From Octopus vulgaris (Eukaryota): DNA of 64,000 nucleotides. Location of the stretch: assembly GCA_951406725.2 (NCBI GenBank), contig OX597825.1, forward strand, positions 26,784,001 through 26,848,000, written 5' to 3'. Below are positions 1 through 64,000 of the stretch, piece by piece (the stretch's first letter is position 1; each line of letters opens with the position of its first letter). Both the position numbers and the translations under genes were made by a program. The notes beneath the pieces were generated by a model. The model saw only the letters and a program-made list of their open reading frames with translations. It was not told where the DNA came from and searched no databases.

Positions 1-520
1 AGAAGGCAGTACGTCCCCACTGGTGTAGTTCAACTACCAGAATTCTTCTCATTTTCGTCAATATGGCCATTTATTCTTTCACATCTTACACGAAAATCCA
101 GTGTTATAAGAATCAGATCTCAATTTTTATTCTGCCTCACCAGCTGAGTTTTTCGGACCTTCCGCAGCCATCGTTGGATTAATATATAGCATCTCAACAT
201 ACTCTTCCATATTTATTTCAGGCAGAAACAAGAACCATTCTACATTATGTAATTTCCACTCTCAATGACGATGGAAGAATGCACATCTCATATTTAGCTG
301 ATAAAATATCTGTGTGTTTCAGAATAACACCAGTGTCTCTCATTGATCATCATAGGCGCGAATGTTGAGAAAACTCGGTATTTTCACCTGAACATTAGTG
401 ATATAACTTGCAAATAACCTCCTCAATTGACAAAACAAGGAAGCCAGGGAAGGCATCAAAATATGGGTAATAACAAACATCAGAACTAATATGAACGACT
501 GGTTATGAAAATAGAGAGAA
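1..520 (+). mobile_element. Highly degenerate LINE reverse-transcriptase remnant (RTE-X-like)
   Basis: Broken-frame traces resembling SPDGETEFF / QGDTLAPYLF / LAYADD blocks in the expected order (~135-310); no open frame. Weak. Confidence 0.3.
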
Positions 521-527
521 AAGGCCC

Positions 528-735
528 ATACATACATACATACATACATACATACATACATACATACATACATACATACATACATACATACATACATGCA
601 TACATACATACATACATACATACATACATACATACATACATACATACATACATACATACATACATACATACATACATACATACACACACACATACATACA
701 TACTTACATACTTGTTTACATACATATTTACATAC
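528..735. repeat. (TACA)n microsatellite
   Basis: Directly visible; source of the YIHT/MYVC ORFs. Confidence 0.97.
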
Positions 736-3700
736 ATTCATAAATACGCACGTGTACGCATACTTGCAAAAAGGAGCTCCGTAAACTTTTACTTCATTCA
801 ACTCTTATCCCTAACTGTGGTCGACTAACCTGCCCTTTCAAAATGGCTTCCTACTTTCCTAAATTACAAACAATTACTTTCATTTTATGTGTATAGATAA
901 TACTATGCCTTCTCCTTTAATCAGTTGCTATATTTCATATACGAAATATTTTTATCACCTATAATAAGGCCCAATCGGTCTGCACATTAGAGCAGCTGTC
1001 ATGTTCGTATACTCATAGACATAGCGTAAACAACACGCGAGGAGCACATCAAATATGCAGCATGAAAATATGATTCCTAATTTTGAACTTCAAAGAATAT
1101 TTCCTATCAAAAAATAAACAAACTCGACAAATCGCAAGAAGATCCCAAAATTTATTTTTCAGACTCTGAATTAGTGTTGCTAAAAGTCATTTGTACAATA
1201 TATTTGTACACCCGTTGTACAACAGATTTAACTAATGGATATATTTTTTCTACATTTCTCTTTCTTTCTGGTACAATAGCAATGTTCTCTCTTCGTCTTT
1301 GGCAAATATTTTTCAACCATTCTTTTATTTCAACCATTCTCCTAACTCCTAGAATAATCATCGGAGTCTGCACTAGTTACAAAATATAATAATGTTTTGG
1401 TCAGATTGGCGGCGGCTTCATATTCCGTTCGTGCATTCTTTTTAAATTTCCTGTACTCATAAATGTCCAATTGTACACAAGAGAATTTATTCCCAACACA
1501 GAACAGCCACCTCCCTAAGATCAAAGTGGTTTGGAACCAAATTCTCTAAAAATAATTTCAAATCATATTATAAGCTATCATTTCTGCAAATTGAAGGGAT
1601 AATGTTCGTATATTATCATTTTGTATCCAGTAAAATGCCCTATAAATATTACTGTCGTTATAATTTTTAATTCTTTACGACAAATTATTAGAGCTGTGTA
1701 TATACAGGAAATAAATATATTATGGCTAATACTAATACTAAAGGAAATAAATATATTATGACTAACATCATATACTATCCATTTTGTACAATATGATTTA
1801 CAATATACAATGAAAAACATAATATTGCTTGTTACATAATACTGATAGCATATTCAATACGACATACTTCAATGGATTTCCTCTAGGCTGTTTGGGGTGT
1901 CAGAGAAATTATTGTCTTTTGTGTTCATATTCCTTTATTATTTATAATAAAGATAGTGATGGTTATTTTCAAGATGATGTGTGTGACGCTGGAGATGATG
2001 ATGGTCATTCTGTTAATGAATGATGTCATAACAGACTTACATATCAATTTTCACCTATAGGCGCCCAATTCTTCAGCAATTTTCTTTCAACTCCACAATT
2101 GAAGTAGCGAACGATGCGGTGTAATATTCGGTAGCCACGTGTATATTAATGCAAATGTCAGGTAAAATCAGCGTAAAACAAAGGTGCAAAAACGAACATT
2201 TAAATTATATCAATCCGACAGACATGCTTGTAAATGTGCTCAAAAATAACATGACATTATGGCAACTGCAGTTGTTCAAGGTTCCTCACGGTGTAATCGA
2301 TCTCCAGATCCTGTGTTTTCGAGATTGATTTTGGATCTACTTAGCCATGTTAATTCAAAATGCATAATATAGATTAAAGAACAATATATTTCGGTTCTGT
2401 GTATAGGGATATCATGTAAATTACAGACTGCCTATGACACTGTGAATTCACATTAATGCCAGTAATTATTTAACGCATCGATCTAAAATTTAAACAAAAG
2501 GCAAAACGACAACAACAAAAATCCAAATTGAATTTAAACTATATCTTGACTGTGAAATGCAGCAATGCTTTATGCATTGGAGTAAATGTGCAGTCGGATT
2601 TGAGGTTTAAAACTTAGAATCCATTCTACTCATGTTTTTTGTTATTTTTGATAGGGATTTGGGTAGAAATGTTAAAACGAATTAAACCTCCCATAAACAC
2701 CAGGAATCGTTAATTACGTAGGGTTATAAAATATGTGAAATATGCAATTAAATTTCCCCCTTTGCAATTAAATTCTCCATAATTATGCAGAAAGTGCAAT
2801 TTAGGGATTTTCCATTAGTTCTTTTTGCATGTGCAAATATTATTCTTTATTGATAATGAACAAATTAAACTAATTTAAAAGAAATATGTGGGAAAATTTG
2901 GCAGATAAACAACACTCCTACGACAATAAAGTATAAAAATATATAATTTAAAAGTTTGGAAATCTAAACAACCCTCTGTCAAATAAGAATAATACTCGGT
3001 TCATTTCCTACACGTGTTTTCCAATTTATTTTAAAGTGTGCAGGCTTCTTTCCCTGTAGCACTTAGAAAAATATCGACTTGTGTCTGTAATGCAGAAGAT
3101 TGATTCTTGATATTTGAGACTCTTCTAACTACAATCATTTAATTCTGATTAATATAAAATCCTCGCAAAAATTATTGATGCAATTAAAATTATGCATGCC
3201 CAATTTGTTCTATTAAAATAATTATATTTAAACTCTTACCAAAGATACTCTTACCATAACTCCGAGCAACTATGTTGCCATATATTTTTACTCAAATACT
3301 CCTTCATCCACAGCCAAATCAATGATTTGAAAACCTTTAGGTTATCATTTGTATATTATTTTCATTAAACTAAAAGAGAATGGGCGATGTTTTTCGTTTC
3401 GTTTTCATGATCAGAAGATATTTATTTTCTCTTTTTATGTTAAAAGGAATCGTTTCTTTGAAGAGGGAAAATACATGTTTGATATTCGTACCTGATGAGA
3501 TATAGCGAAGTAGAAACGCATGCTTTCTACGATCCAATGATATCATTCACAACCTAATGTGATTTTATACACTCCTTTAGAAGAGAACATTTTCGTAAGA
3601 TTTTTCAGATACCCTCAGGTTAGGGTATCTGAATGTGTTAAACACGTTAAATATCAAATTTTTACTTCGACATAAATTTGTTTGTTCACTTACGTAACTA

Positions 3701-5259
3701 ATTTACCCAGTAAATAAATGTCATATGTTGCAATGAATAAGAGTTTTTCAGAGAACAGAACGTTTCTTTGTTATGCAATCAAAATTAAAACATCATTCTT
3801 GGGTTTCATTTTTGAAAAGTAGCTCAGGATACGAAGTTTGGAGATATTTTATTAACATACATTTTCTCTCTGTTCATAGTGTGTTACAAACTAAAGTGCG
3901 ATTTTAACTCAAAACTTATCTTAATTCAAAGTAAAATTCTCTCCTACATTATGCCATGTGTTTATCTACAGGATATTGTCTATCGATGAGAATCTAAATG
4001 GATGTTGTTGACCAAGGATCACGTAATAGTTATGATACACTAAATATATTATCCTTTTTCCAAATATCGTTTCATGTTGTCGTTAAGATTTATGAAACCA
4101 AAAACATGTGTTCCAAATTTGGGAAAGACTATACATTTAAACAGGCAGAATCACTGAAATTTCATTATTCTTTACACAGACTTCGAATAAGTGAGAAGCA
4201 AATGGTGGAATCCATGCAAGATTTGAAATTAGAACGTAATAAAACATATATCTTAGCATTAATAATAATCCTCCTCTCCGATTCATTAAGTAACTATGTA
4301 TTCTATGTTTTGAAATATGGCACAGTTATATTGACTTTAAATGTTGGCAAAAGGTCAGCAAGATGGGGAAAGACAGAAAGTCGATAAAATCGAGCTCAGA
4401 GAGTAACTATGACTGGTTTCTGGAATGAAACACCCATATACCAAATGTTTGACCTATGAAAGAAAGAATAAGATTCACTGATTGCGAGGCTTGCTAAAGA
4501 AAGGTGTATATACATCTATAGGAATGAATACACATCCAAAAGAATTACATGCCCGTTTCTTAAGAAGAGAGGCTGCAGATAAGACAATGGAGCACTACAT
4601 AGACTATCTGTGGGAAATTTATTAAATTACCGGAGTAGAAATAATTTTATTACCGATCCGCACTAAATGGATAACACAAAAACAAGGCGTATAATTCGCG
4701 GTTTATATCTGCCTTCAATGTTTTAAATGAGGTAATTTTTTAAAGGATACATTTCAATAATTCAATAAATTTCTTCCGAAAATGGACCGATCTAGTCTTC
4801 TTACACATATAATAAAAGATTCTAAATGCAACTTCTGATCATAGCGTTTCATAGTAGATTACTAAGGTACATTTCAACCAGGTATAGTATAAGAGTATTT
4901 TTGCTTCGGCTATGGCTAGGTAAGAATATTTACATTACACGCCAGATCTTACTCAAATACATACACTTACGTGTCCATACTGTCAAACAATCAAAAAAAT
5001 ACTGTGCAGGATATTTTTATTGAACATCAAAGCAGTATTATTAAGAACGACAACAAAAAAGTGAATGGCAAAATAGACAAAAGAATGAACGAAAATTCAG
5101 TAAAAAAAAATTCAATTGGAAAATAAATGGTTTCTAACAAGCATCTGAAAGAGAAAGCTTCAAAAAATATATATAGTTTTATCATAGAGATTGAAGAAAT
5201 GAGAATTGCATTGCAGATGAAAGTGTCTTAAATGAAACCATTAAAATATCGTGTCCGAA

Positions 5260-8440
<3,181 letters not shown>

Positions 8441-8792
8441 TATATGGCAGTTGATTAAGAAACACAATAAATAGTATATAGATAAGCACCGGATGTAACC
8501 TCCGATCTTCATCCATTGAGAAATGCCAAAAGTTCAAGAAGCAAAATACTAAATGATTAAATGTGCTCACAGTGTTGTTTATGGTGTTAATTTTGCTTTC
8601 ATTCAAAGGTTTAGGGTCATAAATATTTCGCGAGTTGAGATTTGAAGTCAGTACGTGGAAATATGAAAGTAAATACCAGGAGGCATTTCACTGTTGTCAT
8701 ATAGATGTTAATACAGATACAACGATTTATAAGTGTATGGTGCAACGTTTGTGGATGTGAGGATTCGTGCGTATCATATGACCTGTGTGTGC

Positions 8793-8842
<50 letters not shown>

Positions 8843-8979
8843 ACACTTTCACTAACAATCACTAGGACACATATATGTACATGCATGCGAACTGCTTTCA
8901 AAGTTTTGGGTCTTCAAATTCTGAAACTCGTTGTGCAAGATCTGTACAATATCTAATATGCATCCCTTATAACTAATTC

Positions 8980-10810
8980 AATCAAATCCATCTGAAAGAA
9001 CTAGTTTACGGCGTCTGTCATTGCTGATCGGAATCGTCTGTTTTTCTAAATGTAATATGCCAAGGCAAACACTGTTCAGCTTACACTGATATATGCCGAC
9101 TATATGCCATTTTCTACTAGTAGAGATGGTCATTTTTGTTTGAGCAAAAATTCGCTTAGTTCTGTTAAGGGATTGTTCCTGGCATTCGCGTCTTCTACAA
9201 CGGTACACATTTTTCTGGATAAACATATGGTATGTTGCGTTATGTATGTGGTGGATGACACGACTTAAAATCCAAATATTGATGTGTGTCCATTTGTTTG
9301 TAGTATGTATGTATGGTAATGGTAGTGTCCTTTTTAATTACCATTATATCTAGTAATCTCCTTTGTAAATTCGAGAGACAGGTGTAGATTGTTCAGGAGG
9401 GTATTGAACACTTCCAGAGCAGTTAGAGATTTTGTTCACATTATGAAGCGGTCGTCAAGGTATATCTTCCATGCCTCTGCAATATACTTTCTAAATTCAG
9501 TGCTGTAGCTTTTCTCTACTTCTTGGTAGATTCGTCGCTCTAAGTATTCCATAATAGAGTTCACATAAACGGGAGCAAACCTCGTTTCCATCACCCTGCT
9601 TTTACTTTGGATGTAATACTTTCCATTTAAGAAGAATGTGTTGTCTTAAGAAGAAAGAGTCTGACGGTCGTTAATATAAATGGCAGTGTGAATCTGTTGG
9701 AAATTTCTTTACTATGTGTGTCTACCCAGAATTTAATCGCCATCTTTTCCCCTAAATCATATGGAATATTGGTGTAAAGACATACCACATCAAAACTAAG
9801 TAAAAGTGAATTCGTTTCTATTGTTGTGGGAAGATCAAACAGAAAGTCGATGTCATCCCTGAGGAAACTAGGTATTTAGGTACATAGTACATTTAAAACA
9901 ATGTCAATAAAATTGCTTAAATGGTGGCAAGGGCATGTTGGACCAGCCATAATAGATCTAAGTTTTAAGTCTTTTGGATATAATAATTTTACGTACTCAA
10001 AATTTTGTTCTTTTACTCTATGTTGAATATCTTTTGAATTGTGTTTTTTCTGTTAGCCGTAGAAGTTGCTGGGCATGGGCTCAAAGTTGGTGATCAGGTT
10101 GTTGATCTTATTTCTGATGTGGTGGTGGTCTATATTTGAAGATATTTCACAATAAAAGTTTCTGTCATTCAGTTGGTGCTCAACCAAATCCTTTGAGTAT
10201 TCGGCCTCCATAATAACAATTTCACCACATTTAGCTGCTTGTTTAATTATTATTGTTGATCCGTCTGTATACGTTTAAGTGCAGAGATCTCCGATTTGTT
10301 GATGTGTGGCCTAACTTTAGTATTGAGTCTAAGGAGAAATTTAGACAGAATATCAATATATTGGTCAAGATAGCTATTTCTTACTTTTAGTGGTGTGAAA
10401 TTTGGCAAAAAGCCTTTATTAGGGAGTCATCAATCTCATTACATTTTGGGTGGAAAATTCTACAAGTCGTAACTTACGATAGAATTTTGGGATATCCTCC
10501 TTACTTCTTGGTGGCTGACTGTTGGTGTAGTTGTGAATTTCAGTCCTTTTATTAGGAGTTGGATTTCATCACTGTCAAGATCTCTTTTGTGCAATTAAAT
10601 TATTTAGGATCTTTTCGTTCAGTTGTTTTGGGTATGTATCCACTTGGATTTTTTCTTTCTCCGCTGTGTGTTGTTAAAAATGGATTTTTCACTGTTTATA
10701 ATGTATGTTCCTGTTGATTTTTGCTTGATGGACTTGATGGACTTTGCGTTTTGATTGTGGTTTTTACTTGGTTTCGTTATGTTTTCTGTCCTGTTTTTTT
10801 TTGCATTATA
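8980..10810 (-). pseudogene. Decayed Penelope-like element reverse transcriptase
   Basis: Minus-strand motifs in correct order: EIQLLIKGLKFTTTP (~10570-10525), IKQAAKCGEIVIME (cf. IKxADKG, ~10245), LLLSFDVVCLYTNIP (~9805-9763), WKIYLDDRFIM (cf. WxRYxDD, ~9475-9442), DTHQYL-FKSCHPPHT-RNIPY (~9290-9226). Many stops and frameshifts. Confidence 0.85.
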
Positions 10811-10888
10811 CATATATATTATATATTCAATTACTTATTATTGTTTTTAATAACCCGGTGAAATGATCTACGTTTACTTCAAGATCTA

Positions 10889-11064
10889 GATTGTAACGAA
10901 AACGTGGAAATCAAATTTGGAATTCCTGTGGTTTATATATTCTTCTACATACACTCGTACACATCCGTGTTATATATGTATAACACGGATGTGTACGAAT
11001 CTGTATAGAAGAATATATAAATTAAAGGAATTCCAAATTCGATTTCCACGTTTTCTTTACAATC
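10889..11064. repeat. Near-perfect fold-back inverted repeat (~86-bp arms, almost no spacer)
   Basis: gattgtaacgaaaacgtggaaatc...cgtacacatccgtgttata, tatg, then tataacacggatgtgtacg...gatttccacgttttctttacaatc. Confidence 0.93.
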
Positions 11065-11714
11065 ATATAAGATAATATAATATAATGAAATGATAGGATA
11101 TTAAATGTTTATTCTGACTGAACTGGTAGTTTCATGCATTAAACAATACAATCTTCAGCTTCATATAGTAGTGGTGACAATTATGTTTTACAATAGTGAG
11201 ATGGCTAAAATGCGTGCCTTAAATATATTTGAATAGGCTCCAGAATGTTCAGTTCTGCAAACTTTATTCGGACCAATCAGTGGCTGCTTTAACTAAATTA
11301 CTTAAGATTGGTGTTTGATTTAGGGGTCATGGTTTGATTAACATATCAAGAGACCTGTATTTTGACTCTGGCAAAATCAGTAATTGTGTGTCCTTTTATT
11401 TAGAAATGTTGGAAACAACATTTTCCAGGGATTTTTACATTTCAATTATCATCAGCAGCATTATCATCACCTTTACTATTGCTCCCTTTGTTGATGGTGG
11501 TGGTATGAGTAGCTGTGGTAATAAAACTTAAAATCCCGAATAAGATTGTTCTTATTTTCTTACTATCTTCATGAGAACCTTTAGTACTGTTGTTGTTGTT
11601 AATGGTAGTGGTCGTAGCAGTAGAAACAGTAGCTCTAAGTATCATTATTATCGTTCATTTAGCTTCAGTTGGAATTTATCTACAAAGATTTTTTCTATGA
11701 TTTTTCTCTCGATT

Positions 11715-11717
11715 TAT

Positions 11718-11796
<79 letters not shown>

Positions 11797-12062
11797 CATA
11801 TATATATACACCTAAACATATATATATATATATATATGTATATACATTTATATATATACCTATACACATATATATACATATATATATATATATAAAATAT
11901 ACGCACACACGCACACACACATACATATATATGTATGCAAACACATATAAATGCATATATTTACACGCATACATACACACATATATATATATACACCTAT
12001 GCATATATATATACATATATATATATATACATATATACATATATAAATATATATATATATAA

Positions 12063-12124
<62 letters not shown>

Positions 12125-12240
12125 CGCTCAATCACACATACGTATATATAAGTGTACACACACGTATACATACATATAGTCACACACGTTCGCACATATA
12201 TGTGTGTATATAAGCGTGTAGGTGTGTATAAGTATATAAA
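11715..12240. repeat. (CA)n/(TA)n compound microsatellite
   Basis: Directly visible. Confidence 0.95.
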
Positions 12241-13294
12241 AGTGCGTGTTTAATAATGTAGTGAGGATTTATTTCATTCATCATTAATCCTTCCAGTTTA
12301 CATTGGAATAATACTTTTCTGAAATCCATTAGTTCGTGAATTTTTAAAGAATTTCTGATTTTCCTAACCAGAATAAAATGTTTGGAATAATGGTTTGTTT
12401 TTCACGTGTTGTGCTGCATACCATAAATGCTGTAGGATTACTCATCGGATTGAGTAAGTATAATTAAAAATTTACAAATCAGAGCTGTATTAGCCCTTTA
12501 TATTTGTTTTCTATGTTATATACCGTTGTGTTGAATTCAGATTCGTATTTTGTTATCATTAAATCATTCCGCTTTTAATATCCTTTTAACGGAATCTTAT
12601 ACATAAAATTGTAAAACTGTCAGAAAAGGCATTTAACTTTATTTCGAGTTTTTGTATTCATTTATTTATTATACTTACTTGCGATGGAGTATATGGAAAT
12701 ATTTTCTCAATGAAATGGCGTTCAAGTGACAGAAATTCATGCAAATTGGATAATCATCCTGTCCACAGGAGAAGCCTCCATATCCGTCCTTTGCCCCGTG
12801 TTCAAATTTGTATGTCACAACGGAGAAACATTTTCGCAAATTTCATATCCAATTCAAAAAATATCACAGTACTCGTTCATCAATTTATCAATAGAATTCG
12901 TTGAAAAATGTATCAACAAGAAAATGACGCAGTAGCGGGCATTATCTCTGCAATAGACGCAACAGGCGTAAGAGGGGAAAGGATAGTCACTGATCTCAGA
13001 AAATTCAGAAAAGTTTTAAGGTTAAACTAAAGGATAAACGAGAGGTACTTCTCCTAATTAATCACCCAGTCCCTAGTAACTCGGCCCATTCTCTTATGAG
13101 ACGTATAACATTTAGACTACAAACTGATACAACATCGACCAGAACCGCAATCCCAAATTCGCCACGCCTGCTCAGGTGCTGATTCGAATTTTACAAAACA
13201 CAGTTTTAACACGCAATGTAGTGAGTAAATTAGTTATCACTTCTACATAAAAATTATTTCTAATTCTTTTATTAAAATATCAGAATGAATTAAA

Positions 13295-13364
<70 letters not shown>

Positions 13365-13475
13365 GCAATAAAGATTCAAGTCAATTTTAATGAATTTACT
13401 TGAATATGGTACCTAACTTAGATGCACCAAAAAACTATACGGTTTTAACAATACAGTAATGTGGGGTGATTATAA

Positions 13476-13658
13476 GCGAGAAAGAAGCAACAAGAATGGA
13501 TAAGTTTTTAGTACAATCGTTTCATACAAAGACAGGCTTTATTAAAAGTTGCAAAAATTGCAGCATATAAACGTGTCCCGTACTCATCAGCTAAAATACA
13601 TGTGAGTTCTCTAGACATCTTAGTGGTTGAGGCTATACTCATGAAGTAATGTAGATAA
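13476..13658 (-). repeat. 3' pseudo-LTR (sense copy) of the PLE
   Basis: Reverse complement of 15870-16052; no mismatch found by eye. Confidence 0.95.
13506..13596 (-). ncRNA. Type-I hammerhead ribozyme (sense to the PLE)
   Basis: Minus strand reads TTTTAG-CTGATGA-[long stem II]-GAAA-C-GATT-GTA-CTAAAA: 6-bp stem I, intact core, minimal stem III, GUA cleavage triplet. Confidence 0.82.
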
Positions 13659-13746
13659 TTAAGTAACATAAACAGATTTCCAAAGTTCATTAAAGTTCTT
13701 TAAAGATGATGTACAGTCTTATCACAGATTTTTAAAAAAGTTTTAA

Positions 13747-14037
13747 TAGCATCACAGAGAAGGTGACTTAATCCATAGTGTACATATGAATTTCCAGAGA
13801 TATGAGGAGGGATTACATACTCACAGACGACAAATTTATCCATGGCTAATCACAACGAGGTGGGTATCAATTCCTGCTTATTAGCATTACAGAGAGGGTG
13901 AATTAATCCTTTGTATAGATGCACAATTTCCAATGGTGTAGATGTAAATTTCCAGAGAAATGAAGAGGAATTTCATATTCACAGACGATAAATTTATCAA
14001 TGGTTGAACACAATGAGGTAGGTATCAATTCTTGCTA
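13747..14037. repeat. Two diverged tandem copies (~135 and ~155 bp) inside the PLE 3' region
   Basis: tagcatcacagagaaggtga...gggtatcaattcctgct (13747-13880) vs tagcattacagagagggtga...aggtatcaattcttgct (13882-14037). Confidence 0.85.
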
Positions 14038-14129
14038 TATGATTAGGTATTTGCCACATTAATCACATTACTGCTATTTTCAAGAGACTGTAGCTATTTA
14101 ACTTTTAAAGGCTGAAGGGCTTTCTAGAG

Positions 14130-14330
14130 AGGCAAAGAACAGAAAGGGAAGGAAAGTGAGGAAAAGAGAGAAAATAAAGGAGAAGGGAGCAAAAGGGGGG
14201 GAGACTAAAAGAGAAGAGAAAAAGAAAAAGAAAAAAAGAAAAAAAAGAATAAGAAGAAGAAAAAGAAAAAAGAGAAAAGAGAAAGAAAGGAAAGAGGGGA
14301 AGAAGGGAGAAAAGAAAAAGAAAAAGAGGG
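14130..14330. repeat. Polypurine (A/G) low-complexity tract (polypyrimidine in PLE sense)
   Basis: Directly visible. Confidence 0.9.
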
Positions 14331-15067
14331 TTCTAGTTATACAGAAGAATTAGTAGACGGCAAGTCTGGTTTTAATTTGCAGGCATCTAGGAACTAGAGG
14401 AGAATATTATTCCTTGACCAGTAAAACAGCTAATTTATTGCTAACGTGACGCCGTTGAAAGCAGCTATGAATTTAAAGAGAATCTAAAGAGATAACAAGG
14501 TCAGGGGTATAGGGGTCAAAGGCTAAAATCAAAAGAAAATACATTAGGAAAATCTAAGTATAATCTTATCAAAAAGTCATTAAAATTTATTTATTTAATT
14601 TAATCGTTTTACTGTCTTAAGGAGTTGCCGTTATTATTCATACATTGACGGACTACAGGTCAAATCTTAGAAGATCATTTACAAGGTGTTAGGGAATTGT
14701 CTATTATAATGAAGATATTCATACTATCATCGAGGGAGTAGCCTTATTTATTTAATTTTGAAATAGAATTATGAGGCTTTAGTAACTTATTTTATTTTAT
14801 TAAATTTATGTTACTTAAATTAGATTAAGTTAAGAATTAAAAATTAAAGATTAAAATTAAGATTTAAAATTATGAATTTGAAATTAAATAAAGCTTCAAT
14901 TAAGCAGCGTATAAGTACTATTTATTTCCCTGTTCTCAAAAAACTGATGCAGATATAAGGAAAAAGATAACTGTAGTGTGAGAACTCTTAGTTATCTACT
15001 TAAAGCAGTGCTATACTAGTAAAAATCAAGTTATATCTATCTATCTATCTAGTTACGAATATTCTAA

Positions 15068-15736
15068 TCATTTAAAATATTTTAAAGTCTTCAATTTAGC
15101 GTGGACACAAACTTGACCTAGTTCGATATGGTTATTCAATAAGTTTCTATGTTTTCTATGCTTTAGAATTTCATACGTCTCCATGGAGCATAGTTGGCAA
15201 CCAACCCTGCTATTTTTATACGGAATTGCTCTCCTAACTATTTCCCAATTAAGGTTATAATTATTGTTATTATATTTGAGTTCCCAGATTTTGCTTGAAA
15301 GTGTGGTGGTACCATCTTTATGACGTAATTTAAAAGACGAGATGTGGTTTCTAACTCTGGCTAGAAAATTAATTGTACATCCAATGTAAAAATATTTGTT
15401 ATTCTCCGTGGATATGGTACATTTATAGATTACGTTATTTTCCCCGCATAGACCAGGTGCCGGGCATTTTGATTTTATTCTACACTTACACACAGGAGGA
15501 ACAACTTCAGGTTTTGGATTATTCTTGGGTATATGTCTTAGGTTTCTATTATTTTGATTATCATGAGTATAATTGTCCTTATTGTTATTAATATTTTTAT
15601 AGTTGGTGCTGATATCTAAAGTATTGCTATTATTTATTGATCCTTCTGTTTCATCTTTTAGGTCTAAAGTCCTACCATGATTTTTTATATTATTGGTAAT
15701 GTTACTATTATTGCTAGTCTTTTTATCCGACTGCAT
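15068..15736 (-). CDS. PLE GIY-YIG endonuclease domain with Asn-rich linker (C-terminal part of a truncated PLE ORF)
   Basis: CxCx5Cx5C (CKCRIKSKCPAPGLC), VIY...YIG, R..H (RVRNH), LS.KIWELK, W.I, CxxC+E (CQLCSME), LLN, CxH. The frame stays open upstream of Met15736 to ~15883, so that ATG is probably internal. Confidence 0.88.
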   Translation of the reverse strand: MQSDKKTSNNSNITNNIKNHGRTLDLKDETEGSINNSNTLDISTNYKNINNNKDNYTHDNQNNRNLRHIPKNNPKPEVVPPVCKCRIKSKCPAPGLCGENNVIYKCTISTENNKYFYIGCTINFLARVRNHISSFKLRHKDGTTTLSSKIWELKYNNNNYNLNWEIVRRAIPYKNSRVGCQLCSMETYEILKHRKHRNLLNNHIELGQVCVHAKLKTLKYFK

Positions 15737-15869
15737 ATTGTTGTTATAGATATCACTTATATTTTCATTCTCCGTATTTTCTCCATTAGCCTTATTTCTA
15801 TTATTTCTATTATTAACATTATTACTTCTATTAATATCGGTATTGTTATTATTACTATTAATGTTAATG

Positions 15870-16052
15870 TTATCTACATTACTTCATGAGTATAGCCTCA
15901 ACCACTAAGATGTCTAGAGAACTCACATGTATTTTAGCTGATGAGTACGGGACACGTTTATATGCTGCAATTTTTGCAACTTTTAATAAAGCCTGTCTTT
16001 GTATGAAACGATTGTACTAAAAACTTATCCATTCTTGTTGCTTCTTTCTCGC
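15870..16052 (+). repeat. Inverted 5' pseudo-LTR copy
   Basis: Reverse complement of 13476-13658; joins directly onto the truncated ORF. Confidence 0.95.
15932..16022 (+). ncRNA. Type-I hammerhead ribozyme (inverted copy)
   Basis: TTTTAG 15932-37, CTGATGA 15938-44, GAAA 16005-08, GTA 16014-16, CTAAAA 16017-22. Confidence 0.82.
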
Positions 16053-16103
<51 letters not shown>

Positions 16104-16221
16104 CCACACACACATATGTATATATAATACTTCTATACACTTGGAAATGGATTGTGGCCTTCAATTAAATAATAAATAGTAAATAATTTATATATATATA
16201 TATATATATATATATGCATAT

Positions 16222-16975
16222 ACGGGTGCAGGATCTAACCAATGGTTCAAACAACATGAAATACGTGAGAAACAATGAGATAAATACTTAAACAACGAGA
16301 AAGATGGAAAACAGGACAAGGAAACATACAGAAGGAAGTGTTCGTCAGTTGTCGGCTGTGTTTCTACTCCTCATTTCGAGCATTCACCCACAATACGAGT
16401 CCTTAAAGATAGGTGATGGCTTTTTGAAAAGGGAAAATATAGAAGTGAGAGAGAGAAGAAAAACGTCCGATCATTTGAACATCCGTGCAGGAAAAGAAAG
16501 TTGGTCAGGTGAGAAAAAGCTAGATGGACGATGTTCACGTATGAGTAACGAGAGAGAGAGAAATAGAAAGAGGGAAGAGAGAGACAGATAGAGAACGCGT
16601 GAAGTAGGGAGGTGAGAGAAAGGGAATTAGAGAAGTATGGAGGAAGAAAACAGTATAGAGAAGAGAGTTGCATCAAAAAGGTACTCCCACGGGACCATCT
16701 TTCTTTTCCTGCACGGACGTTCAAAAGAACGGGCGTGTTTTTTTCTCTCTCTTCTATATTTTCTCTTTTCCCCCAAACTATTCACTATTTTTCTTCTCGT
16801 TCTGGTGTAACGACCCTCCATAAATGTTTTTGTTCGGTTTCCTTGTAAATCTCCACTGGCATGTTTTTCTTCCCAACTTTGCCCCTCCATAATTCATAAA
16901 TTTTATTTTAGAATTGATGGGAACGACTGTCTATGAAGACTAATATTGTTATAGAAAGCTCGAAATGAGGGTGAA
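16222..16975. mobile_element. Older repeat remnant, probably a PLE 3' end, with internal inverted duplication
   Basis: 16426-16513 and 16686-16771 are diverged inverted copies; 16255-16385 (minus) resembles 52780-52920 (plus); abuts (TA)n. Confidence 0.5.
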
Positions 16976-17194
16976 TCTTATAAATTCTAAATTACAGGAG
17001 AATCTGTTAGTGAAGCAGTTTAGCTTGAATGGTAAAGCACGTCGACCGGAACTTGATGTGAGTAGGGGTCTCATTACTGGTTGGTGACAGATTTTTCTGC
17101 ATTTTAAGGATTTTATATTATATTCAATATATTTCAGTGCTTCGAAAACAAACTTACTTTTGTTTACATATGATATAATTATATAGATGTCGCA

Positions 17195-17394
17195 TGTGTA
17201 CCGTTGGCGATTTTTTTCCTCCGTCTTCCCTTTTTTGGATCTTTCCTTTTCCCATGTTTCTGACGAAGAGCTCCGCTCGAAACGTTAATCCCTCTTTCTT
17301 TCCTTGTTTCCTGAGCGTCCAATAATACTAAACGTGTTCCTCGTCCTCACGTTGTTGTGTTTTCTCTTTGTGTTTTCATGTTTGGATTAACTTT

Positions 17395-17400
<6 letters not shown>
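17195..17400 (+). mobile_element. Short PLE-type 3' end carrying a minimal hammerhead, ending in (TA)n
   Basis: Pyrimidine-rich body with gttt-CTGACGA-agagc-tcc-gctc-GAAA-cgtt at 17256-17290. Confidence 0.6.
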
Positions 17401-17438
<38 letters not shown>

Positions 17439-17442
<4 letters not shown>

Positions 17443-17472
17443 AGTGTGAGATACTGGGATAGAAAATATATC

Positions 17473-17505
<33 letters not shown>

Positions 17506-17540
17506 CGATATATTTTCTATCCCAGTATCTCGCACTCTTT
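17439..17540. repeat. Fold-back inverted repeat centred on (TA)n
   Basis: aaagagtgtgagatactgggatagaaaatatatc ... (TA)n ... gatatattttctatcccagtatctcgcactcttt. Confidence 0.93.
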
Positions 17541-18332
17541 TTTTATCTCTGTCAGTCTCTCGATACACACGGATGCGCGCCTGCATGTAAATAATGCATG
17601 TATGTAAGTATATGTATAAATGTGACCATTCGTGAGTGTGCAATGTAGATGAGTTATTTTAAGTAGCAGATCATTTTTATTTCAAGAACGTAATTGACTT
17701 TCAGAAAATAATAATATTTTGTAACATCCATCAGCTAATATAGTGACAATTAGATATATTCTTTTGTTTGTTTTCTTTTTGCTGATCAAGCATGTTTTGT
17801 AAGTAAATCAATTTGCTTCAGCATTTTCTTTTCAAATTTCTTATACATTTGAAAGGATTCTTATACATTTTAAGATATAGCTATGTCTAGACAGCACTTT
17901 ACAATCCCGTAGTTTGTGGCGTAACTTATCAAATTCCAGATATTAGTGACAAGTTCAGTATTATCGCTTCACTCACATTTTCTGTGTGTGTAATTAAAAT
18001 GATGACATGTGTCTCGTAACGTTTTATTAGATATTCATTTTAATGCATGCAAATTGAATCATGTTGATATTAACTTTGTTTCTAACTACATTCAAATCGA
18101 TAATCAGAGTTATTTAAATAACTCTATTGTTTCTTACGTAATAAAAAATGTTTATAATACTGATTGATTTGTGTAAATTGTCTCTATATCTAAGAGTCGT
18201 TAAAATTTATATTAGCTGATAGAAGCAGTGCAGGTATATTTACCTATTTACATACTTATTTTTATGTATATGTACATACATGCATACATAGATACATGCA
18301 TACATACATACATGCATACATACATACATACA

Positions 18333-18366
<34 letters not shown>

Positions 18367-18985
18367 AATACATACATACATCCATACATACATACATATT
18401 CAAAATTACTATAGAAAATCAGATCGGCATGATGAATTGGCTTGATATAGTATGGACGATATTCTGAAGCCAACAATGAAAGCACCGATTTAGCACAAAA
18501 TTATATGCGTAAACGTTAAGTAAAAACAGTACAAAAGCTGAGTAAACCAGTTCCCCCAGGTTCTTTGCAAGTCCAATGACATAGTAATTAATGAGTTTGG
18601 CAATTTGAAAGATGGGAGTGCGGAAAACATTTGTCATAAACAATGCCGTTCTGTCTGAAGTGAAAAGACATCTTAGCAGACTTGAAACAATAGGACTTGA
18701 TAATAGGAAAGCAATCGGCTCTCTTTCCCGCTCATGGCTACGAAAGTGTTGATGTTTGTCAAATGTGTCTGCAACCGGAATTGTTGTTGCTATTGAGAGA
18801 ATCGCAAAGAGGCGGATAACAATTCTTACGCTTAGAACTGAGAGCGGAACGATTACTTCCAATGTTATAAATTCTTCAAAATGAATATTCCAAGGAGGAG
18901 GTAGCCTTCCTGCAAATCTATTCAATTTGGTATTATATATATATATATACATACATATATATATGTATATATATGTATACATATA

Positions 18986-19068
<83 letters not shown>

Positions 19069-19069
<1 letters not shown>

Positions 19070-19188
19070 TGGCCTGCTCGCTTAGCCAGCGGGGTGGCGT
19101 CATTTGAAGGCTAAAACAATGCGAACGCATTGTGACCAGCGATGTCTAACAACATCTGATGGTCTGGTCGGTCCCGTGATCCCGTGAT
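19069..19188 (+). mobile_element. Isolated SINE 3' tail (tail T3) between two (TA)n runs
   Basis: Matches the tails of the SINEs at 50273, 53258 and 57220 (ggcctgctcgcttagccagcgggg...ggtcggtc(a/c)cgtgat). Confidence 0.85.
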
Positions 19189-19191
19189 ATT

Positions 19192-19294
<103 letters not shown>

Positions 19295-19717
19295 GTATGT
19301 ATATATAAATGTGTGTGCGCGTGTAATTATTATTGCTGTCATCTCTAACAAAGTATTCAACTCCCTCTCAATAGGCGCACAAGCTATGTAGCCGGTTTGT
19401 GCAGTCTATCAGGGGGAGTATAATACTTATGGGTTTCTTACGTGGGAACCATTTGCAAATGACCTCTTGGAGCGCATTTATACACGCTTCATGTAGAAAA
19501 CAAATTCTATTATAAAATATCTGCTTTAACTAGGATATTACTGTCACATTCAAAGCCGTAGAATAAGAGGAAATCTAAAATAAAAATAAAATAAAAAGCA
19601 GGAACAGGATATTTGAAGAAGTTATTATTTTTTAATTAATAAATATTGTTTCACCAGCATACATGAGCTGGGCTGCAGAAAGTATCTTTTATCTTTTATC
19701 TTTTAACTTTTATTTAT

Positions 19718-20105
19718 GAGTGGCTGTGTTGTAAGTAGCTTGCTAACCAACCACATGGTTCCGGGTTCAGTCCCACTGCGTGGCAACTTGGGCAAGTGTC
19801 TTCTGCTATAGCCTCGGGCCGACCAATGCCTTGTGAGTGGATTTGGTAGACGGAAACTGAAAGAAGCCTGTCGTATATATGTATGTATATATATATAAGT
19901 GTGTGTGTATATGTTTGTGTGTCTGTGTTTGTCCCCCTAGCATTGCTTGACAACCGATGCTGGTGTGTTTGCGTCCCCGTCACTTAGCGGTTCGGCAAAA
20001 GAGACCGATAAAATAAATACTGGGCTTACAAAGAATAAGTACCGGGGTCGATTTGTTCGACTAAAGGCGGTGCTCCAGCATGGCCGCAGTCAAATGACTG
20101 AAACA
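19718..20105 (+). mobile_element. tRNA-derived SINE, family B (CORE-like)
   Basis: A-box-like tggctgtgttg, B-box-like ggttcagtcc, ttgggcaagtg core, internal (TA/TG)n, A-rich end; relatives at 33327, 40718, 57020. Confidence 0.88.
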
Positions 20106-20539
20106 ATTAAAAAAAACAGTTAAAAAAAGTCATTTTACTGCGGCCATTTTGTCATTTCATTGTGGCCATGGAAGCGTACTGTCTAAAAAATCGACCACTC
20201 AAGGACTTATATTTTCTCCTCGTACTTATTCTATCGGCCTCCCCAACTTTCCACCGAGACAATGCAACCGGTTCCTTGCTCAACATTGTAAATGTAATTA
20301 CGGGGATAGTCATTAATTTCTCAATAGGACTACAATGAAGATGATATTTTGGCATAAACTGTAGCCAGTGTACATCTGTCACGCTGTTTTGTTTCAATAC
20401 ATCCATCTTACTCAATACTAACCTGTAATAATACATTAGAAAGTGATTTGTTTTGAAATCTGTTTTAAAATCTGATGTTTCTATCAGATGCGTAGATGAG
20501 GTTGCACAGAGTCTGCTCTTTCGATACATTTATCTATAT

Positions 20540-22800
20540 ATTCAGTGAGATTTATAAATGTTGCACCAACATTTAAGTACGATATTTGTTGGTTATATAT
20601 TCAAACCATTACAAAAAGTATCAAACCAGATGTCACTGCGTTCTCATCAATAGAATCAGTGAGTATGGCAAGACTTTTTCACAGGTAATCTTTTGTTGTA
20701 TGAGATTAAAACAAAGAACTACTGAGATTTGAAGAGTCTGTATTATATGACAGCATTTGAGATATTTTTCTAATTAAAATGGCAAAGTTATATCATTTTG
20801 GTTCTTTCATTCATGAACATAATATACGAGGCTTTCCCATGATGAAAGACATTGATGAAGTAACTAATTTGTTTATAAATGCCGCCTGTCCAGATCTGTG
20901 AATGCATGTTATAGCGAGATTTGTGACAAGTTTGGTTGCTGTTGATTAAGTTCTAAGAGTATAATTAATAGGAAACCGTAGAAAGATAATTGATTTTCCA
21001 GATATTGTGCACACTGTTTGAAGGCTATGTCAGTTTTTTTAGCATTTTTTTTACTAAACGATTCCTTACAGCGCACATTGATACACTCAGCGTGTCAATT
21101 AGTGTAAAATTGCAGGACGCTGATTCTCAATAATCCATAGCGATTTATTTTTATATTTTCGGAAAACGATTTTTATGATGTAATTCTTTTTCTAAAACGC
21201 TTTTTCAAAAATCCTAGTCTTTTTATATGGAATATTAAAGTATACAAAATATTTTCTCAATACCATAATAATTCCTGATCCAGTCACAGCATTGCAGTCC
21301 CTGGGAACATACCTAGTGTAGAAAATTCATGTCTATTTTCCCTTCAATTGTTATAAAAATTATAATAAGAAAAATATTGGATCATGTAAGTTAACACATA
21401 AGTATTCTAGTGTCACCTTGCAGTCATGGGATACTTTAGAAAACGATGACATATGTTGCATTATCTCATTCGAAAAGAGTCAAAAATACCAAAATGATAG
21501 TCGGTGTTTTTAATCCCGTCAAATTTGATGTAGCAGGTATATAGTCAAACAGTATTCAGTTACGTCCAAACCATTTGTAAAAAATATTTTATAACGGTGG
21601 TGTGCTATTTCTGAAGGAGATATCATTCTTTCGGTTGTAGATTTGTGAGATTACACAAATAGTTTTCTGTGTTGTCTTATGGATTCGATCTATTTTTCTG
21701 ATTCCTTGCGGCCCAGATTCACCGAGATTATGCAATCATACATTCAAATATATCCCATGAAACTCCTGACTTTGGATGAGTATTAAACTAGAGTAAGTAA
21801 TCTATAGTACTCTTTTAAAGAGGATGAGTGCGATGTGTTGGAGTATGATGAAACGGTTGCTGTTTCGAGGAACTCGAAGAACAAGTATAGAGGCCTACTG
21901 GGTTTGTTAATTTTGTACAAAATCTACAACAAAATAATTAAATAAGTTAAATCTCTTTTTAATCATAACATAGACCAAACATCACTCTAAATAACCTCCC
22001 GAAATACTCACAAGACTTTCACAGAACAATTGCATATATTTTTTGTGTACAACATAGAAGAGCGTAGTCGCAAACAAGTCGCTTCCGTGGAGTGTAATTT
22101 GTCAAGGAAATCCGATAATGACGGAGCGAATGATATTAAGTGCAGCAAATTGTTAAATACAATCGTGAGTATCGATGACATTAGTGCATCCAAATGATAT
22201 GATTCCTGCATAATCCATGGCATTACGTTAGCAATTATCTTGTTCTCTTGTAAAATTTATGATAGAGATTTTCTTCATTGTGGCAATACATGTGTATAAC
22301 AGTCATTGTTAGAGATTAGGATTATTGCTGCAGATGTTAATGAGTGTAATAAAGCTGAAGATAACATCGATTTGATCCCCCAAGATTTCAGTTAGTTCAG
22401 GGCAAGTCGTAAAATATCAGTTGTAATATACTGAAAATTTCATCAAGAGTTAAATTTTATTTCTGTGTTGCTTAAGGCACTTAACGCTTTTGCTTTTGTA
22501 ATGATTTCCTTTCAACGAGTTAAAGAATGCCCAGTCAGCCCAAATGTAACTGACAATCTTCAACCGTGTGTTGCTGCGCCTTCATTTAGAAAAAAAGAAT
22601 TAACCAAGTGGTTAAGTTTCATAGAGTAAATTTCATAAGTGCATGTAAATATCCAGTGTTCAGCAAATGTACAACAATACAAATACTGATGGACAAACCT
22701 AGGTATTACTATAAAGTGGTGTAGCAGGGTACAACAAAAATGACATCTCAGAACATATTCATCACTATACCGACGGACGCGTTCAAATGTAAAATTCACT
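20540..22800 (-). mobile_element. Possible very old hAT (GTF2IRD2/Charlie-like) transposase remnant
   Basis: Scattered broken traces only: FIVIPRFV (~22700), QLKGK (~21345), Y-CEKV (~20685), terminal SH-stop (~20545). Confidence 0.3.
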
Positions 22801-25800
22801 CCGTGATTAAACACATTCTTTCAAAGATCAAACTGTTATGAAGTAATCCCGCTATCCTTCTGATAAATATTAAAAAAGATATTTATACAGATATTAATTA
22901 CGAGATTTCTAACTTCATCACTGATGTTGTAAACGTAATACTTTATCTTTTACGGCGCTCTTTGTGTTTCTTCATCCCAGATTCAACGTAATGTATCTGT
23001 AGTCATATGTGCGATGAAATAAATGTGCTTATATCTTCGCCCTAGATACAGCTATAAATTCAAAATGTATCGTGTGATATGCTCTTCATAAAACAATCGA
23101 AAATATTTCATTCAAGGTATCAGGAAGGCATGTGAACTATTATTCTTTAGAAATCTCAATAGATCCCTTGTGCTTTTGACGGTGCAGTCTTAATTTAATT
23201 TTCTTCTCTTTTTGCATTTGTTTGGACACTTGGAAACTCAAGATAAGAAAGATGCATTTGTCACATAACATTGTTATGCATTTACTTTTTCATCTAAACG
23301 TTCCACATCCGAATACATTTGCTTTACCGGTCACTTTAGCAGTGACCATCGACACCGTTTTGTGCAAATTTTTAGAGGACTAACAGATAATTGACAGATA
23401 AGAATAATATATCCTCAATTTGAAAACCAAGAGGAAATGGTTGCAACAGATTAAACACAGCAAATGTATCCCTAGGAAGAGTTAGTGGTGTTGACGTAGG
23501 TAACGGATCAAATGTACCATCCAAAAACTCATATTACGCAAGGATCCGAAAACACCGCGACTTCTTGTGCGGCATCTTTTACTATTCTACAAATCCTGTG
23601 CTTGGCATCAGTTTTATATCTCTTCTTCGAGATGATGCAAGACAGTGTTGACATTGACGGCATTGGAACTAGGATCTGGAAGAGTCAAAACTGAAAACGA
23701 TATGTTTTTATTTTTTGTGTTCTAAAACATTTGTCAATCGAATGAAAGCCGAATAAATATAAGATTTGGTATTACTAAACTGTTTACTGTTTGGATACAA
23801 ATATACAGAAATTCGAAGGTACAAAGGAAAATACTATAGAATATTGAGAGGTCGCAAATTGAGTATTATTGTAATTATACAAAATCATAATGAATTCTAG
23901 AGAATCGTTTTGCTAATCCATATGAACTTTTATTGAAAAAGGGAACGTCCATTTTACTTACAAATATGCCTAAACTATATTTACAGTAAACAAAGATTGT
24001 CATCTGACATCGATTATTCTTCATCTTGAAGCTCTTTCCTGGGGTGTGAGTATATTTATAACTGTGCAATCGCTCCTTTACTCTGTTTCAAATATTTGTA
24101 TCTATTGTGTAAAAGTATCACAGATGGCTATTTTCTACTACCTGTGTAATCTACTGCTATTGCTTCAATCCCATAACTCATCGCTTTTCTTCTGCATGCA
24201 CAAGTGACAAAGCTCTGATTTTAAATTATATTATTCGACTTGTATCAGGACTTAAAATTCCACGCAAACATCATACAACCACAAATCATTTGCTTGTCCC
24301 AACGCTCAAATTGATGAGGTAAAAAAACACAAATCTAGAGTCAGCTACTACAAACATGTTATTCTCTATGGACCTCATATATCACAAGCCATCAGAGTGC
24401 GGCCAGCCGCTAGAGATGTTAGTTTTAACTGTCTTCATTAACTCTCCTCAGTTTCCAAGGCCAGGCACAATTAGCTGTATGCCTCTTCCTAATGAATGAA
24501 AATAACCATTACAAAGCTTTGGAGCTAACTTTACTCAAGTCAATAAATAATTTCTATTCGTTATCCACATGCATGTGTCCCATTTTTGGCGTTAATCATT
24601 AACGTCAGTACAGAAACAAGCATTATTTTCTTGCTTAAAAAAGACAGATAAACCTTCACGGAGAGAACAGAAAATGGCAATTTTTGTACGTTGCTGTAGT
24701 TTGGATCCCCCAATTTTCTGTTTTCTCCCTTGATAATGCTAGGTCCCTTACTAAATCGTTCAAAGTTTCTTGATTAAACAAGCGTGGCTCATTTTTGTTT
24801 TTTAATCAACTATGTGTCTTCGTCGTTAGGACTCGTGATTACATGCCATTTTCACGCTTCCTTTAGCAAACAGGGAAACTTATTTTTCTAATTAAAAATA
24901 ACGCAACCAGATTTTAAGTATATGTTTTCGATTTCATTAACTTCAGCCATTCTCCGAACTTGGAAGAATTCAAGTCAAAATAGTTTAGAGTGTTGAGTGG
25001 AATTTGAAATCAAAACGTAAATAACAGAATATATTCTCGATTACAATATTTATCGAACAATTTCTGGTTTAGGCAACAGGTCAACAGATTTTGAGGGAAG
25101 AGCTTAATCAATTACATCGACGGTAGTAGAACTGTAATTTATTGATCTTCAAGGGATGAACATTTAAAAAAAAATTCTTTGGTTTGAAATCAGCGTACAC
25201 GGCCTGGAGATATATCGCAATGCTTTAACGATTCTTCGTTTTCAAAACACGAAAAAGTATTTCTATGCATAAAACCTGAGATTCGTGGTACAGGGTTTAG
25301 TTCATTAAAGCATAAGGAATATCTAACTGACATTATATATTACGTTTACCGAAATACAGATATAGTTTCTTCCCCGAAATTAAAGAATTGTAAAAATACC
25401 ATATAACATTCAGGCAGCGTTTTTAGCGATTCTGGCACGAAACGTATTGTAATAAACATATGAAACGAATGCAATTTATATGTTCACTACCTGAGAGTAC
25501 TTAGCATTTAATAATAAATGACTGAAAAGTTACTACCCATATATTAATTTGCCTTGAAATATTTTTGATTGAAATGTTTTATTATATGATTTACAGATTT
25601 TATGAAGCCTAATGAACGCTTTTCTGGATAGATATTTTTTCCCTTTCTAATGACATTCACGGACGTAATTTTAGATTGTGTGCTTAGGAACGATATTTGA
25701 TGTAAAGGATTTCACGCAATTACAAATTTGCTATCACGTTTATGATCTTCTTCCTTGTTATTGATGTTCGTTACACCTTTTTACTTAGGGATGCTTTTAG

Positions 25801-26189
25801 AGATGCCGATGAGATTTAATCATCTGTAAAAAGAAATACAGGAAGCTAAATATGTTCTGCGCCAACACAACATTAATTTCAGATACTGAAATTGATAGCA
25901 AACATTGTAGGTCTTTAAGTTAAGGACGTAGGTGCATATTTGAAATAATAAAAAAGAAATATCAATATAACTAACAGTTCGTATTCTATGTGCTTTTACT
26001 GCAAAAATTGTTATACCCGAAGTCTGATATGGAATATATTATATATGAAACGATAGTAAAATATCATATTTCATAACCACCCATCTTTAGAATATAAATT
26101 TATTGCCCTTGATCTATTACGGTAAACACATTTTTACACACACACAAGCAAATCATACACGCATGCATGTGTGTGTGTGTGTATATATA

Positions 26190-26560
26190 CAGGATGCGGA
26201 CGTTATTGGAGGGAGCAAACATTTTTCGTTATTATTTAATTTAATTTTTAATGACTTTCTATTTCAGAACATAATAATGACAGGCCCTATGCTTACTAAT
26301 GAAATGAATAGGCATGCTGTGTTTGTGACTTTTGAAGGCTAAGTATTGTGATTTAGAAATTTCTCTATTTCTGAAAGTTGCAATATTTCTTGTCCACAAA
26401 ATTCAGTGTGAGTTAGAAAAAGACGAAATCATATAACTTGTATCAATTCTTAAAAAAAAAACATTTCAAACTTTCTGATTCTAACAGGACATTTACTCAG
26501 GAAGTTAAGCAAAACCTTGAAAGACAATCCAGGATAATCAATGAGATCAATTCGAAATAA
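26190..26560 (+). mobile_element. Tc1/mariner-superfamily transposon 5' remnant
   Basis: MTGPMLTNEMNRHAVFVT/KAKYCDLEISLFLKVAIFLVHKIQCELE across a frameshift; resembles the N-terminal HTH of Tc1/maT-like transposases. Confidence 0.55.
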
Positions 26561-29418
26561 ACTCGAGAAATTGCGAAAATACACATTTAACGACTTAATC
26601 CTAATTAAGTTGTCTGTGGGCTTTTGCTTATTTGGTGATCAGTTTTCCAGCTTTGTAAGTGAAATATCCAAATTTGGAAGATGCATTTATCGATTAATAT
26701 CATTACAATAGGATTCTCACGAAACGGAGACTTTGGTCGACTTTAAAAAGTTTCACTGTCACAGAATATAGGAGGGGAAAATTCCGTCTTCGAAAGACTG
26801 TCTCACAACACAACAGTTTAGTAATCTAAGTGCTCACAATTGTTATAGGTGCTTTACTCTTTCTGTTCTGCACTGTACTGCCTAGATTTAGTGCATTGTC
26901 CTAACGTCTGAAATGGAATATTTGAAAATGACAGCAATCAATATGTGTGATACATAGCTCTACTTTCAGTGAATTTAAGCTGTTCAGAGACACGCAGTTG
27001 AATAACTAGAAAGATCAACAGGGAAATTGAACACGATATTGCAAAAAAACTTATCGTTATATTACTACATTCAAACATATCGAATATAAATTTTAGCATC
27101 GGGTCTTCTGTGACATTGATCAATCAGAAACAAATAGTCAATAATCAGAATATTTATAACTACAGTATGAATTAAAAACGACTACAATGTCATTACATTA
27201 GTATCGATGAAAATATATTTTTAAAAAAACTAAAAATATTAATATCAACAAACGAACTTAGTACTGTACATACAATAAAGGATTGCTTGTTGATTACTTT
27301 CAAGGTTTAGATTCCAGAATGAATGTATTGTTTGCATGAACGGAAGCGATTGAAATATTTTATTGTGCTAATAAGCAGGACTGCTGTATATTTGATGAGT
27401 CTGTCTTTTGCTTTTCAGTTCCTATTTATAAAATAATTTCCAATGGCATGTCTTCATCAAAGCTAGACTGAAATAATCTGCTAAATATCTTGAAGTAGAA
27501 TATTTTCTTTTGTGATTTTACAATTCCAGTTCATGCCATTATTAACATTCCAGTGAACTTGTATAATTAGAACTTTGTATAAATATTATGTTGTATTAAC
27601 CACTTAAGTTTCAGTCTTTGCGATAGATGCCAATAAGTATTCTAATGTAAACAATGATAGATTTAACTGCGAGACCTGCAGCTGGCTCATTCACAGATGA
27701 ACAAACTATACAAACAATTACTAAAGAAATATTTTTGGGTAATGCAATATTCACTCTCGAATCAGTACACCTACCTGCCACTGAGACGGCTCTATAAGTC
27801 TATTTCTTAGTAAACGGCGTAGGTGATAGCTAGATGTCCGAAAGGCAACATATGGAAGACAAAGGAACAATATCTATAGTTGCACACGATTAATTACTAT
27901 TAATAAGGGGCAGACAAGTTTTCATATGCAATAAGACTTCACAGTGATATTGTCGTTGTTAGTATTTGCTGTACCGTTTGAATTACTTGCAAATTTGTAA
28001 TTTATTTCCGTGAAAACTAATTCCTTTGTCCTCTGACATATTTGAAATTCTACACACTCTAGAAATGCTCGTGTTTTGTTGTCATTCATTTTCTTCTTTG
28101 CTTAACAACAATGATGTGTTGAAATTAAAAACAATTGTCTATAAAGACTGAAGTTTCTTTAAACTTTGCATTCTTTATGCTATTAAGAAGTCATTGGAAT
28201 ATAAAATAATTCGAACATCCCGAATCAGAAGGAAAACCGATTCCTTTACAACTTGTGTGATGTGCAATGACGATTTTGTTCCCAATCCAATGCCCATATT
28301 TGTTGCTATGGATACTAATTTAAAATATAAAGTAAAATCCAAACGCTTTTTGCAGGAATTTATACTTTTCCCAATAGAGTTCATTGCAGGTACTTAGATT
28401 ATCGATCACTGATGTATAAGGGACAATGCCAAAAGGGATAAAGGTATTAATAAGAATCGTGTGGAATATAGCTAAACTTATAAAAACGACCCAGTATTTG
28501 ATTGAACGTTACTTATTTTATCTCTCCCAAGAAAGAATGCATACACGCAAAATTTCAAATCGTAAATTATGTAAAAGTATAGCTTGAGACGCTCTGTCCG
28601 CCGATTATGTCATTCAGAAGAATAATTGTAGTACTAATGATAATAATAAGAACATCAATGCTGCAGAAATAATAAAATGGGAATTATATGGAATGCAAAT
28701 CACTTAAAGTGCAGATAAACAATCTCAGCTGTGGTGTACTGATATCTTTCACTTTAATGGCGCCATATAATATTGGGGTTCAGAAAATCGTATTTGAAAT
28801 TTTGAATGATTGTGTGAAATTATTAAAAGATTAATACCAAGGGATAGATAATAACATCTGATTCAGGCGGAGAAGTAAATTTCAGAAATATCAAGATCCC
28901 AAAAGTCAGAATGCAATTACATGTGCAATAAAGTAAACAGACGCAATACCTGCATTTTCAGAATCTAGAGAAAATTATATCTAATAGGTTATCTAAGATG
29001 GGGTCTAACGTACTTAAATATCGCTAAAAGTTTGAATATTAGTGATGCTCGTAAAGAAAATTAGGACAAAATATTCTCAAATAATATTTTTGAATTGTTT
29101 ATTTAATTTACAAAATACCTTAGCTTGCAGATTTTTCATAGATACGCCATGTGCACAAAAGTTAGTGACGAAAGATGTAAAAAAAATGCAGTTGTTGAAT
29201 GGCAATACATCCTGGTAAAGGGGATAAATTTAACAGAAGCAAAGACTGATGAAAATAAATTAGCTTTAGGCTCTAGTTGTATTGATCTGAAGCCCACCCA
29301 CAAATATATTAAGCTTGAAAAGATATGCGATTATATTACATTTGCAGCAGAAAATACCACCATTCAAATACTTGAAAGCCTACAAAATACTAACATATAA
29401 AAACTATACGTATATATG

Positions 29419-29690
29419 TACGAGGTCTGATCAACAAGTCTCAGAAATGTCACCGTAGTAACAAAGGTAAAGTGCGTAGAGTGAAGCCGCTTGGCATAAA
29501 TTGACCCGGAGCTCTGCAGAGCATGCGCACTAAGTTTTAACAATCTAGCTGTCTTCTACCTTTTACAGCAATGCTTGGAAAGAAGGTGCGTAGTGTGTGA
29601 TCGTCGCATTGGATACAAGAGAGAAAGTTCAACACAGAATCTGCATCAAATTTGCAAAATGTTTGGCGATAACTGCTGAGAGGCAGAATT
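29419..29690 (+). mobile_element. Mariner-like element 5' end (TIR and start of transposase)
   Basis: Begins TA-CGAGGTCTGATCAA; later EKVQHRICIKF (cf. EQRxCIKFC). Confidence 0.7.
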
Positions 29691-29825
29691 TTATTTCTTT
29701 TCTTTTTGTTTTTAGTTTTAATTTTTAATTTTGTTTTTTCCTTATCCATGAGAAACATAAGAATAAGTTTTCCTTTCAAATTTGGAATATAATTTGTCAC
29801 AATTTTTGTATTTCATTAAAGCAAA

Positions 29826-30185
29826 CTTTCTCTTTCCTTCCTTCCTTTCTTCTTTACCTTCCGCCTTCCTTTCCTTCCTTCGTTCATTCTTTCCTTCCTT
29901 CCTACCTTCTTTCCTTCCTTCTTCCTCCCTTCCTTTCTTTCTTCCTTCCTTTCTTTTTTCTTTTTGTCTTCCTTCCTTCTTTAGTTTCTTTCTTTCCTTC
30001 TTTCCTTCTTTCTTTCTTTCCTTCCTTCTTTTCTTCCTTCTTTTTTCCTCATCATCCTTCGTTCTTTCCTTCCTTCTTTCTTTCTTTCTTTCTTTCCTTC
30101 CTTCCTTTCTTCATTTTCTCTATTGTTATTCCTTCTTTTTCTTCCTTCTCTCTCTTTCTTCCTTCCTTCCTTTTTTTCTTTCTTC
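29826..30185. repeat. (CTTT/CCTT)n polypyrimidine tract
   Basis: Directly visible. Confidence 0.95.
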
Positions 30186-31219
30186 GTCATTTCAGTTCCT
30201 CGAACTCCTTATACGGATTATCTATCAATCAACCCCCACCCCAGATACTGGCCCACCAATTTGTTGCTATTGATATTTTCGTATTACTTACGCAAATGTA
30301 TTCAGTGATGATAGTGATTTGGTACCTCTGACTGTTATTTGTAAAGAGTCACCATATTTCAGTTGTCCCTATTAGACATTAACTGTTAAGCTGCTGTTCG
30401 TAAATTAGTGGATGGAAAAGAACAAGAAATTTACCAATAAAAATAAAATAATAAAATAACCTCAAGGGCATCAGACGTGCCAACACTTTCAAAATATATG
30501 ACAATGTTTTGTTTTTTCAAAAAGATTTCATTACATCTGCAGACGCCATTTGTATTGACAAAAGTATAAGTAGAGTTGCAAGTTCAATAATCGTTATATG
30601 ATCGTTTGAAGTTGCAAGGGATCCATGAATTACACAATTTCAAACCTATCATTTTCTGAAGCTCTTCAAGTGCCCTATGAAAGGGAAAAGTAATTTGAAG
30701 AAAAGTGAGTTAATGGAAACAAAATTCTTAACCTGCAATCTTTGGTTTGCTGTTAATCGCTTCAACTCTTTTCTGTTAACATTTTATTTACTTTCACTGT
30801 GAGCTTCTTTATCTGCCCAGACGTTACAGCAACAAAATTATGTGTAAACTGCCTGAATTAGTATGTCTCTGACTGGATTAAACGAAATGAGTTTACAAGG
30901 TTGTTATCAGATCTTGTTTTCTTTTACTTTTGAGATTATTTTCTCATTGCTTTTATGCACATTATATATTCTGAAGCGAATCATCCACTATATCGCGGTA
31001 TATTTAGCTGTCTCCAGAAAACTTTCTGTAGAAACAGGTATGAAAATGCTTCTGTATTGGCAAACACAAGACGTCTTGCAGAATTTTTCTTCGTTTAGTA
31101 AAAGAAAAACTTAAAAAGAAGAGTCAGTAACAAATGTCACTTTTATGAAACAAGAAGTACAATCTGAAGTACATCTGCAACAAATAAGAGTAACCTATGA
31201 CCGTAAGATATTGGATCCA

Positions 31220-31412
31220 CATTTTGGCACAAGTCCAAGAATTTCGGATGTGGAGCTAAGTCGATTAGATCAACACCAGTGCTGGTAATTATTTTATCTA
31301 CCATGAAATAATAAAAGGCAAAGTCGAATATCTGCACTCAGCACGTGAAGAAGGACGGAATGCTTCTTGGCATTTTCCACAGCATGCTTACGACTCTGCC
31401 AGCTCACCGCTT
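31220..31412 (-). mobile_element. Degenerate SINE, family D
   Basis: Reverse complement resembles 38772-39020 (aagcggtgagctggcagagtcg ... gactttgcctttt ... aatcgact). Confidence 0.65.
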
Positions 31413-31519
31413 TACTTCAAATGAAAGTGGTGAAGATGAAGCAGCGCATCCTACTTACATGGCTAGTGAAGCTCCGTTTCGGAATCTAGAGCGAGCGATA
31501 TGATTTTCTGTCCGAACAA

Positions 31520-32520
31520 AAGAATATGCTCTCGCTATTTCACTCAAAATCATCTTTGCCATAAATTCTCTTACACAAAATCTTGGGGCTATTATAAAAT
31601 TGTTGAAGGCAAACTGGATGAACACTATCATTAAAATTCATTGTTTTATACTATTCGTAAGAATGGTAAGCAACATTTGAGATCGTTTTATGTAGAGCTC
31701 ATGAAATAAGTGCAGTTTATTGCTTTTAACGTGTTTTGATGTCAAGATGTTGTGACAGGCTTTCTAACAAGGAAGTTTTTATTGATAATTGGGAAAATGC
31801 AGAACTGAAATTGAAAACACATGAACAAAGCGAAGCTAAAAGGAATTCTGTGTTGCAGGTCAGTATCATATGTAGCGAATGTTCTCATGTTAATAACAAA
31901 ATTGGAATATAGACGTGCAGAAATGCAAATAAATACTGCGCTGTGTTGTAGCCGTGACAATATTTCAAGCTGATAGAGGCTTGGAGTTTCGTGGTAGTGA
32001 AAACATCATAGGCTCTAAGCACAATGGAAATTCTTTGGCAATTGTGGAACTTGTCATTTCACAACTTCATCTATTTCTAGTGTGTCATTTTAAAATATTT
32101 GACTATAGCAGAAATGTTAAGCAGTTGTACTTCTCACTATCATCTGCAAAGAAATTGTCTATTGATGACACAATATGTTCAGAATACTATTGAATTACAA
32201 CTTAAAACTTCCAGGTATTTGTCAGTTTCTTTCGATTCAACATCACATTTTGTACAGACACCTGATGCACGAATTGAATAAGACACATTGGCAAACAGAT
32301 TGTACTGTCTTGAAACTTCTTTAATGGCTAAGATTTGGAATTTAATTGTACGTTTAACAATACAAATAAACCTTCCCAATGGGTTGAAACTTGATCTGAA
32401 TAAAGTGGTTGGATATAAATGTTTCTCTGAAAAACTTTCTGAAATCAGATCGGGATGAATATGAAGGGGTGCAGGTGAATGCCAGGAATATGTGTAGAAA
32501 CACAGACTATAAAATTGTGG
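31520..32520 (+). mobile_element. Degenerate hAT transposase (ZMYM1/DUF4371-like)
   Basis: ADRGLEFRGSENIIGSKHNGNSLAIVEL (cf. LAFRG...NGNFL), YLSVSFDST (cf. YFSIxxDST), GVQVNARNM (cf. GQSYDNAxNM) in order across frames. Confidence 0.72.
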
Positions 32521-32782
32521 CAGGTACGTCACGGAGAGAAACGAACAAGATGCAGATCCAGCTCCAACTTCGGAAGAGTTTTTCTTTCCTACAAGGGAAT
32601 AATCCAAATACGGGACTTCCGATGCAGAATCGAATGTTTTGTAGGATCCAACAACATTTTCTGCAGGCTAAATGGTTTTCACAAAGTTTTCAGAAGGACA
32701 AATTACTCCCTGACCGAATCATGCAGAGGAGAGACTTCCCAAGTGTCAGTGTGCACGAACGTTTCAATTATGACTTACACTA

Positions 32783-32863
<81 letters not shown>

Positions 32864-33326
32864 TATATATATATATCTTAACTGTTGTAAATTATAAGGA
32901 AGGTCTGCGTACAGGTTATTCTAATTACAGAAATGTCAATGTAAAACGTAATAATTAAAGTAAATTGCATTTAATGTCTGAGGAAACAATAATACAAGTT
33001 AGAATAAGAATGAATAATGTTACTTTAAGAAACTGGGTGAAATTAGACACAAACAACAATATTACTACATCAGTTGAAATATATACATCAAACTGAGACG
33101 ATACAATGACACTGAGAAATATCAATAAATGGCGAGTAAAGGGAGATAATAATTAATAACATAAATATAACTTGACCCAGATGGTGTATCCTCTGTAAAT
33201 AAATTCTGAAAAGAGTTCCTCGTCGATGTTTAAGTAAAAATTCAAAACAAAGACAGTGAAACGCTTCTGTTTACCCATACATCAACAGAACCTGAGCGAT
33301 GTACAATCTCCCGATCTGCTAGGAGT

Positions 33327-33486
33327 AGGTGCAGGCATGGTTGTCTGCTAAGAAGCTTGCTTTCCAACCGCATGGTTCTGGGTTCAATCCCACAGTGTGA
33401 CGCCTTGGGCAAGTGTTTTCTTCTATAATCTCGGACTGACCAATGAGCTATGGGTTAATTTGGTAGACGGAAAAGTATGTATGTGT

Positions 33487-33518
<32 letters not shown>

Positions 33519-33720
33519 TTGTCCCCATCATCGGTTGACAAACGGAGTTGGTTTGTTAACGTAATCTAACTGTTCGGCAAAAAAGGGACTGATAGAATAA
33601 TAACTAAGATTTAAAGAAAGAGCACTTTAAAAAAGAGGACTGGGGCTGATTCCTTCGACAAGAAATTCGTGAAGGAATGCCCCAGCATAGCCGCTGATTA
33701 ATGAATGAAACAGATAAAAG
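33327..33720 (+). mobile_element. SINE family B, diverged
   Basis: Colinear with 19718-20105, including the internal (TG)n. Confidence 0.82.
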
Positions 33721-34348
33721 GATAAAAAAATAAAAGAATAAATAAAATCTTTTGCGGGGTTGGAACACTTATAATGGCTTAAATCTGCAGAACCTTGACT
33801 ATACTGAAGCGAAGAAAGTTGTCCCACGAATAATCAGTTGGTTAAGGATAGAACTGGGAAAAAAAGGTCCCTGTTCTCTCCAGGTGGAAACTTGTTTAAG
33901 TGTCTTGCAGAACAAGTGACTGTCTAAAGGAAAACCCAATACAGCATTTGTGCCCAGCACAGTATATTCTTATTGTTTTTGTCGCCTCGCATTTACTCCT
34001 CTATACATGCGATACGGACTATTCAATTTCAAGTACATATTCATCACCATCCAATGTATATATCGTTGTAAATATTAAGAAGTTTCATTATCTATGATTT
34101 ATTATTTCCTTATTCATATTCATATCAACTTCATTTGGTTTTACAACATAGAATCAATTACCTAGTAGTCTTGCAGTATAACCGACATATCTCTGGTATG
34201 CAACAAGAGAAGCGTTAACCTGATATGTGGAGTAAAGCATCTAGATCCCGTTTCAAGCCAATTTAGAATAAAGGTCAACGTAAGTAACATTAAAATTGCC
34301 CAGCTGTTGATACGCATGCATGTATGTATGTAAGTGTGTGTGTGCATG

Positions 34349-34389
<41 letters not shown>

Positions 34390-34417
34390 TGCGTGCGCTC
34401 GACGCCGTCTGATTTAT

Positions 34418-34795
34418 AGTACACCGTCGGTTACGACGACGTGGGTTCCAGTTGCTCTGATCAACAGAATAGCCTGATCGTGAAATTAACGTGTAAGTGG
34501 TTGAGCACCCAACAGACACGTGTATCCTTAACGTAGTTCTCAGGGAGATTCAGCGTGACAGAGATAGTGTCAAGGTTGGCCCTTTGAAATACAGGTACAA
34601 CAGAAACAGGAAGAAAGAGTGTGAGAAAGTTGTGGTGAAAGAGTACAGCCGGGTTCGACAACACCCCTGCCGGAGCTTCGTGGAGCTTTAGGTGTTTTCG
34701 CTCAATAAACACCCACAACACCCGGTCGGGGAATCGAAACCGCGATCCTACGACGGCGAGTCCGCTGCCCTAAAAACTGGGCCATTACGCCTTCA
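34418..34795 (-). mobile_element. SINE head A + tail T1
   Basis: tRNA-like head (aatggcccag...tagggcagcggactcg...ggtttcgattcc); colinear with 49050-49428. Confidence 0.9.
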
Positions 34796-36771
34796 CCCCA
34801 TCCGATTAAACATATGACAAAGACACTGTGTTCGTCTGCGTCGGGATAATGAGCATTATTTAGGAAAATCAGCAAAAAGTGTGAACTTGCTATGGGGTGT
34901 GGAAAATATGACGGTTCGGATATTTGCTGATATTAGTCAATTGCATAAAATAAAATCGAGATCGAGCGAGCTTTTGCCATTTTGCTCGACATGTGGTTTC
35001 CTTCCACGCTGAGTTCGCCATCATATATATTTTACATTTAATTTTACATATATATGTATTTCAATTTGTATTGACCTTGTTTTTAAGAAAGGGATCACCA
35101 AAACAGGAAAAATGAAAAATAAGCATTAGATACAGAACTTTAGCTATGAAGTGGCTACTTCACTATCATCTGTTATAGGAGACACTTATGGGGATATGTC
35201 ATTACATCAGCCCTTGCTAGAGACTCGTGGAAATTACTCATCATATTCTTCTTATAGGAAAATATGATTTTGCGATTTCCAGTAGAAAATACCTACATTA
35301 TGAACAATTATTTTAGTGACAAAAGTTTTACAAAAGCTAGGCAGGAACTAATACAATATTACTTGTTAACTTACGCGAAAATTATTCTTTCGAAAACTTT
35401 GGAACAACTTGGTTATAGTAAAACTCCTCAACGAAGCATCGAAGTTATCGAAGATATGATGAGTGATTCTCGCCAAAAATATTCAGTAATAGGCATGTTG
35501 CCATAGAATAATAGAAACCTTTTCATATAAATTTTTATTTATGTAATGAATGATAATATTTATGTAATGAATGATAATATACTTCGAAAACCGCATACAT
35601 GAAGTGTAAAACAAAAAAAGAAAAAATCATGCGCTGATTGAAGAATAAAATATACAATAAAAATGTTCTCAACGAACTCAGATTGCAATAATATATCATT
35701 AAGCAATTCTGCATCTACTAGCAGAAATTGTCTTCATAGCAATTTGATAGCATAGATACTAACAACTTTTTTTTTGCGCTACATTTCAGAAACATTGAGC
35801 AATCATTGTCTTGATATAGTTGGATCCCTGCTGTCTAGCATTTATTGCTAGTAGCTATTCATGTCACAAAAATATTGCAGACATATTTGTATTGTACCTG
35901 AACTGTTATTGTTAGAAGGCATTCTAATTTAGGATATTGAAAAAAAAAAAATTGCTCAAAAATGTGTTGGTCTGAAAGAAGCGTGAACAGGTATTTGAAC
36001 GTGTGTATGAAATATTTACATAATCAAACAAATAGATTGGAGAGTGCATGTATTAACACGATGGATAATGTCAAGAAAGTTATGGTCCCAAATAGGCTCA
36101 AGGTACAGTTAAATACATTGGAATTTCACTGGCCATTTTTGTATGCAGACTTATTATTAAAGGGATTTTTCAAACATTAACCTGAGAAGCATCCAAAAAA
36201 ACCCCCAAAAACTTAAGGAAACACAAAAGAAAACAAATCAAATATATTGACGAAATGCTTACATTCTGCTGATTTACTATTAAATTACAGCAATTGTTAA
36301 TTACATCTTTTACTTTTGTCAACTGTTCATAGCTATTATTTACAATATTTTTTCAGCGTATTGTTGTCTTGGATTTGGCCTTCATTAATCCATTAATAAG
36401 AACAGCGAGTCCTAGGCACTTAATGTGAATAGCGCATTAGATAATTTGCCGCAAGTATTTGGCGGTATATTTCGATAAAGTCAAGCTTAGCCAAAGCTGA
36501 CAAACGAGATATGAATAGACTTTACAAACCACTTATCGCTCATAATGTTCTCGTGCTTACACATCTATCATTGCGCACACAGGCACACACACAGATACAC
36601 ATACACACACAAACACACACACACATGTATAATGTTATATATATTGAAATATATATTGCTGTATTGTGTCTTAAGTTTTCATCGAGAAGGCACCTTATTC
36701 CCACTATGTAGAGCAGGAACCTGACGACAGTAGTAACAAGTCAAATTGTCGACATATATTTCCAACTGGGC

Positions 36772-37073
36772 GGAGGCGCAATGGCCCAGTGGTTAGGGCA
36801 GCGGACTCGCGGTCGGAGGATCGCGGTTTCGTTACCCAGACTAGGCGTTGTGTGTGTTTGTTGAGCGAAAACACCTAATAGCTCCACGAGGCTCCGGCAG
36901 GGGGTGATAGCGACTCCTGTTGTACTCTTTCACCACAATTTTTTCTCACTCTCTCTTCCTGTTTCTTGAGTTACGCTGCGATGGACTGGCGTCCCGTCCA
37001 GCTGGGTGGAAAACATACGCCATAGAAACCGGGAAACCGGGCCCATGAGCCTGGCTAGGCTTCATAAGGGCGA
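36772..37073 (+). mobile_element. SINE head A + tail T2
   Basis: ggaggcgcaatggcccagtggttagg head; tail gctgcgatggactggcgtcccgtcca...ccatgagcctgg shared with 42236. Confidence 0.9.
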
Positions 37074-37629
37074 CGTTTATCGTTATTTCAAACTGGTACT
37101 TATTTATAGCGGAACTAACCAACAAGAAATCAAGAATTTCATCAAGGACACATGTCGACTCCGAACACAATTATTTATCAATTACCCTTAAATAACTTTG
37201 CGCATAGACTCAATCGTAACATTTCCTTGTTAATCGAAATAATTTTCATTGCCACATGTATTTTGTACTTGTATGATTGATTTTACTTGACGTAATGATT
37301 ATATTCATTATTAGATCAATGGCGTCAAGAATGCGATTACGTGTTCTTCAGTAATATTTGCATATATATTTAGAAAATGCCAAACTCAGGTTATATATTA
37401 ATATGTTATCCGTATACCTAGATAGCTCCCAGTTTTCAATATGTTTCCTAACATGGCGAAGGCATGACAAAGTCTGAAACTAACGTCTTAGCATCATTAT
37501 ACACTATACTTCCGTTAGGAAATATAGTAACGATTGTGTTACATGATATAGCACAGCTATAATTGCAGAAAATATTTACATTTTATACGATTATTGAGGA
37601 TGTAGTATGTAATATCATAATAGGAGGAG

Positions 37630-37924
37630 GAGACTCCCTTCGGTCATGAATGACCATGGGATTGCACCTAGAAAGTTACCCTCCGAGGCACAGTCAGGGC
37701 AAGATTGTTTGTGGAAGGCCAGCAGTCGCCCACGCATACCAGCCTCTCCTCTCCACAGCACTGATTATATCCAAGGGAAATGCCGATACAGCTTGGCACC
37801 AGTGATGTCGCAACTCATTTCTACAGCTAAGTTAACTGGAGCAACGTGAAATAAAGTGTCTAGCTCAAGAACACAACACACAGCCCGGTCCGGGAATCGA
37901 ACCCACAACCTCACGATCGTAAGC
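37630..37924 (-). mobile_element. SINE head C + tail T4
   Basis: Head ...gggttcgattcccggaccggg...gttgtgttcttgagc...tttcacgttgctccagt shared with 42236-42481; different tail. Confidence 0.82.
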
Positions 37925-38771
37925 GATAACACAATACGGTGGTATTTTGATATTTTATCCGCATTTCAAACAGAACAGAAGTGTTGGTTTACAGCAATAT
38001 CTAATATATTGCAGTCTTTCACACAATGTACTGAAAAACAATAGTTAATACATTTCGCAATACGGGGTAGGTTCGTATATGCAGTAGTGTTTATTTTATA
38101 ATATAATGTGATACAAACCGAAGTTAACATCACATATTTAAATACTCGCTTCATAGTATGTTGCTTTTAGGCTGCATGAATACAGATTAAAATTTATCTT
38201 GATATAAATATTTAATCGAAAACGATATAAATATAGCAGTGATAGCTAAGTCGCTAATACAGTATTTTCTTTTAATTAGTAACACTAAGTTTATATTATT
38301 CGAATCTGTGCTGAAATTTACAGACCATTAACAAATATAATGATAATGGGAAATGTTGAATTAGAGTGATATATAATTTGGGAGCTAAATCGTTTAAGTT
38401 AGCTGTCACCGCAAAAACGGGAATGAGTTGGTAATATATACGATAATTTAACTCATTGTTTTAGATGAATATGTCGATGGGAGCTGAAATTGTGAACTTG
38501 TCGACTCTCTTTCATTTTAAAAGATAGCCACGTATAGTTTGGGTAAGTTTGAGAGCACTAGCAGTGCATCAGCATTCGATCAAGATACATAGACTGCAGT
38601 GTCGTTACATGAATCGCCTTGCTCAAGGACCCTATGTCTCACCTTGTTCAAGAATTAAATCGACGACATTAGGATCTGAGCCGAACAAATTACCTACTAC
38701 TCAGCGTAATGAAGCATGGACATGATATATAACCTTATATATATATTACGTATCATTATTATTGTTTTAAT

Positions 38772-39020
38772 AAGGCGGCCAGCAGGTAGAATCGTTAGCA
38801 TGCCGGGCGAGACGCTTAGCAATATTTCGTCTGCCGCTGCGTTCTGAGTTCAAATCCCGCTGAGGTCAACCTTTCCTTTCATCTTTTCGGGGTCGTAGAA
38901 ATAAGTACCAGTTACGTACTGGGGTCGATAAAATAAGTACCAGTTACGTACTGTGGTCGATGTAATCGACTAACCTCCTTCCCCAAAAAAGTTTCAAGAC
39001 CTTGTACCCGGAGTAGAAAT
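38772..39020 (+). mobile_element. SINE family D with internal ~32-bp tandem duplication
   Basis: aaggcggc...gagttcaaatccc B-box; aaataagtaccagttacgtactg(g/t)ggtcgat occurs twice. Confidence 0.82.
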
Positions 39021-40583
39021 AACTATTATTGCTTCAGTATATTATATACTTTTACAAATACTAATATTAGTATATCCAGAACTATATACTAACAAATTTA
39101 GTGCCGTCTTGCTAGAATTCTCGAAAACGGGGTTTATGCATTTGTGACATAAATAAATAAACAATATTTTCGGTTTCTTCCGAGTGGAAGTAATTGCGAT
39201 CGAATTAGCTGAATAAAATTGCTGTGTATTATTTATCTCGCACTAGTAATATCCGAGTTCCACGTTGCTGTGAATTATATTCAATAATTTGTGACCATGT
39301 CCAGAAATGTATTCTTTAATTTCAGAGCATGTAGATGCATTAGTTAACATGTACAATATTGTGAGTGATCGGAATATTAAATAGAATACGCATGTCTTAG
39401 GGAAACCAGCATATTATTGTTAACTTAATAACTATTCCTTTGCCAAATGCTTGGTGAAAATCCCAGTATGCCTAGAATGCATTACACTTCTGCAGCAAAT
39501 AAGATATGGCAATCGTTAACGTGTGAACGTGCATAATGTCTGTGGTAAATTTCCTACACTGGAAGGTGCGTTGTGTCTTAGCGGAAAAGCCCTATATTTC
39601 TCGTGGTTCTAATATCCCAGTTGTAATTGTGCATCAACTACGGGGTGGTGCAACTCATTCAAACTGCATCTCTGACAAACTAAATTTGCTGCCGGGTGGA
39701 ATAATGGATGAGTCAACAGGCGGTTTATGGTTACTCGCGACTGTATATGCACGTGAAACAATTAGCCAGCACATGACACATATCCAAAACAGGAACACGA
39801 ATTTCATATTCAAATTGAGACATTAAGAAATCGTTGAATTTAGAGATCTGGCACTCTGTCATCTCCTGTATGTTGTTACTAAATCAATCACTCAAAAATA
39901 TTACAAATCATGTGATTAAAAATGTTTTTTATTGGGAAATTAAAATTTGATACGAAAATAAGAATGGATTAAATTCTTTTATATATATATTTGTTGCTAG
40001 GAAACAATGTATCTTGAGATATTTCAACATGTTTTGAAACCAATAATCATATAAACGAATTATAGAATAGAAATCGTAATTTGAGATCCCTGAGATTTCA
40101 AACGTGAGACTATTTTTGTACCAATCGGTTGGTTTTGAAACGGAAGCTCAGAAAAGTCCGTGTATTAACTTTCACACAAACACACACAGACACACACATA
40201 CACACACACGCACACACACACACACACACATACACACATATATATATATACGAAAGTGTCGAGAATGAGTGCTAAACACCGCACTCATAGATACAATTTA
40301 TTTATTGGATTATTAAGGCTACTATTAGTTTGTTGTTAAGAAAATATCTTAATGTAGCAATTTTACAAGTGGACCACATGGAGGAACGGTGTTCGTTTCT
40401 ATTTTGAAGCAAAACACCAGAATGTAGACCATCACCATTCCATCACATGATCAGCTTGGAAAGTGTTCATGATATTATATTTGCAATTTCGGCTGGTTAT
40501 ACTCGAGATTGCTCCAATCTGGCCAGTCTGAAGGAAAAACTAAGCTAAAAGCATTAGATTCCACGCACACACAAACACAAATA

Positions 40584-40672
<89 letters not shown>

Positions 40673-40717
40673 CATATACCATTACGTGCGCGCACCCACC
40701 CACATATATATACATAC

Positions 40718-40862
40718 ACGGTGGGCTTCTTTCAGTTTCAGTCTACCAAATCCACTCATAAGGCTTTCGTCAAGCCAAGGCTACAGTAGAAGGCACATGG
40801 CTAAAGTACCTCGCGGTGGAACTGAACCCGGAAACATGTGATTGGTAAGTAAGTCTCTCACA
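40718..40862 (-). mobile_element. SINE family B, 5' half
   Basis: Reverse complement of the 19718-19875 head. Confidence 0.8.
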
Positions 40863-40941
40863 CACTCTCTCCCTTTATATTTATCTGTGTGAGTGTCTCT
40901 TTCTCCATATATATGTTTGTGTATAAATTCATGTGATACTG

Positions 40942-40973
<32 letters not shown>

Positions 40974-41299
40974 CGTGTGTGTGTATGTGTGTGTATGTGT
41001 GTGAAAATTCATATAATACTATATATACATCGTTACGTATACACAAGTTTTTTAGGCTCAATTTAACACTTTTTGTCTTCTTTTTGTCATGGACACCTTT
41101 ATGCAATGGTAAACATTCAATGGCGTCGGGGAGCATAAAAATGAAAGCCCTGGTAGAGAAAATGTAGTTCGCATCCAGCACTAGAAACCATTTAAACGTT
41201 GGAAAATATACAGCTGTGTCATGATGCTTATATCGAAATAGTGATATCATGAGTATAACTCAATGCTCCAGAAACATCGTAATATGTCAGATGGCTAGC

Positions 41300-41690
41300 A
41301 CAATAGAGACTACGTAGCCTTGGCCATCAGGAAGGGTCACAAGCGTTCTAAATGCGTCTGTATGGTGGAAATCACCCAGCAACTCACGAAGTGTGTCTTA
41401 GACGGCAATATGAAGCTGTTGGAAACTGTGTACAACAACCAGACAGGAGAAGTTTGCCACAGAAAAAGTCTGAAGCGGTTGGTTGCCCTAATTTTTAACC
41501 TCCTGATTCACTCAATTGTAATTCTATTGATTACCATATCCAGCGCAGGTTTGGATAAGACCAAGGCACAGCTGTTGGTCGGATTAGGTGTTCGAAGATA
41601 TTTCCAGGGATGTATCCAGGAATATTCCGTGGAACGTATGCGCCTTGTTTCAGCGAGGTTTTCAGGCTGTACTGGAGGCTGGGGGTAGAT
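41300..41690 (-). mobile_element. Degenerate LINE C-terminal remnant (RTE-X-like)
   Basis: Raised GC; broken traces IPWK..PTN and DFFLWQ resembling NISW.H.TN...LLLW of RTE-X thumbs. Confidence 0.35.
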
Positions 41691-42163
41691 ATCATGAATA
41701 AACTGATATCTCCCAGCCGTAATATTGTTGATATTTTTGATTCTTACAAATATTTCTGTTCTTGGATGGGGTGTTGGGATTTATATTACTTTTATGCAAA
41801 CTGTCAGATTTAGCTCGATCATACTGACACATACAAAAATACATAAATCTATCGTTATATATCTTTGTGTATATATGTATTATACATACCCACTATTTCT
41901 CTGCGCTGCAAGCTTCGAACTCAACCACTGCGTTGCACAGAGAAGTGTCTTGTTCAATAACTTAGGGCCACTCGAAGTTTCGTGAGTGAATTTGGTAAAT
42001 GGAAATTGAATAAAGTCAACATGAAGGAGTAAGTTTACACAGCTATTTAATTAGCACTACACAACGAATACTTAAGCTGAGACTTCGAATACAGCTAGCT
42101 ATTTGATAATTCTACGGGTGAACGAGCTCTATTTTGTACACTACTGCGTTCCTAAAGGAATGC

Positions 42164-42228
<65 letters not shown>

Positions 42229-42235
42229 AAAATAA

Positions 42236-42481
42236 ATGCGCGCTTGTAAAGCCTACCCAGGCTCATGGACCCGGTTTCCCGGTTTCTATGGCGTATGTGT
42301 TCCCCAGGTGGACGGGACGCCAGTTCATCGCAGCGATACTCATTTTTGCCAGCTGAGTGGACTGGAGCAACGTGAAATGAAGTGTTTTGCTCAAGAACAC
42401 AACGCATGGCCCTGTCTAGGTATCGAAACCACAATCTTACGATCATGATGCTGACATCCTAACCACTAACCCAGGCGCATC
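42236..42481 (-). mobile_element. SINE head C + tail T2, between (TA)n runs
   Basis: Head matches the 37630 copy; tail matches the 36772 copy. Confidence 0.88.
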
Positions 42482-42571
<90 letters not shown>

Positions 42572-42597
42572 TATATACATATATATATACATACATA

Positions 42598-42642
<45 letters not shown>

Positions 42643-43886
42643 CATACATATATACATATTTAATTACATGCGTATACGTATTAACTTTTCATATATAAAG
42701 TTTAATCGGGTTAATCTGAATCACTTTCTCCATATCAGTTCACCTCAATTTCTCTTGTAGCCGCTCCTTACCCTGAGGGCTTAGTCATAGATTAAGAATC
42801 CGGACTGTAGGTTAAAATCATTTTAGAACTTCTAAATTTGTTCCATATTGAGCATCTTTCGATGTCATCAGATAATAATATGTGTGTGTGTGTGTGTGCT
42901 TGCATGTATGCGTGTGTGCGCGTGTATGTATATGTGTGTGTATAAATAGATTGATCTATGGTTGGTAGATATACAAGTGTACACATGTTTCAATTATTTC
43001 TATGTTCCTATTTACGCGCATAAATCTCCTCTGTGAATCGATGATAAACACGATAAGAACAAGGCATAATATGCAGTAATACTGTTAAAGAGAATATATA
43101 TTGTTAAGGAATGCATTTGAAAACGGGTAATTTTTCCCTCGCATAGCATTATTCCTGTTCAAGAAAAACGGTACACTTTTCCTAACATGTTTTACGATGT
43201 AACCATATGACTCCTAATGTAGTCAATTCTAAATCACCTCCAATCAAAAGTAATCTTATTGGATTGTGGTATGAAATATAGAATTATTTTATACTATACT
43301 GCAATGTATTCTACTAAAGAAACTTGTCATTTTTCCTATGTATTTCCTTTCACAAGTTACTATCTGGACCGAACTCAATATTTTTGCACTTTTATCAAAA
43401 TTAATAGAAAAGCGCTTTAGATGAATTGTCATTTGCGTTTTCACATATAGTAAAGTATGTGAGACATAAATGACGTTACTAATGGATTACATTATGGAAA
43501 TAGCAGAATGACTTCGTGGAAAAATTATCGTTATTAACTCTGCTAAAACTCAGCTGACGAACGTAAGAGCTATACTTAAGATAATTGCTTTAAATTACTT
43601 GTAAATTAACGTTGATTATTGGTATATAGACAACATATTTACTTTAAGTAATTTTTTTCTCTGGCACATTTATTTATTAAACTGATCGATGTGTTGCTAT
43701 TCCCTGGATAAATTATGCCTGTGCTACAATGAAAAAAACTTATATAATAATTAAGGATATATTAGATATGTAACACATATAGTATATGTATGTAATACAC
43801 ATTATACACATGTTATACACACACATATATATATACACACACGTGTATATACATATATATATTATATATATAATATATACACACAC

Positions 43887-43934
<48 letters not shown>

Positions 43935-44047
43935 TAGATATAAAACCACTATTATGCAACTCAAACTGTGATAGACCTAAACTAAAACATAAATAAGAAA
44001 TATTATATATTTTAAAATTACTGGAGTTATTCTTGTTGCTTATTTTG

Positions 44048-44098
<51 letters not shown>

Positions 44099-45766
44099 GT
44101 GTTAGTTTTTAAGGGAATATCATGAATTTTGGGTACTAAACAAACAATTCTAAAGATAGATCTAGGGATTGACACAGGAGTGGAGTAATGGCCATGACGT
44201 AGATTAAAGTGGTAGTGAGAGATTTTAATATACGTGCACTTAAAACCGCGCTTTGAAATCATCAAAAGTTGAACACTTAACATGCATCTACTAAGGTATT
44301 AATTATTTTTATGAAGTTTGAGTGCGTTTCAAAGTCGGTGAAGTACAATTATTTATGATTATCTATTGATATTCATATTTGCACAAACATGCGATGTTTG
44401 TTTTACCATTTTACTGCGAAACTTATATTATGCAGCATTTGTGATCAGGATTGGAGATATCATTTGTCCGCACCTGGTCTTTCTCAATTTTTCATGATTG
44501 CATAACCATCAACGATCCTGACCTCCCGAGAAAATGTTTGCTTCACAGACTCACGTTATTTGGAGTATTTCCTTCTAATTCTCGGTATTGTAAGAAAATA
44601 CCACCCATTCCTTGTAAAGAAACTGTAGCGTATTCAATGAAAGTATGAGGAATTAGAAACCAGGAACAACGCCTTGAAATGTTTGCTCCGAATATGTCGT
44701 ACACGCATTGATAGTTGGAAAAAAGTTTGACAGTCAGAAAAATATAAAACATTCATCAGGATAGTTCAGTGGGATACAGTCAATAGTCTACATAAATCGG
44801 TTATGAAGCATGATCCACAAATTAGGTTACAGTTAACAATGCGTTAGAGGGATAGCATATCCTCACTGGTTATTTATGTTCGAGCCACGAAAGTATGAAT
44901 AATCTTCTATATCCGTATAAATTTGTATCTTTTTTGACCACGTGGTAAAAGTAAGTATCATCTTGTATTAGAAGAAACCAACATCGTTTACACATTTCAA
45001 TGATAGTCTACTGGACTATCTTTGATGTGGTATAAAGTTATTAGTCAACTAAAAGAAACTGAAATAATCTAGTACTCATGGTGGATTAAGATATTCAACT
45101 ACGGAGTTCAAACTAGCCATCTCATATAGAAGCATTGTAAGCGAAACTTAATAGTGACTTTATAAATACGAGTGCTCGGTTGAATTCAATAATACATGTA
45201 GCATCATTTCATCACAAAATGAAAAAAATTTAATTCCTTTAAGAAATTCATTTAAGTTGCAGCGTAGCAGAATTTGTAGAAGCGTAAAAGAGAATCCAAA
45301 GCAGTTACCCTGTCTAATTTATCAAATTCTAAGGAAAGTGAAGTGATTGCTTCAAAAGACGCTAAATATATAATAATAGATAAATAAATAATAATAATAA
45401 TTCACGCGCAGGTGATTAAATTTAACATATGGAGAAGTGTGAGCGGTAAAGAAAACAAGTGTGAAGCTGCAGACTTAGACGATACAATAGATTGAATTTT
45501 AAGCAAATATATTAACCCTACATTCGTTTAATTCCAAATATTACTTGCAAAATCAGGTAGACATTAAGGCTGCCAAATAGACGGTGTCTATAGTTTAAAC
45601 AGCTATTTTGTCACAATAACTTTCACCGACACGGTTTCAGCTATGGCGTAAATGCACACGATTGGAATAATTAAGAAACTTAGCATACTCACGCCATGCA
45701 CATGTCATGTACTTGTTCGCGCAACGAAACCATATTATATAACTTTTATACAGAGATCTCAGTAAA

Positions 45767-45779
45767 TCTATCTATCTAA

Positions 45780-45851
<72 letters not shown>

Positions 45852-45938
45852 ATGTCTATCTATCCATCTAGCTAACGATGTGTCTGTCTGTCTATCTGTC
45901 CCCCTCCATCCCTCTCTCTCTCTATATATATATGTATA

Positions 45939-45980
<42 letters not shown>

Positions 45981-46240
45981 TGCACACGCACACACACACA
46001 TATATATATATGCCCGTTTAGATTGATAGATTCTTATCTCTCTCTCCATATATATATACATATATATATATATATATGCACACGCACACACACACATATA
46101 TATATATGCCCGTTTAGATTGATATATTCTTATCTCTCTCTCCATATATATATATAATATATATATACATATATATATATTATAAGATTCTTATCTCTCT
46201 CTCCATATATATATATACATATATATATATACATATATGC
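45767..46240. repeat. (TATC)n followed by a ~95-bp tandem unit (2 copies plus a partial)
   Basis: tgcacacgcacacacac...tgcccgtttagattgata.attcttatctctctctccatata repeated at ~45981 and ~46077, partial at ~46186. Confidence 0.9.
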
Positions 46241-47045
46241 ATGTATGTATGTATAAGTATAAGTGAGTATATGTGTCCTAGTGTGTGTGTAAAGTACTAA
46301 TCTCTCACAGTGTTGTTTCTTACTGATACAGACAGTCTAATTCACTGCACCTGAAGTTTTTTTTTTCGAATTTCCATGGGAGGATATGTATTTTTGATAT
46401 AATACTTGCTGTTCTCTGCTAATTTAAAATCAACCTACCATGTATAATATGCAAGGGGAAAGCAGAACATTTTAGCACCTGCACCGGATAAGGCGTGAAG
46501 TAAACCATCCATGAACGGATGATAGCCCCAAATGCAAGTCATGTAGATCACCTCTAGAAGTCTGTCGAAAGATTAGCGTAGAAGAGGCAATCTAAGAAGA
46601 CAGGCATCATATACAATGAAGCATTGTAATGGAAACCGAAGCTGTATGATTAAAATATAGCTTTAAACTGCAATGTCAAGTTTGCCTTGATGCACTGGTC
46701 AAATGAAACGTAACAGAAATTTATATACATGTCACTAATATTGAGATGCCTGGAAAAATATGGGCGTTGGAAAATATGGAGAAATTATTAATACTAGTTG
46801 CATCTGCTGACATACCAGAATCATCTGAAGCCTATGAAATCGTGTCCAATTATAAGAAACCAAGAATAAATGTAAAAATCCAGTAATATTCTTTGTTCTC
46901 AAAGCGTTGTTGCAGAGATGTTTTAAAATTCACTAAACTAATACGAAAACCAACTTCGAAAGTTGAAATGAAATATGTTATTAACTTATAAACGCACGCG
47001 CGTATACATATTTAATTATCATTATATACCAATATATCAATATAT

Positions 47046-47099
<54 letters not shown>

Positions 47100-47101
<2 letters not shown>

Positions 47102-47350
47102 TTCTTTTACGTTTCAATTTATGTTTTTTTTTATTTTGCACATTACTTAATCATCGATTATTATTCTTATTTTATATTTAATATTTCTATTTTATGTAAT
47201 TTTCTAGATGGTGTAATTTAATTTTTCATTTTGAATTGATAAAAGCCGTTTTTTTTTCTAATTTATATATATATTATATTTTGAGAAATTTGATTTAGTA
47301 TTTCTAAATTGAATTTTTCCCTGTAAGTTGATATTCCCTCAAATTATTAT
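47100..47350 (+). mobile_element. AT-rich interspersed repeat between (TA)n runs, unclassified
   Basis: Reverse complement matches 52955-53160 (tgtaattttctagatg, ttgaattgataaaag, tatttctaaattgaatt, attccctcaaat). Confidence 0.7.
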
Positions 47351-47375
47351 TATTATATATATATATATATTATTA

Positions 47376-47436
<61 letters not shown>

Positions 47437-47849
47437 ATATAAACATGTGTGTGTGTGTATACACACATACACACATATACATATGCGTATGCTTATAATG
47501 CATAAACACATACATACACACACACACAAACGCACTCAGATATATGAAAGCATACCTCACACTACGTCATTAATTGGATTCATATAAAACGATGTAAGTC
47601 GAAATCAACATTATTTAAACGTATATGCATGTAATAATTAAAACCCCGGCTAACCTAGGTTGGTTTTTTGTTAGCCTACGAATTCGGTAAGTTGTTAAGC
47701 GAGCCAAGTATACTTTTATATTAGAAAGAAGTAAGTTCAAATAATTTACTGCTGTCTACCTGATGGCTGACATCGGTGTTATTCTTTGGGGCTGGTGTAA
47801 GAACAAGAAAAATCCTCTTGCATATTTTTCAACGTTAAACGACGGGTCT

Positions 47850-48570
47850 CGGGATGAGGTTTCTCTGCTGCATTTTTCTGTTGTTTATGAAGATCCATAA
47901 CTCTTCGTTTGTTGGGGGCTATTTGTCTTTCTTAAATATTTCATTAAAATCCTGTTCTTCCAACTCCATTTTCTGTTCATTGCTCAACTGCACCAACGTA
48001 TTACTCACTTCAAATGTGTCCAAGTCTTTACAGTCATTGACAAGTCGTGCGTACATCTTCTTCCACACACCATTCATAACCGTGCTCTTCATCAGCAGCG
48101 AGGTAGTGTTAGGAGGGAGGAAGGAAGGTTACGGTAACTTTGTGATGGTAATCTCCGTAGTTTTTCAGGTATCCAGGAGCGTTATCTAAGACAAACAGAA
48201 CTTTATAAGGAACCCTTTTAGCCATACAGTACTTTTGTACTTCAAGAACAAAAAGTTTGTAAAACAATATTTCAAAAATAATGAGGGTGAACCAAGCCTT
48301 TGAATTGTCCATCCATATTACAGGAAGAGATGCCTTGTGTATGTTCTTAAGAACTCGGGGCTTGAGCGCATAATACACAAGCAGCGATTTTAGCTTGCAA
48401 TTACCTGCACAATTGCCTCCCAACATTAACCAGGAATTATTTTCTCTTCTTTATATTATGAAAAAAAAATCTGGTAATTTCTTCTAGTAGGTATCGGTGT
48501 TATCAACATTGAATATTTGTTCCACTAGAAATCCATTATTTTCAATAATCTTAGCTAATGTAGGCGGAAA
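47850..48570 (-). mobile_element. Tigger/pogo (TIGD1-like) DDE transposase remnant
   Basis: EQIFNVD, then LGGNCAGNCKLK...PRVLKN...LPVIWMDNSKAWFT...KVLFVLDNAPG...FLPP. Confidence 0.88.
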
Positions 48571-49049
48571 TTAGTATATATGTATATATAAATGTTCGGG
48601 TTTATCTCGGGATACAGTAGAAACAACTGTAAGACTTTAAATTTTCCAATAACAACGTATATCATTTGAGATGCTTGTCTTTCCTTAGCGTGTATTGTCC
48701 TCTTTAACAGTTATATATCTGCTATATCGGAAATCAACAACGGTTCCAAAACTCTCGTCTCCGCTATGAAATTGAGGGGCCCTGCTAACTCCTTACACAA
48801 CGAGACCAAAATAGAATATGATATACATATATGAGGCAACGATAAGAGTTACATAAGAATTAATAACAATAAGCAGTTTTAGTGTGAATGGTCTACCAGG
48901 AGCCTATGGTAAAATTACAAGAAATGCGCCGGTTATAATGAATTTGATGTGTACCACTGTCTTTGAAATAACAGTTATTTGAGAAAATGTGCTAGCAATT
49001 GAGAGAAAAACTGTAAACTGAATGAGAGAGAAAGAGATATATGATGGAA

Positions 49050-49428
49050 GCACTCCGTTGGTTACGACGACGAGGGTTCCGGTTGATCCGATCAATGGAA
49101 CAGCCTGCTCGTGAAAATAACGTGTAAGTGGCTGAGCACTCCACAGACACATGTACCCTTAACGTAGTTCTCGGGGATATTCAGCGTGACACAGAGAGTG
49201 ACAAGGCCGGCCCTTTGAAATACAGGTATAACAGAAACAGGAAGTAAAAGTGAGAGAAAGTTGTGGTGAAAGAGTACAGCCGGGATCACCACCATCCCCT
49301 GCCGGAGCCTCGTGGAGCTTTAGGTGTTTTCGCTCAATAAACACACTCGCAACGCCCGGTCTGGGAATCGAAACCGCGATCCTACGACCGCGAGTCCGCT
49401 GCCCTAACCACTGGGACATTGCACGTCC
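49050..49428 (-). mobile_element. SINE head A + tail T1
   Basis: Colinear with 34418-34795. Confidence 0.92.
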
Positions 49429-49666
49429 ATATATATATATATACAGGGTTTGAGTGTCAGAGACATAGAAAGGAAAAGAGTCAGTGATGCACACAGTTCG
49501 AGTCTGTAATCTATAAACATTTCGCGAATGAAAGGATGTTATGTGTAGAAATCAGGAATTGGTGTAAGGCATACCGTTACAATAATATAGTGGTGGACAA
49601 ACATAGAGAGAGCAGGACAAGATCATATTAGGGTACACAGTTAGTGTTTGTATGTGTGGTAGGATG

Positions 49667-49796
49667 ATTGTTGGTTTGCGTATGCAGGTGCTTCTGTCAA
49701 GCTGAATATCCCCGAGAACTACGTTAAGGGTACACGTGTCTGTGGAGTGCTCAGCCACTTACACGTTAATTGTTGGTTTGCGTATGCAGGTGCTTC
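49667..49796 (+). other. 74-bp SINE-internal fragment flanked by an exact 28-bp direct repeat
   Basis: attgttggtttgcgtatgcaggtgcttc at 49667-49694 and 49769-49796; the insert is the reverse complement of ~49118-49191. Confidence 0.9.
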
Positions 49797-50226
49797 GATA
49801 TTTAAGCATGAGCAGATACCGGTGAGTGTAAAAGACAAATAATACACAACTATACATACATCCGTACAAACACAGGCATACATACAGACAGACAGACACA
49901 CACTCTATCTCAAACACATACATATAAACGCACGCACACACACATACACGTTTTTTTGCATCAATATTTAGCAGAAGTAACAGATTGACTCAAGAGCCGG
50001 GTATAACTTCCATTAGCATTAATGAAAGGGATATGTGCTAACATACGAAATTCTCCATCCTTGAGAGTCCGTCTGCTGCTTCTGTGAAATATTAATAAAC
50101 AGTTTGTTTTGCGTCATATTTTCTTCTTTGCACGTCTTATCTATGTGTGTGTTTTTGTGCGTGTGTGTATGTATGTACGTATATACACATACCACATGTG
50201 AATATGTATACACACACACATATAGG

Positions 50227-50689
<463 letters not shown>

Positions 50690-51251
50690 CATAAATACAT
50701 ATACATATGTTTGTGAGAGAGAATGAGTATGCTTGTATGTATACATACTTACAGGCATGTATACATATGCATGAATGTTAGTGCGTCCGAATAAGTGGGT
50801 GTGTTTCTGTAGAGCCAATCAGTGTGCAGGTGCGTTTACTGAGTGAAATAGAGAGAAAAAGAAATAATCCACCGTAAGAATTGTAGACGTTAATTATGCT
50901 TGAGGCATATTTGTTTTATTGGGTAAAACCAAGTTCATCATTTATATTACCTGTGGAAATTATTCTGTGCTATGGTAATTGAATTTATTTACAATTCACG
51001 ATCTTCATTTGAACATTAAAAGAAAAAACAAATGAAATATAAAGTTTGATAATCGTATGCTTTTCATTCTATTATACATTTCCATTTGCATTTTTACTCT
51101 TTCTTCAATTCACATATAAATCCAACATAGTTATTATGGTAATAATTGCTTATCATTTTCTTTTAGAGTCGAATGAATAAGAACGATTTGAGTACAGAGG
51201 TCGACATAAACTCCTTTCCCAAAATATCAGTCCCTGTACTTATATTAGGAA

Positions 51252-51252
<1 letters not shown>

Positions 51253-51337
<85 letters not shown>

Positions 51338-51400
51338 TTATTAATATTATTATTATTATCATTATTATTATCATTATTACTATCATTATTATTATCATTA
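51253..51400. repeat. (ATT)n microsatellite
   Basis: Directly visible. Confidence 0.96.
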
Positions 51401-51757
51401 TTGAGTGAGAGAGCAGTGCATGTCATCAAAGTGACACTGGGGTAAAATATACGAAGCCCAGTATACCAATCATGACTACCCGACAGATAAGGGTACACTA
51501 CGCACATGCATCACAACAATATGTGCGCGACATGGTGATCTCATATCAAAATAAACAGCGCATAAACTTGCAATTGGGGCCCAGTTAGAATTTCCTTCTG
51601 GTCGAGTAACCTATCCTGCTTAAAAGGTCCATGAATAAGCATTCTTAAGGGATGTTGAGAGAAACACCCATGTTTCCAGAGGTGAATTATTCAAACCCCA
51701 AATAATCCCGCTCAACACATGGCTATGATGCTCCCAACTACTTCTGCTCATGATCAT
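51401..51757 (-). mobile_element. Interspersed retroposon 3' end running into (TAA)n
   Basis: Minus strand ends ...catgcactgctctctcactc-AATAAT...; sharp GC contrast with the flanks; recalled as a common octopus repeat, single copy in this window. Confidence 0.6.
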
Positions 51758-51919
51758 TGACATATTTGCATTACAAATAAAGTCTAAATGGTAGCCAAAT
51801 TTAGTACTGAATCTTTTAATACCCCATAAGTCAAAATCTGCACCTCAGTTTTGGAATGCATAAGGAACATACGCACACATAAACACACACACACACACAC
51901 ACAAACTCTCTTTTACAGC

Positions 51920-51987
<68 letters not shown>

Positions 51988-52346
51988 TTACTGTGATCTT
52001 CATATCACAAGGAAAACAACACATGACGAATGACAATTATTCAATCCTTTTAGAAATATTATACGCCAATATATATTGATAGAAAAAGTGTGAAGGCAGC
52101 TAGCAATATCCTATTAAAAACATCTGTTTGAATGAAACTTTGCTTAGATTTTTATTATTTGGAATTTAAAGATTTGCTCTTCATGTCATCATAGCTTTAT
52201 ATGTTGGTTGGATATCTCTACAATTTACATATGGAAAAATATATGGCTTTATGTGTGTATGTTTCTGTGGGCATATATATATATATGTATGTTTGTGCAT
52301 TGTGTATGTGTGTGCGTGTGTATATTTTAATGTATGCATGTATGTT

Positions 52347-52386
<40 letters not shown>

Positions 52387-52460
52387 TATATATATATATC
52401 CATATACACATTATTTATATGTATACATACATAAACATGTATATATATATATATATATAC

Positions 52461-52504
<44 letters not shown>

Positions 52505-52529
52505 TCACATAGTCATCTTTCTTCTCTAT

Positions 52530-52950
52530 CAGGACTATCCTAAACACAAGACGTAGCCTATCACACTCTATCTTTTCTCTTGTGAAAGAAAATATTTCTC
52601 CACCGTTCGCAATTTTACCCTCGTACTGGTGTAACAACCATCCAAGTTTGTTTTGTGTTCGGTTTCTATGCATGACGCTAATGTCCTATTTTTGTTCTCA
52701 ACTTTGACTCTCCCTAAACCCAAATTTTATTCTGGTACTTATGCCAGCAACTGTCTTCGAAAATTCATTTTGTTGTACAATGCTGGAAATGAGTAGTATA
52801 TAGACATCCGACAGCTGATGAAAGGTCGTTCTTTATGTTTTCCAGTTATTTCTCTCTAGCCTATTCAACTAAGTTGTTTTTGTATTTGTATTTCATGTTG
52901 TTTACTGTTTGTAACGTCCTATACCCATATATGCATAAGTATATATATAT
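52530..52950 (+). mobile_element. Probable PLE 3'-end remnant ending in (TA)n
   Basis: Related to 16255-16385; contains gaaatgagtag...ccgacagCTGATGAaagg. Confidence 0.5.
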
Positions 52951-52954
52951 ATAT

Positions 52955-53160
52955 AATTATTATTTGAGGGAATAAAATCCAAACTTACAAGGAAAAAGAA
53001 TTCAATTTAGAAATACGAAATCAAATTCCACACAATACAATATATATAAAATATTAGAAAAAAATCCACCTTTTATCAATTCAAAATTACAACATCTAGA
53101 AAATTACATATAATAGAAAAGTGAAAATTAAAATTATAATTAAAAAGTTAATATTAAGTA
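52955..53160 (-). mobile_element. Second copy of the AT-rich TA-associated repeat
   Basis: See 47100-47350. Confidence 0.7.
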
Positions 53161-53257
53161 AATTACAAGAATAATATAATGTATATAATATGTATATATA
53201 TGTGTGTGTGTGTGTGTATATATATATATGTGTGTGTGCGTATGCGTGTGTGTGTGT

Positions 53258-53553
53258 GGAGGAGCAATGGCCCAGTGGTTAGAGCAGCTGACTCGCGGCC
53301 GTAGGATCGTGGTTTCGATTCCCAGACCGGTCGTTGTGAGTGTTTATTGAGCGAAAACAGCTACAGCTCCACGCGTTTCCGGCAGGGGGTGGCGATTCCT
53401 GCTATACTCTTTCGCCACAAATTTCTCTCAGTTTTCTGTTGGCCTGCTCGCGTAGCCAGCGGGGTTGCCTCACTTGATGGTTGAAACAATGCGAAGACCA
53501 TTGTGACCAGGGATGTATAGCAGCATATGATGACCTGGTCGGTCACGTTATCA
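53258..53553 (+). mobile_element. SINE head A + tail T3
   Basis: Colinear with the reverse complement of 50273-50580; followed by (TA)n. Confidence 0.9.
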
Positions 53554-53560
53554 GGATATA

Positions 53561-53599
<39 letters not shown>

Positions 53600-53699
53600 C
53601 ATACACATGTATACACATGGGCCATTGCTCCTCCACACACACACACACGCAATAACTCTCTCACACACATACATATATATATATATACTTATGAATATA

Positions 53700-54045
53700 T
53701 GGATATAGGACGTCACCAACGCGTACATACATTCATACTCTCTTATACACACACGCACCTTTGTGTTGGGGGCTCCTTCGTATTGGAAGTCACTTGACCC
53801 TGTTATCTCCCCTACTGTCTCCCTCGCGTCTTCCCATTCTGTCCGACGTCAGACGCCATGACATATCATTAGCTACTACACCCAGTTTTATCTCTCCTTG
53901 TTTTTTTCTGCGTATCTTTCTGTAGAAGAGTGTAGGCTCGAAACGTAAAAGACTTTTTTCTATTCCTGAGCGCTATACTAATACATTTATTTGTTTGTAC
54001 ACCACCTGCCTTCGTCTTTTGCTTATTTTCTTAAACTTTCCCTTT
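53700..54045 (+). mobile_element. Short PLE-type 3' end with a variant minimal hammerhead, ending in (TA)n
   Basis: TCTTT-CTGTAGA-agagt-gtag-gctc-GAAA-cgta-AAAGA at 53915-53952; downstream ttcctgagcg...aatac shared with 17195-17400. Confidence 0.6.
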
Positions 54046-54107
54046 ATATATATATATATATATATACACACACAAACACACACACATATATATATATATA
54101 TATACAA

Positions 54108-54142
<35 letters not shown>

Positions 54143-54187
54143 CACACACAAACACACACATATATATATATATATATATACACACAA

Positions 54188-54233
<46 letters not shown>

Positions 54234-54979
54234 CATTAGTCGCAGAGGTTGTATTATTAACAAAAAGTAATATATAATCCCCACTTATGAGTAGTGTTCT
54301 CTTAGAACTGGGCATATCGCGGTACATAGCATAAATCTCTATCACTATTTTTCGATGCTTTAATGCACTTAGATTTATAGCTCTACCGGGGAGATAAAAC
54401 ACCCGGCTCGTCCAACGCGAACATGTAACTTCCGCTCATGTTAGCTACCACATTACTTTGTATTTTGTATTGTAACAGAACATCCACATTTAAATGGTGA
54501 TATATATATATATATTTAGGTACACACATATATGCATGATAGTAATATATGTATGTGTGTATATATACATGTAATATATATATATATATATATATAATAT
54601 ATATATAGAGAGAGAAAGAAATATAAATAAATAGGCATATAGATAGAGAGCTAGATAGATGATTATACATACACTTCAATTACATATCAACAACGCATTG
54701 AGATATGTGTAGACGTTGAGCTTCAAGAATTTGTGCATATCATATGAAAGAAGCTTTGTGTAATTGCATTGCGAAGGTGAGAAAATAGGAAGTTTTCTTT
54801 ACTTATTTACATTGGATTTTTCTATGTGAATTTTCATTTCATAGTTCCTCACCCTTTGTATTTCTCCCTTTCGCCCTATGTATTTCTATGCATGCCTACG
54901 TTTATATACATACACTCATATACACACGCACATATATATAATATATATGCGTTTGTGTATCTATCTATCTATCTATCTG

Positions 54980-55046
<67 letters not shown>

Positions 55047-55074
55047 GTATACGCACACGCAAATGTATATATAC

Positions 55075-55140
<66 letters not shown>

Positions 55141-55794
55141 ACCCACATATAAACATAGATATGTGTGTGTATTTTGCTGAAACATAAAATACAGGAAAAG
55201 ATCAATGTAAAGAGTGATATATGATGAGAGAGAAGAGAATTGACTATAAAAACAAAGAAAATAAACTAACAGTCACTCACACAAAATATGTTGACAACCA
55301 AAAAAATATAACGTGATTAAATTGGCAGAGCCAAAAACACAATGAATATTATCTTGTTATCAATATTGAATACTACTCTGATTAGATCCGTCATTCATTC
55401 ATCTTTCTCCTAACGTGAATATTCAAATATTCATGATTTCTCAGCTGGAGGCATAATTGAAAATTCAATTGATCAATCAGGTAGAATTGTTGAAGTGTAT
55501 GTTTACTGTTTGTGTGGGTGGTGGATGTTTTATATTTAATTGTAATTATTTATGTTCTGTTGTTGTGAATAATATTCTTGATGGGGATTTTTCCTATCTT
55601 GCATTCAGTAAGATGTTTTGGACGTCATTGTGTGCAAGCCAAATAAAATACATCAAACATTATTAGGGATGCGTAGGAGTTTTAGATATTTGACTTATTT
55701 TGTAAGTATATTCGTAACTTTGTTACAATACATAGTATAATTCGAAGGCATCCTTGTTCATATTTTTATGTACATATAACTCGATGTATGAAAG

Positions 55795-55795
<1 letters not shown>

Positions 55796-55875
<80 letters not shown>

Positions 55876-55882
55876 TATAATC

Positions 55883-55929
<47 letters not shown>

Positions 55930-55938
55930 CATTATTAC

Positions 55939-55971
<33 letters not shown>

Positions 55972-55989
55972 CATCATTATTATTATTAT
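55796..55989. repeat. (ATT/ATC)n microsatellite
   Basis: Directly visible. Confidence 0.96.
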
Positions 55990-57019
55990 GTGTGTGCGTG
56001 TGTTTGTATGTGTGTGTGTATATGCATATCCACAAATTCCCATGTATATACATGTCTTACTATTTTATACCCATATATTTATATTGTGGTATAAACATAT
56101 ATAAATTATTCTATATTGAATAATATTCGGGTTGAAATGGGAGTTAAGCGTCAAAGTACAATTGACAGCTCAACAGCTTTTCTCTATGTATGTATGTATG
56201 TATGTATGTATGTGTGTGTGTGTGTATGGATGATGGATGGATAAATGGATGGATGTATTCACCGATAGGTATGTGTTTAGCACTTACATGGTATAAAGCA
56301 TATTTTGTATGCATGAATGCATGTCAAAATATATCTCCCTTGCCAGAAATATTCAGCGTTGGTTTATGCGTGTACATATTTAGTCTTGCGTGTTTTCCTT
56401 TGAGTACGTGTATATTTTGGAAGTATAATGAGTTGCAGCGATACTGCGACGTATGTCTGCAAAGGCTTCTAGAGTGAAACCCTACGAACTTGCTGCTCCA
56501 TATAACGGAACTTGAAGATGATGATGATGTTGGTGGTGATGAGGAAGGGGAAGAGAATGCAGTCGAAGGAGGATTTCTTTTAAGGAATATATGTCGTTGC
56601 ATTTAAGGACGATATGCAAATGGACAGCAAAGGTCGAGTAGAATTATACGTGTACATTATGCGTCCGAAAGAACATTTATGAATATATCATTAATATCCA
56701 TGTACAAGTGTACCTTCGTAATGACGTCTATGCACCTATGAGACTGTAAACTTTTGTAAAATTAAAGTTAGTGAATGTACCATCAACAATATAACCAAAT
56801 AAACGTATAGAGTTATGTGATGAATCATTCTAATACAGTTATCACCCAGATAAAAGACAACGTATCCTAAATATATAAGGAAATTTTAATTATTTCAAAA
56901 GTGGTATACACCATGAACTTAAAATTATACACTCATAAAATGTTGAGAGTATAAGCTGTAAAAGAAAGATCACATTTAGAATAACGAGGAAGGGTGTGCA
57001 TTCACGGACATATATATGT

Positions 57020-57178
57020 ACGACGGGCTTCTTTCAGTTTCCGTCTATCTAACCCACTGACAAGGCTTTGGTCGGCCCAAGGCGAGAGTGAAAGACACTT
57101 GCTCACGGTGACAGGTAATGGCACTGAACACGGAATCATGTGGTTGGGAAGCAAGCTTCTTACTACACAACCTCTACT
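57020..57178 (-). mobile_element. SINE family B, 5' half
   Basis: Reverse complement of the 19718 head. Confidence 0.82.
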
Positions 57179-57181
57179 GTG

Positions 57182-57589
<408 letters not shown>

Positions 57590-59034
57590 AATTACGGGGG
57601 TTTAGGTTGTATATGGTTAGTGGTTTAGAGGCTGTCAAGATGTGTCTGATTAGAAGTTGCATTTTTAGCCTATTATATCACGCCGTATAATGCGTATAAC
57701 AAATATCTATTTTCTGGGAGATATATGAGATAATTCCTATTTCTAACTCTCTACAAACATTGTTGCATAATACTGAGGCAAGGAAATATGATGTTGAAGC
57801 CTCTGAACGAACCGTTTCACATTTTACCGAAAAGTGCGTCGTGGAAGATGATATAGTTTTATGGAAATGGCATCATGTTATGCGTAGAAATGAGACTTTT
57901 GGAATATGTCTATAAGTTTTTGAGGGAAGTGTGAGAACGAAGTTTCATATTCACATACATCAGTAATTGAATCTCAATTATCGATTGCAAATTTGGCAGT
58001 TTTAACAAGGTTTTTATCGAATTGTCTAAATTTTTACGTTAGTTGTTGAACATACAAAGAAAAAATTGGATTCTGTTATTTCCAATTAGTTTGTCTTAAA
58101 AGTGTTGCACTATGATTCTCTCATGTTTTCCTTACAGCTACTACATAAATTTCGATAAACACACATGCATACACGAGCTTAAGCACGCACACACTCACAT
58201 ACACAAATATATATATATAAACATACACATATATATATATGTATATATATATATATATCATACAATATAATGTAATATTATATTATATGTATATATATAT
58301 ATATATACATACAGATATATATACATACATATACCATACATATACATACATATATATATAAATATATATATATAGAGAGAGAGAGAGTGAGAGAGAGATA
58401 GATAGATATATAGATGGATATGCGTACATATATTTATGTGTGTGTGTGTGAAAGTATAGATACGTGTAAATATAGATATATAGGCACACATTAATGAAAA
58501 TACAATATTGTCTCGTCGCTAATTGTCATTTTGTATTCTGACGTAATAAACCCATTAGGTTTGATAACAATATCTGGCGAAAGTAAACAACATAACTAAA
58601 TAAATACACATCGTAAATATATTTTTCGATAAATAACAAAATGTATGTATTTAATGAATTATAACACATCAGACAAGAGACGCAGTAAAAGCTGTAAATA
58701 AAAAAGTTCTGATAGTATTCGAAATTAACGGTTAGATTTTCGTTTTTTATCGTATTATGAAAAAATATATAATGGGATTTTTTTTATCTTTAGTTCGTAG
58801 CCAGTTTTCACTGAGAATCCCCAGGTGAAACATTGAGCTATTTGGGCCCTTTCCGATTTTTCAGTTTCTTACTGTATTTTATTACTTCGCTTTTTTACCA
58901 TAGCGGATTCGGAAGGATTCACTTCACAGGTCCAGGAGATCGCACGATCAAGTAAAGCATCGCTTTATGACTTGATTTATCAACTATATGCAAGGTTCAT
59001 TCGTGACATTTTTGAACTTTTGCAGGAAAGACAT

Positions 59035-59730
59035 ATACAGCATTCAAATAAGTACAAATCTCTAATACGTTTCCAAGTAGGAACCTCTGACTTCAGTGCA
59101 GTTGATATAGTACTCCAGCCATTTCGTGTAATCTCTATGGAAGTCATCTAATATGGATGTCAAGGACCACTTTAAAGCCAGCTTCATCTTCAGAACGACT
59201 ACCCGCTGAGTTTCTTGAACTTGGATAACCACCAAAAACAAAGGGAGCAAGTTGTGGATTGTGGGGAGAGTGAGGCAGGTGTTGATGTCCATTTATTAAA
59301 AGGACATGATTACAAGGATTCTCGTCAATGAGCAATTGGGCAACAAACTTTACGCTTGTACAGATCTGCATGAATAATTCTTTGTACAGCAGTCACTTCA
59401 ACTTCAAACTTTACGTTTCCTTTCTTTACATACACACAAACATCCCTGGCATTAAAATATATAGGGTTTTCTCACAATGATGCTCTTACACACTTCTCCT
59501 TCTCACACATCTATTCGTTTCTTCTCATATCTTTGCTGCATTTGATACACTTGTGCTAACGAAAAATATATCCCATAGGCTTTCGAGATTATTTCATAAA
59601 TTTCGTACTTGTTTTTGACCAGCTTAGCACACGACTTTATGCTATAACGATTTTGCAACCGTCCCGATTGCATTCAACAAACTAGTCAGCAGAGGGTGAG
59701 TTGAGAGTGCTTCGTCTATTTGGAATAACA
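59035..59730 (-). mobile_element. Mariner-like transposase remnant
   Basis: HLPHSPHNPQLAPFVF (cf. HPPYSPDLAPxDF) and terminal KWLEYYINCTEVRGSYLE (cf. W.KCI...G.YFE). Confidence 0.7.
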
Positions 59731-60049
59731 AAACTCGGTGGGTCAGCTTATTAGAAGTAGAATGATAATTTACTAAAATATAATCTAGAGCATATATAAT
59801 TGTCTCTCTTAAAAAGTTTCAAAAGCTTTACATAGCCGAAGTCTTAATATATAGTTGTAAACTAGTAACATTCACTTTGCAAATTGAGTTGTGAATTTCT
59901 TTGGACGTTTCTTCATAATATTAATTCATAATCGTGTACACAACAATCGAAATGTACCTGTAGTCTATAAGAGAAATTACGAGTATATCTGGAAATGTAT
60001 TCAATTTTTAATCTAAGAAAAGCCAAGGGATCTTTTATAACTAAGAAAT

Positions 60050-60850
60050 GTGCCCATATATTCACTAAGCCTTCAGCTTCAAGCACTGCTTCAATGCGGG
60101 ACCGAAATCATTGTGATGCATACGTTAAATGGCCCTATACGCTTCGGATATCAATTGGAATATTGCGGCCTTCAGCAAAGAAATTTTCTTGTAAAGATAT
60201 CAATGGGTATCCCTTTTCATAACACTTAAAACATAGTAGTCCCTGGCATTAAAATATATAGGGTTTGGTGGCCACAATTTGGATTTACATGCTCCTAAAT
60301 ATTGTTTAATATCAATTCATGGATTACATAGGCGTGTGAGAAATCGGTTGCGTCTACTTCAAACACATATGTCCACCAATTGCACACTTCATTCATACAG
60401 GGATTAACAATAATATGTAGGATCTCGACATACCCAGCAGTGTCAATTCTAAGACTCTGCAGCATAATTTGTGTTAACATTGACATGACGTTAAAGATTC
60501 TCGAAACCTAAGTCCACTGGGCTGGTTGGAAATTAGTGTACATTACTCTCCAGACATCGGTATTGTCAGCACATAACCATTTGCCGTATTCAGATATTGT
60601 CTTCTCGTTAGAGAAGAACAAAAGCGTGCCGTGTTCATAAAGGTCCGTATCCCTATTGAATTAACCATTTGCTATGTATTAAAAGGTTTGTGTCTTTTGT
60701 GACACAAACTGGCCTCTCCACTGTATATAGGGCTTCTTTTGAATGTCCTCATCAACCATATTTCTCATGGTCGACTCCGATACCTGAGGTTCAATAGAGA
60801 TGTGTCTCATTAATTTTCAGAGATCAAGATCGATAAAGTTGACCCTGATA
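60050..60850 (-). mobile_element. Tc1/maT-like transposase remnant
   Basis: LLFFSNEK (cf. FSDEK), YVFEVDAT (cf. FQQD), NLWPPNPIYFNARDYYV (cf. WPPNSPDLNPLDYYVW). Confidence 0.72.
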
Positions 60851-61007
60851 AATGGAATGCGGTGTCCTTATAATTCCCAAACGTTTAGATTACTTTTATC
60901 TTTTCGTATCAATTAACTTATTCCCACCCGTGGAAACAATTCCATACGGATTTTTTTATCAATACGTGATCTGGAAAGTTGACAATTTCTAAATGGTTTT
61001 GTTCGAC

Positions 61008-61010
<3 letters not shown>

Positions 61011-61097
<87 letters not shown>
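61011..61097. repeat. (CT)n microsatellite
   Basis: Directly visible. Confidence 0.97.
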
Positions 61098-61099
<2 letters not shown>

Positions 61100-61544
61100 A
61101 CTTTGTCTCCGTCTCTGAACGGTTCCCTAGGTTTCCCACATTATTAAGTTTGAATTAGTTCTTGTGCCATTTCTATTTTTAAAATTTTTGCTAACATTTT
61201 TGCTAACATTAACCTTTCAGTTTGAACATGCATAGACAACTTGTGTACTGTTGATTCTCTTTACATGTCCACAGTATCAATTATATACCTTAAAAAATCT
61301 TATATAAACATAAAAAGGAAAGCAACGAAATTCATAAAAAAAGACAAAACATTTAGCATAGTTACAATAGGATTATGGCAAGCGTTTTATTTGCCACGAA
61401 ATACTGCACTTGCTAGTACTATTAGTACTAATACAGCTACTGATGCTACTGATACTGCTGCACCCTCTGCTACTGTTGGTCCGGCTAATATTTTTTATTA
61501 ATAACAATAGCGAAAATAAGTTTAATCATAACAAATATACAGTG

Positions 61545-61709
<165 letters not shown>

Positions 61710-63917
61710 GCCATGAACTGCTAAAAGAACTGTACAATGATGTTTTGCAACACCCTAGTAGGATGCCCCCTTGGCTAGTTAATGGGTTAACATTCCTGCT
61801 TCCAAAAAGTGAAGAAACAAATGAACCAAAAAACTATAGACCCATAACCTGCTTAACAACTATGTACAAAACACTAACATCTGTCCTGACGGAATATACC
61901 TATAGTTTTTTAACAGACAGCAGCATATTCCCTAATGAACAGAAAGGATGTAAACGTGGATCCTACGGCTGTAAAGACCAACTACTCATCAATAAGATGA
62001 TCTTAGAAGATTGTCACAAACGACACAAAAACTTATCAATAGCCTGGATAGACTATAAAAAGGCTTTTGATAGCCTACCACATAGCTGGATTAGGAAATG
62101 CCTGGAAATGTATAAGATAGCACCGACTCTGCGAAACTTTTTGTCTGTAAGTATGAGATCATGGAGAACCACACTAACTCTGAACAGTGACAATGAATCC
62201 CTAAATGCTGGTGATGTGAAAATTTCGTGTGGCATTTTCCAGGGTGACTCACTGTCACCACTCCTCTTTTGTTTATCCTTAATACCTCTCTCAAAGCTGC
62301 TCAATGACGCGCAGTACGGGTATAAAATGTTTGATAAAAATATAAATCAGCTCATTTACATGGATGATTTAAAGCTTTTTGCAAAAAATGACCAACAACT
62401 CAAGGGCTTACTAGCGATAGTCAAACAATTCAGTGACGACATCAGAATGCAATTCGGCCTCGATAAATGTGCAAAAGCTACCTTTATCAAAGGAAAAATG
62501 ACAGAAACATCTAACGTTAACCTTGACCAGCAGAATGTCATAAAAGAACTAGACCCTGCGGAGAACTACAAGTACCTAGGGGTAATTGAAGGTAAGGGAA
62601 TAAGGCACTCAGAGATGAAGGAAAGGATCAGGAGAGAATGCTATCGAAGAGTGAGAGCAATACACAAGACAGAGCTGAATGCAAGAAACAGGATCGAAGT
62701 GATCAATGCATTAGCCATACCAGTCGTGACTTACAGTTTCAATATTGTTAACTGGTCAATTACTGAAATATGTCAGCTCGACAGAAAAATAAGGAAACTG
62801 TTGACAATGCATAGAATGCACCACCCTAAGGCAGATACAGAACGAATCTATCTGCCAAGAAAAGAGGGAGGCCGTGGTCTTTTGCAACTGGCAATAACAA
62901 TGAAGATTGCTACAATTGGCCTAGACACCTACCTGAAAAACTCTGAGGAGTGGATGTTAAAACTTGTCTCAAAACATGAAAACAAGAAAGCATCATACTC
63001 AGTCACAAAACAGGCAAAGGAATATCTAAGTGAATTCCGAATACAACCAATTTCGGAATTAGAGATAGATATACAAGAAACAAGCACAGAAAAAGCTAGG
63101 CGCATGAAAACCCGTGCCAAAACTGCGGCCTTAGATATTCTGAATAATAAATGGCAAGAAAAACCTCTCTATGGCAAATACCCAAAGAGAGCGAATAATG
63201 CAGATATCGACAAAGCCCTGACCCATCAATGGCTAATGGCCTCTGGCTTAAAATCTGAAACAGAGGGGTTTATCATAGCAGCTCAAGATCAATGCCTACC
63301 AACAAGAAACTACCAGGCCAACATATTAAAGAACGGCAGTAGCCCAACATGTCGTGTATGCCGACAACAAAATGAAACCATTGACCATGTTGTCTCCAAA
63401 TGCAGTCTTCTAGCGCCTACAGAGTACCTCAGTAGGCATGATAGAGCTGCACAATATATTCACTGGGTAATTTGCAAAAACCTGGATTTGCCCCATGAAA
63501 AAAACTGGTGGGAACACAATCCAACTCCTGTGCTTGAAGATGACCACATCTCACTCCTCTGGAACTTCACCATTCAAACTGACAGGAAGATAGAAGCAAA
63601 TAGGCCAGACATTATATTGAAAGACTTCAGACAAAGAACATGCCTCCTCATTGATATGACTGTCCCAATCGATATAAACCTATCTGTCAAGACCTACCAA
63701 AAACTGAGGAAATATAAAGATCTTGAAATAGAAATCAGCAAAATGTGGGAGCTGAAGACTAAAACAATACCTGTTGTCATAGGTGCCCTGGGAATGATAG
63801 CGAAAATGGACTGATTGCTACCTAACTCAGATACCAGGAAACCCCAAAATGGCAGAAATTCAAAAGATAGTGCTCATAGGAACTGCTCATATCCTACGCA
63901 AAATACTCTCTATGTAA
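61710..63917 (+). CDS. Reverse transcriptase + CCHC zinc knuckle + restriction-like endonuclease; one +1 frameshift at ~63806-63811
   Basis: NYRPITCL, EQKGC, WIDYKKAFDS, GIFQGDSLSP, YMDD, YKYLG, EGGRGL, CRVC-x8-H-x4-C, RHD, RPD-x12-D...KY; the +1 frame continues TDCYLTQIPGNPKMAEIQKIVLIGTAHILRKILSM to TAA at 63915-63917. Confidence 0.93.
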
Positions 63918-64000
63918 TCCCAAGGTTTAAAACAAACTTTTTTGTTTATTTATTTATTTTTATTTTTATTTATTTTTTTTATGTATTAGACATTCACTAG
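61710..64000 (+). mobile_element. 5'-truncated R4/Dong-clade non-LTR retrotransposon; 3' end probably beyond the window
   Basis: Domain order RT-CCHC-RLE in one ORF; inserted at a TAA-type repeat, as known for Dong elements. Confidence 0.88.

Follow-up and report, generated by a model that had tools for sequence, protein, structure and literature searches.

The stretch of DNA analysed here (the window) covers 64,000 nt of the Octopus vulgaris genome, contig OX597825.1, and between two TA microsatellites it contains a 5'-truncated, two-armed insertion of a young Penelope-like element (PLE) family that, on its motifs, falls in the Hydra clade. The parts of the insertion are as follows.

13294..13360, no strand: left (TA)n target microsatellite, 33.5 copies, 96% match
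13361..13475, minus strand: 115-nt tail, whose outer edge at 13361 is the long (L) end of the family
13476, minus strand: short (S) site, read through in the left arm
13476..13658, minus strand: 3' pseudo-LTR (pLTR) segment common with the inverted arm, 183/183 identical to 15870-16052
13508..13594, minus strand: type I hammerhead motif, sense to the ORF, predicted cut after 13512
13659..15067, minus strand: long non-coding 3' region, collinear in sister copies
15068..15869, minus strand: 5'-truncated ORF, residues 691-957 of the 957-aa family protein, with an Asn-rich linker, a CxCx5Cx5C motif and a GIY-YIG endonuclease with CxxC and CxH
15866..15873, no strand: inversion junction between the arms, with 4-nt microhomology
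15870..16052, plus strand: inverted 183-nt arm, ending at S, 36 nt past the predicted ribozyme cut
15934..16020, plus strand: the hammerhead motif again, with its cut predicted after 16016
16053, plus strand: additional G separating the S end from the TA run (the element has T here); likely untemplated
16054..16101, no strand: right (TA)n target microsatellite, 24 copies, 100% match

The initial annotation of this sequence had described two 183-bp inverted repeats without mismatch, flanked by (TA)n on both sides, and the repeats are indeed exact and the TA runs present. Its account of the repeat ends stood as to identity and overlooked the 115-nt tail of the left arm, which is absent from the right arm. 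The L arm of this copy is 2,509 nt long and reaches into the endonuclease region, and the S arm is 183 nt long; at the junction the last 4 nt are common to the upstream family sequence and the inverted arm, and the BLAST segments overlap there. The minus-strand frame 15068-15883 is open over 271 codons (267 element-derived, the first 4 from the inverted arm) and reads CKC-x5-C-x5-C ... VIY ... YIG ... CQLC ... CVH, bearing out the uninterrupted Cys-rich GIY-YIG frame noted earlier. The absence of a reverse transcriptase (RT) from this copy was also correctly recognized. From the stop codon the non-coding sequence spans 1.41 kb to the shared repeat, in agreement with the earlier figure of about 1.4 kb, and 1.71 kb to the element end. 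This 3' region contains a 104-nt direct repeat (13775-13878 and 13933-14036, 84%, 158 nt apart) and, on the plus strand at about 14207-14327, a purine-rich tract; both are retained in sister copies. In the right flank, 16292-16591 and 16603-16848 are alike and have related translations, which suggests a local duplication or another repeat.

A search of the 2.8-Gb genome with the 183-nt repeat listed 49 matches, of which 27 are full-length and perfect; the two arms of the window insertion are included in the 27. Among the sampled sister copies, the closest is ~1% divergent from the window copy. The family unit is 4,638 nt. RT-linked full copies, proposed earlier as something to look for in the source genome, are present: the one at L066 encodes RT and endonuclease in a single ORF of 957 aa, and 259/267 residues of the window ORF are identical to it. 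In full copies the upstream repeat passes through the L point into the 5' UTR; the assembly contains 15 such pLTR-to-5'UTR junctions at 14 loci, and an ORF of 949-957 aa is intact in 6 of the 15 copies with this junction. All other copies compared (29/29) continue upstream in family sequence. The window copy is 5'-truncated, and without an RT it would be a dead passenger. In three sequencing runs that we guessed to be RNA, and do not count as evidence of expression, contigs cover 29-30 of 30 bins across the pLTR and ORF of a full copy and miss the unique flank that a DNA run covers. The window insertion is real, young and otherwise ordinary; the family is new and the element type is known. Directly upstream of a near full-length family copy, the long frames at L069:788-3820 have features of another Penelope-type RT/GIY-YIG element, to which they may belong.

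The initial annotation had also raised a dedicated endonuclease-only non-autonomous element, or a stand-alone endonuclease made from an internal ATG (15736). A frame open for 267 codons with an ATG upstream of the Cys motif speaks for such a product, but an open frame is expected anyway in a copy ~1% from its relatives. The 15870 junction is found in 0/29 sister copies, which refutes an endonuclease-only element as a family, and truncation points are scattered over the whole unit. The ATG corresponds to residue 736 and falls within a non-conserved, low-confidence Asn-rich insert that is absent from homologues. We therefore consider either version very improbable.

The family protein has 42 homologues, 41 of them at 32-44% identity. 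The single high-identity homologue that carries a name is the Octopus sinensis gene model P0018 (70% over 41% of the RT region), annotated as an ankyrin-repeat protein, which likely reflects a merged annotation or an insertion within a gene. At 957 aa the family protein is longer than most homologues (~700 aa) owing to two Asn-rich inserts, residues 487-570 and 664-813, that are modelled with low confidence. Long in-frame Asn-rich segments between domains also occur in the Penelope ORFs of Adineta vaga (PMC3846280). Those of the octopus family are compatible with mobility, since its sampled copies share them and its young insertions number in the hundreds. A Pfam search of the full protein found no RT domain, Pfam and PDB sequence searches with it returned nothing useful, and a profile search gave a single weak hit to a retron RT (E 0.017). 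The full ORF has YRDD at residue 355, and the top 6 Foldseek hits of the full-protein model are telomerase RTs (best E 1.2e-8).

For the endonuclease, the earlier GIY-YIG assignment held at the level of fold and fell short at the level of the Pfam match, which is weak and below the cut-off (E 0.0083). Its model (pLDDT 88) is nearest to the GIY-YIG domains of I-TevI, T4 EndoII and UvrC, with Z 10.3 and rmsd 2.4 over 90 aligned residues for I-TevI, and the Y, Y, G, R, H, E and N of the VIY/YIG domain are invariant in 38 sequences. Foldseek gave a best E of 0.07 for the endonuclease and a PHROGs search weak hits only; ESM Atlas neighbours (0.95-0.96) are mostly unnamed, and the one named GIY-YIG serves as a lead only.

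The Hydra clade is defined by RWK, DKT, a CxCx5C linker, CxxC and CxH, loss of CCHH and (TA)n insertion (PMC8557442). The full ORF has RWK at residue 37, DKT (a changed DKG) at 124, CQLC at 915 and CVH at 945, the last two flanking conserved E and N, and C818, C820, C826 and C832 of the CxCx5C linker are invariant in 39 sequences, so that every motif of the Hydra-like C-terminal endonuclease suggested from the window copy was found. In other clades the internal CCHH motif lies between VIY and YIG; the family protein has no conserved Cys pair between VIY and YIG, and the internal CCHH is absent, as in Hydra. In a by-eye comparison the RT-core motifs fit the Hydra rows and not the Neptune rows of the PMC8557442 supplement. 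On these motifs and the by-eye match of the RT core, we assign the family to the Hydra clade of C-terminal EN+ PLEs, with which it also has in common (TA)n insertion and a hammerhead near the 3' end. The family unit is 4.6 kb whereas Hydra elements are usually <3 kb, a tendency that is not diagnostic (PMC8557442), and its 1.7-kb 3' region and 115-nt tail are atypical of the clade. The octopus element Hydra-1_Obim (Craig et al. 2021) was rejected as the identity of the family, being 2,507 bp long with a different hammerhead.

The hammerhead core CTGATGA...GAAAC occurs at 15938 on the plus strand and 13590 on the minus strand. The motif has a long stem II, its core halves being 60 nt apart (much more than in the Hydra hammerheads listed in PMC8557442), and a 2-bp stem III with a self-complementary loop. 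Stems I, II and III can all be drawn, and the centroid fold gives stems I and II. Rfam did not detect a hammerhead at the gathering score or at E<=5, probably because 60 nt part the core halves, and the motif does not stand out in folding energy (z 0.31). Of the complete hammerhead earlier assigned to each arm, the core and three drawable stems thus stand, without the Rfam match or any distinction in folding energy. Breakpoints show no clear peak at the predicted cut, with 8 in its 20-nt bin and 1-11 in bins nearby. A second family, ~73% alike, retains the core; between the two families compared, stem I has two double-sided changes, three G-U pairs become canonical and one pair in stem II is broken.

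This second family was seen at L001:644-830 and L002:650-836, 600 nt from a copy of the main family; it shares the long-stem-II hammerhead, and its S-like end is at equal distance. L001 and L002 are separated by 174 kb on C28 and resemble a segmental duplication. Other hammerhead-like motifs recur in the fetched flanks, among them a short-stem family with core CTGACGA and further families with stem II regions of 31 and 42 nt (loci L110, L136, L163, L196 and L216; L125 and L158; L187).

Family copies end beside TA runs at one of two points, S or L, that lie 115 nt apart. Genome-wide we found 205 exact matches to the S junction and 494 to the L junction, read-through junctions included in the latter, as compared to 0 for either control; the end patterns are exact matches, so variant subfamilies are missed. 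We fetched 119 stretches, comprising the first 60 listed S ends, 58 L ends listed away from another listed end, and one apparent L/L site. The opposite end was found in 46 S-seeded and 38 L-seeded insertions; 27 stretches are one-armed (at least one of these conceals a 10-nt L arm), 6 have an eroded or disrupted far end, and the one that the script left unparsed was resolved by hand as S+L, as was the apparent L/L site. All resolved two-armed insertions (86/86) pair S with L, and none is S/S or L/L. Under free choice of site, the chance of such pairing is ~1e-7 for the S-seeded set alone.

The apparent L/L pair on C2 is in fact a double full-length S+L insertion. In this single insertion of ~9.7 kb (L230 / L229, G000:C2:37617240-37627970), a pair of full-length copies lie head to head; each has an upstream pLTR of its own, and the insertion has one S end and one L end; its S-ended copy carries an intact 954-aa ORF.

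The window has 86 runs of (TA)6 or longer, and ~7% of flank positions fall in or beside a TA run, so a single insertion cannot prove a TA bias. Among the two-armed insertions scored, with the TA-selected seed ends not counted, the far end lies in TA in 84/84 against this background of ~7%, and the TA targeting proposed from the window copy is upheld. At the position next to the S end where the element has T, we found G in 54/81 insertions, T in 13, another base in 2, and 12 unparsed. The partner arm has T at the same position in 48/48 readable cases, so the extra G was likely added at insertion. Inheritance of the G from S-ended masters was rejected, since neither subfamily and no arm-length class lacks it and the partner arm has T. 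On the 3' side of each of the two sites, at 8-20 nt, there is a similar motif and a hairpin (top 16 of 4,978 positions), a post hoc finding with modest support in which the matching bases are on opposite hairpin arms.

Publications already describe this type of element, with its inverted pLTR, one-sided tail, hammerhead and TA preference. Described PLEs have the same partial tandem, adjacent inverted 5'-truncated copy and tail at one end (PMC8557442, PMC3846280), with a tail of 30-40 nt as compared to 115 nt here. In the available text of these two papers the one-sided tail is said to occur "often" or "optionally", without counts, whereas in this family the pairing is 86/86 and breakpoints coincide. 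The literature covered, with subscription papers and bioRxiv supplements outside its scope, yielded no counts for S/L pairing or coincident breakpoints. PLEs are the retroelements closest to telomerase; PMC8557442 states that the origin of their inverted repeats and tail is open, and in vitro work has partly addressed it (PMC11167929).

Arm lengths were compared in 81 two-segment insertions, with breakpoints and overlaps taken from BLAST ends that may be several bases off. The S arm extends further 5' in 28 and the L arm in 26, and in the remaining 27 both arms stop within 15 nt of each other, as compared to a mean of 3.1 and a maximum of 10 in 10,000 permutations that retain shared breakpoint hot spots. 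The arm junctions overlap in 46 cases, are blunt in 2 and have inserted bases in 33, several of which are short local duplications.

Arm divergence averages 0.34% within and 2.3% between insertions, and is lower within in 62/62 insertions with at least 100 shared sites. Because arms of one insertion are closer to each other than to those of other insertions, arm identity used as a family clock overstates youth; the recent insertion proposed earlier is itself supported. Private divergence per arm is ~0.15% (53 differences over two arms, 18,130 sites). With a rough calibration from another octopus species, 0.09 for 25 My (PMC13282606), the mean insertion age is about 0.4 My. Over the same 18,130 sites, 27 variants are private to one insertion yet present in both of its arms, and these show no excess of A-to-G changes that would indicate template editing (2/27).

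We favor, at a probability of roughly 0.6, a mechanism in which one RNA is reverse-transcribed from two fixed sites, with both nicked strands of the TA repeat acting as primers. The endonuclease would nick both strands of (TA)n, one target 3' end would be extended from S and the other from L on the same RNA, and the trailing enzyme would displace the first cDNA; both cDNAs would stop early and their ends would be joined by microhomology or templated end-joining. Each arm begins at a target 3' end and continues as antisense element sequence, the arrangement that target-primed reverse transcription predicts, and most arms cross the hammerhead site, suggesting that the template is uncut there or re-ligated. 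A single RNA primed at S and L is preferred on account of the strict pairing, the identity of the arms and the coincident breakpoints.

A precedent exists in PAc, the Poseidon element of Anolis carolinensis, whose purified protein cuts and extends both strands on uncut RNA, beginning at two internal RT start sites, one at either boundary of the tail, at an AT-rich target and with no need for hammerhead cutting (PMC11167929). PAc belongs to a different clade, and its start sites lie within the ORF start whereas those of the octopus family lie 5' of the ATG. The available text of PMC11167929 reports no difference between strands in start site; the octopus family uses one site per strand. For this family the one-RNA mechanism is inferred from sequence patterns together with the PAc precedent.

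Several of these patterns would also arise in other ways. An L-primed cDNA could snap back, copy itself to S and join the other target end, much as self-priming has been proposed for Penelope palindromes (PMC3846280). S+L pairing and arm identity follow directly from such copying, and the centred junctions (27/81, several on short palindromes), which count against priming at two sites on one RNA to the extent that they are also a fold-back product, are expected from it. The 27 private variants common to both arms likewise weigh against the one-RNA mechanism, being as common as the per-arm differences (53 over two arms); they fit fold-back copying, later gene conversion or unsampled templates no less than one RNA. 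An S arm made by snap-back alone cannot outreach its L arm, yet 28/81 do, by up to 4 kb, and only later off-centre deletions would let either arm be the longer. Up to 13/60 S-seeded insertions have no mapped L arm, and the similar 3' motif at both sites, together with ends that at both sites are mostly G then TA, looks like the outcome of one reaction. For these reasons we judge fold-back unlikely.

Near-identical arms would also be given by two RNAs from one master locus, which is a further point against requiring a single template. A dimeric RT-endonuclease particle would contain two RNAs transcribed from one master, possibly base-paired at the self-complementary stem III of the hammerhead, and asymmetry of the complex would direct one subunit to S and its partner to L. 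Self-complementarity of the stem III loop extends over 8 bp, in the related family this loop is a perfect palindrome, PAc is a predicted dimer (PMC11167929), and hammerheads of this kind are thought to work as dimers (PMC4209133). Arms that stop together in 27/81 insertions, where 3 are expected, are hard to explain with two templates unless strong pause sites are shared, and we give this arrangement even less credence than fold-back. Because its young copies run to hundreds, with at least 6 intact ORFs, and its start sites, 115 nt apart, are easily scored, the family is a good substrate for choosing among two-ended priming of one RNA, two RNAs and fold-back.

A more far-reaching proposal, that PLEs integrate by obligate two-site, two-strand priming on one circular RNA, we put forward as tentative and on balance rather doubtful. 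A circular RNA template has been proposed before (PMC4209133). RNA of unit length would be excised by the pLTR hammerheads and closed by ligation into a circle with both start signals; one target strand would start at S and its opposite at L, and copying from each would roll back across the ligated hammerhead. If true, this scheme would explain why there is a tail, why one arm is inverted and why upstream pLTRs can be of any length. In the assembly, 0/15 pLTR-to-5'UTR junctions are situated downstream of an ORF, though L arms frequently extend into the ORF or past it, and the upstream pLTR starts are scattered over 1.3 kb. These junction positions and this scatter are consistent with a circular template, and linear read-through RNA from L-ended masters, combined with template jumping, could serve in its place.

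Recurrent breakpoints were observed at short palindromic sites of the unit, at about 4224-4229 and 4388-4394 (L062 coordinates). Three full-length copies begin their upstream pLTR at 4228-4229, and these sites are likely hot spots of RT pausing or joining.
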